IMG/VR virus record: IMGVR_UViG_3300017646_000199
Span: 1-37,622 of that record
DNA from: a virus
Taxonomy: Duplodnaviria > Caudoviricetes
Length of the DNA: 37,622 nt
Strand: one strand, 5' to 3'
Shown here piece after piece: positions 1-37,622 of this stretch. How positions within the stretch are numbered: position 1 is the first letter of the stretch; each line of letters begins with the position of its first letter. A model generated the notes under the pieces. It saw nothing but the letters and a program-made list of their open reading frames with translations. It made no database searches and was not told the origin of the DNA. The position numbers and the translations under genes were made by a program.

Positions 1-67
1 GCCGGTCGCAGGGGCGTTCCGACGCCGGCAGATGAGCCGGGCTCGATTGGGAGTACGCGCGAGCCTT

Positions 68-76
68 TGCTAGGAT
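68..76 (+). promoter_or_regulatory. Probable host extended -10 promoter for tRNA-Asn
   Basis: TGcTAGGAT about 30 nt upstream of the tRNA; short leader hairpin CTGCCG/CGGCAG at 85-101. Confidence 0.5.
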
Positions 77-104
77 TGAGGACGCTGCCGAACGACGGCA
101 GTGA

Positions 105-177
105 TCCTCCATAGCTCAATTGGCAGAGCAATCGGCTGTTAACCGATAGGTTCTTGGTTCGAGTCCAAGTGGGGGAG
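105..177 (+). tRNA. tRNA-Asn (GTT); prophage attachment site (attL side)
   Basis: Acceptor TCCTCCA/TGGGGGA; D arm TAGCTCAATTGGCAGAGC; anticodon stem ATCGG/CCGAT with loop CTGTTAA (GTT at 138-140); T loop GGTTCGAGTCC; CCA not encoded. Confidence 0.97.
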
Positions 178-489
178 CTTCCCAAGGCCCTCGCCGTTCG
201 CGGCGGGGGCCTTTTTCGTTGCGCCCGGAGTGGTGGGTGCGTCGATGTCGAGCATCCACGACGCGGGGATGCGGGTGAGCATCTCGATGCGCTTTGCGAT
301 GCTGACGATGTCGCGGGGGCGGGAGTTGCCTGCCTCCCATTGTGCGTAGGCGCTCGCGGTGCAGTCGATGTGTTGCGCGAACGTGCGCTGGTCCATGCCA
401 GCGGTGGTGCGTGCCTTCCGCAGCCGGTCGGCGAACGTCCACACGGGGATCACAGAAGTGGTGCCTACGTGGAGAGGTTGTGCGCTCAT
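139..489 (-). CDS. Immunity repressor, XRE/Cro-C1 HTH (prophage form, ending inside the tRNA)
   Basis: FADRLRKARTTAGMDQRTFAQHIDCTASAYAQWEAGNSRP is an HTH_3 signature; the C-terminus LPHLDSNQEPIG is antisense tRNA; stop TAA is the complement of tta 139-141. Confidence 0.92.
   Translation of the reverse strand: MSAQPLHVGTTSVIPVWTFADRLRKARTTAGMDQRTFAQHIDCTASAYAQWEAGNSRPRDIVSIAKRIEMLTRIPASWMLDIDAPTTPGATKKAPAANGEGLGKLPHLDSNQEPIG
184..216 (+). terminator. Intrinsic terminator after the tRNA, encoded antisense within the repressor CDS
   Basis: AAGGCCCTCGCCG-TTCG-CGGCGGGGGCCTT followed by TTT. Confidence 0.85.
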
Positions 490-495
490 GCGGAA

Positions 496-524
496 AGCAT
501 GGCAGCTTTAGCGACCATGCGCAA
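496..524 (-). promoter_or_regulatory. Repressor promoter (leaderless transcript)
   Basis: Minus strand TTGCGC-N17-CATGCT, with the -10 lying 6 nt before the ATG at 489 and no SD. Confidence 0.65.
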
Positions 525-543
525 CCTTCAAGACTTTCAGTAG

Positions 544-617
544 ACAAGCCCGGCTTGTGTTGCCTGAGTCAATCTAAGTGTGCTTAGTTAACCCACATGA
601 ATTCTAAGCAGGCTTAT
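544..617. promoter_or_regulatory. Three candidate operator palindromes in the genetic switch
   Basis: ACAAGCCCGGCTTGT (544-558), CTAAGTGTGCTTAG (574-587), CTAAGCAGGCTTAT (604-617); starts exactly 30 bp apart. Confidence 0.6.
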
Positions 618-827
618 AGCGAGGACGACCTGCTGCCCGTCAGCAAGGCTGCTGCGGTCATCGGAGTCCATGCGCAGACCCTACGCAACTACGAGGCCGC
701 CGGCTACATCGGCGCGACCCGAACCCCGGGCGGCGAGCGACGGTTCCGGTTCGGTGATCTCGTCGAGCTTCGGGACAACCCGCCGGAGCTGTATGTGCGG
801 AAGCCGAAGGCGAGCGCGGCCGCATGA
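597..827 (+). CDS. MerR-type HTH protein (Cro/excisionase-like)
   Basis: LLPVSKAAAVIGVHAQTLRNYEAAGYIGATRTPGGERRF; divergent from the repressor. Confidence 0.85.
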   Translation: MNSKQAYSEDDLLPVSKAAAVIGVHAQTLRNYEAAGYIGATRTPGGERRFRFGDLVELRDNPPELYVRKPKASAAA

Positions 828-1111
828 GCTTCGATGCGGAGTTCTATGCGCAGCTCGAGCGGGCGCGGACGTTCGACGAGGTGCAGCGGCTGAGCGATCT
901 GCAGGAGCAGCGGGCGAGCGAGCGGCGCGAAGAGGCACGGTCGCGGTCTGCGGTGGCGATGCTGTGGCTGCTCGCGGTGGCGGGCGTGGTGCTAGTCACG
1001 TGGGTTCTGGGCCGGTATGGGGCTCTGTCGGACTCGCTTGTGGTCGGGTTCGCGTTCGGCCTCGGGGTGTCGGCGCTGCTTCGCCTGGTGCGCATTCTCC
1101 GGCGCGACTGA
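824..1111 (+). CDS. Hypothetical membrane protein (2 TM)
   Basis: ATGA overlap with the previous gene; two hydrophobic segments. Confidence 0.75.
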   Translation: MSFDAEFYAQLERARTFDEVQRLSDLQEQRASERREEARSRSAVAMLWLLAVAGVVLVTWVLGRYGALSDSLVVGFAFGLGVSALLRLVRILRRD

Positions 1112-1185
1112 CCACTTTCCCCCTGTCTGGTCGCGGCGTGGTGCGGCCGATTCCCAATCGAAGAAACGAACCGAGGGCAACGGTT

Positions 1186-1587
1186 ATGAAGGCATGGATT
1201 CAGCGACGCCGGAAGGCGCGTCGCGAGGTGGTACGGGAGCGTGTGGCGTCTCCGCGGCTGTTCGAGCTCGATGACGAGCGTGATGAGGGTCGTGTGGTGG
1301 AGCTGGGGCAGTTCCTGGTGGATCAGGGGTGGCCGGCGAACGCGTTCACCGCGCATGCGGTGGTGGAGTTCGAGCGGGCGGTGCGGCGCCGGTACGTCGA
1401 GGTGCGTGGTGTTGAGCCTCCGCGCGCTCACGGCGGCTGGGTGTACCGCGGATATGCGGACTGGTTGCTGGTCATGGCGGTGTACGAGGAGTCGATCGGT
1501 GTGCTGGCTGAGCAGCTGGCGCACGAGAACGTCCCGGGGTCGCTGTCGTCGACGAGCAGCATCGCGGTCCTCGGGAGCGAGTCGTGA
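1186..1587 (+). CDS. Hypothetical phage protein
   Basis: 3' part of ORF 670..1587; ATG at 1186 after GAGGG; GC-rich codon usage. Confidence 0.7.
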   Translation: MKAWIQRRRKARREVVRERVASPRLFELDDERDEGRVVELGQFLVDQGWPANAFTAHAVVEFERAVRRRYVEVRGVEPPRAHGGWVYRGYADWLLVMAVYEESIGVLAEQLAHENVPGSLSSTSSIAVLGSES

Positions 1588-1697
1588 ACCCGCTGGCGCG
1601 GTGCACCCGGAAGGACGAGGCGGGGCGAGCGTGCAAGGCGGAGCGGTTCCACTGGGGCGAGTGCCTGTTCACGCTGTCGGGCGGTGAGGTCCGGTGA
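1584..1697 (+). CDS. 37-aa microprotein with C-C-H-C pattern
   Basis: GTGA overlaps at both ends; MNPLARCTRKDEAGRACKAERFHWGECLFTLSGGEVR. Confidence 0.55.
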   Translation: MNPLARCTRKDEAGRACKAERFHWGECLFTLSGGEVR

Positions 1698-1795
1698 GTG
1701 CGCTGGAGACGACGGTGGCCGAGTTGAGGGCGCTTGGTCTGGGGCCGAAGCCGGCGGCGGAGCATGTCGCGCTGCAGTCCGAGGCGGCGTCGTGA
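1694..1795 (+). CDS. 33-aa microprotein
   Basis: GTGA start overlap and TGATG overlap with the next gene; MSALETTVAELRALGLGPKPAAEHVALQSEAAS. Confidence 0.5.
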   Translation: MSALETTVAELRALGLGPKPAAEHVALQSEAAS

Positions 1796-2097
1796 TGGCC
1801 GCGGTCGAGACGGAGTCTGTGCTCGAGGTGATCGAGGCGTTGGACTTCGAGCCTGAGGTGCGGTGCGCAGCTGTACGGCCCGGCCACGGAATGCCGCAGT
1901 GCGAGCAAGAGGCGAAGTGGTACCTCACGTGTCGGCAGGTCGGTTGTGGGCTCACGATCCCGTTCTGCGACGAGCACCTCGAGCTTGCTCGCACGCTGGC
2001 GATGCTCAACGGGGGCATGCGCTGCTCTGAGTGCAGAGTGCCGTCGCGAACGTTCGCGGCAGGGGTGCGGGTCACACCTATCAGGGGGCGTCGCTGA
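1795..2097 (+). CDS. Cys-rich putative Zn-finger protein
   Basis: TGATG-coupled start; multiple Cys including CDEH and CSEC. Confidence 0.7.
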   Translation: MAAVETESVLEVIEALDFEPEVRCAAVRPGHGMPQCEQEAKWYLTCRQVGCGLTIPFCDEHLELARTLAMLNGGMRCSECRVPSRTFAAGVRVTPIRGRR

Positions 2098-2684
2098 TGG
2101 GCGCCGTGGTGGGGGTCGATGCGTCGATCTCGTCGACGGGGCTCGCGGTGCTGGGTGCGGGTGAGCCGGAGTTCCGGCGGGTGCAGACGCGGCCGCGCGG
2201 TGAGGACATCGCGTCGCGGGTGGGTCGGCTGCGGGAGTCGGTGGTGAAGCTCACCCGGGCGCTCGACTCGATCCTGTACGCGGCGCCGGCGGCGGAGGTG
2301 GATCTCGTCGTGCTGGAGATGCCGGCCTTTGGGAAGAGCAACGGGCAGACGCACATGCTCGCGGGGCACTGGTGGTTGACGGTGCATGCGCTGGAGAAGT
2401 ACGCGCCGGGCCGGGTGACTTCGGTGGCGACGACGACGCTCAAGAAGTTCGCGACGGGGAGTGGTCGGGCGGACAAGGCGGACGTCCATTCGGCGGCTGT
2501 GAGGGCGTTCCCGGGGCGGATCCCGGCGGACTTCAAGGCGGGGAACGACATCGCGGATTCGGCCGTCCTGGCGTCGATGGGCGCGGTGTGGCTGGGGCGT
2601 GAGTTTGGCGGCGTGTTCGCGCCGTCTGGGATGGCGAGCGTGCAGGCGGTGCGCTGGCCACGGATCGAAGGAGAGATGAGATGA
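2097..2684 (+). CDS. RuvC-like Holliday junction resolvase
   Basis: VVGVDASISSTGLA, LVVLE, TLKKFATGSGRADK, NDIADS motifs. Confidence 0.85.
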   Translation: MGAVVGVDASISSTGLAVLGAGEPEFRRVQTRPRGEDIASRVGRLRESVVKLTRALDSILYAAPAAEVDLVVLEMPAFGKSNGQTHMLAGHWWLTVHALEKYAPGRVTSVATTTLKKFATGSGRADKADVHSAAVRAFPGRIPADFKAGNDIADSAVLASMGAVWLGREFGGVFAPSGMASVQAVRWPRIEGEMR

Positions 2685-3028
2685 GCGTGAAGCTGAAGGC
2701 GGCGCTGCCGAAGGACGACGAGGCGAACGGACTCGACGACGGCGTGCGCGACGAGCTCCTGGCGGACCCGCGGAAGCTGCGGGTCGGGCTCGTGGTGTTC
2801 GCGGTGGAGGAGACGACGAAGTCGCTGGCGACGGGTCAGGAGACGCCGAAGCTGCGGATCGAGCGGATCGAGCTGCTGACGGATGCCGAGGAGGCGGATG
2901 ACGCGGTGCGTCGGATTCAGGCCCTGTCCGAGGTTCGCACGGGGAACAGCCCGCTGCCGGGTGGGAAGGGTAAGGCTGAGGCCGCGCTCGACTTCGACGG
3001 CGACGACGACTTCCCGGACGCAGCATGA
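2681..3028 (+). CDS. Hypothetical phage protein
   Basis: ATGA-coupled, SD GAAGGAG, good codon usage. Confidence 0.75.
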   Translation: MSVKLKAALPKDDEANGLDDGVRDELLADPRKLRVGLVVFAVEETTKSLATGQETPKLRIERIELLTDAEEADDAVRRIQALSEVRTGNSPLPGGKGKAEAALDFDGDDDFPDAA

Positions 3029-4044
3029 GCCCCGTGCTGGAAGCACTCGAGCAGCGTGCCGGCGCCTCGTCGACGGATCGTCCCGCGTGGCTGTCGCAGC
3101 GGCACCACGGTGTCACGGCGACCGACATCGCGAAGCTCATGCGGGCTACGCCTCTCGGCCGGCGGCGACTGATCGAGGACAAGGTCGCGGGCAAGGAACT
3201 GAATCTCTCGTTCCGGCGCGCGGCACGCTGGGGAACGGTCCGGGAGGCATACATCGCGGACTGGCTGCGTCGCCGGTTCAACGTGGAGGCGAACGACCGA
3301 CTGTTCCGGGGCGCGGGCAACGAGCGTCATCTCGCGACACCGGATGGCATCGGCATCGACTTCGATGAGCGAGTCACGGCGTCGGAAATCAAGACGGGCG
3401 AGGACGACCTGACGCCCGGCCCGGCCGAGGCGATCGTGGATGGCGTCCTTCGAGTGGATCTCGTCGATGACGCGTTCCGGCGGACGAGCGAGTTTTGGAG
3501 GAAGGGCTACTACGACCAGGTGCAGGGGCAGATCCTCGTGCTCGCCGCTGACCGCGGGCGGTTCACGTGGGAGCAGCACGACGGGGACTGGTCGGGCTGG
3601 CCCGAGCGTGGGCCTGCGCCGCTTGAGGCGGAGCCACGGACGGTGATCATCCCGCGGGATGACTTCCGCATCGACGAGCTCGTGATGACAGCGGATGTGT
3701 TCCTGTCCGATCTCGATGCGGCTTTCGCGGCAGGAACGGCGGACGTGGATCCGTTGCTCGAGGCGCTGCTGCGGGAGGACATCGCCGCGGCTGCGGCAGC
3801 GAAGGCTGCCCGTGCCGCGCTCGAGGCGTACGTCGCGGCGAACTCGATCGAGTCGTACCGGTCGGAGGTCGGATCGGTGTCCTACGCAGCAGGCAAGGGT
3901 CGCACGGCGTTCGATCAGGCCGCATTCAAGGCGGCGCATCCCGCGCTCGCGCAGGAGTTCATGAGGACGTATCCGCCGGGGAAGCCGACGCTGCGCGTTA
4001 CCCCGGCGAAGAACGAAGGAGCAGATGGTGGCAACGAAGACTGA
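3025..4044 (+). CDS. YqaJ/lambda-exo-like recombination exonuclease
   Basis: WLSQRHHGVTATDI, WGTVRE, HLATPDG, EIKT, YYDQVQGQ. Confidence 0.88.
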   Translation: MSPVLEALEQRAGASSTDRPAWLSQRHHGVTATDIAKLMRATPLGRRRLIEDKVAGKELNLSFRRAARWGTVREAYIADWLRRRFNVEANDRLFRGAGNERHLATPDGIGIDFDERVTASEIKTGEDDLTPGPAEAIVDGVLRVDLVDDAFRRTSEFWRKGYYDQVQGQILVLAADRGRFTWEQHDGDWSGWPERGPAPLEAEPRTVIIPRDDFRIDELVMTADVFLSDLDAAFAAGTADVDPLLEALLREDIAAAAAAKAARAALEAYVAANSIESYRSEVGSVSYAAGKGRTAFDQAAFKAAHPALAQEFMRTYPPGKPTLRVTPAKNEGADGGNED

Positions 4045-4870
4045 GGTCACGGACCGGGTGCAGCACGCGAACCTCGCAGCCGCGCTTGCGGCGGTGCAGA
4101 CGGAGATCCCTTCGGTGGCGAAGGGGAACACGGCTCAGGTCGCGAGCCAGAAGGGCTCGTACTCGTACCGGTACGCGGACCTCGCGGAGATCACGCCGCT
4201 GATCCTGCCGCTGCTGGGTAAGAACGGGCTGGCGTTCTCGGCTCAGCCGACGATCGTCGGGGACGCGTTTGTGCTGCACTACACGCTCGCGCACGAGTCG
4301 AGCGAAGCGATCGAGGGCATCTACCCGCTGCCGGATCCGACGCATGCGCGTCCGCAGGAGATCGGGTCGGCCATCACCTACGCCCGCCGGTACGCGCTGT
4401 GCGCCGTCACGGGAGTTGCTCCCGGCGGCGACGACGATGACGCCGCATCTGCGAACGAGCGGCCGGCGGCGGCGCGCAAGCCGCGCCAGTCGAAGCCTGC
4501 GGAGCCGGTGCAGCGTCCGATCGAGACGCCCATCTATGCGTCGAGGAACTGGGCGGCGGACATCATGGACGCAAGGACCGTCGAGGATCTGCGCGGCGTG
4601 TACGAGGCAGCGGAGAAGGCCGGGGAGGTCGGGCGCCAGTTCGATCCGGAGTACCAGCGATTCCTCGACGAGGTCGTGTCCATGCATGAGCTGCAGGCGC
4701 CTCCCGCTGGGGTGTCCGTGGGTCAGATGCTCGGTGCGGTGCGGAAGGCGATCGAGGCGCGGCCGAAGGCGGCAGAGAGCGAGCCGCGCCCGGAGTCGGC
4801 GGACCCCGTGCCGAGCGACGACACGCCGATGTGGGAGACGGCGACGATCCCGAACGGTGACGAGTCATGA
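4025..4870 (+). CDS. ERF-family ssDNA annealing protein
   Basis: YSYRYADLAEI and PQEIGSAITYARRYALCAVTGVAPGGDDDDA. Confidence 0.93.
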   Translation: MVATKTEVTDRVQHANLAAALAAVQTEIPSVAKGNTAQVASQKGSYSYRYADLAEITPLILPLLGKNGLAFSAQPTIVGDAFVLHYTLAHESSEAIEGIYPLPDPTHARPQEIGSAITYARRYALCAVTGVAPGGDDDDAASANERPAAARKPRQSKPAEPVQRPIETPIYASRNWAADIMDARTVEDLRGVYEAAEKAGEVGRQFDPEYQRFLDEVVSMHELQAPPAGVSVGQMLGAVRKAIEARPKAAESEPRPESADPVPSDDTPMWETATIPNGDES

Positions 4871-5256
4871 GCGCGCGCGCCGAGATGCTCGTCGAGCGAG
4901 CAGAGCTCTGGCTCAAGAACGCGGTCACTGCGCAGGCGAACGAGGGCGACCTGAAGAACGAGGAGCTGGCGGCGGCGTACGCGGCGATCGCTCAGGTGCA
5001 CGCGACGCTCGCCCTCGTAGAGCAGACCGCCGCGCTCGTCCGGCAGGGCGCCCCCGAGGTGGCAGAGAAAGTCGCGTGGGAGCCGGGTGGTGTCGGCGGA
5101 GCTGAGGAGGTCATCGAGTACGCGCTCGACTTCGGCAGCGGCCTCACGTGCATCAGCGAGGACCGTGCGGACGCCGACGAGATGCAGCTCGTCATTCCTG
5201 GAAGCGTGGTGCTCAGCCGCCGTGTGACTCGGAGCGAGTGGAGCGTGGCGTCATGA
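4867..5256 (+). CDS. Hypothetical phage protein
   Basis: ATGA-coupled ORF in the operon. Confidence 0.7.
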   Translation: MSARAEMLVERAELWLKNAVTAQANEGDLKNEELAAAYAAIAQVHATLALVEQTAALVRQGAPEVAEKVAWEPGGVGGAEEVIEYALDFGSGLTCISEDRADADEMQLVIPGSVVLSRRVTRSEWSVAS

Positions 5257-5741
5257 GCGCGGCGGATCTGTTGGAGGACTCGTTCCCGCACGCGACGCCG
5301 GCGGGGTACACGCTCGGCTGCCGTGGCGGGCACTGCCCGGGCCGTGAGCAGCACGGGATGTCGTGCTCGGAGGCGCGCACGAGGTATCACGGTGACTGGG
5401 CGTTCCGGCGCCTCGTCGAGCAGGGCGCGACTGCGGTCGAGCTGGGTGAGTTCGTCGCGGCGCAGCGCGCGGCTGAGGCGGCGTCGGATCGCGCGGGATC
5501 GGTGGTCGCGCGGAAGCCTGCACCGGCGCTGAGGCGGAAGCGGGTTCCGAAGACGGGGATCACGCGGAAGCGGTACACGAGCGCGGAGATGGATCGGATC
5601 CGTGAGCTGAACGCGTTGGGCTGGAACGACACCCGGATCGGTGCCGAGTTGGGTCGTCCGGCGAACTCGGTGCGTGACCGGCGGGTCGAGATGGGTCTCC
5701 CGACTCGTCCACGTGTGTACGCCCGGCGAGGTGCAGCATGA
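5253..5741 (+). CDS. Putative DNA-binding protein (Cys/His N-terminus, C-terminal HTH)
   Basis: HATPAGYTLGCRGGHC...C; YTSAEMDRIRELNALGWNDTRIGAELGRPANSVRDRR. Confidence 0.7.
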   Translation: MSAADLLEDSFPHATPAGYTLGCRGGHCPGREQHGMSCSEARTRYHGDWAFRRLVEQGATAVELGEFVAAQRAAEAASDRAGSVVARKPAPALRRKRVPKTGITRKRYTSAEMDRIRELNALGWNDTRIGAELGRPANSVRDRRVEMGLPTRPRVYARRGAA

Positions 5742-6235
5742 CCGGGCAGCCTACGGCCGCGACCTCGGTCTCGCTCGGTGCCGTGCAGGTGCTGCGGGAC
5801 ACGATCGGTCTGCAGAATGTCGACCCGAAGGACGAGCTGCAGATGCAGCTGGCTCAGACCGTGCAGGAGCTCGGCCAGGGTGCGACGTTTGGCCAGAGGG
5901 TGGTGGCGCTCCGGTTCGTGTTCGCATGGCACCTGCGCGACGCCGGTGAGGTGTTCGCGACGTCGAAGGCGGACTACGAGGCGCATATGGCCCGTCTCAA
6001 GACGCGGTTCCTGGCGGAGCCGAAGATGTCGGTCGCGAAGGCCGAGGTGATGGCGGAGGCGGACGACGAGTCGTACCGGCTGAAGCTGGCGTACCTCGTG
6101 GCGGAGCAGCGGGAGCGTGCGATGCGGAAGTTCCTCGATGCGCTGGAGTCGGCGCTCGACAACCACAGGACGGACCGTGCCGACCTGCGTGCGGGTGACC
6201 GTGCGCACGCTCAGGGGATCGGTGGAGGTGCGTGA
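5738..6235 (+). CDS. Helical hypothetical protein (possibly UvsY-like recombination mediator)
   Basis: Coupled ORF; coiled segment MSVAKAEVMAEAD...ALESALDNHRT; family call is tentative. Confidence 0.65.
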   Translation: MTGQPTAATSVSLGAVQVLRDTIGLQNVDPKDELQMQLAQTVQELGQGATFGQRVVALRFVFAWHLRDAGEVFATSKADYEAHMARLKTRFLAEPKMSVAKAEVMAEADDESYRLKLAYLVAEQRERAMRKFLDALESALDNHRTDRADLRAGDRAHAQGIGGGA

Positions 6236-6336
6236 TGAGTGGGTTCTTTGGGCATCCGGTGGTGCGCGCGGGCCTCCTGGTCTTGGGCTTCGCGGTGTGG
6301 TGCGCGCTGGTGATCTGGATCGGGGCGGAGCGATGA
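6235..6336 (+). CDS. 33-aa single-TM peptide
   Basis: SD GGAGG, TGATG overlap; MSGFFGHPVVRAGLLVLGFAVWCALVIWIGAER. Confidence 0.65.
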   Translation: MSGFFGHPVVRAGLLVLGFAVWCALVIWIGAER

Positions 6337-6338
6337 GG

Positions 6339-6563
6339 TCAGCGCATGATGCCGCGGATAGTGAGGCGCACGGCTTCCTCGAAGTCATCGTGGCGGGCGT
6401 CCGACCCCGGCTTGAAGTAGCCCCGGTCGTCTCGCTTGATGGTGCCGAGGGGCATCCCGTCGTTGCGGACATGCCAGGTGTTCTCGTCGGTCTGCTTGAG
6501 GCTGATCTGCGAGTACGGGCCGTCGTCGAACGGGATGTACTTCGGGTAGTCGGGTCGAGTCAC
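6339..6563 (-). CDS. Leaderless antisense cargo gene, hypothetical 74 aa
   Basis: Protein-like composition; -10 TAGAGT 6 nt before GTG. Confidence 0.75.
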   Translation of the reverse strand: MTRPDYPKYIPFDDGPYSQISLKQTDENTWHVRNDGMPLGTIKRDDRGYFKPGSDARHDDFEEAVRLTIRGIMR

Positions 6564-6589
6564 AGCCGCACTCTATCGGCGGTGACACC

Positions 6590-7891
6590 GTGAGCGCACT
6601 GACGATCGGGTCGCTCTGCTCCGGGTATGGCGGTCTCGACCTTGCCGTGGAGTCGTTCTTCGGTGCCGAGACGGCGTGGTTCGCGGAGTACGAGGACGCG
6701 CCGTCGAAGGTGCTCGAGAACCACTGGCCCGGTGTTCCGAACCTGGGCGACATGACCAAGATCGACTGGTCTTCGGTGGAGCCGGTCGCCATCGTCACTG
6801 GTGGCACGCCCTGCCAGGACCTATCCGCCGCGGGCCGTCGCCGCGGCATGACCGAGGGCACCCGCTCGAATCTGTGGGTGCAGATGCGCGAATGCATCGC
6901 CGCGGTCCAACCCTCAATCGTCATCTGGGAGAACGTCCGTGGAGCATACTCAGCGCACGCCACTAGCGAAGTGGAACACGAACCGGGATTGCTGGGAGAG
7001 CCTTACGGACCCGGCCGACCTGCTCTCCGGGCTCTTCACCGTGTACTCGGCGACCTTTCCGATCTCGGGTTCGATGCGGAATGGGTCGGTGTACGCGCGT
7101 CCGACGCAGGTGCCCCGCATGGACGGTTCCGGGTCTTCGTCGTTGCCTACGCCGACGGCTCGCGACGCGGCAGCCTCGGGAGGTTCGACGCCTTCGGACG
7201 TGACGTTGACGGACGCGGTCGTGCGGACGGAGCTCGGGTCGCGGGAGAATCCGCGGCACGCGCTGCTGAAGACGCCAACGTCGCAGCTCGCGGTGAACGG
7301 CGGATCGCAGCATCCGGAGAAGCGGAAAGCGGGCGGGCATGGTCCGACGCTGGCAGACGAGGTGGAGCACCTGCTGCCGACGCCGACGCTGCAGGACGGA
7401 TCGAACACGGCAGGACCGTCACAGCTCGTGCGGAACACCGTTCCGCTGAACACGCTAGTCACGCTCCTGCCGACCCCGAGCGCGTCGGTGACGAACGATG
7501 GCGAGGACACGACCTCGTGGCTGGCGCGCCGAGAGCGAGTGAAAGCCACGGGGGTGAATGGGAACGGCATGGGGATGCCTCTGACGATCGCGGCGCAGCT
7601 GCTGTCGAGTGGGGTCCCTACGAGTCCGCGATCCGACGCTGGGAGCGAGTTCTTGGACGAGTAGCGCCGGCGCCGACGAACCCTGATGGTAAGGGCGGTG
7701 CTCACCGTCTCGCGCCGGAGTTCGTCGAGTGGATGATGGGTCTCCCGGCTGGTCACGTCACCGGCGTTGGGATCTCACGCTCGGAGGAACTGAAGGCGCT
7801 CGGAAACGGTGTGGTCCCGCAGCAGGCAGAGCTCGCCCTGTCGATCGTGTGGCCTCGTCTCGTTGACGTGCGAGAGGCGGTCGCAGCGTGA
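6590..7891 (+). CDS. DNA (cytosine-5) methyltransferase
   Basis: Motif I SLCSGYGG, IV GTPCQDLS, VI WENV, VIII HGRFRVF, IX RLAPEFVEWMMGLP, X LGNGVVP. Confidence 0.93.
   Translation: MSALTIGSLCSGYGGLDLAVESFFGAETAWFAEYEDAPSKVLENHWPGVPNLGDMTKIDWSSVEPVAIVTGGTPCQDLSAAGRRRGMTEGTRSNLWVQMRECIAAVQPSIVIWENVRGAYSAHATSEVEHEPGLLGEPYGPGRPALRALHRVLGDLSDLGFDAEWVGVRASDAGAPHGRFRVFVVAYADGSRRGSLGRFDAFGRDVDGRGRADGARVAGESAARAAEDANVAARGERRIAASGEAESGRAWSDAGRRGGAPAADADAAGRIEHGRTVTARAEHRSAEHASHAPADPERVGDERWRGHDLVAGAPRASESHGGEWERHGDASDDRGAAAVEWGPYESAIRRWERVLGRVAPAPTNPDGKGGAHRLAPEFVEWMMGLPAGHVTGVGISRSEELKALGNGVVPQQAELALSIVWPRLVDVREAVAA
6939..7664 (+). CDS. Overprinted +1-frame protein with four LPTP modules (candidate MTase partner/specificity subunit)
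   Basis: SD GGGAG 7 nt before GTG; LPTP/LKTP at 7143, 7266, 7374, 7467; protein-like sequence where the main frame is low-complexity. Confidence 0.7.
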   Translation: MEHTQRTPLAKWNTNRDCWESLTDPADLLSGLFTVYSATFPISGSMRNGSVYARPTQVPRMDGSGSSSLPTPTARDAAASGGSTPSDVTLTDAVVRTELGSRENPRHALLKTPTSQLAVNGGSQHPEKRKAGGHGPTLADEVEHLLPTPTLQDGSNTAGPSQLVRNTVPLNTLVTLLPTPSASVTNDGEDTTSWLARRERVKATGVNGNGMGMPLTIAAQLLSSGVPTSPRSDAGSEFLDE

Positions 7892-8034
7892 GCGCACTGA
7901 GGTCGTTCTCGGCGCACTACCTGATCGGGGTGGATGCGTTCGGTGAGGGGTGCGCGTGCGGCGAGCGACGCCTGCACATCGTGGAGCACTTCGCCGACCT
8001 CGCGCTCGCTGAGCTTGAGGCGGAGGCAGCCTGA
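7888..8034 (+). CDS. 48-aa protein with H-CxC-H pattern
   Basis: GTGA overlap; MSALRSFSAHYLIGVDAFGEGCACGERRLHIVEHFADLALAELEAEAA. Confidence 0.6.
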   Translation: MSALRSFSAHYLIGVDAFGEGCACGERRLHIVEHFADLALAELEAEAA

Positions 8035-8035
8035 C

Positions 8036-8407
8036 GTGAACACGACACCGAAGGCTGTGCTTGCCGAGCTCGACCGCCGCGACGGGCACGTGTGCGCGTG
8101 GACGGGTGAGGACACCGGCCGGCTGGTGCCTCAGCACCGGCAACGGGGCATGGGCGGCAGGGCCGGCCTGCACCGGCTGTCGAACCTGGTGTGGCTCGAT
8201 TCGGTGATCAATGGGCTGATCGAGTCCGATCCGGCCTGGCAGGCCGAGGCGTTGCGGCGGGGGATCAAGATCAGCGGGTTCGCGGACCCGGAGGAGGAGC
8301 CGGTCGAGCATGCGGTGCTGGGTCGGGTGCGGTTGAAGGATGACGGCGCGTGGGTGCCTGACCGGGTGGTCCCGGTCGACGAAACATGGAAGGTGGTGAG
8401 TGGCTGA
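8036..8407 (+). CDS. HNH-like endonuclease (degenerate)
   Basis: RRDGHVCAW...QHRQRGMGG...SNLVWL; SD GGAGG. Confidence 0.7.
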   Translation: MNTTPKAVLAELDRRDGHVCAWTGEDTGRLVPQHRQRGMGGRAGLHRLSNLVWLDSVINGLIESDPAWQAEALRRGIKISGFADPEEEPVEHAVLGRVRLKDDGAWVPDRVVPVDETWKVVSG

Positions 8408-9330
8408 TGGGGCGACCGAAGTCGAAGGGGCCGTACGTGCCGCTCGCGGCGCAGTACTTCATGGATGACGCGATCCTCGAGGCGGGGCCGGATGCGGAGC
8501 TGCTGTTCGTGCGGTGCCTGTCGTTCCTGGCGTCGGTCTCGTCGGACGGTTTCATCACCGAGCGGCAGATGACGAACATCGTCGGGAACGGTCTGCGGGC
8601 GGTCCCGCGGCGGGTGAAATCGCTTGTGGAAGTCGGTCTGATTGAGCCGGTTTCGGGCGGGTTTCTCGTCCGTTCTTGGCTCAAGTGGAACAAAAGTGCC
8701 GATGAAATCGGAAAGTTGCTTGCGAAAGACCGTGAGCGCAAGTCGCGGAAACTCGCGGAAGATGACGCTAATTCCGTACGGAATGACGCTGGAATCCAAT
8801 CGGATTCCGAGGACCAGTACAGAGCAGTACAGAGCAGTACAGATAACTCACCTAACGGTGAGTCTTCGTCGGACGCCGTTGGCGCCGACGCGGCCGAGTA
8901 CTCGGATGAGGTGAAGCGGCTGTGCGGTCTGCTGGCGGAGCTCGTTCGGGCGAATGGGCACAAGGTCGGCGCGGTGGGTGTCACGTGGTGGCAGGCGTGC
9001 GAGCGGCTGTTCCGCATCGATGGGTACACGGCGGAGCAGATCGAGTGGCTGATGCGGTGGGCGACGTCGGACGAGTTCTGGGCGGCGAATATCCGCTCGA
9101 TGCCGAAGTTCCGGGAGAAGTTCTCGACGTTGAAGGCGCAAGCGCAGGCGAACCCGCATGGGCGCGGCCGGTCGTCGGCGCAGCGGCGGGAGCTGCAGGC
9201 GCTCGAGTTGGTGGCGCGATACGAGGAGGAAGAACGAAATGCAGAAGTCGGAAGCGGCGAAGGTGCTCACGTACGTGTCGGCGGTGGAGGGGCGGGAGGT
9301 CACGCCGCTCTCGATCGAGGCGTGGCATGA
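8407..9330 (+). CDS. Phage replication initiator protein
   Basis: N-terminal SDGFITE wHTH-like region; C-terminal DEFWAANIRSMPKFREKFSTL; internal repeats; upstream of loader and helicase. Confidence 0.78.
   Translation: MGRPKSKGPYVPLAAQYFMDDAILEAGPDAELLFVRCLSFLASVSSDGFITERQMTNIVGNGLRAVPRRVKSLVEVGLIEPVSGGFLVRSWLKWNKSADEIGKLLAKDRERKSRKLAEDDANSVRNDAGIQSDSEDQYRAVQSSTDNSPNGESSSDAVGADAAEYSDEVKRLCGLLAELVRANGHKVGAVGVTWWQACERLFRIDGYTAEQIEWLMRWATSDEFWAANIRSMPKFREKFSTLKAQAQANPHGRGRSSAQRRELQALELVARYEEEERNAEVGSGEGAHVRVGGGGAGGHAALDRGVA
8762..8844. repeat. Candidate replication origin repeats within the initiator gene
   Basis: Palindromes ATTCCGTACGGAAT (8771-8784) and GGAATCC-N4-GGATTCC (8791-8808); CAGTACAGA(G/T) x3 at 8815-8844; locally AT-richer. 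Confidence 0.7.
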
Positions 9331-9475
9331 GTTGCTGGCCGATGTTGAGTACGTCGACGCGGTCGAGGCGATGAAGGAGCACTACCGGGCCGAGTCGCGG
9401 CGGCTGTGGCCGTCGGACATCCGACGCGCGACGGTCGATGACTTTGGACGGGACGAATGGATGCACCGGGCATGA
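9239..9475 (+). CDS. Helicase loader/inhibitor (SPP1 G39P-like)
   Basis: SD GAGGAGG; EAWHELLADVEYVDAVEAMKEHY...PSDI; lies between initiator and helicase. Confidence 0.75.
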   Translation: MQKSEAAKVLTYVSAVEGREVTPLSIEAWHELLADVEYVDAVEAMKEHYRAESRRLWPSDIRRATVDDFGRDEWMHRA

Positions 9476-10656
9476 GCGTGAACGTGGAGCGGATGGTGGT
9501 CGGGGCGGTGATGCTCGACGGCCGGATGATGCGGGAGGCGGCGCAAGAGTGCGCACCGGTCGACTTCGCTGATGGTCGTCTGGGGCAGCTGTTCGCGGGG
9601 ATGGCGTCGATGTACGCGAACCGTGAACCGATCGACGTGATCACCGTGTCGGGGCGTCTCGTTGACTGGGGTGTGCGGGGTGTGTCGGTCGCTGACCTGC
9701 ACGAGTGGGTGTCGGAGGTGCCGACGGCGGCGAACGTCGGGTATTACGCGGCGCAGGTGCGGCGGGCCGCGCTGCAGCGGGGCGCGAACGTGGTCGCGGC
9801 GCACATGCGGCAGCGGCTGGCTGAGATGGGCCCTGAGCTCGTGATCAGTCAGGCGTTGGAGGAGCTGCGGGATCTGCAGGAGCAGCACACGATCGACGAG
9901 CTGTCGGCGATGACGCTGCATGAGCTGCTCGGCGCGGACGTTGAGTACGACTGGGTGATCGACGGCCTGCTCGAGCGGCGCGACCGGCTGATGCTGACCG
10001 GTGGTGAGGGTGCGGGGAAGTCGACGTTCATCCGGCAGATGGCGATCACGGCGGCCGCGGGCATTCACCCGTTCCGTGAGTACCCAATCGAGCCGTCTCG
10101 GGTGCTGGTGATCGACGCGGAGAACACGGAGGTTCAGTGGGGTCGTGAGACGCGGAAATGGGCGGGGTCGCTGGATCAGCTCGGCGCGGGGGACCCTTCG
10201 GAACGGATGCACGTGTCGTGTGTCCGCCGGCTCGATCTGACGCGAGACATGGATCTCGGGATGGTGCACCGGCTGGTGGACCAGTACCGGCCGGATGTGC
10301 TGTTCATCGGGCCGCTGTACCGGCTGACGCCGCGCGCGATCAACAACGACGATGATGCGGCACCGCTGCTGGCGTCGCTGGACACGTTGCGGGATCGCGG
10401 TCTGGCGCTGGTGATCGAGGCGCATGCGGGGCACGCGACGAACGCGACGGGGGAGCGGGATCTGCGGCCTCGCGGGTCGGCGGCGCTGATGGGGTGGCCG
10501 GAGTTCGGGTACGGGCTGCGGCGGAACCGGAAGAACCCGCTGCATGTGGACATGGTGCGGTGGCGCGGTGACCGTGACGCGCGTGGGTGGCCGTCGAAGT
10601 TGGGCAAGTCGAACGTGCAGGGGCAGCAGCGGTGGCCGTGGCGGCCGGTGGATTGA
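9472..10656 (+). CDS. Replicative helicase (DnaB N-terminal domain plus RecA/AAA_25 ATPase)
   Basis: ERMVVGAVML, PIDVITV, VPTAANVGYYA; Walker A GGEGAGKS. Confidence 0.88.
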   Translation: MSVNVERMVVGAVMLDGRMMREAAQECAPVDFADGRLGQLFAGMASMYANREPIDVITVSGRLVDWGVRGVSVADLHEWVSEVPTAANVGYYAAQVRRAALQRGANVVAAHMRQRLAEMGPELVISQALEELRDLQEQHTIDELSAMTLHELLGADVEYDWVIDGLLERRDRLMLTGGEGAGKSTFIRQMAITAAAGIHPFREYPIEPSRVLVIDAENTEVQWGRETRKWAGSLDQLGAGDPSERMHVSCVRRLDLTRDMDLGMVHRLVDQYRPDVLFIGPLYRLTPRAINNDDDAAPLLASLDTLRDRGLALVIEAHAGHATNATGERDLRPRGSAALMGWPEFGYGLRRNRKNPLHVDMVRWRGDRDARGWPSKLGKSNVQGQQRWPWRPVD

Positions 10657-10677
10657 TCGAGGGAAGGGATCGGGAAG

Positions 10678-11064
10678 ATGGCGAAGATCGTGGTGGAGAA
10701 CGCGACCGTGGAGCGCGTGTTCGAGACACGCACGGGGTCGGTGGGTGTGTCGTTGAAGGAGTCGTACACGCCGAAGAACGGCGGGGAGGTGCGGCATTCG
10801 TGGTTCACGGCGTGGTTCGACCGGCATCCGCAGGTCGAGGTGGGGCAGGTGGTGTCGGTGTCGGGGTTCCATTCGGCGCGGACGCGGACGTATGACAGCG
10901 CGTCGGGGCCGAAGACGTCGGTGGATGTGTCGGTGAATTCGGCGCGGTTGATCGATTCGGCGCCGCCGATCGCGCCGGCGCCGTCGGATGGGTCGGATCT
11001 GGCGTACCCGGACGAGGTGCCGCCGGAGGACCCGTACGCGAGTGGGGGTGACCTGGGGTGGTGA
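10678..11064 (+). CDS. ssb: Single-stranded DNA-binding protein
   Basis: OB-fold pattern (WFTAWF, VGQVVSVSG) with acidic/proline tail; follows the helicase. Confidence 0.75.
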   Translation: MAKIVVENATVERVFETRTGSVGVSLKESYTPKNGGEVRHSWFTAWFDRHPQVEVGQVVSVSGFHSARTRTYDSASGPKTSVDVSVNSARLIDSAPPIAPAPSDGSDLAYPDEVPPEDPYASGGDLGW

Positions 11065-11075
11065 GCGAGAGGCGA

Positions 11076-11324
11076 TCAGTCTTCGACGGGCGCGCGGTGT
11101 CGGCGCGACAAGATGACGCCGACCACGACGAGTGCCGCGGCGATGAGCGGCATGAGTGGGGAGGCGCGGAAGTTGTCGGGCCAGAGCGCGAAGTAGACGA
11201 TGCCGGCGAGCACGGTGAGTCCGGCGTAGATCAGGGTGTCACGCTGGCGGCCGACCCCGCCCATGAGGAGGGTGACAACGCCGAGGGCGACGACGACGAG
11301 CGAGACGATCGTGGACAGGGCCAT
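11076..11324 (-). CDS. Leaderless antisense membrane protein (3 TM)
   Basis: Three hydrophobic helices; -10 TAGAGT 7 nt before ATG. Confidence 0.8.
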   Translation of the reverse strand: MALSTIVSLVVVALGVVTLLMGGVGRQRDTLIYAGLTVLAGIVYFALWPDNFRASPLMPLIAAALVVVGVILSRRHRAPVED

Positions 11325-11443
11325 GGCGGTAACTCTAGGGCTCTGCCTCGTCCAGTGCAGCCATCGCGCCGGAACGAGGTGCCTCGCAGGGACCGTATGC
11401 GTGCCGCCCTGGTGGCTGCTCGGGAGGCTCGGGAGGTGCGGTC

Positions 11444-12253
11444 ATGACCCGCGCTTGCCTGCGAGGGTGCACGACGCCGGAGGGCGACCCCCGGGAGGCC
11501 GCCGCGGGGTCGTATCTCTGCGACCGGTGCGCACGCCGGCTACGGCACCACCTCGTCGAAGCCCCGGACCTGTGCGTCCGCATCCGGGCAACGATCGACC
11601 CGATGAAAGCGCAGGTGTACGACCGGGAGAAGCTCGGCGGACCGATGTCGTCGGAGTCGCGGCCGCCGATGTCGCTCGACGCCATCGAAGCCGCAGACGA
11701 GGTGTACGCGATCCTGACGTACTTCGCTGAGGTGTTCGGGGACGACATGGTGTACCGCACGCACACGTTCGCCGCCGGCGTCGACGGCCCGGACGTGTAC
11801 CACCTGGCGAAGCTGCCCGCCGGCTACCTGCTCGAGCAGCTGCCCGGGATCGTGAACGACCACCGGGTGGATGGGTTCGCGCGCGCCGTGCTCGGGCCGG
11901 CCGTTGACGAGGACTCGTGGACGATCGCGATGGCGTTGCGGAGGTGGCCGGATCACATGCCGGACCGGTGGGCGAAGCAGCCGTGCCCGCGGTGCGAGCA
12001 GCGCACGGTGCGGGTGCGGGCGCCGCGGATGCTGGGCGACACGACGGTGTTCTGGTGCGCGAACGAGGCGTGCGCGTGGGAGCCGCCGGCGGATGAGGTC
12101 GCGCTGTGGTCGGAGTACTTCGGGATCAGGTCGCACGAGCACTCGTGGACGCATCTGCCGGAGTGGCCGGCGGGTGAGGTGCGCTGCGGGTGCGGGTCGC
12201 GCGCGGTGGAGACGGGTGAGGGGTTGCGGATGATCGAGGAGGCTGTCGCGTGA
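11444..12253 (+). CDS. Cys-rich conserved-type actinophage protein (possible late regulator)
   Basis: SD GGAGG; CDRC, CPRC, CANEAC and CGCG motifs; function inferred from position only. Confidence 0.75.
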   Translation: MTRACLRGCTTPEGDPREAAAGSYLCDRCARRLRHHLVEAPDLCVRIRATIDPMKAQVYDREKLGGPMSSESRPPMSLDAIEAADEVYAILTYFAEVFGDDMVYRTHTFAAGVDGPDVYHLAKLPAGYLLEQLPGIVNDHRVDGFARAVLGPAVDEDSWTIAMALRRWPDHMPDRWAKQPCPRCEQRTVRVRAPRMLGDTTVFWCANEACAWEPPADEVALWSEYFGIRSHEHSWTHLPEWPAGEVRCGCGSRAVETGEGLRMIEEAVA

Positions 12254-12414
12254 GCGAGGCGAATGGGACGCGCTGCTGCGCGCTATGCAAGAGCCCGTAT
12301 GGGCATGTGGCGGCTGCGGGGCGGTGCTGCCACCCGCTGACGGCCGAGGAGCTGCGGGACGGTCTGCGGGCCGCTCAGGCGGCCGCAGGGCCGCGAGAGG
12401 AGACCGGACGATGA
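12250..12414 (+). CDS. 54-aa Cys-rich microprotein
   Basis: Coupled at both ends; CCALC...H...CCH. Confidence 0.55.
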   Translation: MSEANGTRCCALCKSPYGHVAAAGRCCHPLTAEELRDGLRAAQAAAGPREETGR

Positions 12415-12848
12415 CCATGCTGACGCTCAATCAGACGCTGCTGACCATCACGCTCGAGAACGCGAAAGTCGGGACGCAGATGGCCGCGGGGTGCATCGAT
12501 GACGACGGTACGGCACGCGTCGAGCTCGTCGAGCGGCTCGAGGTGGGATGGCGGAACCTGACCACCAAGGAGCAGGCGACATCGATCGACCTCGCGCAGA
12601 AGTTCGACGACCTCGTCGTGACTCAGCTGCCGACGGCGAAGCACGAGGACCAGACGATCAGCGTCCCGCGCCCACACGTGCCGCATGGTCCGCGCGACGT
12701 GCCCGCGCACGTGGCAGACGCGCGATATCTTCGCGAGGCCGCGCATCACATCCGTGACGGGTACGCCGTCGGCGGGTACAACCTGACGAGCACGGTCATT
12801 CGGCTGCTGCTCGACGCTGCTGAAGCGCTCGAGTCCACCGATGGGTGA
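12411..12848 (+). CDS. Hypothetical phage protein
   Basis: SD GAGGAG, ATGA overlap. Confidence 0.7.
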   Translation: MTMLTLNQTLLTITLENAKVGTQMAAGCIDDDGTARVELVERLEVGWRNLTTKEQATSIDLAQKFDDLVVTQLPTAKHEDQTISVPRPHVPHGPRDVPAHVADARYLREAAHHIRDGYAVGGYNLTSTVIRLLLDAAEALESTDG

Positions 12849-13122
12849 CGCGTGGCTGACGCTCGAGGAGGCCGCGAAACGCGTCGACCGCGGCGGCAGC
12901 ACGATCCGACGGTGGATCGCCGACGGGCAGCTGCGCCGCTTCCCGAACGGCCGCGTCCTCGAATCCCAACTGCTCGCCACGGATGCCCGGATGCGGGCGC
13001 GCGTGGGCCGGCCGTCGGGGCAGCGGGTGCCGCTCGTCGTCGACGGCCGTCAGGTCGGGCACGTGACTATCCGACCCGACGGGCAGATCAGCGGGAAGAT
13101 CACCGACACACCGGAAACGTGA
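12841..13122 (+). CDS. HTH_17 excisionase-like DNA-binding protein
   Basis: WLTLEEAAKRVDRGGSTIRRWIADGQL. Confidence 0.85.
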   Translation: MGDAWLTLEEAAKRVDRGGSTIRRWIADGQLRRFPNGRVLESQLLATDARMRARVGRPSGQRVPLVVDGRQVGHVTIRPDGQISGKITDTPET

Positions 13123-13140
13123 ACATCGCGAACAGCGCTC

Positions 13141-13208
13141 TGGTAACATAGAACCGTCGAATTGGCCCCGAGATCAGGACTTAAAGTTCTGCTCGGGGCC
13201 TTCGTCGT
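13141..13208 (+). promoter_or_regulatory. Probable late promoter with leader terminator-like hairpin
   Basis: Extended -10 TGgTAACAT (13141-13149); hairpin GGCCCCGAG...CTCGGGGCC (13164-13200) then TTCGTCGT. Confidence 0.6.
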
Positions 13209-13428
13209 ATCCACCGTGCCCTCGGTGGCCGCGGGGCAGGGAACCGGTGGGGGATCGTGTGCCTGTCCCGCGAAGACTTCCTGGTGCTGTAGCTGCGGCG
13301 TCCAGCCAGGACCATCCCGTGGCGTAGCGCTCTCGCAGCGTGTCCGCGCGGGTACGGCTCACCGGTACCGTCTCGCCGCGGGAACCGGTCAGGGGGCAGG
13401 CGTGTCCACCCAACCCCTGCACGCATAG

Positions 13429-14175
13429 CTATCCGCTCAGCCCACCTGTGAGCTGTTGAACATTCGCGGCGACGTCGAGGGTGCCGGCGGTGGCACCGCC
13501 AATCCAGCTCACGAACGGGACGACGTTGCGAGCGGCACGGCGAATGCGGGAAGCCAAATCGCCGGACTGGCCTTGCTTATCGAGGTCGTCAGCGATTTGG
13601 TTCAGCACGCCGAAGAGTTCGTTGATGCGTCTGATGAGATCCACCCCGCCGAGCGCGCGGTGCTCGCTGAGCACAGTTCTGACTGACGTGGTCAGGTGGA
13701 ACAGGTAGTTGCGGACGGGTTCGGTGAGGTCCATCGTCGGATCACGGAGCAGGTCCTCGACGGCGTCCAAACCGCTGGTGACACGGCCTTCGAGGTCGTG
13801 ATCCATCCGCACAGCGAGTGTCGAATCGTCGAGCCGGTCGGCCAGCGCTCGAAGCTGATCAATCTGCAGCTCGGAGATGAGCTGCTGACGTGAGGATTGA
13901 CCGGCACCCCAGGTGAGGTCTGGCGCGAACACGCCCCGGGCCCAGTAGCCAAACGCTCGCTGGTAGTGGTCGACCCTTCGGCCGGTGGCCTCCATCGCTA
14001 AGAGGGCCTGCCGCACCTCGCCGAGCAGCTGGGCCGCTTCGCTGTGCTTCACCCACTCCTCTGCCGCCGTCGCACCGTTGTTCATGCCGCGCGACTGATA
14101 GACGGTGCTCCCCTTCGCGACGCTCGCCCAGTCTTCGAGGATGTCGGCCAGGACCGATGCAGGGTTTGTCGCCAT
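13429..14175 (-). CDS. Leaderless accessory gene, hypothetical 248 aa
   Basis: Start MATNPASVLADILEDW with -10 TACGCT 6 nt upstream; less GC-biased codons; opposite to operon direction. Confidence 0.8.
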   Translation of the reverse strand: MATNPASVLADILEDWASVAKGSTVYQSRGMNNGATAAEEWVKHSEAAQLLGEVRQALLAMEATGRRVDHYQRAFGYWARGVFAPDLTWGAGQSSRQQLISELQIDQLRALADRLDDSTLAVRMDHDLEGRVTSGLDAVEDLLRDPTMDLTEPVRNYLFHLTTSVRTVLSEHRALGGVDLIRRINELFGVLNQIADDLDKQGQSGDLASRIRRAARNVVPFVSWIGGATAGTLDVAANVQQLTGGLSG

Positions 14176-14215
14176 GAGCGAAGCGTAGGGCATGCGACCC
14201 ACTCGAGGAGGCAGC

Positions 14216-14371
14216 GTGGGCACGATGTGCTGGCTCATCGTCCTCGGCGCCGTGGTCGCCATCGTCGCCGCCCCGCACCCTGAGCGGCACCGCTCACGGC
14301 CCGGCCCGTCGTGGTTCGACATCCTGCCGACGCTCAAGGCTGGTGGGCAGCGGGTGCGGCGGCGCCGCTAA
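14216..14371 (+). CDS. 51-aa single-TM peptide
   Basis: SD GAGGAGG; MGTMCWLIVLGAVVAIVAAP...RVRRRR. Confidence 0.5.
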   Translation: MGTMCWLIVLGAVVAIVAAPHPERHRSRPGPSWFDILPTLKAGGQRVRRRR

Positions 14372-14407
14372 CCGCCGCGTGTCGCACCGGCCCGATATGG
14401 TGTCCGC

Positions 14408-14704
14408 ATGACCACTTCCGCTGCATATCCGCGCCCGACCGATCGCCGGCTCGCGAAAGCGTTCGATGACGCGCTCACCCGCGGGTATGAGATCCGGTAC
14501 GCGGACGAGACGCGGGTGGTCGTGTACCGGAAGAACCAGTGGGGATGCGGCGGCCTCCTCTTCCTGATCCTGCTCGGCGTGCTCACGGCGTTCATCGTCC
14601 CGCTGATCCTGCTGATCCTCGGAGCGTTCTCGCCCAGCGGGCAGACGATCACGTACGAGCTGAAGCCGAACGGCAAGCTCAAGAAGAAGACCCGAGCCGC
14701 ATAA
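14408..14704 (+). CDS. Leaderless membrane protein (possible superinfection exclusion)
   Basis: -10 TATGGT 6 nt before ATG; long hydrophobic stretch LLFLILLGVLTAFIVPLILLILG; function is speculative. Confidence 0.75.
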   Translation: MTTSAAYPRPTDRRLAKAFDDALTRGYEIRYADETRVVVYRKNQWGCGGLLFLILLGVLTAFIVPLILLILGAFSPSGQTITYELKPNGKLKKKTRAA

Positions 14705-14778
14705 CCTCACCTGCACGACTCCACGCCCCGGACGGACACCCCGCCCGGGGCGTTCCCATTCCCCCGGGGGAGGCGGCC

Positions 14779-15084
14779 ATGGCAGCGAAACGCGCCCGCG
14801 ACGGCAGAGGGCACCGTGCGTACCGCCGGCAACAGGCGGCACTGAAGCGCCGCACGAAGGAATACGACCTGCCGTGCGGGTACGGTTCCCCGTCCGGCTG
14901 GGGATGCGGTGAGCACATCGACACCGACCTCGACTCGAAACACGCGATGTCGTTCACGGCCGACCATGACGAAGCGCTCGCGAACGGCGGCCGACTCGTC
15001 GGGCAGGTACTCATCCCCATGCACCGCCGCTGCAATAGCCGGAAGAACGACCACGCCGTCGTAGAGATCTGGGAGGCATCATGA
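14779..15084 (+). CDS. HNH endonuclease (packaging-associated)
   Basis: LPC...CG...TADH...GG...MHRRCNSRK; upstream of the terminase. Confidence 0.88.
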   Translation: MAAKRARDGRGHRAYRRQQAALKRRTKEYDLPCGYGSPSGWGCGEHIDTDLDSKHAMSFTADHDEALANGGRLVGQVLIPMHRRCNSRKNDHAVVEIWEAS

Positions 15085-15416
15085 ACACCAGCCACAAGGT
15101 CGACGTCATCGTCGCGACCGACGGTCCAGCACCTGAGCTCGACTACCAGGAGCCGGCCGAACCCATCGAGCAGGTCGATGTCACCCCCGACCCGCACCGA
15201 CGCATCATCTTCCTCGCCGAGACCAAGCAGGCCGGGTACGACGAAGCCCGCGCCCTCGGCATCGAACCCGTCGCCGTGATCACACCCCGCAGCCTCGACG
15301 CAGCACGCGGCATCGAAGCCGACGCACTCATGGACTCGTCCACCCTGGCGCCGGAGATGCGGGACCAGCTACTCCCGCACGCCCTCCCATCCATCGCGAC
15401 GACCGAGACCGACTGA
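15081..15416 (+). CDS. Hypothetical phage protein
   Basis: ATGA overlap, SD GGAGG. Confidence 0.7.
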   Translation: MNTSHKVDVIVATDGPAPELDYQEPAEPIEQVDVTPDPHRRIIFLAETKQAGYDEARALGIEPVAVITPRSLDAARGIEADALMDSSTLAPEMRDQLLPHALPSIATTETD

Positions 15417-15616
15417 TGGCCGCCATCGCAGCGACCCTGACCGGACGCATACTCATCCAGATCGGGGACAGCGATCCTGTCGAGGTCGGCACCGTCGACA
15501 TCCCGATCCACGTCAGCACTGCACCGACACCCGTGACACGCGACAACGTAGGCACCACCGAGCCCCACGAGCGCCTCACACGCAGTGTGACCGTCCCACC
15601 CGGGTACAGAGGCTAA
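15416..15616 (+). CDS. Hypothetical phage protein
   Basis: TGATG overlap. Confidence 0.65.
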   Translation: MAAIAATLTGRILIQIGDSDPVEVGTVDIPIHVSTAPTPVTRDNVGTTEPHERLTRSVTVPPGYRG

Positions 15617-15639
15617 CCACCCCCACCCCAGACAGACAC

Positions 15640-15730
15640 AACGCCCGGGCGCCGCTCAAAAAAATCCAGCGACGCCCTCCGGCTGCCCACCTCCCGCGCG
15701 TGCCTGGCAGTTTTCTCCCCGCTCCGTTTC
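15640..15730. other. Candidate cos (packaging end) region
   Basis: Noncoding gap between the HNH module and TerS; A7 tract, GC core, TTTTCTCCCC; strand composition flips from C/A-rich to G/T-rich here. Confidence 0.55.
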
Positions 15731-15775
15731 GTGTTTCGCACTGAATCGAAGCTCGCACCAATTCGGAGGTGTTGA

Positions 15776-16228
15776 ATGCCGCGTGCGAAGGCGCCGTGTG
15801 GGACATATACGGCTTACAAGCGGCACTTGAAGGAGAAGGTGCCGGTGGATAGTGCGTGCCGGGAGGCGCAGCGGGCTCATGATGCTGGGCGTTCGACGTC
15901 GGGTGCTGCTCGGGTGGCGAGGGCGGCGAAGGTCGCGAAGCCTGCGGCGGCGGCACCGGATGTGCCGTTGGCTCCGGCGCCGGTGACGGATGAGGGGCAT
16001 GTTTCTCGCGTGGAGATCCTCAAGGAGATGTTGGAGGAGTCGCGCGAGCTCGTGAAGACGCTGCGTCGGAATGATCCTCAGCGTGCGTACCTGCAGATGC
16101 GGGAGCAGCGGGAGATTCTGCGGGAGCTGTCGGAGTTGCAGGGTAATGGGCAGGTGAAGGGGGTCACGCTGAATGACCAACTTGCCGAAGCTCGAGCTCG
16201 TAGGCTCGCAGCGGCCGAGGCTTCATAG
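15776..16228 (+). CDS. terS: Terminase small subunit
   Basis: Overlaps TerL; SD GGAGG; C-terminal LRELSEL...LNDQLAEARARR. Confidence 0.8.
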   Translation: MPRAKAPCGTYTAYKRHLKEKVPVDSACREAQRAHDAGRSTSGAARVARAAKVAKPAAAAPDVPLAPAPVTDEGHVSRVEILKEMLEESRELVKTLRRNDPQRAYLQMREQREILRELSELQGNGQVKGVTLNDQLAEARARRLAAAEAS

Positions 16229-17723
16229 GCTGCCGCCGCGGGCGGGGTCGCTCGGGGATGACGCGCTGGACCTGTGGTATCTCGCGGGGAAGCGCAGCGA
16301 TCCGTGGCAAGCGCTGTCGCTCGACTCGATTTTCTCGGTTGATGAGGCCGGCCGGTGGGTGTGCACGGAGCATGGTGAGCTGGTCGCACGGCAGAACGGC
16401 AAGGGTGACGTGCTGTCGCCGGCGACGCTGGCGCACCTGTACTTGTGGCCGAAGCCGGATGGTGAGCCGAAGACGATCGTTCACACGGCGCACCAGTTCA
16501 AGACGGCGCGTGAGGCGTTCCTGAGGTTGCGGCGGGTGATCACCTCGTCGTCGGCGTTGATGGGTGAGGTCACTCGGATCTCGACCGCGCATGGCGAGGA
16601 GGGGTTCGAGCTCGCGAACGGTAACCGGCTGCTGTACCTGGCGAGGTCGGCGAACTCGGGCGTCGGCTTCACGGTCGACGTGTTGGTCGTCGATGAGGCG
16701 CAGCAGATGTCACAGGCCGCGCTGGACGCGCTGCTGCCGACGATGTCCGCGGTCGAGAACACGCAGATCATCTACACAGGCACGGTGCCGGATGAGCTGA
16801 ACGACTCCGAGGTGTGGGAGGGTGTCCGCGATCGTGGCCGGTCGGGGTCGGATCCTCGGACGGGCTGGATGGAGTTCAGTCCGGAGGGGTCGGATGATCC
16901 TGATCGGGCCGAGCGGATCGATATCCGGGACGAGCGGAACTGGGTCGCGGGGAATCCCGGCCTCGGTCATCGGCCGGGGCTGACGCGGGAAACGATCGAG
17001 GATGAGATCTCGCGGCTCTCGCCGGACTCGGTGCGGCGTCTGCGGTTGAGCGTGTGGCCGAACCGGCGCCCGGTGCAGGCCGCGAAGCTGTCCGAGCTGG
17101 ATCTCGATGTGTGGAAGCGGCATGCACGCGACGACGCCGCGGTCTCGGGCGATGGTGTGGTGCTGTCGCTGGCTCTGGGTCGCGGCGGCGGCTACGGCAC
17201 GATCGGCGCGGCCGTTCGCGCTGACTCGGAGAGCATCGCCGTGGAGCACCTGCACACCGATCGCGGGACGCTGTGGATCGCGCCGATGCTGAAGAAGCTG
17301 AAGGCGGAGCACGGGAACGCGCTCGTCGTGCTCGACCCGAAGAACGCGGCGTCGGTGCTCGGTGCGCTCGAGGCGGCGGGGGTGAAGTACCTCGCGATGA
17401 ATCTCGACGAGATCGCCGCGGCGCACACGCTGTTCATCGAGCACGTGAACGCCGGACTGGTTCCGCACCGGAAGCAGGACGAGGTGACGAAGTCGCTGGA
17501 GCTCGCGACGACGAGGAACATCGGCCGCGCCGGCGTGACGTGGGAGCAGTCGGACAAGACGAAGCCCGTCTCGATGGCGCAGGCCGTGACGTGGGCGCTG
17601 TGGGGCGTTCTGAAGGCTGAGGCGTCTCCGAAGAAGCGAACTCCGCCGCCGCCGGCTGGTGCGGTGCTGCGACGCGATGACGTCGCTCGAGACGAAGTGA
17701 ACCTGGCGACGCTCCGGTTCTGA
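16173..17723 (+). CDS. terL: Terminase large subunit
   Basis: DPWQ, Walker A VARQNGKG, HTAHQFKTA, Walker B VLVVDEAQ, YTGT. Confidence 0.95.
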   Translation: MTNLPKLELVGSQRPRLHRLPPRAGSLGDDALDLWYLAGKRSDPWQALSLDSIFSVDEAGRWVCTEHGELVARQNGKGDVLSPATLAHLYLWPKPDGEPKTIVHTAHQFKTAREAFLRLRRVITSSSALMGEVTRISTAHGEEGFELANGNRLLYLARSANSGVGFTVDVLVVDEAQQMSQAALDALLPTMSAVENTQIIYTGTVPDELNDSEVWEGVRDRGRSGSDPRTGWMEFSPEGSDDPDRAERIDIRDERNWVAGNPGLGHRPGLTRETIEDEISRLSPDSVRRLRLSVWPNRRPVQAAKLSELDLDVWKRHARDDAAVSGDGVVLSLALGRGGGYGTIGAAVRADSESIAVEHLHTDRGTLWIAPMLKKLKAEHGNALVVLDPKNAASVLGALEAAGVKYLAMNLDEIAAAHTLFIEHVNAGLVPHRKQDEVTKSLELATTRNIGRAGVTWEQSDKTKPVSMAQAVTWALWGVLKAEASPKKRTPPPPAGAVLRRDDVARDEVNLATLRF

Positions 17724-17742
17724 CACATGAGGAGGTCCGCCC

Positions 17743-19209
17743 TTGCCCGAGATCGGATATCAGGCGGACCCCAGTGTGGTCACGTGGGGTGCGTTGCTGG
17801 CATGGACGTACGAGAAGAACCCTGACCTGCAGTGGCCTAAGTCGATCGATGTGTACGACCGGATGCGGCGCGAAGACCCGCAGGTGAAGTCGGTCGTGCG
17901 GGCGGTGACGCTGCCGATCCTCCGAACCCGGTGGGAGATCGACGGCACCGGCTGTCGTGAAGAGGTCACGGAGCATGTCGCGAACGACCTGGGTCTGCAG
18001 ATCAAGGGGAAGGCGTTCAAGGCGCCACTGCGGTCGAAGGGCCGGTTCTCGTTCCCGGAGTTCCTGCGGCTTGCGCTGCTGGAGCTGGTGTACGGGCACT
18101 CGATCTTCGAGCAGGTGTACTCGTACGACGACGCAGGCCGTGCGCACCTCGCGAAGCTCGCGTGGCGGCCTCCACGCACGATCTCTGACATTGAGGTCGC
18201 GAAGGACGGCGGGCTCGTCGCGGTGAAGCAGAAGGGTCTCCCGGGAGGACTCCGTCAGGGGATGTTCGTCGGCCGATCGTTCGATGAGATCCGCATCCCC
18301 GTGGACCGACTGGTGGTGTTCGTCAACGAGCGTGAGGGAGCGAACTGGTACGGCGAGTCGCTGCTGCGCGCCGCGTACAAGATGGCGATCCTGAAGGACC
18401 GTGTGCTGCGCATCCAGGCGCTCACCGCGGAGCGCAACGGCCTCGGGCTGCCTGTGGTTACCTCCGCGGCCCCGCCAGAGGGTGATGACTTCGACGCCGC
18501 GGTGAATTGGCTGGACGAGCAGATCGCCGCCGGCCTGAAGCAGGCGAAGGAAGCTCGGGCGGGCGACGCGGCTGGCCTGTCTCTGCCACACGGGGCGACG
18601 TTCCAGTTGGTGGGCGTGAAGGGCAACCTGCCCGACACGGACGCCGCGATCCGTTACTACGACGAGCAGATCGCTCGCGCGGTGCTCGCACACTTCCTGA
18701 ACCTCGGCACCGAGACGGGGTCGTGGGCGCTGGGGTCGACGTTCGCGAACTTCTTCACGGACTCGCTGAACGCGGTCGCGCAGCACATCGCCGATGTGAC
18801 GAACCAGCACGTGATCGAGGACCTTGTCGATCAGAACTGGGGCACGCAGGAGCCGGCGCCTCGTCTGGTGCCCGCGGCGATCGGTGAGCAGCAACCCGTG
18901 ACGGCTGAGTCGATCCGTGCTCTGCTCGAATCGGGTGCGCTGACAAAGGACGCGGAGCTCGAGGAGTTCCTGCGGTCGAAGTATGGGTTGCCGGTGAAGG
19001 GCGAGGCGTCAGTCCAGGACGAAGGCACGGACGCGGAGCGCTCCCGGTTCGTCGCGGAGACCGCGCAGAAGGTCTACCTCGCGACCGACAAGCCGCCGCT
19101 GCGGCAGGACGAAGCGCGCGACATCATCCGGCGCGCCGGAGCGGATCTCAGCGGGGATGGCCCGGACGTGAGCCGCATTGCATCGAACGAGCCTGAGGAG
19201 GCCGCATGA
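17743..19209 (+). CDS. Portal protein (DUF935-like)
   Basis: TTG start with SD GAGGAGG; YGHSIFEQV, YGESLLRAAY, YYDEQIARAVLA, GSWALG. Confidence 0.92.
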   Translation: MPEIGYQADPSVVTWGALLAWTYEKNPDLQWPKSIDVYDRMRREDPQVKSVVRAVTLPILRTRWEIDGTGCREEVTEHVANDLGLQIKGKAFKAPLRSKGRFSFPEFLRLALLELVYGHSIFEQVYSYDDAGRAHLAKLAWRPPRTISDIEVAKDGGLVAVKQKGLPGGLRQGMFVGRSFDEIRIPVDRLVVFVNEREGANWYGESLLRAAYKMAILKDRVLRIQALTAERNGLGLPVVTSAAPPEGDDFDAAVNWLDEQIAAGLKQAKEARAGDAAGLSLPHGATFQLVGVKGNLPDTDAAIRYYDEQIARAVLAHFLNLGTETGSWALGSTFANFFTDSLNAVAQHIADVTNQHVIEDLVDQNWGTQEPAPRLVPAAIGEQQPVTAESIRALLESGALTKDAELEEFLRSKYGLPVKGEASVQDEGTDAERSRFVAETAQKVYLATDKPPLRQDEARDIIRRAGADLSGDGPDVSRIASNEPEEAA

Positions 19210-20492
19210 GCCAGAACGTGAACACGCCGACGCGGCCTCGGGCTGCGGAACGCGCGAAGGCAGACCGCCGCGACCGGCGGTACTGGGGCGACATTGAACC
19301 GCCGAAGTCGAAGGTCGAGTTTTTCAACGCGGTCACGACTGCATCGGCTGACAGCGACGCGACGGTCGCCACGATCCGCATGTACGGCCCGATCGACTCG
19401 TGGGGTGGCTGGTGGGGGATCTCCACCGAGGACGTCGCCCGGGTGCTCGACGCGCTTCCCGCTTCTGTGGAGCAGATCATCCTGCGCATCAACTCGCCTG
19501 GCGGTGAGGTGTGGGAGGCGATGGCGATCCTGAACATGCTCGGCGCGCACCGCGCGGAGGTCACTGCTGTAGTGGACGGGCTGGCAGCGTCGGCCGCGTC
19601 GTTCATCGCCGCGTCTTGCCCAGAGACGGTGATGAGCCCCGGCAGTCAGATGATGATTCATTCGCCGTCGTCGATCGCGTGGGGCAACGCCGCCGAGATG
19701 CGGAAGACCGCCGATTTCCTCGACAAGCTGCAGCAGTCGATGGTCGAGGTCTACGCCGAGAAGGCCGGAGAGAAGGACTGGGCGTCGCTGCTCGAGGCAG
19801 AGACGTGGCTGACCGCGGCGGATGCGGTGGAGCTTGGCCTCGCGGACCGTGTGGACACCGTGCCGGACGCCGGTACCGCGGCGACCGTCGGCGACCAGGA
19901 AGACGAGGCGGACATCCTCATCTTCGCCCCTGAGGACACGGTCACCGACCGGATTCGTGCTGCCGCGGCGTCCGCGCGTGAGACGGCCCCGAAGCCCCCG
20001 AGCTCGACCGAGCCGGGTACCCCCAACCGAAAGGAGACCGTCGTGGCACACGACGACCCCCAGGCTGGCGTCAGTGAGCGGCTCGGCGTGACCGATGCCG
20101 AAGCCGCGGTGGAGACGGCACCGGCCGCCGCCGCGACGATCGAGACGCCGACCAGCACCACCCCCGCACCGTCTGCCGGGCTGCCGGAGGGGCTCGTCGC
20201 GATCGACGCGACGGTCCTCGCGCAGCTGCAGGACAACGCCCGCCAGGGTGCCGAGGCGCGGGCCGAGCAGGACCGGGTGCGCCGCGACGGCATTATCGCG
20301 TCCGCGCTGCAGACCGGTCGTATCACCGCGGAGTCGCGCGACGTGTGGCGTGCGCGGCTCGACAAGGACGAGGAGGGCTTCGCCGAAGTCCTCGCCAGCC
20401 TCCCCGAGAACACGGTGCCGGTCGAGGAGATCGGGCACGCCATCGCGTCGGTTGAGTCCGACGACGCCTACCCCGCGCACTGGAAGCGCTGA
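19206..20492 (+). CDS. ClpP-like head maturation protease fused to scaffold
   Basis: LRINSPGG, VDGLAASAASFI, MMIH, ETWLTAADAVELGLAD. Confidence 0.93.
   Translation: MSQNVNTPTRPRAAERAKADRRDRRYWGDIEPPKSKVEFFNAVTTASADSDATVATIRMYGPIDSWGGWWGISTEDVARVLDALPASVEQIILRINSPGGEVWEAMAILNMLGAHRAEVTAVVDGLAASAASFIAASCPETVMSPGSQMMIHSPSSIAWGNAAEMRKTADFLDKLQQSMVEVYAEKAGEKDWASLLEAETWLTAADAVELGLADRVDTVPDAGTAATVGDQEDEADILIFAPEDTVTDRIRAAAASARETAPKPPSSTEPGTPNRKETVVAHDDPQAGVSERLGVTDAEAAVETAPAAAATIETPTSTTPAPSAGLPEGLVAIDATVLAQLQDNARQGAEARAEQDRVRRDGIIASALQTGRITAESRDVWRARLDKDEEGFAEVLASLPENTVPVEEIGHAIASVESDDAYPAHWKR
20043..20492 (+). CDS. Nested in-frame scaffolding protein (internal start)
   Basis: AAGGAGA directly upstream of an in-frame GTG after the protease domain; coiled C-terminal region. 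Confidence 0.6.
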   Translation: MAHDDPQAGVSERLGVTDAEAAVETAPAAAATIETPTSTTPAPSAGLPEGLVAIDATVLAQLQDNARQGAEARAEQDRVRRDGIIASALQTGRITAESRDVWRARLDKDEEGFAEVLASLPENTVPVEEIGHAIASVESDDAYPAHWKR

Positions 20493-20503
20493 AAGGAGCC
20501 ATC

Positions 20504-20887
20504 ATGGCCAACGAATGCATCCCGGCCTTCCGGCCCGGGGACGACATTACCGCCACCGCTGGCGGTGCGATCACCGGTAAGACGTTCGTCGACATCTCGG
20601 CTGCGCTGAATGTCGCGACCGGCACCCCGATCACGGTGGTCACCGCGACCGCCGCCGGCCTCTCGATCGGTGTCGCGTCGCGTGACACCGCGTCGGGCGG
20701 CAAGCTCCACGTCGTCCGCGGCAAGGGCTCGATCGTTCCCGTCACTGCTGGCGGCACGATCGCGGTCGGCGCCGAGGTCGAGGTCGGTTCCAACGGTCGT
20801 GCCGTCACGATCGCTTCTGGCAAGGCCCGTGGCCGTGCCGTGTCGGCCGGAACGTCCGGTAACGACGTCTTCATCGAGCTCTACTGA
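20504..20887 (+). CDS. Capsid decoration/cement protein (DUF2190-like)
   Basis: Small Gly/Ala/Thr-rich beta protein between scaffold and capsid. Confidence 0.75.
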   Translation: MANECIPAFRPGDDITATAGGAITGKTFVDISAALNVATGTPITVVTATAAGLSIGVASRDTASGGKLHVVRGKGSIVPVTAGGTIAVGAEVEVGSNGRAVTIASGKARGRAVSAGTSGNDVFIELY

Positions 20888-20905
20888 GAAGGGGGAGCAC
20901 ACACC

Positions 20906-21808
20906 ATGGCAACACAGAACGCCGCGGCATACCCGCTCGCTGCGCCCACGGTCAACGGCTCCACCATCACGGTGGAGCAGATGCTGGCCGAGCCGACGCG
21001 CATCACCCGGTACCTGTCAGACATCACCCTCCGCAACTACATCTCGCCGCTGTTCTTCTCGAGCCCCGGCGGGGTCACGGGCGGGGCGGTCATTTACGAC
21101 CAGCTGACGCTCAACGACCTGTTCCCGACCCGTGACGTACAGGAGGTCGCCCCCGGTGGCGAGTTCCCGATCGTCACCTCGGAGAACGGGGAGCCGAAGG
21201 TCGCGGCGGTCGAGAAGCACGGTGGCAAGTTCTTCGTCACCGACGAGGCACGCGACCGCAACGACGGCGGCGTGATCCAGCGTGAGGGCCGCAAGCTCAT
21301 CAATGCGCTGATCCGCCGTCAGGACGCTCGCGCGATCGCGGTCGTGGACGCGGCGCTGTCGGGTCTCGGCTCGCAGACCGTCACCGGCGTGAACTGGAAC
21401 TCCGTGGTCACCGCTGGCACCTCGGCGTCTTCCGCGTCGGCGTACCCCGCCGCGGACTTCGCGAAGGTGCAGCTCCTCGCGGACCAGCAGGAGCTGGGCG
21501 TCGAGATCGACACCTGGGTGCTGAACCCGGCCCAGCTCGCGCAGCTGCGTCTCGTCTACGGCTCGGACTTCGAGGCCGTGGCCGCGTCGTATGGGCTCAC
21601 CTTCCAGGCGTCGAACCGTGTCACCGCGGGTACGGCGTACGCGATCGAGTCTGGCGAGGTCGGCGAGCAGCGGTTCGAGAAGCCACTGTCGACCGAGACG
21701 TGGCGGGAGCCGGAGTCGCAGCGCACGTGGGTGCAGACCGACGCGCGTTTCGTCCAGGTGGTCACGAACCCGTACTCGGTGTTCAAGGTCACCGGGCTCG
21801 CGGGCTGA
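20906..21808 (+). CDS. Major capsid protein
   Basis: EVAPGGEFP, VEKHGGKFFVTDEARDRN; position in the head cluster. Confidence 0.92.
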   Translation: MATQNAAAYPLAAPTVNGSTITVEQMLAEPTRITRYLSDITLRNYISPLFFSSPGGVTGGAVIYDQLTLNDLFPTRDVQEVAPGGEFPIVTSENGEPKVAAVEKHGGKFFVTDEARDRNDGGVIQREGRKLINALIRRQDARAIAVVDAALSGLGSQTVTGVNWNSVVTAGTSASSASAYPAADFAKVQLLADQQELGVEIDTWVLNPAQLAQLRLVYGSDFEAVAASYGLTFQASNRVTAGTAYAIESGEVGEQRFEKPLSTETWREPESQRTWVQTDARFVQVVTNPYSVFKVTGLAG

Positions 21809-22128
21809 TGGCCGCCCGGACGATCGCGACCGGGATCGGCACGTACCAGAACCCGGCCGGCGTGTGGACGTTCGGTCAGCTCGGCGACGAGGTCGACGTG
21901 CACGAGGACGACCTGGAACGGTTCGACCGTCTCAACGTCATCCAGGGCGCGGAGCCCGAGCAGAAGCCCGGGCCCGTCGAGGGTCCGGCTGTCCCGGAGG
22001 GTGACCCCTCCGAGGAGTGGACCGTGAAGGAGCTCGAGGCGTACGCGTCCGAGCACGGCGTCGACCTGAGCGACGCGAAGAACAAGGCCGACAAGCTCGC
22101 CGCGGTCACCGCGGCTGCTTCGGCCTGA
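21808..22128 (+). CDS. Head-associated protein with HeH/Rho-N-like C-terminus
   Basis: PSEEWTVKELEAYASEHGVDLSDAKNKADKLA. Confidence 0.75.
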   Translation: MAARTIATGIGTYQNPAGVWTFGQLGDEVDVHEDDLERFDRLNVIQGAEPEQKPGPVEGPAVPEGDPSEEWTVKELEAYASEHGVDLSDAKNKADKLAAVTAAASA

Positions 22129-22147
22129 TACGAAAGGGGGCGGTGGA

Positions 22148-22510
22148 GTGATCGACCAGAGCGACTTCCCCGAAGTCGATGAGAACGTGGCGCGGCGGCT
22201 GCTTGTCGCGGCGCGCTCCATCGCCCCCTGCATCGACTCGTTCCAGAACGGGTCGGACGAGTGGCTGAACGCGATCGCGATCCTGAAGGGCGTGCTCGCT
22301 GAAGCACCGGCTCCGGGGTCGCGGCGGGTCCGCGCGCAGCGGATCGGTTCGGCGTCCGTGGACTACTGGGACGCGAACACGTGGTCCCGGGAGGACCGGG
22401 CGGCGCTGCGGTCGCTGTGTGCGTCGGCGGCTCCGCTGGGCCTGCCGCGCGGCAGCTTCCCAACTGAGCGGCCTCTGAGCCGCATGTGGCCGGAGACGTA
22501 CGGGTCATGA
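22148..22510 (+). CDS. Head-to-tail adaptor
   Basis: ARSIAPCI, QRIGSASVDY; synteny. Confidence 0.75.
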   Translation: MIDQSDFPEVDENVARRLLVAARSIAPCIDSFQNGSDEWLNAIAILKGVLAEAPAPGSRRVRAQRIGSASVDYWDANTWSREDRAALRSLCASAAPLGLPRGSFPTERPLSRMWPETYGS

Positions 22511-22878
22511 GCGGCATGAGCTTCCCGCACGGCCGCACCGTGTGCCGGCTGCGCGCCGGCATGGTCACAGACCCGTACAACCCGGATGTTCAGATCCCGG
22601 GCGACTGGGACAACCCGGACGTGCTCACCATCCCGGGCGCGTTCATCGCTCAGACATCCACGTCGATGCTCGGCGACGCGACCCGCGAACAGGCGCTCGA
22701 GTCGAAGTCGCTGTTCTGCGACGCCGACGTGGACGTGCGGAAGGGCGACCGCATCCGTGACGGCGATCCTGGCGGCCCGGTCTACAGCATCGACGGCATC
22801 CCGCCGGCGGCAGACACGAACCCATGGACCAACTGGACACCGCCGCGCGAGATCCCACTGACGAGAGCGGTCGGCTGA
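22507..22878 (+). CDS. Head-to-tail stopper
   Basis: DPYN...DW, DVRKGDRI, YSIDGIP; synteny. Confidence 0.78.
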   Translation: MSGMSFPHGRTVCRLRAGMVTDPYNPDVQIPGDWDNPDVLTIPGAFIAQTSTSMLGDATREQALESKSLFCDADVDVRKGDRIRDGDPGGPVYSIDGIPPAADTNPWTNWTPPREIPLTRAVG

Positions 22879-22897
22879 CCGCTGAACGGAGGTCCTC

Positions 22898-23188
22898 ATG
22901 GCACGCAACGGGGGTACCTCGTTCGAGCCGAACCAGCAGTGGTTCGACACCATCCTCCGCAGCGGCCCGGTGCAGGCGATCACGGACGCGGCCGCCGCCC
23001 GGGCTATGGCGAACATGACGGCCAATGCGCCGGTCGATTCCGGTGAGTACCGCGACGGATTCCACATCGAGCATCGCGACTCCCGATATCGGCGGGTCAC
23101 ACGCGTCGTGAACGACGACCCGAAGACGCTCATCATCGAGTCGAAGCGGGGCGTGATGGCGCGCGGCCTGAAAGCGACGAAGTCGTGA
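22898..23188 (+). CDS. HK97 gp10-like tail completion protein
   Basis: APVDSGEYRDG motif. Confidence 0.78.
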   Translation: MARNGGTSFEPNQQWFDTILRSGPVQAITDAAAARAMANMTANAPVDSGEYRDGFHIEHRDSRYRRVTRVVNDDPKTLIIESKRGVMARGLKATKS

Positions 23189-23604
23189 GGGTCACACCAC
23201 CCGATCTGGAGGACTGGCTGGCCGGCTACGTGCGCGCACTGGCCGCGTCCGAGGGCATGACCGTGACGGTCGGCAACAAAGAACCCGCCGACCTCGCGCT
23301 GCCGCTCAAGCGGCCCGTGATCGTGATCCGGGACGACTCCGGGCCACGCCTCGACATCCCCACGTTCGACCGGTCCATCGGCGCATCGGTCCTGGCTGGG
23401 TCGAAGCAGAACGACAAGCCCGCGAACGATCTGGCGCGCTGGCTCGCCGGGGTGCTGTTCGATCTGGATCTGCCGCTCGTGCAGGGCACTCCGATTGCCG
23501 CGGTCGTCCCGGATGGCTGCAACGGCCCATATGCGGTGACCGAGGAGCTCGACGTCGCCCGGCGGTACATGACCGCCGAGTACGTCGTCACCGGCTCCTG
23601 GTGA
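23185..23604 (+). CDS. Tail terminator
   Basis: VIVIRDDSGP; precedes the major tail gene. Confidence 0.75.
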   Translation: MRVTPPDLEDWLAGYVRALAASEGMTVTVGNKEPADLALPLKRPVIVIRDDSGPRLDIPTFDRSIGASVLAGSKQNDKPANDLARWLAGVLFDLDLPLVQGTPIAAVVPDGCNGPYAVTEELDVARRYMTAEYVVTGSW

Positions 23605-23706
23605 GCCGACACCAACCCGATTCACCTGCGGACGCGTCGGCAGCCGACGTGACCGTCCACATGGCCCGGCGCACCGCCTGGCTCTTCCCAACCGAAGGAG
23701 AACACA

Positions 23707-24288
23707 ATGGCTGCTGACGAACAGGGCAACGACCTCGGAGCGGTCGGCGTTCCGATCACTGGCATGGCCGCGTTCGCTCCGATCCTGGAGGCGAACGTCA
23801 TCGCGAAGACCGCTCTCGGCGCGTCTCCGCTCGTGCTGCCCGCGGCGTTCAAGCGCCTCGGACTGTACAAGCAGGACGGTGGTCCTGCGCCCACGCGTGA
23901 GACTGACGACGCGCTCGAGTTCTTCCAGATCGGCTACACCCTCGCCGGCAACGGCAGCCGTGGTGTGACGATCGGTCTGGCCGAGCAGAACCCGACGGTG
24001 CAGGCGCTGCTCGAGGATGCGACGCCGGACGCGAACGGCGTCATCGAGGTGTCGTCCACCCTGCCGGACAACCGTTTCATCCTGCTGGTGGTGACTCGCT
24101 ACCGCAACGGCATGGAGAAGCGTCAGATCGGTGTCGCGTCGATCACCGCGATCGAGCCGGACCAGCAGGAGCGGGGCTCGGTCGAGGGCGCGAACGTGAC
24201 GTTCACGTGGCAGGAGCACGACCTGTTCAACGGTGCGCCGTTCTGGCAGTTCGGGCCGGCGGTCCCGGGAACGGTCGAAGAGGGCTGA
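23707..24288 (+). CDS. Major tail protein
   Basis: Strong SD AAGGAG; FKRLGLYKQDGG; position before the chaperones. Confidence 0.85.
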   Translation: MAADEQGNDLGAVGVPITGMAAFAPILEANVIAKTALGASPLVLPAAFKRLGLYKQDGGPAPTRETDDALEFFQIGYTLAGNGSRGVTIGLAEQNPTVQALLEDATPDANGVIEVSSTLPDNRFILLVVTRYRNGMEKRQIGVASITAIEPDQQERGSVEGANVTFTWQEHDLFNGAPFWQFGPAVPGTVEEG

Positions 24289-24376
24289 CACCAGACCGGC
24301 TGGTCGGGGTGCTATCGGGTCGCCCCGGCCAGCCTCATAACCCGTACCCGAGAACCCCGATGAAGGAGGGCCGCAA

Positions 24377-24760
24377 ATGGCCGCACGCACTACCAAGACC
24401 GCCGCCGCCGAGGTGGAAGAGTACGACTTCGACAGTTGGACCGAGGACGACGAGACGAAAGCGATCGAGGCCATCCGGCCCGACGTGCGGTACGTCATCG
24501 TCGAGCGCACGTTCGTGGGCCGCTTCGGCGACGGCGAGATCGTGAAGCTCCCGCTGTCGATCAGCCTGAACGACATCGATCGGCTGTCGGCGGAATTCCC
24601 GAACCCGGTCGATCAGGTGAAGGAGCTGCTCCGTACGATGGGCGGCGACGCCGCGCTCGAGGTGTTCACCTCGCACGACCTCGCTGAGACGATGGTCCTT
24701 GCCGAGAAGTTCTTCAGCGTGTTCTCGCGGATCGCTGGGGCGTCTCTCCCGGAATCCTGA
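24377..24760 (+). CDS. Tail assembly chaperone (G)
   Basis: Between major tail and tape measure; ends GASLPES. Confidence 0.85.
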   Translation: MAARTTKTAAAEVEEYDFDSWTEDDETKAIEAIRPDVRYVIVERTFVGRFGDGEIVKLPLSISLNDIDRLSAEFPNPVDQVKELLRTMGGDAALEVFTSHDLAETMVLAEKFFSVFSRIAGASLPES

Positions 24761-25119
24761 GCGTCGTCCAAACGGTCCGGGAGCACCGCGGCGTGATCGC
24801 GCGCACTCTGCGTGAGACGTTCGGTGTGGGGCTCTCGGATCTGGGCGACGCAGTCAGCTGGGGTGAGGCGAAGCTTCTCCTCGAGGAGGCCGCGGCCGAC
24901 CCGTCTACCGCGTTCGGTGCGGAGCTCGCCGGCTGGGCGTATCCGGCGTCGATGCGCGATCTGTTGTCGCTCGCGGCGCAGATCGGCAATAAGGACGCGT
25001 TCAAGAAGGTCACGCCGTGGGCGATGCAGAACCCGCGGGGGCCTGCGCATGGTGCGACATCGGAAGAAGTGGCCGCCGCGCAGGCGGAACTGGATAGCGG
25101 CATCGTGTTCGCCGAGTAG
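24748..25119 (+). CDS. Tail assembly chaperone GT extension via -1 frameshift
   Basis: The -1 frame is open from CCCGGAA (24748-24754) as PGILSVVQTVREHRGVIARTLRETFGVGL to TAG 25119. Confidence 0.75.
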   Translation, partial: PGILSVVQTVREHRGVIARTLRETFGVGLSDLGDAVSWGEAKLLLEEAAADPSTAFGAELAGWAYPASMRDLLSLAAQIGNKDAFKKVTPWAMQNPRGPAHGATSEEVAAAQAELDSGIVFAE

Positions 25120-25127
25120 GGGGTGCC

Positions 25128-28100
25128 ATGTCGTCCGAGGTCGGTTCGGGGCACGTGTCGATCTTCCCCGTCATGCCGGGGTTCAAGTCGAAAGTCACGA
25201 AGGAGACGCAGTCGGCCGGTGCCGCCGGCGCGAAGGCGTTCTCGGGTGGCTTCAAGGGTGCTGGCACGTTGGCTGGGCGTGCGCTTGGTAAGGACCTGAA
25301 GTCTGCGCTGTCGTCGCAGGCGGGGGACCTGGGGGCGGCTGAGCTGCGGAAGCTGACCGGTGAGGTGGCGTCCGCGTCGGCGGCGCTCGCGAAGGCGCGG
25401 CTGAAGCAGCAGGACGACGCTGGCCGTGTGCGGGTCGCTGAGGCGCGACTGGCTGAGGCGATCGAGAAGTCCGGCGCGGGGTCGTCGCAGGCGATCGCTG
25501 CGGAGGAGCGGCTGGCGTCGGTTCGCCGTGTGCACGCCGCGACGACCGATGCTGTGACGGCTGCGTCGCTTCGGCTGAAGGGCGCGCAGGACTCGCTCCG
25601 TAAGGCGCAGGATGCCGCCGTCGTGTCGTCGGTCGTGTCGTCGGGCGGTGTGCGGCAGTTGGCGCGCGACTTCCGGGCGGGGCTGACGGACGCGAACGCG
25701 GCACGGTCTGCGTTCATTGGCGTTGCGGGGTCGGTCGGCGGTCTGATCCGCGCCGTCTCCGATGTGACGGGGCTTACCCATCTGGGCCGTCTGCTTCGGC
25801 TGTCGGCGCAGCAGGCTTACACGTCGTTCACGTCGCTGGCGTCTACGGTCGGTGGCGGTCTCGCCCGCGCATGGTCGGCGACGTCGGGCTGGGCCGCGAA
25901 CGTCGGCCGCACCGTCGGCGCCGCGCTGGCCCCGGCCGGGCGTGTGGCGGCGAACGTGGGCCGCACTATCGCGACGCCGTTCGTTCAGCTCGGTTCCCGG
26001 GTTGCGTCGTGGATGAGCCCGGTCACTACTCAGGTGTCGGGGCTGTTCTCGAAGGTCGCCGCCTCGGCGGGGCCGGCGTTCTCCCGGATCACCGCGAGCG
26101 TTCGGAGCTTGGCGGGGCCGCTCGGCGCGGCTGCGTCGTCGTCGTTCCAAACGGTCGTTGATGCGGCCGGGCGTGCGGCGTCCGCGGCGGGGCGTGCGCT
26201 CGGCTCCGGCATCCAGTCGGCGGCGACCGCCGGCGTCACGGTTGCCGCTGCCGGGATCGGTGTCGCGTTCGGCAAAGGTCTCGCACGACTCACCTCGATC
26301 GATACCGCGCAGGCGAAGCTCCGCGGTCTCGGGAACGACGCCGAGTCTGTTACCGCGATCATGGGCGACGCGCTCGCATCGGTTCGGGGTACGAGCTTCG
26401 GTCTCGGCGAGGCGGCGACTGTCGCGGCGTCCGCGGTCGCGGCTGGTATCCGGCCGGGGGAAGCGCTGCAGGGGCATCTGAAGCGGATCGCGAACAACGC
26501 GTCCGCCGCGGGCATGTCCATGGAGGAGATGGGCTCCATCTTCAACAAGGCGGCCACGCAGGCGAACGGCGTCCAGAACGACGTCATCAGCCAGCTCGCC
26601 GACAAGGGCATCCCGATCTATCAGGCGCTCGCGGACCAGATGGGCGTCACGGCCGGCGAAGTCTTCAAGATGGCCTCCGAGGGCAAGGTCGACTTCGAGA
26701 CCTTCTCGCGCGCGGCCGAGGCTGCCGCGGGCACGGTCGCGGACGAGATGGGTCGCACGGTCCCGGGTGCTGCGAAGAACTTCTTCGCGGCGATGGGCCG
26801 GATCGGCGCGAACGCGCTGCAGGGCATCTACGGCAAGATCGGGCCGCTCATCCAGGCCGCTACCGCGGCGCTCGGCCCGATTGAGGAGCGCGCGAAGGCG
26901 TTCGGCGACGTGCTGCTCCGGATCGTGGGTCCGGCGATGGACTGGGTCACGGGCCTGTTCAACCGGATCGCTGAGGGCGGCGCGCTGTTCACGGGTGCCC
27001 TGTCGGGCATGAGTGGACTGATCGGACCGCTGGCCGGCGTGCTCGTCGCCATCGGCTCCGGCGGGCTCGCGGGCATCCTCGCGCGGCTCGGCCCGCTCGC
27101 GGCAATGCTGGGACCGCTCGGCGGTCTGCTCGGCGCGCTGGCGTCCCCGCTGGGGATCGCGGCCGCCGCGTTCGCCGGTCTCGCGCTCTCCGGCGGGGAC
27201 CTCGGCGACATCTCGGTCGGGGTCACCGAGCTCGTCGGCAACGTCGTATCGGCTCTGCCGGGGCTGATCTCGACGGTGGTCGGCATCATCCCGACCATCG
27301 TCAGCGAGCTGCTCGCGCGGCTGCCGTTGCTGATCTCCCTCGGGGCCGAGCTCATCGGCACGCTCGTGCAAGGCCTCGTCACCGCTGTCCCGATGCTCGC
27401 GATGGGCGCGCTCACGCTCCTGCAGGGGCTGATCGGCGCGATCGTGTCGAACCTGCCCGTGATCATCACCACAGCGATTCAGCTCGTCACGACCCTGATT
27501 CAGGGGATCGTGCAGGCGGTGCCGATGCTCGTGCAGGCGGCGCTTCAGCTCGTCACCGGGCTGTTGACGGCGATCGTGGCGGCGCTGCCGATGATCATCG
27601 AGGGCGGCATCCAGCTGCTCCTCGCGCTCGTGATGGGCATCGTGGGCGCTCTGCCGACGTTGCTGCAGGCGGCGCTCGGCCTCGTGATGGGGCTGCTCGA
27701 CGCGATCATCTCGAACCTGCCGATGATCATCGATGCCGGTATCCAGCTGCTGCTGTCGCTCGTCACCGGCCTGATCGACGCGCTTCCGCAGTTGATCACC
27801 GCGGCGATCGAGCTCGTTCTTCAGCTGGTCGTCGGTCTGCTGACCATGCTGCCGAAGCTGATCGAGGCGGGCATCCAGCTCGTCGTCTCGCTGATCACCG
27901 GTCTCGTGAAGGCGATCCCGCAGATCATCGCGATGCTGCCGCAGATCGTGACGGCCATCTGGGACGGGCTCGCGGGGGTCGACTGGCTGGGACTCGGTGC
28001 GCAGATCATCCAGGGCATCATCGACGGGTTCTTCTCGATGGTCGGCGCGGTTGGTGACGCGATCGGGTCGGTGGTCGGCGGAATCCTCGACTTCTTCCCG

Positions 28101-28499
28101 CACTCGCCGGCGAAGAAGGGTCCGCTTTCCGCGCCGGGCTGGCGTCGGCTGAAGTCGTCTGGTGCGGCCACGATGGAGCAGTTCATCGCGGGCGCGGAGG
28201 GCAAGTCGTCCGCGTTCGGTGACGCGCTCTCCGATGTGGCTCTGTCGAGCTCGACCAGGCTGCAGGCGCTCGCGAATGTCGGCTCGTCGACGGTCGCGGC
28301 TGCGGTTGCTGAGCGGTCTCGCCCGGATTCGACCTCCGCATCTGCCTCTCGTGAGGGGTCGGAGCGGCCCATCTACATGGAGGGTCGGCTGTTCGGCTGG
28401 CTGCGTGAGATGGCGAACGGGGAAGCGCGGATCGTGCTGGATGCGTACAAGACGGAGCAGCGGCAGGCGTCCGCTCGCGGGTTCGTGGGGGGTGTCTGA
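25128..28499 (+). CDS. Tape measure protein
   Basis: 1123 aa, Ala/Gly-rich; VRGTSFGLGEAA, QLADKGIPIYQALA; amphipathic LPxII repeats. Confidence 0.95.
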   Translation: MSSEVGSGHVSIFPVMPGFKSKVTKETQSAGAAGAKAFSGGFKGAGTLAGRALGKDLKSALSSQAGDLGAAELRKLTGEVASASAALAKARLKQQDDAGRVRVAEARLAEAIEKSGAGSSQAIAAEERLASVRRVHAATTDAVTAASLRLKGAQDSLRKAQDAAVVSSVVSSGGVRQLARDFRAGLTDANAARSAFIGVAGSVGGLIRAVSDVTGLTHLGRLLRLSAQQAYTSFTSLASTVGGGLARAWSATSGWAANVGRTVGAALAPAGRVAANVGRTIATPFVQLGSRVASWMSPVTTQVSGLFSKVAASAGPAFSRITASVRSLAGPLGAAASSSFQTVVDAAGRAASAAGRALGSGIQSAATAGVTVAAAGIGVAFGKGLARLTSIDTAQAKLRGLGNDAESVTAIMGDALASVRGTSFGLGEAATVAASAVAAGIRPGEALQGHLKRIANNASAAGMSMEEMGSIFNKAATQANGVQNDVISQLADKGIPIYQALADQMGVTAGEVFKMASEGKVDFETFSRAAEAAAGTVADEMGRTVPGAAKNFFAAMGRIGANALQGIYGKIGPLIQAATAALGPIEERAKAFGDVLLRIVGPAMDWVTGLFNRIAEGGALFTGALSGMSGLIGPLAGVLVAIGSGGLAGILARLGPLAAMLGPLGGLLGALASPLGIAAAAFAGLALSGGDLGDISVGVTELVGNVVSALPGLISTVVGIIPTIVSELLARLPLLISLGAELIGTLVQGLVTAVPMLAMGALTLLQGLIGAIVSNLPVIITTAIQLVTTLIQGIVQAVPMLVQAALQLVTGLLTAIVAALPMIIEGGIQLLLALVMGIVGALPTLLQAALGLVMGLLDAIISNLPMIIDAGIQLLLSLVTGLIDALPQLITAAIELVLQLVVGLLTMLPKLIEAGIQLVVSLITGLVKAIPQIIAMLPQIVTAIWDGLAGVDWLGLGAQIIQGIIDGFFSMVGAVGDAIGSVVGGILDFFPHSPAKKGPLSAPGWRRLKSSGAATMEQFIAGAEGKSSAFGDALSDVALSSSTRLQALANVGSSTVAAAVAERSRPDSTSASASREGSERPIYMEGRLFGWLREMANGEARIVLDAYKTEQRQASARGFVGGV

Positions 28500-29323
28500 T
28501 GGTCTCGACTGCGACCTCGTTCGCGGACATGGACCCGTCGCCGCGGGTGCTGCTCGACCTCGACCCTGCCGAGATCGGTACGGCGGACACGGTCACGGTG
28601 TGGCAGATCTCGAAGTGGGGTCAGGTGCCGGTCCGGAACGCGGTTCGACGGTCGGTGTCGGGCGGGCTCGTGGTCACGGACTACGAGATCCCGCCCGGCG
28701 TCCCGGTGACCTATCGGGTGGAGCGGTTCGACGCGGGCGGGGTCTCGCTCGGGTACGTGCTGAACCTGGCTGCGCAGGTGGATCTGCCGGGTGGGTTCGT
28801 TGTCGTGCAGGACCCGCTCGCGCCGGCGAACGCGGTCCTGGTGCGCGCCGAGCGACGCTTCGCGGATGCGCTGACTCGTTCGCGTGCGTCGGCGGTCTAT
28901 CAGGCGGGCGGGCGAACGTTCGCCATGTCTGGCCCGTACTCCGCATTCCAGCAGCTCTCGCTGCGGTGCGTCACGCAGTCTGACGCTGACCGGGAAACGC
29001 TGGCCGAGATCCTGTCGGAGGCGATGATCCTCGTCCGGTCGATGCCGACGACACGACTCCCGGGCGCGTTTTACGCGACCGTCGCGTCGGTCCCGATGAT
29101 CCCGCACGACGCGCGCCGTGGTGGCGACACCGACGTGTGGGACATCGCCGGGGATCAGCTGTCGCGGCCGGAGCTCGACATCATCGTCGCCGTGTATTCA
29201 TACGACCGGTTCAAGGCGTATCTGGACACGCTGCATCCGCCGACACCGGGCACGTACAACGACGCCGCGGCGATCTGGTCGACGTACCTGGACGCGATGC
29301 GCAACCCGCCGCCCGAAGCATAG
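28499..29323 (+). CDS. Minor tail protein (distal tail-like)
   Basis: DYEIPPGVPVTY; immediately follows the tape measure gene. Confidence 0.8.
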   Translation: MVSTATSFADMDPSPRVLLDLDPAEIGTADTVTVWQISKWGQVPVRNAVRRSVSGGLVVTDYEIPPGVPVTYRVERFDAGGVSLGYVLNLAAQVDLPGGFVVVQDPLAPANAVLVRAERRFADALTRSRASAVYQAGGRTFAMSGPYSAFQQLSLRCVTQSDADRETLAEILSEAMILVRSMPTTRLPGAFYATVASVPMIPHDARRGGDTDVWDIAGDQLSRPELDIIVAVYSYDRFKAYLDTLHPPTPGTYNDAAAIWSTYLDAMRNPPPEA

Positions 29324-29332
29324 GAGGTCCGG

Positions 29333-30427
29333 ATGCATGACGTGTCGGACGAGGTCCGGTCGGTGCTCGAGGACTCGAACGTCGTCTCGTTCACGGTCGC
29401 GCAGGCGCAGTACCAGGGCGCTACGAAGGACCTGAACGTGTCGCAGACCGACGGTGACCTGACGTGGGACGCCGACGGCGAGGTCCAGTCGACGGGTTCG
29501 TTTGTCGCGGTGGGGTTCGGTGACGAGCTCGTGCCGCGTTCGCGTGACGCGATGCTTGCGCCGTACGGGCAGGAGGTGTCGGTGTCGCGGCTGGTGCAGT
29601 TGCGCAACGGCACGGTGACGATCCCGCTCGGGGTGTACCGGATCACGGGCAACGATGGTGGCCGGTTCAATCAGCGGGCGAACATGGTGGTCGACTGGCG
29701 GGTGGGCGTCGATCTCGCGGACCGGTTCCGCATGTTGCAGCGGGCGAAGATCATCGATCCGGCGTCCCCGCCGCCGACGGCGACGGTGTTTTCGGAGCTG
29801 CAGCGGCTGACGCTGTTCCCGCTGACGCAGGGCCTGACGGATGACACGGTCCCGCCCGGGATGGTGTACGAGGACCGGCTCGCGGCGGTGCGGGATCTGG
29901 CTGCGCTGATCGGTGGGAAGCCGCGGATCACCCGGCAGGGTGCGCTGACGGTGCGGCCGGCTGACCGGTGGTTGACGGAGACCGAACCTGACTTCGATAT
30001 CAGGGGGACGATCTCCTGGGATGAGTCGCAGACGGACGAGTTCTACAACCTCGTATGGGCGCACTCGGATGACGGCAAGTTCTCCGGGTTCGCTCCACTC
30101 GACGACGACTCTGACCCACGGTCGGTGAACCGTGCGGGGCCGTCGACGTACGAGCATTCGTCGCCCGTGTACAAGTCGAACGAGGCAGCGCTCAACGGTG
30201 CGCAGACGATCCTCCAGCGGCTGCTGAACCGACGCTCTCGGGTCGTGAGCGTCGAGGTCGGCGCGATCGGTCTCCTGCTCGACCTGTCGGACTTCGGGTG
30301 GGTTCGTGATCCCGTACAGGGCCGCGCGGTGCTCGGCGAGGTGAAGGGCATCACGATCCCAAACGACCCGACGGCACCGATCCGGGTGCAGTTGATCGTC
30401 GCCGAGGACTCAGCCGAGGAGGCGTGA
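29333..30427 (+). CDS. Minor tail protein (baseplate hub-like)
   Basis: LAPYGQEV, IPLGVYRI, YNLVW; synteny. Confidence 0.8.
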   Translation: MHDVSDEVRSVLEDSNVVSFTVAQAQYQGATKDLNVSQTDGDLTWDADGEVQSTGSFVAVGFGDELVPRSRDAMLAPYGQEVSVSRLVQLRNGTVTIPLGVYRITGNDGGRFNQRANMVVDWRVGVDLADRFRMLQRAKIIDPASPPPTATVFSELQRLTLFPLTQGLTDDTVPPGMVYEDRLAAVRDLAALIGGKPRITRQGALTVRPADRWLTETEPDFDIRGTISWDESQTDEFYNLVWAHSDDGKFSGFAPLDDDSDPRSVNRAGPSTYEHSSPVYKSNEAALNGAQTILQRLLNRRSRVVSVEVGAIGLLLDLSDFGWVRDPVQGRAVLGEVKGITIPNDPTAPIRVQLIVAEDSAEEA

Positions 30428-31293
30428 TGGATCAGCGTCAGGCGTGGGAGTTGTCCCGGGGTGCGTCGGATACGACCGAGGCGACGGTGCAGGCGATCGA
30501 CTGGGAGAACGGTCTTGTTGAGGTGAACCTGTCGGGTGTCACGATGCGGATGCCGTGGTTTGGTCCGGCGCCGTGGAAGGGGACGCGGGTTCGTGTGATC
30601 ACGGCCGGGCTCAAGCCGGTGTGTGCTGCGGTGTACGGGGCGCCGGTCGGTACCGTGCAGTCCACGAGCGGCGGCCGGGCGTCGGTGCTCGGCGATGACG
30701 GGGTCGTGTACCGGTACGGGTGGATCGGTGACCCGGGAACGGCGCCGGTGACGGCTGGGCAGCGTGTCCGGCTGGATCATGCGGGGCAGGTCGTGCTGGG
30801 CCGGTATTCGGTGACGCCGGATGCGCCGGACTATGTGCCGCCGCCGCCGCCGCCGCCGAGCGCGGCCCGGTCGGCTTGGTTTGACCCGATCTGGACGGGC
30901 AACTGGCGTGGGGGTTCGTTCGCGGGTGACGCGATGGAGATCAGCTCGACCCGGATGGCGATGGCCGGCTGGGGGACGCAGATCGCGGACAGCGTCGATG
31001 ATGCGGCGATCGTGAGCCGCGCCGAGCTGCATCTGCCCGTGGTGTGGGACAAGGTCGCGGGCGTCGCGTCGTCCATGGGTCTGCACGGGTTCAACGGGCG
31101 GCCGGGGAGCGCGAGCAACGACAACTTGTCGGGCACGTACAGCGTTCCGGGGAACGCGGGCGTGGTGTCGCTGGTGGGTGGCATCGCGGACGCACTGAAG
31201 TCGGGGTCGGCGTTGGGCGTCGGGTTCCGGTCTGGGGCTTTCGGGTGGCGTGAGTACGCCGCCCCACGGATCTACATGGAATGGAGCGTCTGA
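30424..31293 (+). CDS. Minor tail protein
   Basis: OB-like N-terminus, polyproline linker, Trp/Gly-rich C-terminal domain. Confidence 0.75.
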   Translation: MMDQRQAWELSRGASDTTEATVQAIDWENGLVEVNLSGVTMRMPWFGPAPWKGTRVRVITAGLKPVCAAVYGAPVGTVQSTSGGRASVLGDDGVVYRYGWIGDPGTAPVTAGQRVRLDHAGQVVLGRYSVTPDAPDYVPPPPPPPSAARSAWFDPIWTGNWRGGSFAGDAMEISSTRMAMAGWGTQIADSVDDAAIVSRAELHLPVVWDKVAGVASSMGLHGFNGRPGSASNDNLSGTYSVPGNAGVVSLVGGIADALKSGSALGVGFRSGAFGWREYAAPRIYMEWSV

Positions 31294-31865
31294 TGGCTGA
31301 TGCGACGGGTGCGCCGGTCCCTACGGGAACGTCACCGTTCGATGTCCCCGGGGATCTGAAGGATCTCGCCGATCACTTCGGTGATGAAGAGTTCTATTCG
31401 GTCGCGTCCGCGTCGAACCTGCCGGCGTCGGGCAACTGGCGCGGCCGGGTGCTGATGGCGCGCGACACGGGCGTGCTGTACGTGTGCACGGCGCTGCCGG
31501 GCACGTGGAAGACGGTCACGTCGACGGATGACTCGGGCTGGATCGTGGTCGGGTCCGGCGGCGGGGCGCCGGCGTTCGGCACGGGTTGGTCGGCGGTGTC
31601 GGCGTCGGGCTGGTCGGGTGTCCGGTTCCGGCTGAAGAACGGTGTCCTGTTCATCTCGGGCGCGGCGACGAAGTCGTCGTACTCGGGGCTGGGTGACGCG
31701 ATCTTCACGCTCCCGTCGGGGTTCCGCCCGTCGACGCGGTTCATCGGTGTCGGGTATGGGTCGACGGGTGCGCAGTACGTCGTCGTCGAGGCGACGGGTG
31801 TTGTGACTCCGGTGCTGGCGGGTACGTCGCAGTTCAACTTCTCGGCCACGGTGCCGGTCGGGTAA
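31293..31865 (+). CDS. Minor tail / receptor-binding protein
   Basis: DSGW...RFRLKNGVLFISG...IFTLPSGFRPS. Confidence 0.75.
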   Translation: MADATGAPVPTGTSPFDVPGDLKDLADHFGDEEFYSVASASNLPASGNWRGRVLMARDTGVLYVCTALPGTWKTVTSTDDSGWIVVGSGGGAPAFGTGWSAVSASGWSGVRFRLKNGVLFISGAATKSSYSGLGDAIFTLPSGFRPSTRFIGVGYGSTGAQYVVVEATGVVTPVLAGTSQFNFSATVPVG

Positions 31866-31875
31866 GGGGGCGGTC

Positions 31876-32058
31876 ATGTCTACCTGGGCGGATCGTGAGG
31901 CGGAGGTGGCGGCGCTGGTGGCGCGCGCCGCTGACCCGGACGACGACTACGACGGGCACCACGGCACGGATCGTTCCGCGGAGTCGCTCGAGTGGGCGCG
32001 GGTGAACGACCCGGAGACGTACGCGCGCGTGATGGCGAAGATCGAGGAGGGCGCGTGA
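31876..32058 (+). CDS. Hypothetical 60-aa protein coupled to the endolysin
   Basis: TGATG overlap with the amidase; carries its SD GAGGAGG. Confidence 0.6.
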   Translation: MSTWADREAEVAALVARAADPDDDYDGHHGTDRSAESLEWARVNDPETYARVMAKIEEGA

Positions 32059-32834
32059 TGGACGCACCGTTCACGGCGTATCTGGACACGCCGAACAAGT
32101 CGCCTCGGCAGAACGTCGGGCGTCGCGGCGTGGTGCTGCATCACGGCGCACTGACGAGCCTCAACTATCTCCGGCAGTTGGCGATGGGCGCGAAGCAGGT
32201 CTCGGCGACGGGCATCTGCAAGGATCGCGATTTCGAGCGGCTGATGGCTGATGGGTGGCGGCCGTGGTCGCTGTCGGACGCCTACTGGGATTCGGCGCTG
32301 CGGTCGGTGGAGACGGCGAACGAGTCGACGGCCGGGTGGACGATCTCGGATGAGTCGCATTGGTCGCTCGCGCGCGGTGTGGCGTACTGGGCGCGCGTGG
32401 ATGGGTTCTGGCCGCATCGTGACGGTGACCCGAAGACGTGGACCGTCATCGGGCATCGCGAGGTGTACAGCATCCACGGCGGGTCGTACGCGACCGCGTG
32501 CCCCGGCGGCATGGATCTGAACCTCGTGGTTGCGCGGGCGCAGCAACTCTTGAACTCGCCGGCTGAGCCGGTGATCGACTATGCGCTGCTGCGGCGGCAG
32601 AAGGAGGACGACATGTACGTGCGCGGTGTGACCAACCCTCAGGTGTACAAGACGTACACGGACGCGAACGGGCACCCTCGGATGCGGGTGTGTGGCCGGG
32701 CGGAGTCGGCGATCGCGAACGCGGGCGGGCTGGTGCTGACGTTCGGCGACGACGCGTCCCTGCTGATGCTCGCCGAGGAGTGCGGTTATGTCCCGGGTGG
32801 CGCGAACCCGCTCCCGGTCGTCAAGGCGCAGTAA
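32058..32834 (+). CDS. Endolysin, N-acetylmuramoyl-L-alanine amidase (Amidase_2)
   Basis: VVLHH, SVE, VIGHREV, ATACPG Zn-ligand motifs. Confidence 0.9.
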   Translation: MDAPFTAYLDTPNKSPRQNVGRRGVVLHHGALTSLNYLRQLAMGAKQVSATGICKDRDFERLMADGWRPWSLSDAYWDSALRSVETANESTAGWTISDESHWSLARGVAYWARVDGFWPHRDGDPKTWTVIGHREVYSIHGGSYATACPGGMDLNLVVARAQQLLNSPAEPVIDYALLRRQKEDDMYVRGVTNPQVYKTYTDANGHPRMRVCGRAESAIANAGGLVLTFGDDASLLMLAEECGYVPGGANPLPVVKAQ

Positions 32835-32865
32835 CCCCCAACCTGATCCCTGGGAGGGGTTTCAC

Positions 32866-33306
32866 ATGGCCGATCGCGACCCTACGACCGGTGAGCTCGC
32901 CGTCTTGCTGAATCAGATCCTCGCGCAGCTGAAGGACGTAGCGACGAAGGAGTTCGTCGAGACGAAGTTCGGGGCGTTCAACGACCGTGTTGCGCGGCTC
33001 GAGCGGGATCAGCAGGAGTGGACGAAGACCTCGACGGCGGCGCATGTCGAGCTCGACAAGGACTCGAAGGCACGGCATCAGGAAACTGAGTCGGAGATCG
33101 ACAAGCTGAAGCTCGAGTTGCACGCCCGGATCGACAAGGTCAAGACCGAGTTCCAGACGTCCGTGCAGGCAATCGTCAGCGAACAGCGCGAGGACCAGAA
33201 AGAGATCAAGTCGGTTCGTAACGGTCGCATCACGTCGTGGATCGGGATCGGGATCGCATGGATTGGGACCGTCGCGATGTGGTTCATCCAAGGGACACGC
33301 CCATGA
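32866..33306 (+). CDS. Coiled-coil protein with C-terminal TM (lysis accessory)
   Basis: SD GGAGG; heptad-rich; C-terminal [17 protein letters not shown]. Confidence 0.75.
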
Positions 33307-33872
33307 AGCGCCTCGACTGGTCATGGTTCAACCGGATCTTCTTCGCTGTGTTTGTCGCCCTCCTGGTGGGGGCGATTGTGTTTCTGGCGTGGCGTCAGAC
33401 CGTCGCGGGTGAGGAGCGTGCCGCGCTGATTGATGCGTTGGCGCAGTCGCAGGCGCAGTTGCGTGACGAGGGTATTGAGCCGGAAGCTCCGGAGCCTGAG
33501 CAGATCGTGGAGGGCATCGTCGGGCCGGCGGGTGCTCGGGGCGAGACGGGCGCTCGTGGTGAGCGTGGCCCGCAGGGTGACGCGGGCATTCCGGGGACGC
33601 CCGGGCCGGCGGGCGAGAGCGGCACACCGGGCCCGGCCGGCGCGCGGGGTCCGACCGGTGAGCCGGGGCCGGCTGGCCCGCAGGGCGCACCTGGGCCTGC
33701 GGGTCCTCAAGGGCCACCGGGCGCGACAGGAGCACAGGGCGCACCGGGTTCGCCGCCTCTGTCTTGGACGTACACGGACGCTCTCGGGATGCCGTACGTG
33801 TGCAGCCGGGTCGAACCGTTCGATCCGGCATCACCGATGTATGCGTGCAGTGTCACTGCACCAACCGAATAG
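33303..33872 (+). CDS. Membrane-anchored collagen-like protein
   Basis: N-terminal TM, short coiled coil, about 25 Gly-X-Y triplets, C-terminal two-Cys domain. Confidence 0.82.
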
Positions 33873-33882
33873 GAGACAGACC

Positions 33883-34161
33883 ATGTCGAAGATCGTTCCC
33901 GAACACGTTGTCCTGGCCGCGAAGCGTGGCTTTGTCCGCACCACGGCGCAGGCGTACGCCGCGACGTTGTCGACGGGTCTCCCGTCGGCCGCGGCGATCG
34001 TGTCGTTCGTTCAAGATCCGACGGGTTGGGCGCTGGCTGGTGTGACCGTAGGGCTTGCCGTCGTGACGCCGCTGCTGGCGGGTCTCGCGTCGTACCTCTC
34101 GATCACGTCGAACGGCATCCCCGCGGAGTACACCGACGACGAACCCAAGCATCGCGCCTGA
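33883..34161 (+). CDS. Holin (r1t-like)
   Basis: KRGFVRTTAQA then hydrophobic helices; SD AGGAG. Confidence 0.75.
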   Translation: MSKIVPEHVVLAAKRGFVRTTAQAYAATLSTGLPSAAAIVSFVQDPTGWALAGVTVGLAVVTPLLAGLASYLSITSNGIPAEYTDDEPKHRA

Positions 34162-34192
34162 CCCCCCTGACCTGTCGAACATAGGAGTTGCC

Positions 34193-36043
34193 GTGGCGTT
34201 TCCCGAGTACATTCCCGTCCGCCCGGTCTCGATCGGTGGGGCGAGGGTCCTTGAGTCATCCGATCTGCTGAAGGTCCGTGTCACCATCAACGCGTCGAAG
34301 TCGCTGGTCTGGGATGCGACTGGGTACCGGTTCGAGAAGCTGAAGGTCGTCTCGACCTCCGAGCTCGGCTCCGAGATCGTGATCAGCTTGCCCCGGACCG
34401 ACGTGCAGGGCTGGCGTGATCCGGCCGTGAACGCGGTGATCGACGTCACCGAGCCGGGGTCGTTCACGCACCGGTACACCGCGACGGTCGAGTTCCTCGA
34501 CGCCGCCGACCGGCCTATCGGGGTTCGCCCGGTCACGCTCGGTCCGTTCACGGTGCCCGATGGTGAGGGCGTGATTGACCTGGACAAGACCGTGCCTGTG
34601 TCGTCCGTGTCGGGCGAGCTGGTGATGATCCCGGATCTGTGGGGGCAGCTGGTCGTGCAGGCGGAGGCGGCGGCGGTCGAGGCGAAGGGTGCGGTGCTCG
34701 ATTCGGCCACGTTTGTCGCGGAGCAGATCGGTGACCCGGAGTCGCCTGCCGGCGTGGTGCTATCGAACACGTACGGGTCACGTCTGCGCAGTCTCGCGAA
34801 CCAGATCGGGACGAAGCTCCGGGCGTGGCCCGGTCGCCTGACCGCCGACGTGCCGACCGTCACAGTCGGCACCGCGGCGACCGTGACGGGCAGGCAGATG
34901 CCGTTCCAGTCGGCCGCACGTGAGGTCGTCTCGCGCGGCGCGTGGGACCCCACCTTCAACCGTTGGAAGGTGCAGGGGACCGGCCCGTTCACGGGGTTCG
35001 ACGCGATCCTCGAAGGGGACACGCTCGAGCTTGAGGTGGTCATGGTCGGGACCTCGTTCACGTACATGGTGCTGGTCGATGATGAGCCGGTCGATGGTGT
35101 CTTCACTGCCACCGCTACGAGCAGCGGGTTCCAGTACTTCAAGCTGGCGTTCGGCTCGGTGAAGCATCGACGGGTGACGGTCTACTTCGGCGGCGTCGGC
35201 GCCTTCCGATTCCTCACCGTTCCGATGACGCAGAGCATCGAGCCAGCTCCCGCGAAGCCAGTGCTCTGCGTCGTGGGCGACTCGTTCCTCGCAGGCTCGG
35301 CGGGCTCGTCATCAACGGACGGGTTCATGTTCTACGTGTGCCTCCAGCTCGGCATCGAGTACACCGGCACCGTGTTCGGCGGCACGGGGTACGCATCGGC
35401 GGGGAGCTTCACGAAGTTCGGCGACCCGGCGCGCGTCGCCGCCGCAGCGAAGACGAAGCCCGACGTGCTCGTGTTCGTCGGCAGCGTGAATGACGACGAC
35501 AAGGCCAACGTTCAGGCGGAGGCAGCAGCGACGTTCGCCGCCTACGCCGCCGCGCTGCCGGGTGTTCCGATGATCGTGTTCGGTCCGCAGCCGTCCGCAG
35601 CGGCCACCACGATCGGCGCCGCACGAGCGCAGCGCATCGCCGCGGTGAAGGCCGCGGCGGATGCATCGCCGAGCGTGGTCGCGTTCTTCGACATGGTGGG
35701 AACAGGGGCCGGCGTTCCGGCCGCATGGTCGGCGGGCAACTGGGCAGGCGGCAGCGTCGTCACCCACCTCGGTTCGGTGTGGCTAGCCGACTGGGACGCG
35801 GACGACACCAGGCCCGACACGCCCGGCTCGGGTGGGTGGAAGCGGGTCACGTACGGATTCGACGGGACGGGTCGAGTCGGAGGCGCGACCGGCAACGGCA
35901 ACCGGGACGTGAACCTGTACTCCGACCAAGTGCACCCGACCGCGGCGGGGCAGCGAGCCTTCTGGGCCGCATCGCTGCGCGTGCTGACGACGTTCTTTGC
36001 ACGCCTCGTGGCGGAGGACACCCGGCAGCGCACCCTCTACTGA
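34193..36043 (+). CDS. SGNH/GDSL esterase, probably virion-associated
   Basis: Blocks GDSF, GGTGY, GSVND, DQVHP; N-terminal structural-like domain. Confidence 0.85.
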   Translation: MAFPEYIPVRPVSIGGARVLESSDLLKVRVTINASKSLVWDATGYRFEKLKVVSTSELGSEIVISLPRTDVQGWRDPAVNAVIDVTEPGSFTHRYTATVEFLDAADRPIGVRPVTLGPFTVPDGEGVIDLDKTVPVSSVSGELVMIPDLWGQLVVQAEAAAVEAKGAVLDSATFVAEQIGDPESPAGVVLSNTYGSRLRSLANQIGTKLRAWPGRLTADVPTVTVGTAATVTGRQMPFQSAAREVVSRGAWDPTFNRWKVQGTGPFTGFDAILEGDTLELEVVMVGTSFTYMVLVDDEPVDGVFTATATSSGFQYFKLAFGSVKHRRVTVYFGGVGAFRFLTVPMTQSIEPAPAKPVLCVVGDSFLAGSAGSSSTDGFMFYVCLQLGIEYTGTVFGGTGYASAGSFTKFGDPARVAAAAKTKPDVLVFVGSVNDDDKANVQAEAAATFAAYAAALPGVPMIVFGPQPSAAATTIGAARAQRIAAVKAAADASPSVVAFFDMVGTGAGVPAAWSAGNWAGGSVVTHLGSVWLADWDADDTRPDTPGSGGWKRVTYGFDGTGRVGGATGNGNRDVNLYSDQVHPTAAGQRAFWAASLRVLTTFFARLVAEDTRQRTLY

Positions 36044-36079
36044 CCATCCCTAACGACCCCAGTACCGGACGCATGAAAT

Positions 36080-36124
36080 CGCCCCGTCTCATCTCTTCGG
36101 AGGTGAGGCGGGGCGCTTTCGTCG
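36080..36124 (+). terminator. Late operon terminator
   Basis: 16-bp stem CGCCCCGTCTCATCTC-TTCG-GAGGTGAGGCGGGGCG then CTTTCGTCG. Confidence 0.85.
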
Positions 36125-36172
36125 TGATCGGGTGAAGTTCCTTCGGATCGGGTTGGAGTTGATTGGATCGGC

Positions 36173-36202
36173 TTGCGCCACGTTGCGCATGACCCGTATG
36201 GT
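36173..36202 (+). promoter_or_regulatory. SigA-like promoter upstream of the DUF3800 locus
   Basis: TTGCGC-N18-TATGGT. Confidence 0.6.
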
Positions 36203-36209
36203 GAGTGTC

Positions 36210-36276
36210 GGTAGCAGTTCCTCCGCGGACCACGCGCCACCTCCGAAAGGCAGCCATGGGCTGCCTTTCGTGTTTC
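36210..36276 (+). ncRNA. Candidate small structured RNA plus terminator, DUF3800-associated
   Basis: Stem GGTAGC/GCCACC enclosing a possible pseudoknot, then a perfect 12-bp hairpin CGAAAGGCAGCC-ATG-GGCTGCCTTTCG and TGTTTC. Confidence 0.5.
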
Positions 36277-36291
36277 CGCTACGGTGTATGC

Positions 36292-37191
36292 GTGCTTGTT
36301 GCGTATCTCGACGAATTCGGCCATGTCGGGCCGTACATGTCGACCACGCACCGGAAGTTCTGTCATCATCCTGTCTTCGGCTACGCCGGTATTGTGATTC
36401 CCGCTGAGAACGTTCGGGCGTTCGGTGCCAAGTTCGAGCGGGTGAAAGAGCGCCAGTTCCGGTCCGAGATCGTCGCATCCGGCGATCATCCGCGACGCTG
36501 GGAGAAAAAGGGCTCCGAGATCTTCACGACGGGAGCGTTCGAGCGTTATCCCCAACGTGTCGACTTCATCGCGGACCTCGCTGATTACCTCACGAAGCTC
36601 GGTGGCAGGTTGTTCTTCTACGGCGAGGTGAAGCCCATCGGCACCGAGAAGATGACCGGGGAATCTGCGTCGGCTCGAACAACGCAGGTCCTCACGGAAG
36701 TTGTTCGCCGCCTGTGTCGGTATGCCGATGGACTCGACAAACATCTCACTGTGCTTCTCGATCAGGGCGGTCCGATGCCCCGTGAGGAGGCCATCACCTC
36801 GATGGCCTCGTTCATCTACTCATCTGATCACCCGTCCATGAAACGCATCATCGAAGTGCCTATGCAGTTGGAGAGCCACCGATACGGTGCCATGCAGTTC
36901 GCTGACTGGATCTGCGCTATTGCAACGCGTGCGTCTCACTTCCATTTGTCGGACTCGGATGAGTTTTCGTGGGCGCCTCCTGCATTCCGGCAGATCGTGG
37001 GCAGGCGGGCGACGCCAGATTCGCGGATTTGGCTGTCCTCGCGGCACATTGGGATCTCGGCGGGCGCACTCGCACACGGGCGTAAGTGGCTGGGTTCAAG
37101 TTTCCAGCGACGCGAGTCGGATCACGGCACACACCTGACGCACACCGTTGCTGATGCCCTGCTGCAAGCGCCGGATCGAGCCAGCGCCTGA
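36292..37191 (+). CDS. DUF3800 family protein (RNase H-like), candidate defence/toxin
   Basis: N-terminal AYLDEFGH, WEKKG, C-terminal MQFADWI; GTG at 36292 with -10 TACGGT 6 nt upstream; lower GC than the phage core. Confidence 0.82.
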   Translation: MLVAYLDEFGHVGPYMSTTHRKFCHHPVFGYAGIVIPAENVRAFGAKFERVKERQFRSEIVASGDHPRRWEKKGSEIFTTGAFERYPQRVDFIADLADYLTKLGGRLFFYGEVKPIGTEKMTGESASARTTQVLTEVVRRLCRYADGLDKHLTVLLDQGGPMPREEAITSMASFIYSSDHPSMKRIIEVPMQLESHRYGAMQFADWICAIATRASHFHLSDSDEFSWAPPAFRQIVGRRATPDSRIWLSSRHIGISAGALAHGRKWLGSSFQRRESDHGTHLTHTVADALLQAPDRASA

Positions 37192-37424
37192 CACCTGGCC
37201 GGGTACCACTCGTCCGCGCCGCATGGCGGTGATGTCCGGTCATAACTACGATCCGTGGTGCGGTGGTTGGCTCGTGCCTCGGGATCGAAGCCCGCGTGTC
37301 GCTTCCCCGAGGCACGTAGCCCGCCGGGACCCTGCAGTACCCCTCGGATCATGCTCGCGAGGCTGCGACGTACGCGGCGTGCACGGACTCAAGGGCGGGT
37401 AGTGACCGGGAGAGTAGCCGGCTG

Positions 37425-37622
37425 CTACTTGGATCGTGAGCGAGTTTCGAACGCGGAGCCGACTGCTATCCCCGCGGAAAGACCGATCGCGATCCACAGC
37501 GCCAGATTGTCCGCCGCGATACCGGCGGCGGTGCCGACCGCCAGGCCGAGAGCTAGGCCGATGCCAACCGCGACGCCTTTCGCTGGCCCCGGTTCCGAGT
37601 CGCGGTTATCGTCGTTTGCCAT
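37425..37622 (-). CDS. Small glycine-zipper membrane protein
   Basis: GVAVGIGLALGLAVGTAAG...LWIAIGLSAGIAVG; ATG at the window edge. Confidence 0.7.
   Translation of the reverse strand: MANDDNRDSEPGPAKGVAVGIGLALGLAVGTAAGIAADNLALWIAIGLSAGIAVGSAFETRSRSK

Follow-up and report, generated by a model that had tools for sequence, protein, structure and literature searches.

A 1.3-kb gene in the window (the whole stretch of 37,622 nucleotides that was analysed) contains two overlapping frames that are both under selection, and the modules encoded in its nested +1 frame move as whole units from phage to phage and from one frame to the other. This dual coding and the shuffled module array are real and likely part of a two-chain orphan C5 cytosine methyltransferase (MTase), a variation on known nested and two-chain MTases. 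That the enzyme consists of two chains, here called alpha and beta, is predicted with high confidence; with moderate confidence, the four exchangeable modules of the nested chain are predicted to give target recognition one at a time. The following features were assigned, with the evidence for each in brackets.

6590..7891, plus strand: alpha ORF, C5 cytosine methyltransferase, 433 aa (PF00145, E 5.4e-27; phrog_363, E 1.7e-66)
6809..6817, plus strand: motif IV PCQ of alpha, with the catalytic cysteine of C5 MTases (aligns with PCQ of M.HhaI)
6927..6931, plus strand: SD-like GGGAG within the codons for W-E in motif VI, 7 nt 5' of the beta start (sequence; start-zone analysis of 63 loci)
6939..7664, plus strand: beta ORF, +1 frame, 241 aa, GTG start (2188 homologs; phrog_1008, E 1.2e-21; selection tests)
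6939..7142, plus strand: predicted N-terminal docking segment of beta, over alpha motifs VI-VIII (fixed synonymous sites; predicted interface; a like segment in MM1 beta)
7143..7265, plus strand: module 1, cluster M12 (shared with L001, L052 and, in the alpha frame, L025)
7266..7373, plus strand: module 2, cluster M0 with 23 members (head, beta residues 107-118, docks on alpha in the model)
7374..7466, plus strand: module 3, cluster M7 (recurs in L002, in the alpha frame)
7467..7601, plus strand: module 4, cluster M3 (also in the alpha frame of five layout-C loci)
7160..7603, plus strand: read-through linker of alpha, residues 191-338 (pN/pS 2.2; stop in 1 of 76 loci; composition)
7610..7664, plus strand: start of the WGPY helix of alpha, over the beta tail (mismatches return to alpha codon position 3)
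7709..7825, plus strand: motifs IX and X of alpha (motif positions; weak alignment to M.HhaI 274-307)

Two frames of one gene under selection

All C5 motifs from I to X, including PC and ENV, are found in alpha and in order, with motifs I-VIII followed by the read-through linker, the WGPY helix and motifs IX-X, the last two aligning weakly to M.HhaI. The main ORF, the 241-aa ORF in the +1 frame and the GGGAG word in the WENV codons were confirmed as the earlier note had described them. A frame error is unlikely, as another study (run X2) yielded a contig that is identical over 6915-8100, with 0 differences and 0 gaps. Homologs of beta numbered 2188 among 6709 candidates, with matches in 237 phage records; a beta profile matched 832 cluster representatives (50% identity) at an E-value of 1e-30 and 15,874 at 0.001, the weak end of the latter count possibly being inflated by low-complexity matches. 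Searches of Pfam, NCBIfam, PDB sequences and the ESM Atlas named no family for beta.

That both frames stay open for 726 nt, as the earlier note had pointed out, is informative for one frame only: with alpha codons resampled, the +1 frame stays open with P 0.36 given the alpha peptide, and its openness was set aside as weak evidence for beta when taken alone, whereas an open main frame given beta has P 0.012. The second protein claimed for the +1 frame is nonetheless selected, as judged from pN/pS, codon periodicity, start signals and fixed synonymous sites. In 755 nucleotide-paired alignments of 40 non-redundant loci with the layout of the window, which are related by descent and thus not independent, the mismatch frequency over the modules was 0.336 at beta codon position 3 versus 0.136 and 0.109 at the other two positions; in alpha-only regions the reverse was observed, mismatches falling on alpha position 3 (0.40), and selection shifts back to the alpha frame at the WGPY helix. 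Within module clusters, pN/pS was 0.29 in the module frame versus 2.21 in the alpha frame, a comparison of pairs that are not independent, biased by the choice of clusters by peptide likeness and controlled by the nucleotide-paired mismatch test; the per-frame check across homologs that had been proposed thus came out in favour of the +1 frame. All 15 module clusters tested (15/15) were under purifying selection in their own frame, with pN/pS of 0.07-0.52.

Beta covers more than the linker between motifs VIII and IX: the first 68 beta codons, with the start in motif VI, overlap motifs VI-VIII of alpha. In this N-terminal overlap both frames are constrained: alpha L159 is encoded by CTC in 62/62 and G160 by GGG in 61/61 loci, which fixes Ser-Gly in beta, and GC3 falls from 0.83 to 0.61. 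After motif VI, Ser is encoded by AGT in 38/61 cases versus 5/326 upstream, and Arg by AGA or AGG in 31/59 versus 26/398, choices that provide the +1 frame with a GAGG or GGAG word as well as a GTG. An in-frame beta start ahead of a conserved Trp is present in 61 of 63 loci, and a 4-nt SD word, as called by a simple rule, in just 37 of the 63. The start in the window lies four codons further upstream than is usual for its relatives, as it does in L011.

Between motifs VIII and IX the main frame is of low complexity, as had been noted, with 64% R/A/G/D over alpha residues 191-338. A stop interrupts it in one of 76 loci that have IX-X in the alpha frame and an open beta, where about 22 open loci were expected by chance; in 11 loci where alpha ends after motif VIII, the same frame contains 38 stops in 1726 codons. 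The linker is thus nearly free of stops, yet under no amino-acid constraint, from which it follows that alpha must reach motifs IX-X while the linker residues are free. The main frame over the modules is a free linker that is held open, in agreement with the earlier proposal, and the term "overprinted", which had been applied to the modules, fits this linker better.

Modules and layouts among relatives

Pattern-based splitting, which makes some errors, yielded 268 modules from 84 loci, falling into 99 clusters, of which 28 have at least two members. Modules number 1 to 9 per locus, with up to 12 heads in long proteins, and have a median length of 38 aa. Four modules with L(P/K)TP heads are present in the window as claimed (starts at 7143, 7266, 7374 and 7467); the tail motif, described as (T/P)L-xxx-hydrophobic, is a loose one, with L at -7/-8 and at -1 in 161 internal modules. 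Each of the four (M12, M0, M7, M3) is found elsewhere at a different place in the array, and layout-C loci carry each of them in the alpha frame. In the nearest relative, L001, flanks that are 83-84% identical on both sides enclose a different array, the match stopping at the first module head and picking up again at the WGPY helix. The idea of a shufflable array is thereby borne out. Catalytic motifs, modules and motif X occur in one chain in 76 of 120 longer homologs among the matches listed, and such single-chain fusions tie the modules to the enzyme.

The argument from nucleotide junctions in the earlier note does not hold: the likeness of the 18-nt junctions does not exceed what the codon usage of LPTP gives (P 0.42). 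Junction repeats were accordingly rejected as a selected recombination signal; the junctions may still serve as microhomology. A deleted form, L098, joins the array straight to motif X and has no motif IX. In a 329-nt contig of a relative (run X5, depth 3.6, possibly an assembly artefact), position 7083 is joined to 7795, skipping 711 nt with the module region and motif IX.

For the comparison of layouts, 137 loci were fetched with the first 191 residues of alpha, a query that covers the overlapped motifs and hence is not wholly blind to beta. Of 138 sequences, 131 were anchored, 16 stayed unclassified and 3 were truncated; 20 loci were reassigned by hand, 15 from their translations and 5 from matching twins. 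Layout A (n = 50, counting the window and L040, which are the same phage) has a nested beta with modules and IX-X in alpha. In layout B (n = 12) alpha ends after motif VIII, and modules, IX and X are in beta, so that 12 loci fuse the modules to motifs IX-X. Layout C (n = 26) has modules in both frames, layout D (n = 12) has IX in beta and X in alpha, and layout E (n = 12, from near-identical phages) has one chain with one module and a closed +1 frame.

Layouts A, B and C are separated by single frame changes alone. They interleave on a tree built from the catalytic part by a quick method, where layout B requires 10 changes for 11 rows, no fewer than in shuffles; L055 (A) and L056 (B), both single-module forms, are sisters with 99% support. 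Recent breaks or errors of assembly could account for some of these switches, but 7-12 stops have accumulated in the abandoned frame of several B loci. In a subgroup (L031, L041, L042, L052, L094, L099, L102), motifs VI and VII are separated by an insert of about 50 codons, which is basic and helix-like in alpha, and beta starts later.

In GenBank, the second ORF is started near the first module in Renna12 (L140, gp41/42) and Medusa (L145, gp78/77), overlooking an upstream GTG behind GAGAGG, and the nested beta of PFR1 (L146, orf45) is not annotated. In Renna12, gp46 (L140:5174-5555), which lies four genes further downstream, is also annotated as a DNA methyltransferase. Medusa, an A4-like phage, has layout B with three modules. 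A C-terminal QL-x-LL-like tail, which resembles a sliding-clamp binding motif, is found in 11 of 119 beta homologs, including P0005, L005, L011 and L019, and is absent from beta of the window. For Kampy (cluster A4), early and strong transcription of the methylase gene 78 is stated in the accessible text of PMC4626039.

Predicted assembly and target recognition

For L064, a single-chain relative with one module, a C5 MTase fold was predicted (pLDDT 85.7) with the module between VIII and IX; the model superimposes on M.HhaI with Z 23.1 and an rmsd of 3.2 over 249 aligned residues, a result that pertains to L064. Its homologs were 87-100% identical among the matches listed, and 16 locus translations were added to the folding alignment. 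Beta alone was modelled with pLDDT 65.5 and pTM 0.31, the ordered parts being the N-terminal hairpin and module 4, while modules 1-3 mostly scored 50-70. For the alpha-beta complex a score of 0.85 was obtained, with 0.00 for the best of three controls; the mark set for this score is reached by 116 of 157 solved complexes and by 2 of 215 mismatched pairs, and the runs had a contact agreement of at least 46% and a partner pLDDT of at least 47. The two-chain prediction that had been suggested as a check, here run as a DNA-free model, thus yielded a complex, which could have passed through its likeness to solved single-chain C5 MTases.

In the model, beta 42-49 forms an antiparallel strand pair with alpha 161-167. 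The confident interface contains alpha residues of motifs VIII, IX and X and, of the modules, just the head of module 2. The centre of the predicted strand pair is encoded by nucleotides 7073-7078 in both chains, as D162/A163 of alpha and M46 of beta. Since the best-scored contact joins residues from the same nucleotides, the alignments of the two chains co-vary at this place; that the strands pair antiparallel and out of register speaks against a mere artefact. The model supports docking of beta on alpha. Fold searches gave no residue-level mapping of a module head to T250 of M.HhaI.

In the proposed mechanism, beta would initiate independently at the internal GGGAG/GTG, and its N-terminal strand would pack on an edge strand of alpha, in place of the post-VIII segment of single-chain enzymes. 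A module head would dock beside motifs VIII, IX and X, at the site of the TL motif in classical target recognition domains (TRDs), and the G/N/R/K/S-rich loop behind each head would read bases, such that the array addresses several target sequences. The phage would use the enzyme in the early phase of lytic growth to protect its own DNA against restriction by the host, a role suggested by the Bacillus precedent (PMC12707154, in its accessible text). Recombination between the conserved flanks and module heads would renew the array, probably helped by the ERF and YqaJ proteins of the phage itself.

By position the modules would qualify as TRDs; by sequence no resemblance was detectable with an HMM. 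A module HMM scored below shuffles against five classical variable regions (Bacillus phages, MM1), among them those of the Bacillus phage enzymes that the earlier note had invoked as precedent. The literal TL consensus PT(ILV)(TASV), as given in the accessible text of PMC2413257, occurs in 39 of 264 modules. In the variable regions of SPbeta, H2, SPR and MM1, the best window for a module-head profile is the TL motif, with its Thr in register, albeit weakly (P 0.03-0.33 when the P/L column is left out and 0.12-0.61 over every column; SPbeta and H2 share that TRD). The module head is likely an analogue of the TL motif, judging from these profiles. We predict that the modules probably are DNA recognition elements, and lean slightly towards several active specificities in this copy.

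Two-chain C5 MTases are known in M.EcoHK31I and M.AquI, and the former, an E. coli enzyme with target YGGCCR, likewise has its beta wholly inside alpha in another frame; both chains are needed, and the N-terminus of beta is needed for association (PMC2836561, PMC3404938, in their accessible parts). As in that enzyme, the second ORF of the window lies inside alpha with its own start. In the description given by these parts, M.EcoHK31I has motifs I-VIII, X and the TRD in alpha, motif IX in beta and a single specificity; compared by description, the window has IX and X in alpha and four modules in beta, whereas the 12 layout-D relatives match M.EcoHK31I in the split of IX and X. The analogy drawn by the earlier note therefore holds for a second chain nested in another frame and is inverted in detail. 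M.AquI, a natural two-chain enzyme with a layout like B, is split within the variable region, with no module array described in the accessible text of PMC3404938.

The annotated C5 MTase alpha/beta pair orf13/orf14 of Streptococcus phage MM1 (GenBank DQ113772) has its beta nested in the +1 frame and, compared by eye, a W-x-x-W-G-M-M-W-N-G segment over motif VII like that of beta here, but a classical post-VIII segment without LPTP modules. MM1 alpha (L142:601-1758) has three TL-like motifs in tandem, and the enzyme may be both two-chain and multispecific. M.SPR, M.phi3TI/SPbeta MtbP, M.rho11s and M.H2I are orphan enzymes of phages in which VIII and IX enclose a tandem array of exchangeable units, and they are used against restriction, according to the accessible text of PMC12707154 and PMC8936443; tandem exchangeable units likewise occupy the variable region here. 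The Bacillus phage enzymes differ in having one chain in one frame and TRDs that end in PT(L/I/V)T, with no HMM match to the LPTP modules.

Mycobacteriophage Corndog gp7/gp6, which have counterparts in similar split methylases of other actinophages, are overlapping methylase ORFs with the strongest RBS in the upstream ORF and coding potential in both frames; the second ORF holds the C-terminal helices, as in layout B, and no modules are mentioned in the accessible text (PMC4351075). The mechanism of this overlap was left open there by Cresawn et al. (2015), and the two Corndog methylase products were not detected by mass spectrometry, which counts against the two-chain reading. Tweety gp69 and gp72 are listed as relatives of Corndog gp7, and Tweety gp69 matches alpha at 56%. 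The LPTP array is not described in the accessible text of PMC2884959, PMC11855218, PMC8112702, PMC8936443, PMC3711429, PMC8227390 or PMC5644110, and a search that covered subscription and older literature thinly found no paper that treats such an array or gives the specificity of any family member; papers of this kind or REBASE entries may exist.

The foremost rival, which we consider rather unlikely, is a two-chain enzyme with one or a degenerate specificity, in which one active module is accompanied by a silent reservoir, or the modules bind the backbone with little base reading. Silent TRDs occur in Bacillus phage C5 MTases, and docking of just module 2 in the model, the shortness and poor order of the modules and their lack of an HMM match to known TRDs fit this explanation; the purifying selection on every tested module cluster, at several array positions, speaks against it. 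Modules of a genuine beta partner that bind proteins (replisome, clamp, host defence proteins) instead of DNA are improbable: short shuffled motifs in a poorly folded chain, the clamp-motif-like tail of some homologs and the location of the gene in a recombination/replication module would suit such binding, but single-chain relatives vary between VIII and IX by one module alone, where the TRD must lie, and the predicted head docking adjoins motifs VIII-X.

We attach very little probability to a single polypeptide made by programmed frameshifting, from alpha into the +1 frame after VIII and back before the WGPY helix, with beta never separate. A frameshift, a hop or two products were left open for Corndog 6/7 (PMC4351075, accessible text), and the single frame changes between layouts A, B and C would be in keeping with it; against it stand the selection on the beta codons over motifs VI-VIII themselves, the SD word and start codon made from rare codons, and the open alpha linker, which a double frameshift would not need. 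A +1 ORF that is a by-product of high G+C and not made can hardly be upheld and is already largely refuted by the codon periodicity and pN/pS values, by the fixed synonymous sites and start signals, and by the in-frame fusions, notwithstanding the unsurprising openness of the frame and the lack of a Pfam or NCBIfam family for beta.

For the preferred reading of a two-chain enzyme with recognition modules, we are evenly divided over its broadest form. Phages would share a library of dozens of specificity plug-ins of 25-45 residues with LPTP heads for one C5 core, strung together in whatever order and number (1 to 12 were observed) and in either frame, each with its own target, providing a combinatorial anti-restriction hidden from annotation, and one DNA stretch would encode both strands of the alpha-beta interface. 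If the reading is right, a very large phage family (the 15,874 clusters at E 0.001) is mis-annotated, with the recognition chain overlooked where it is nested (PFR1) and given too late a start where it is joined to IX-X (Renna12, Medusa), and the question left open for Corndog would be settled. It would also provide very small specificity modules of natural origin that can be swapped, for use in decoding and engineering 5mC targets, and a clear example of the evolution of a protein interface by two frames of one sequence.

Setting of the locus

The source record is a provirus, 83% complete, with a prophage gene set comprising RuvC, YqaJ, ERF, a replication initiator, DnaB, terminase, portal, capsid and tape-measure, and the MTase gene sits within its recombination/replication module. 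The HNH gene downstream, for which 98 loci of layouts A-D were screened, has a homolog within 2.5 kb in three of them; this neighbouring nuclease is thus not conserved as the partner of a type II restriction-modification pair, and the enzyme is read as an orphan MTase. As the closest named relatives of the MTase are from Microbacterium, Leucobacter and Arthrobacter, an actinobacterium is the likely host. In 6100-8100, neither a sigma-70 promoter nor a terminator was found. Directly upstream of the MTase, a minus-strand ORF of 74 aa (6339-6563) has no match in Pfam or PHROG. The right end of the prophage encodes a DUF3800 protein (36205-37191) and a GDSL lipase-like protein (34193-36043).
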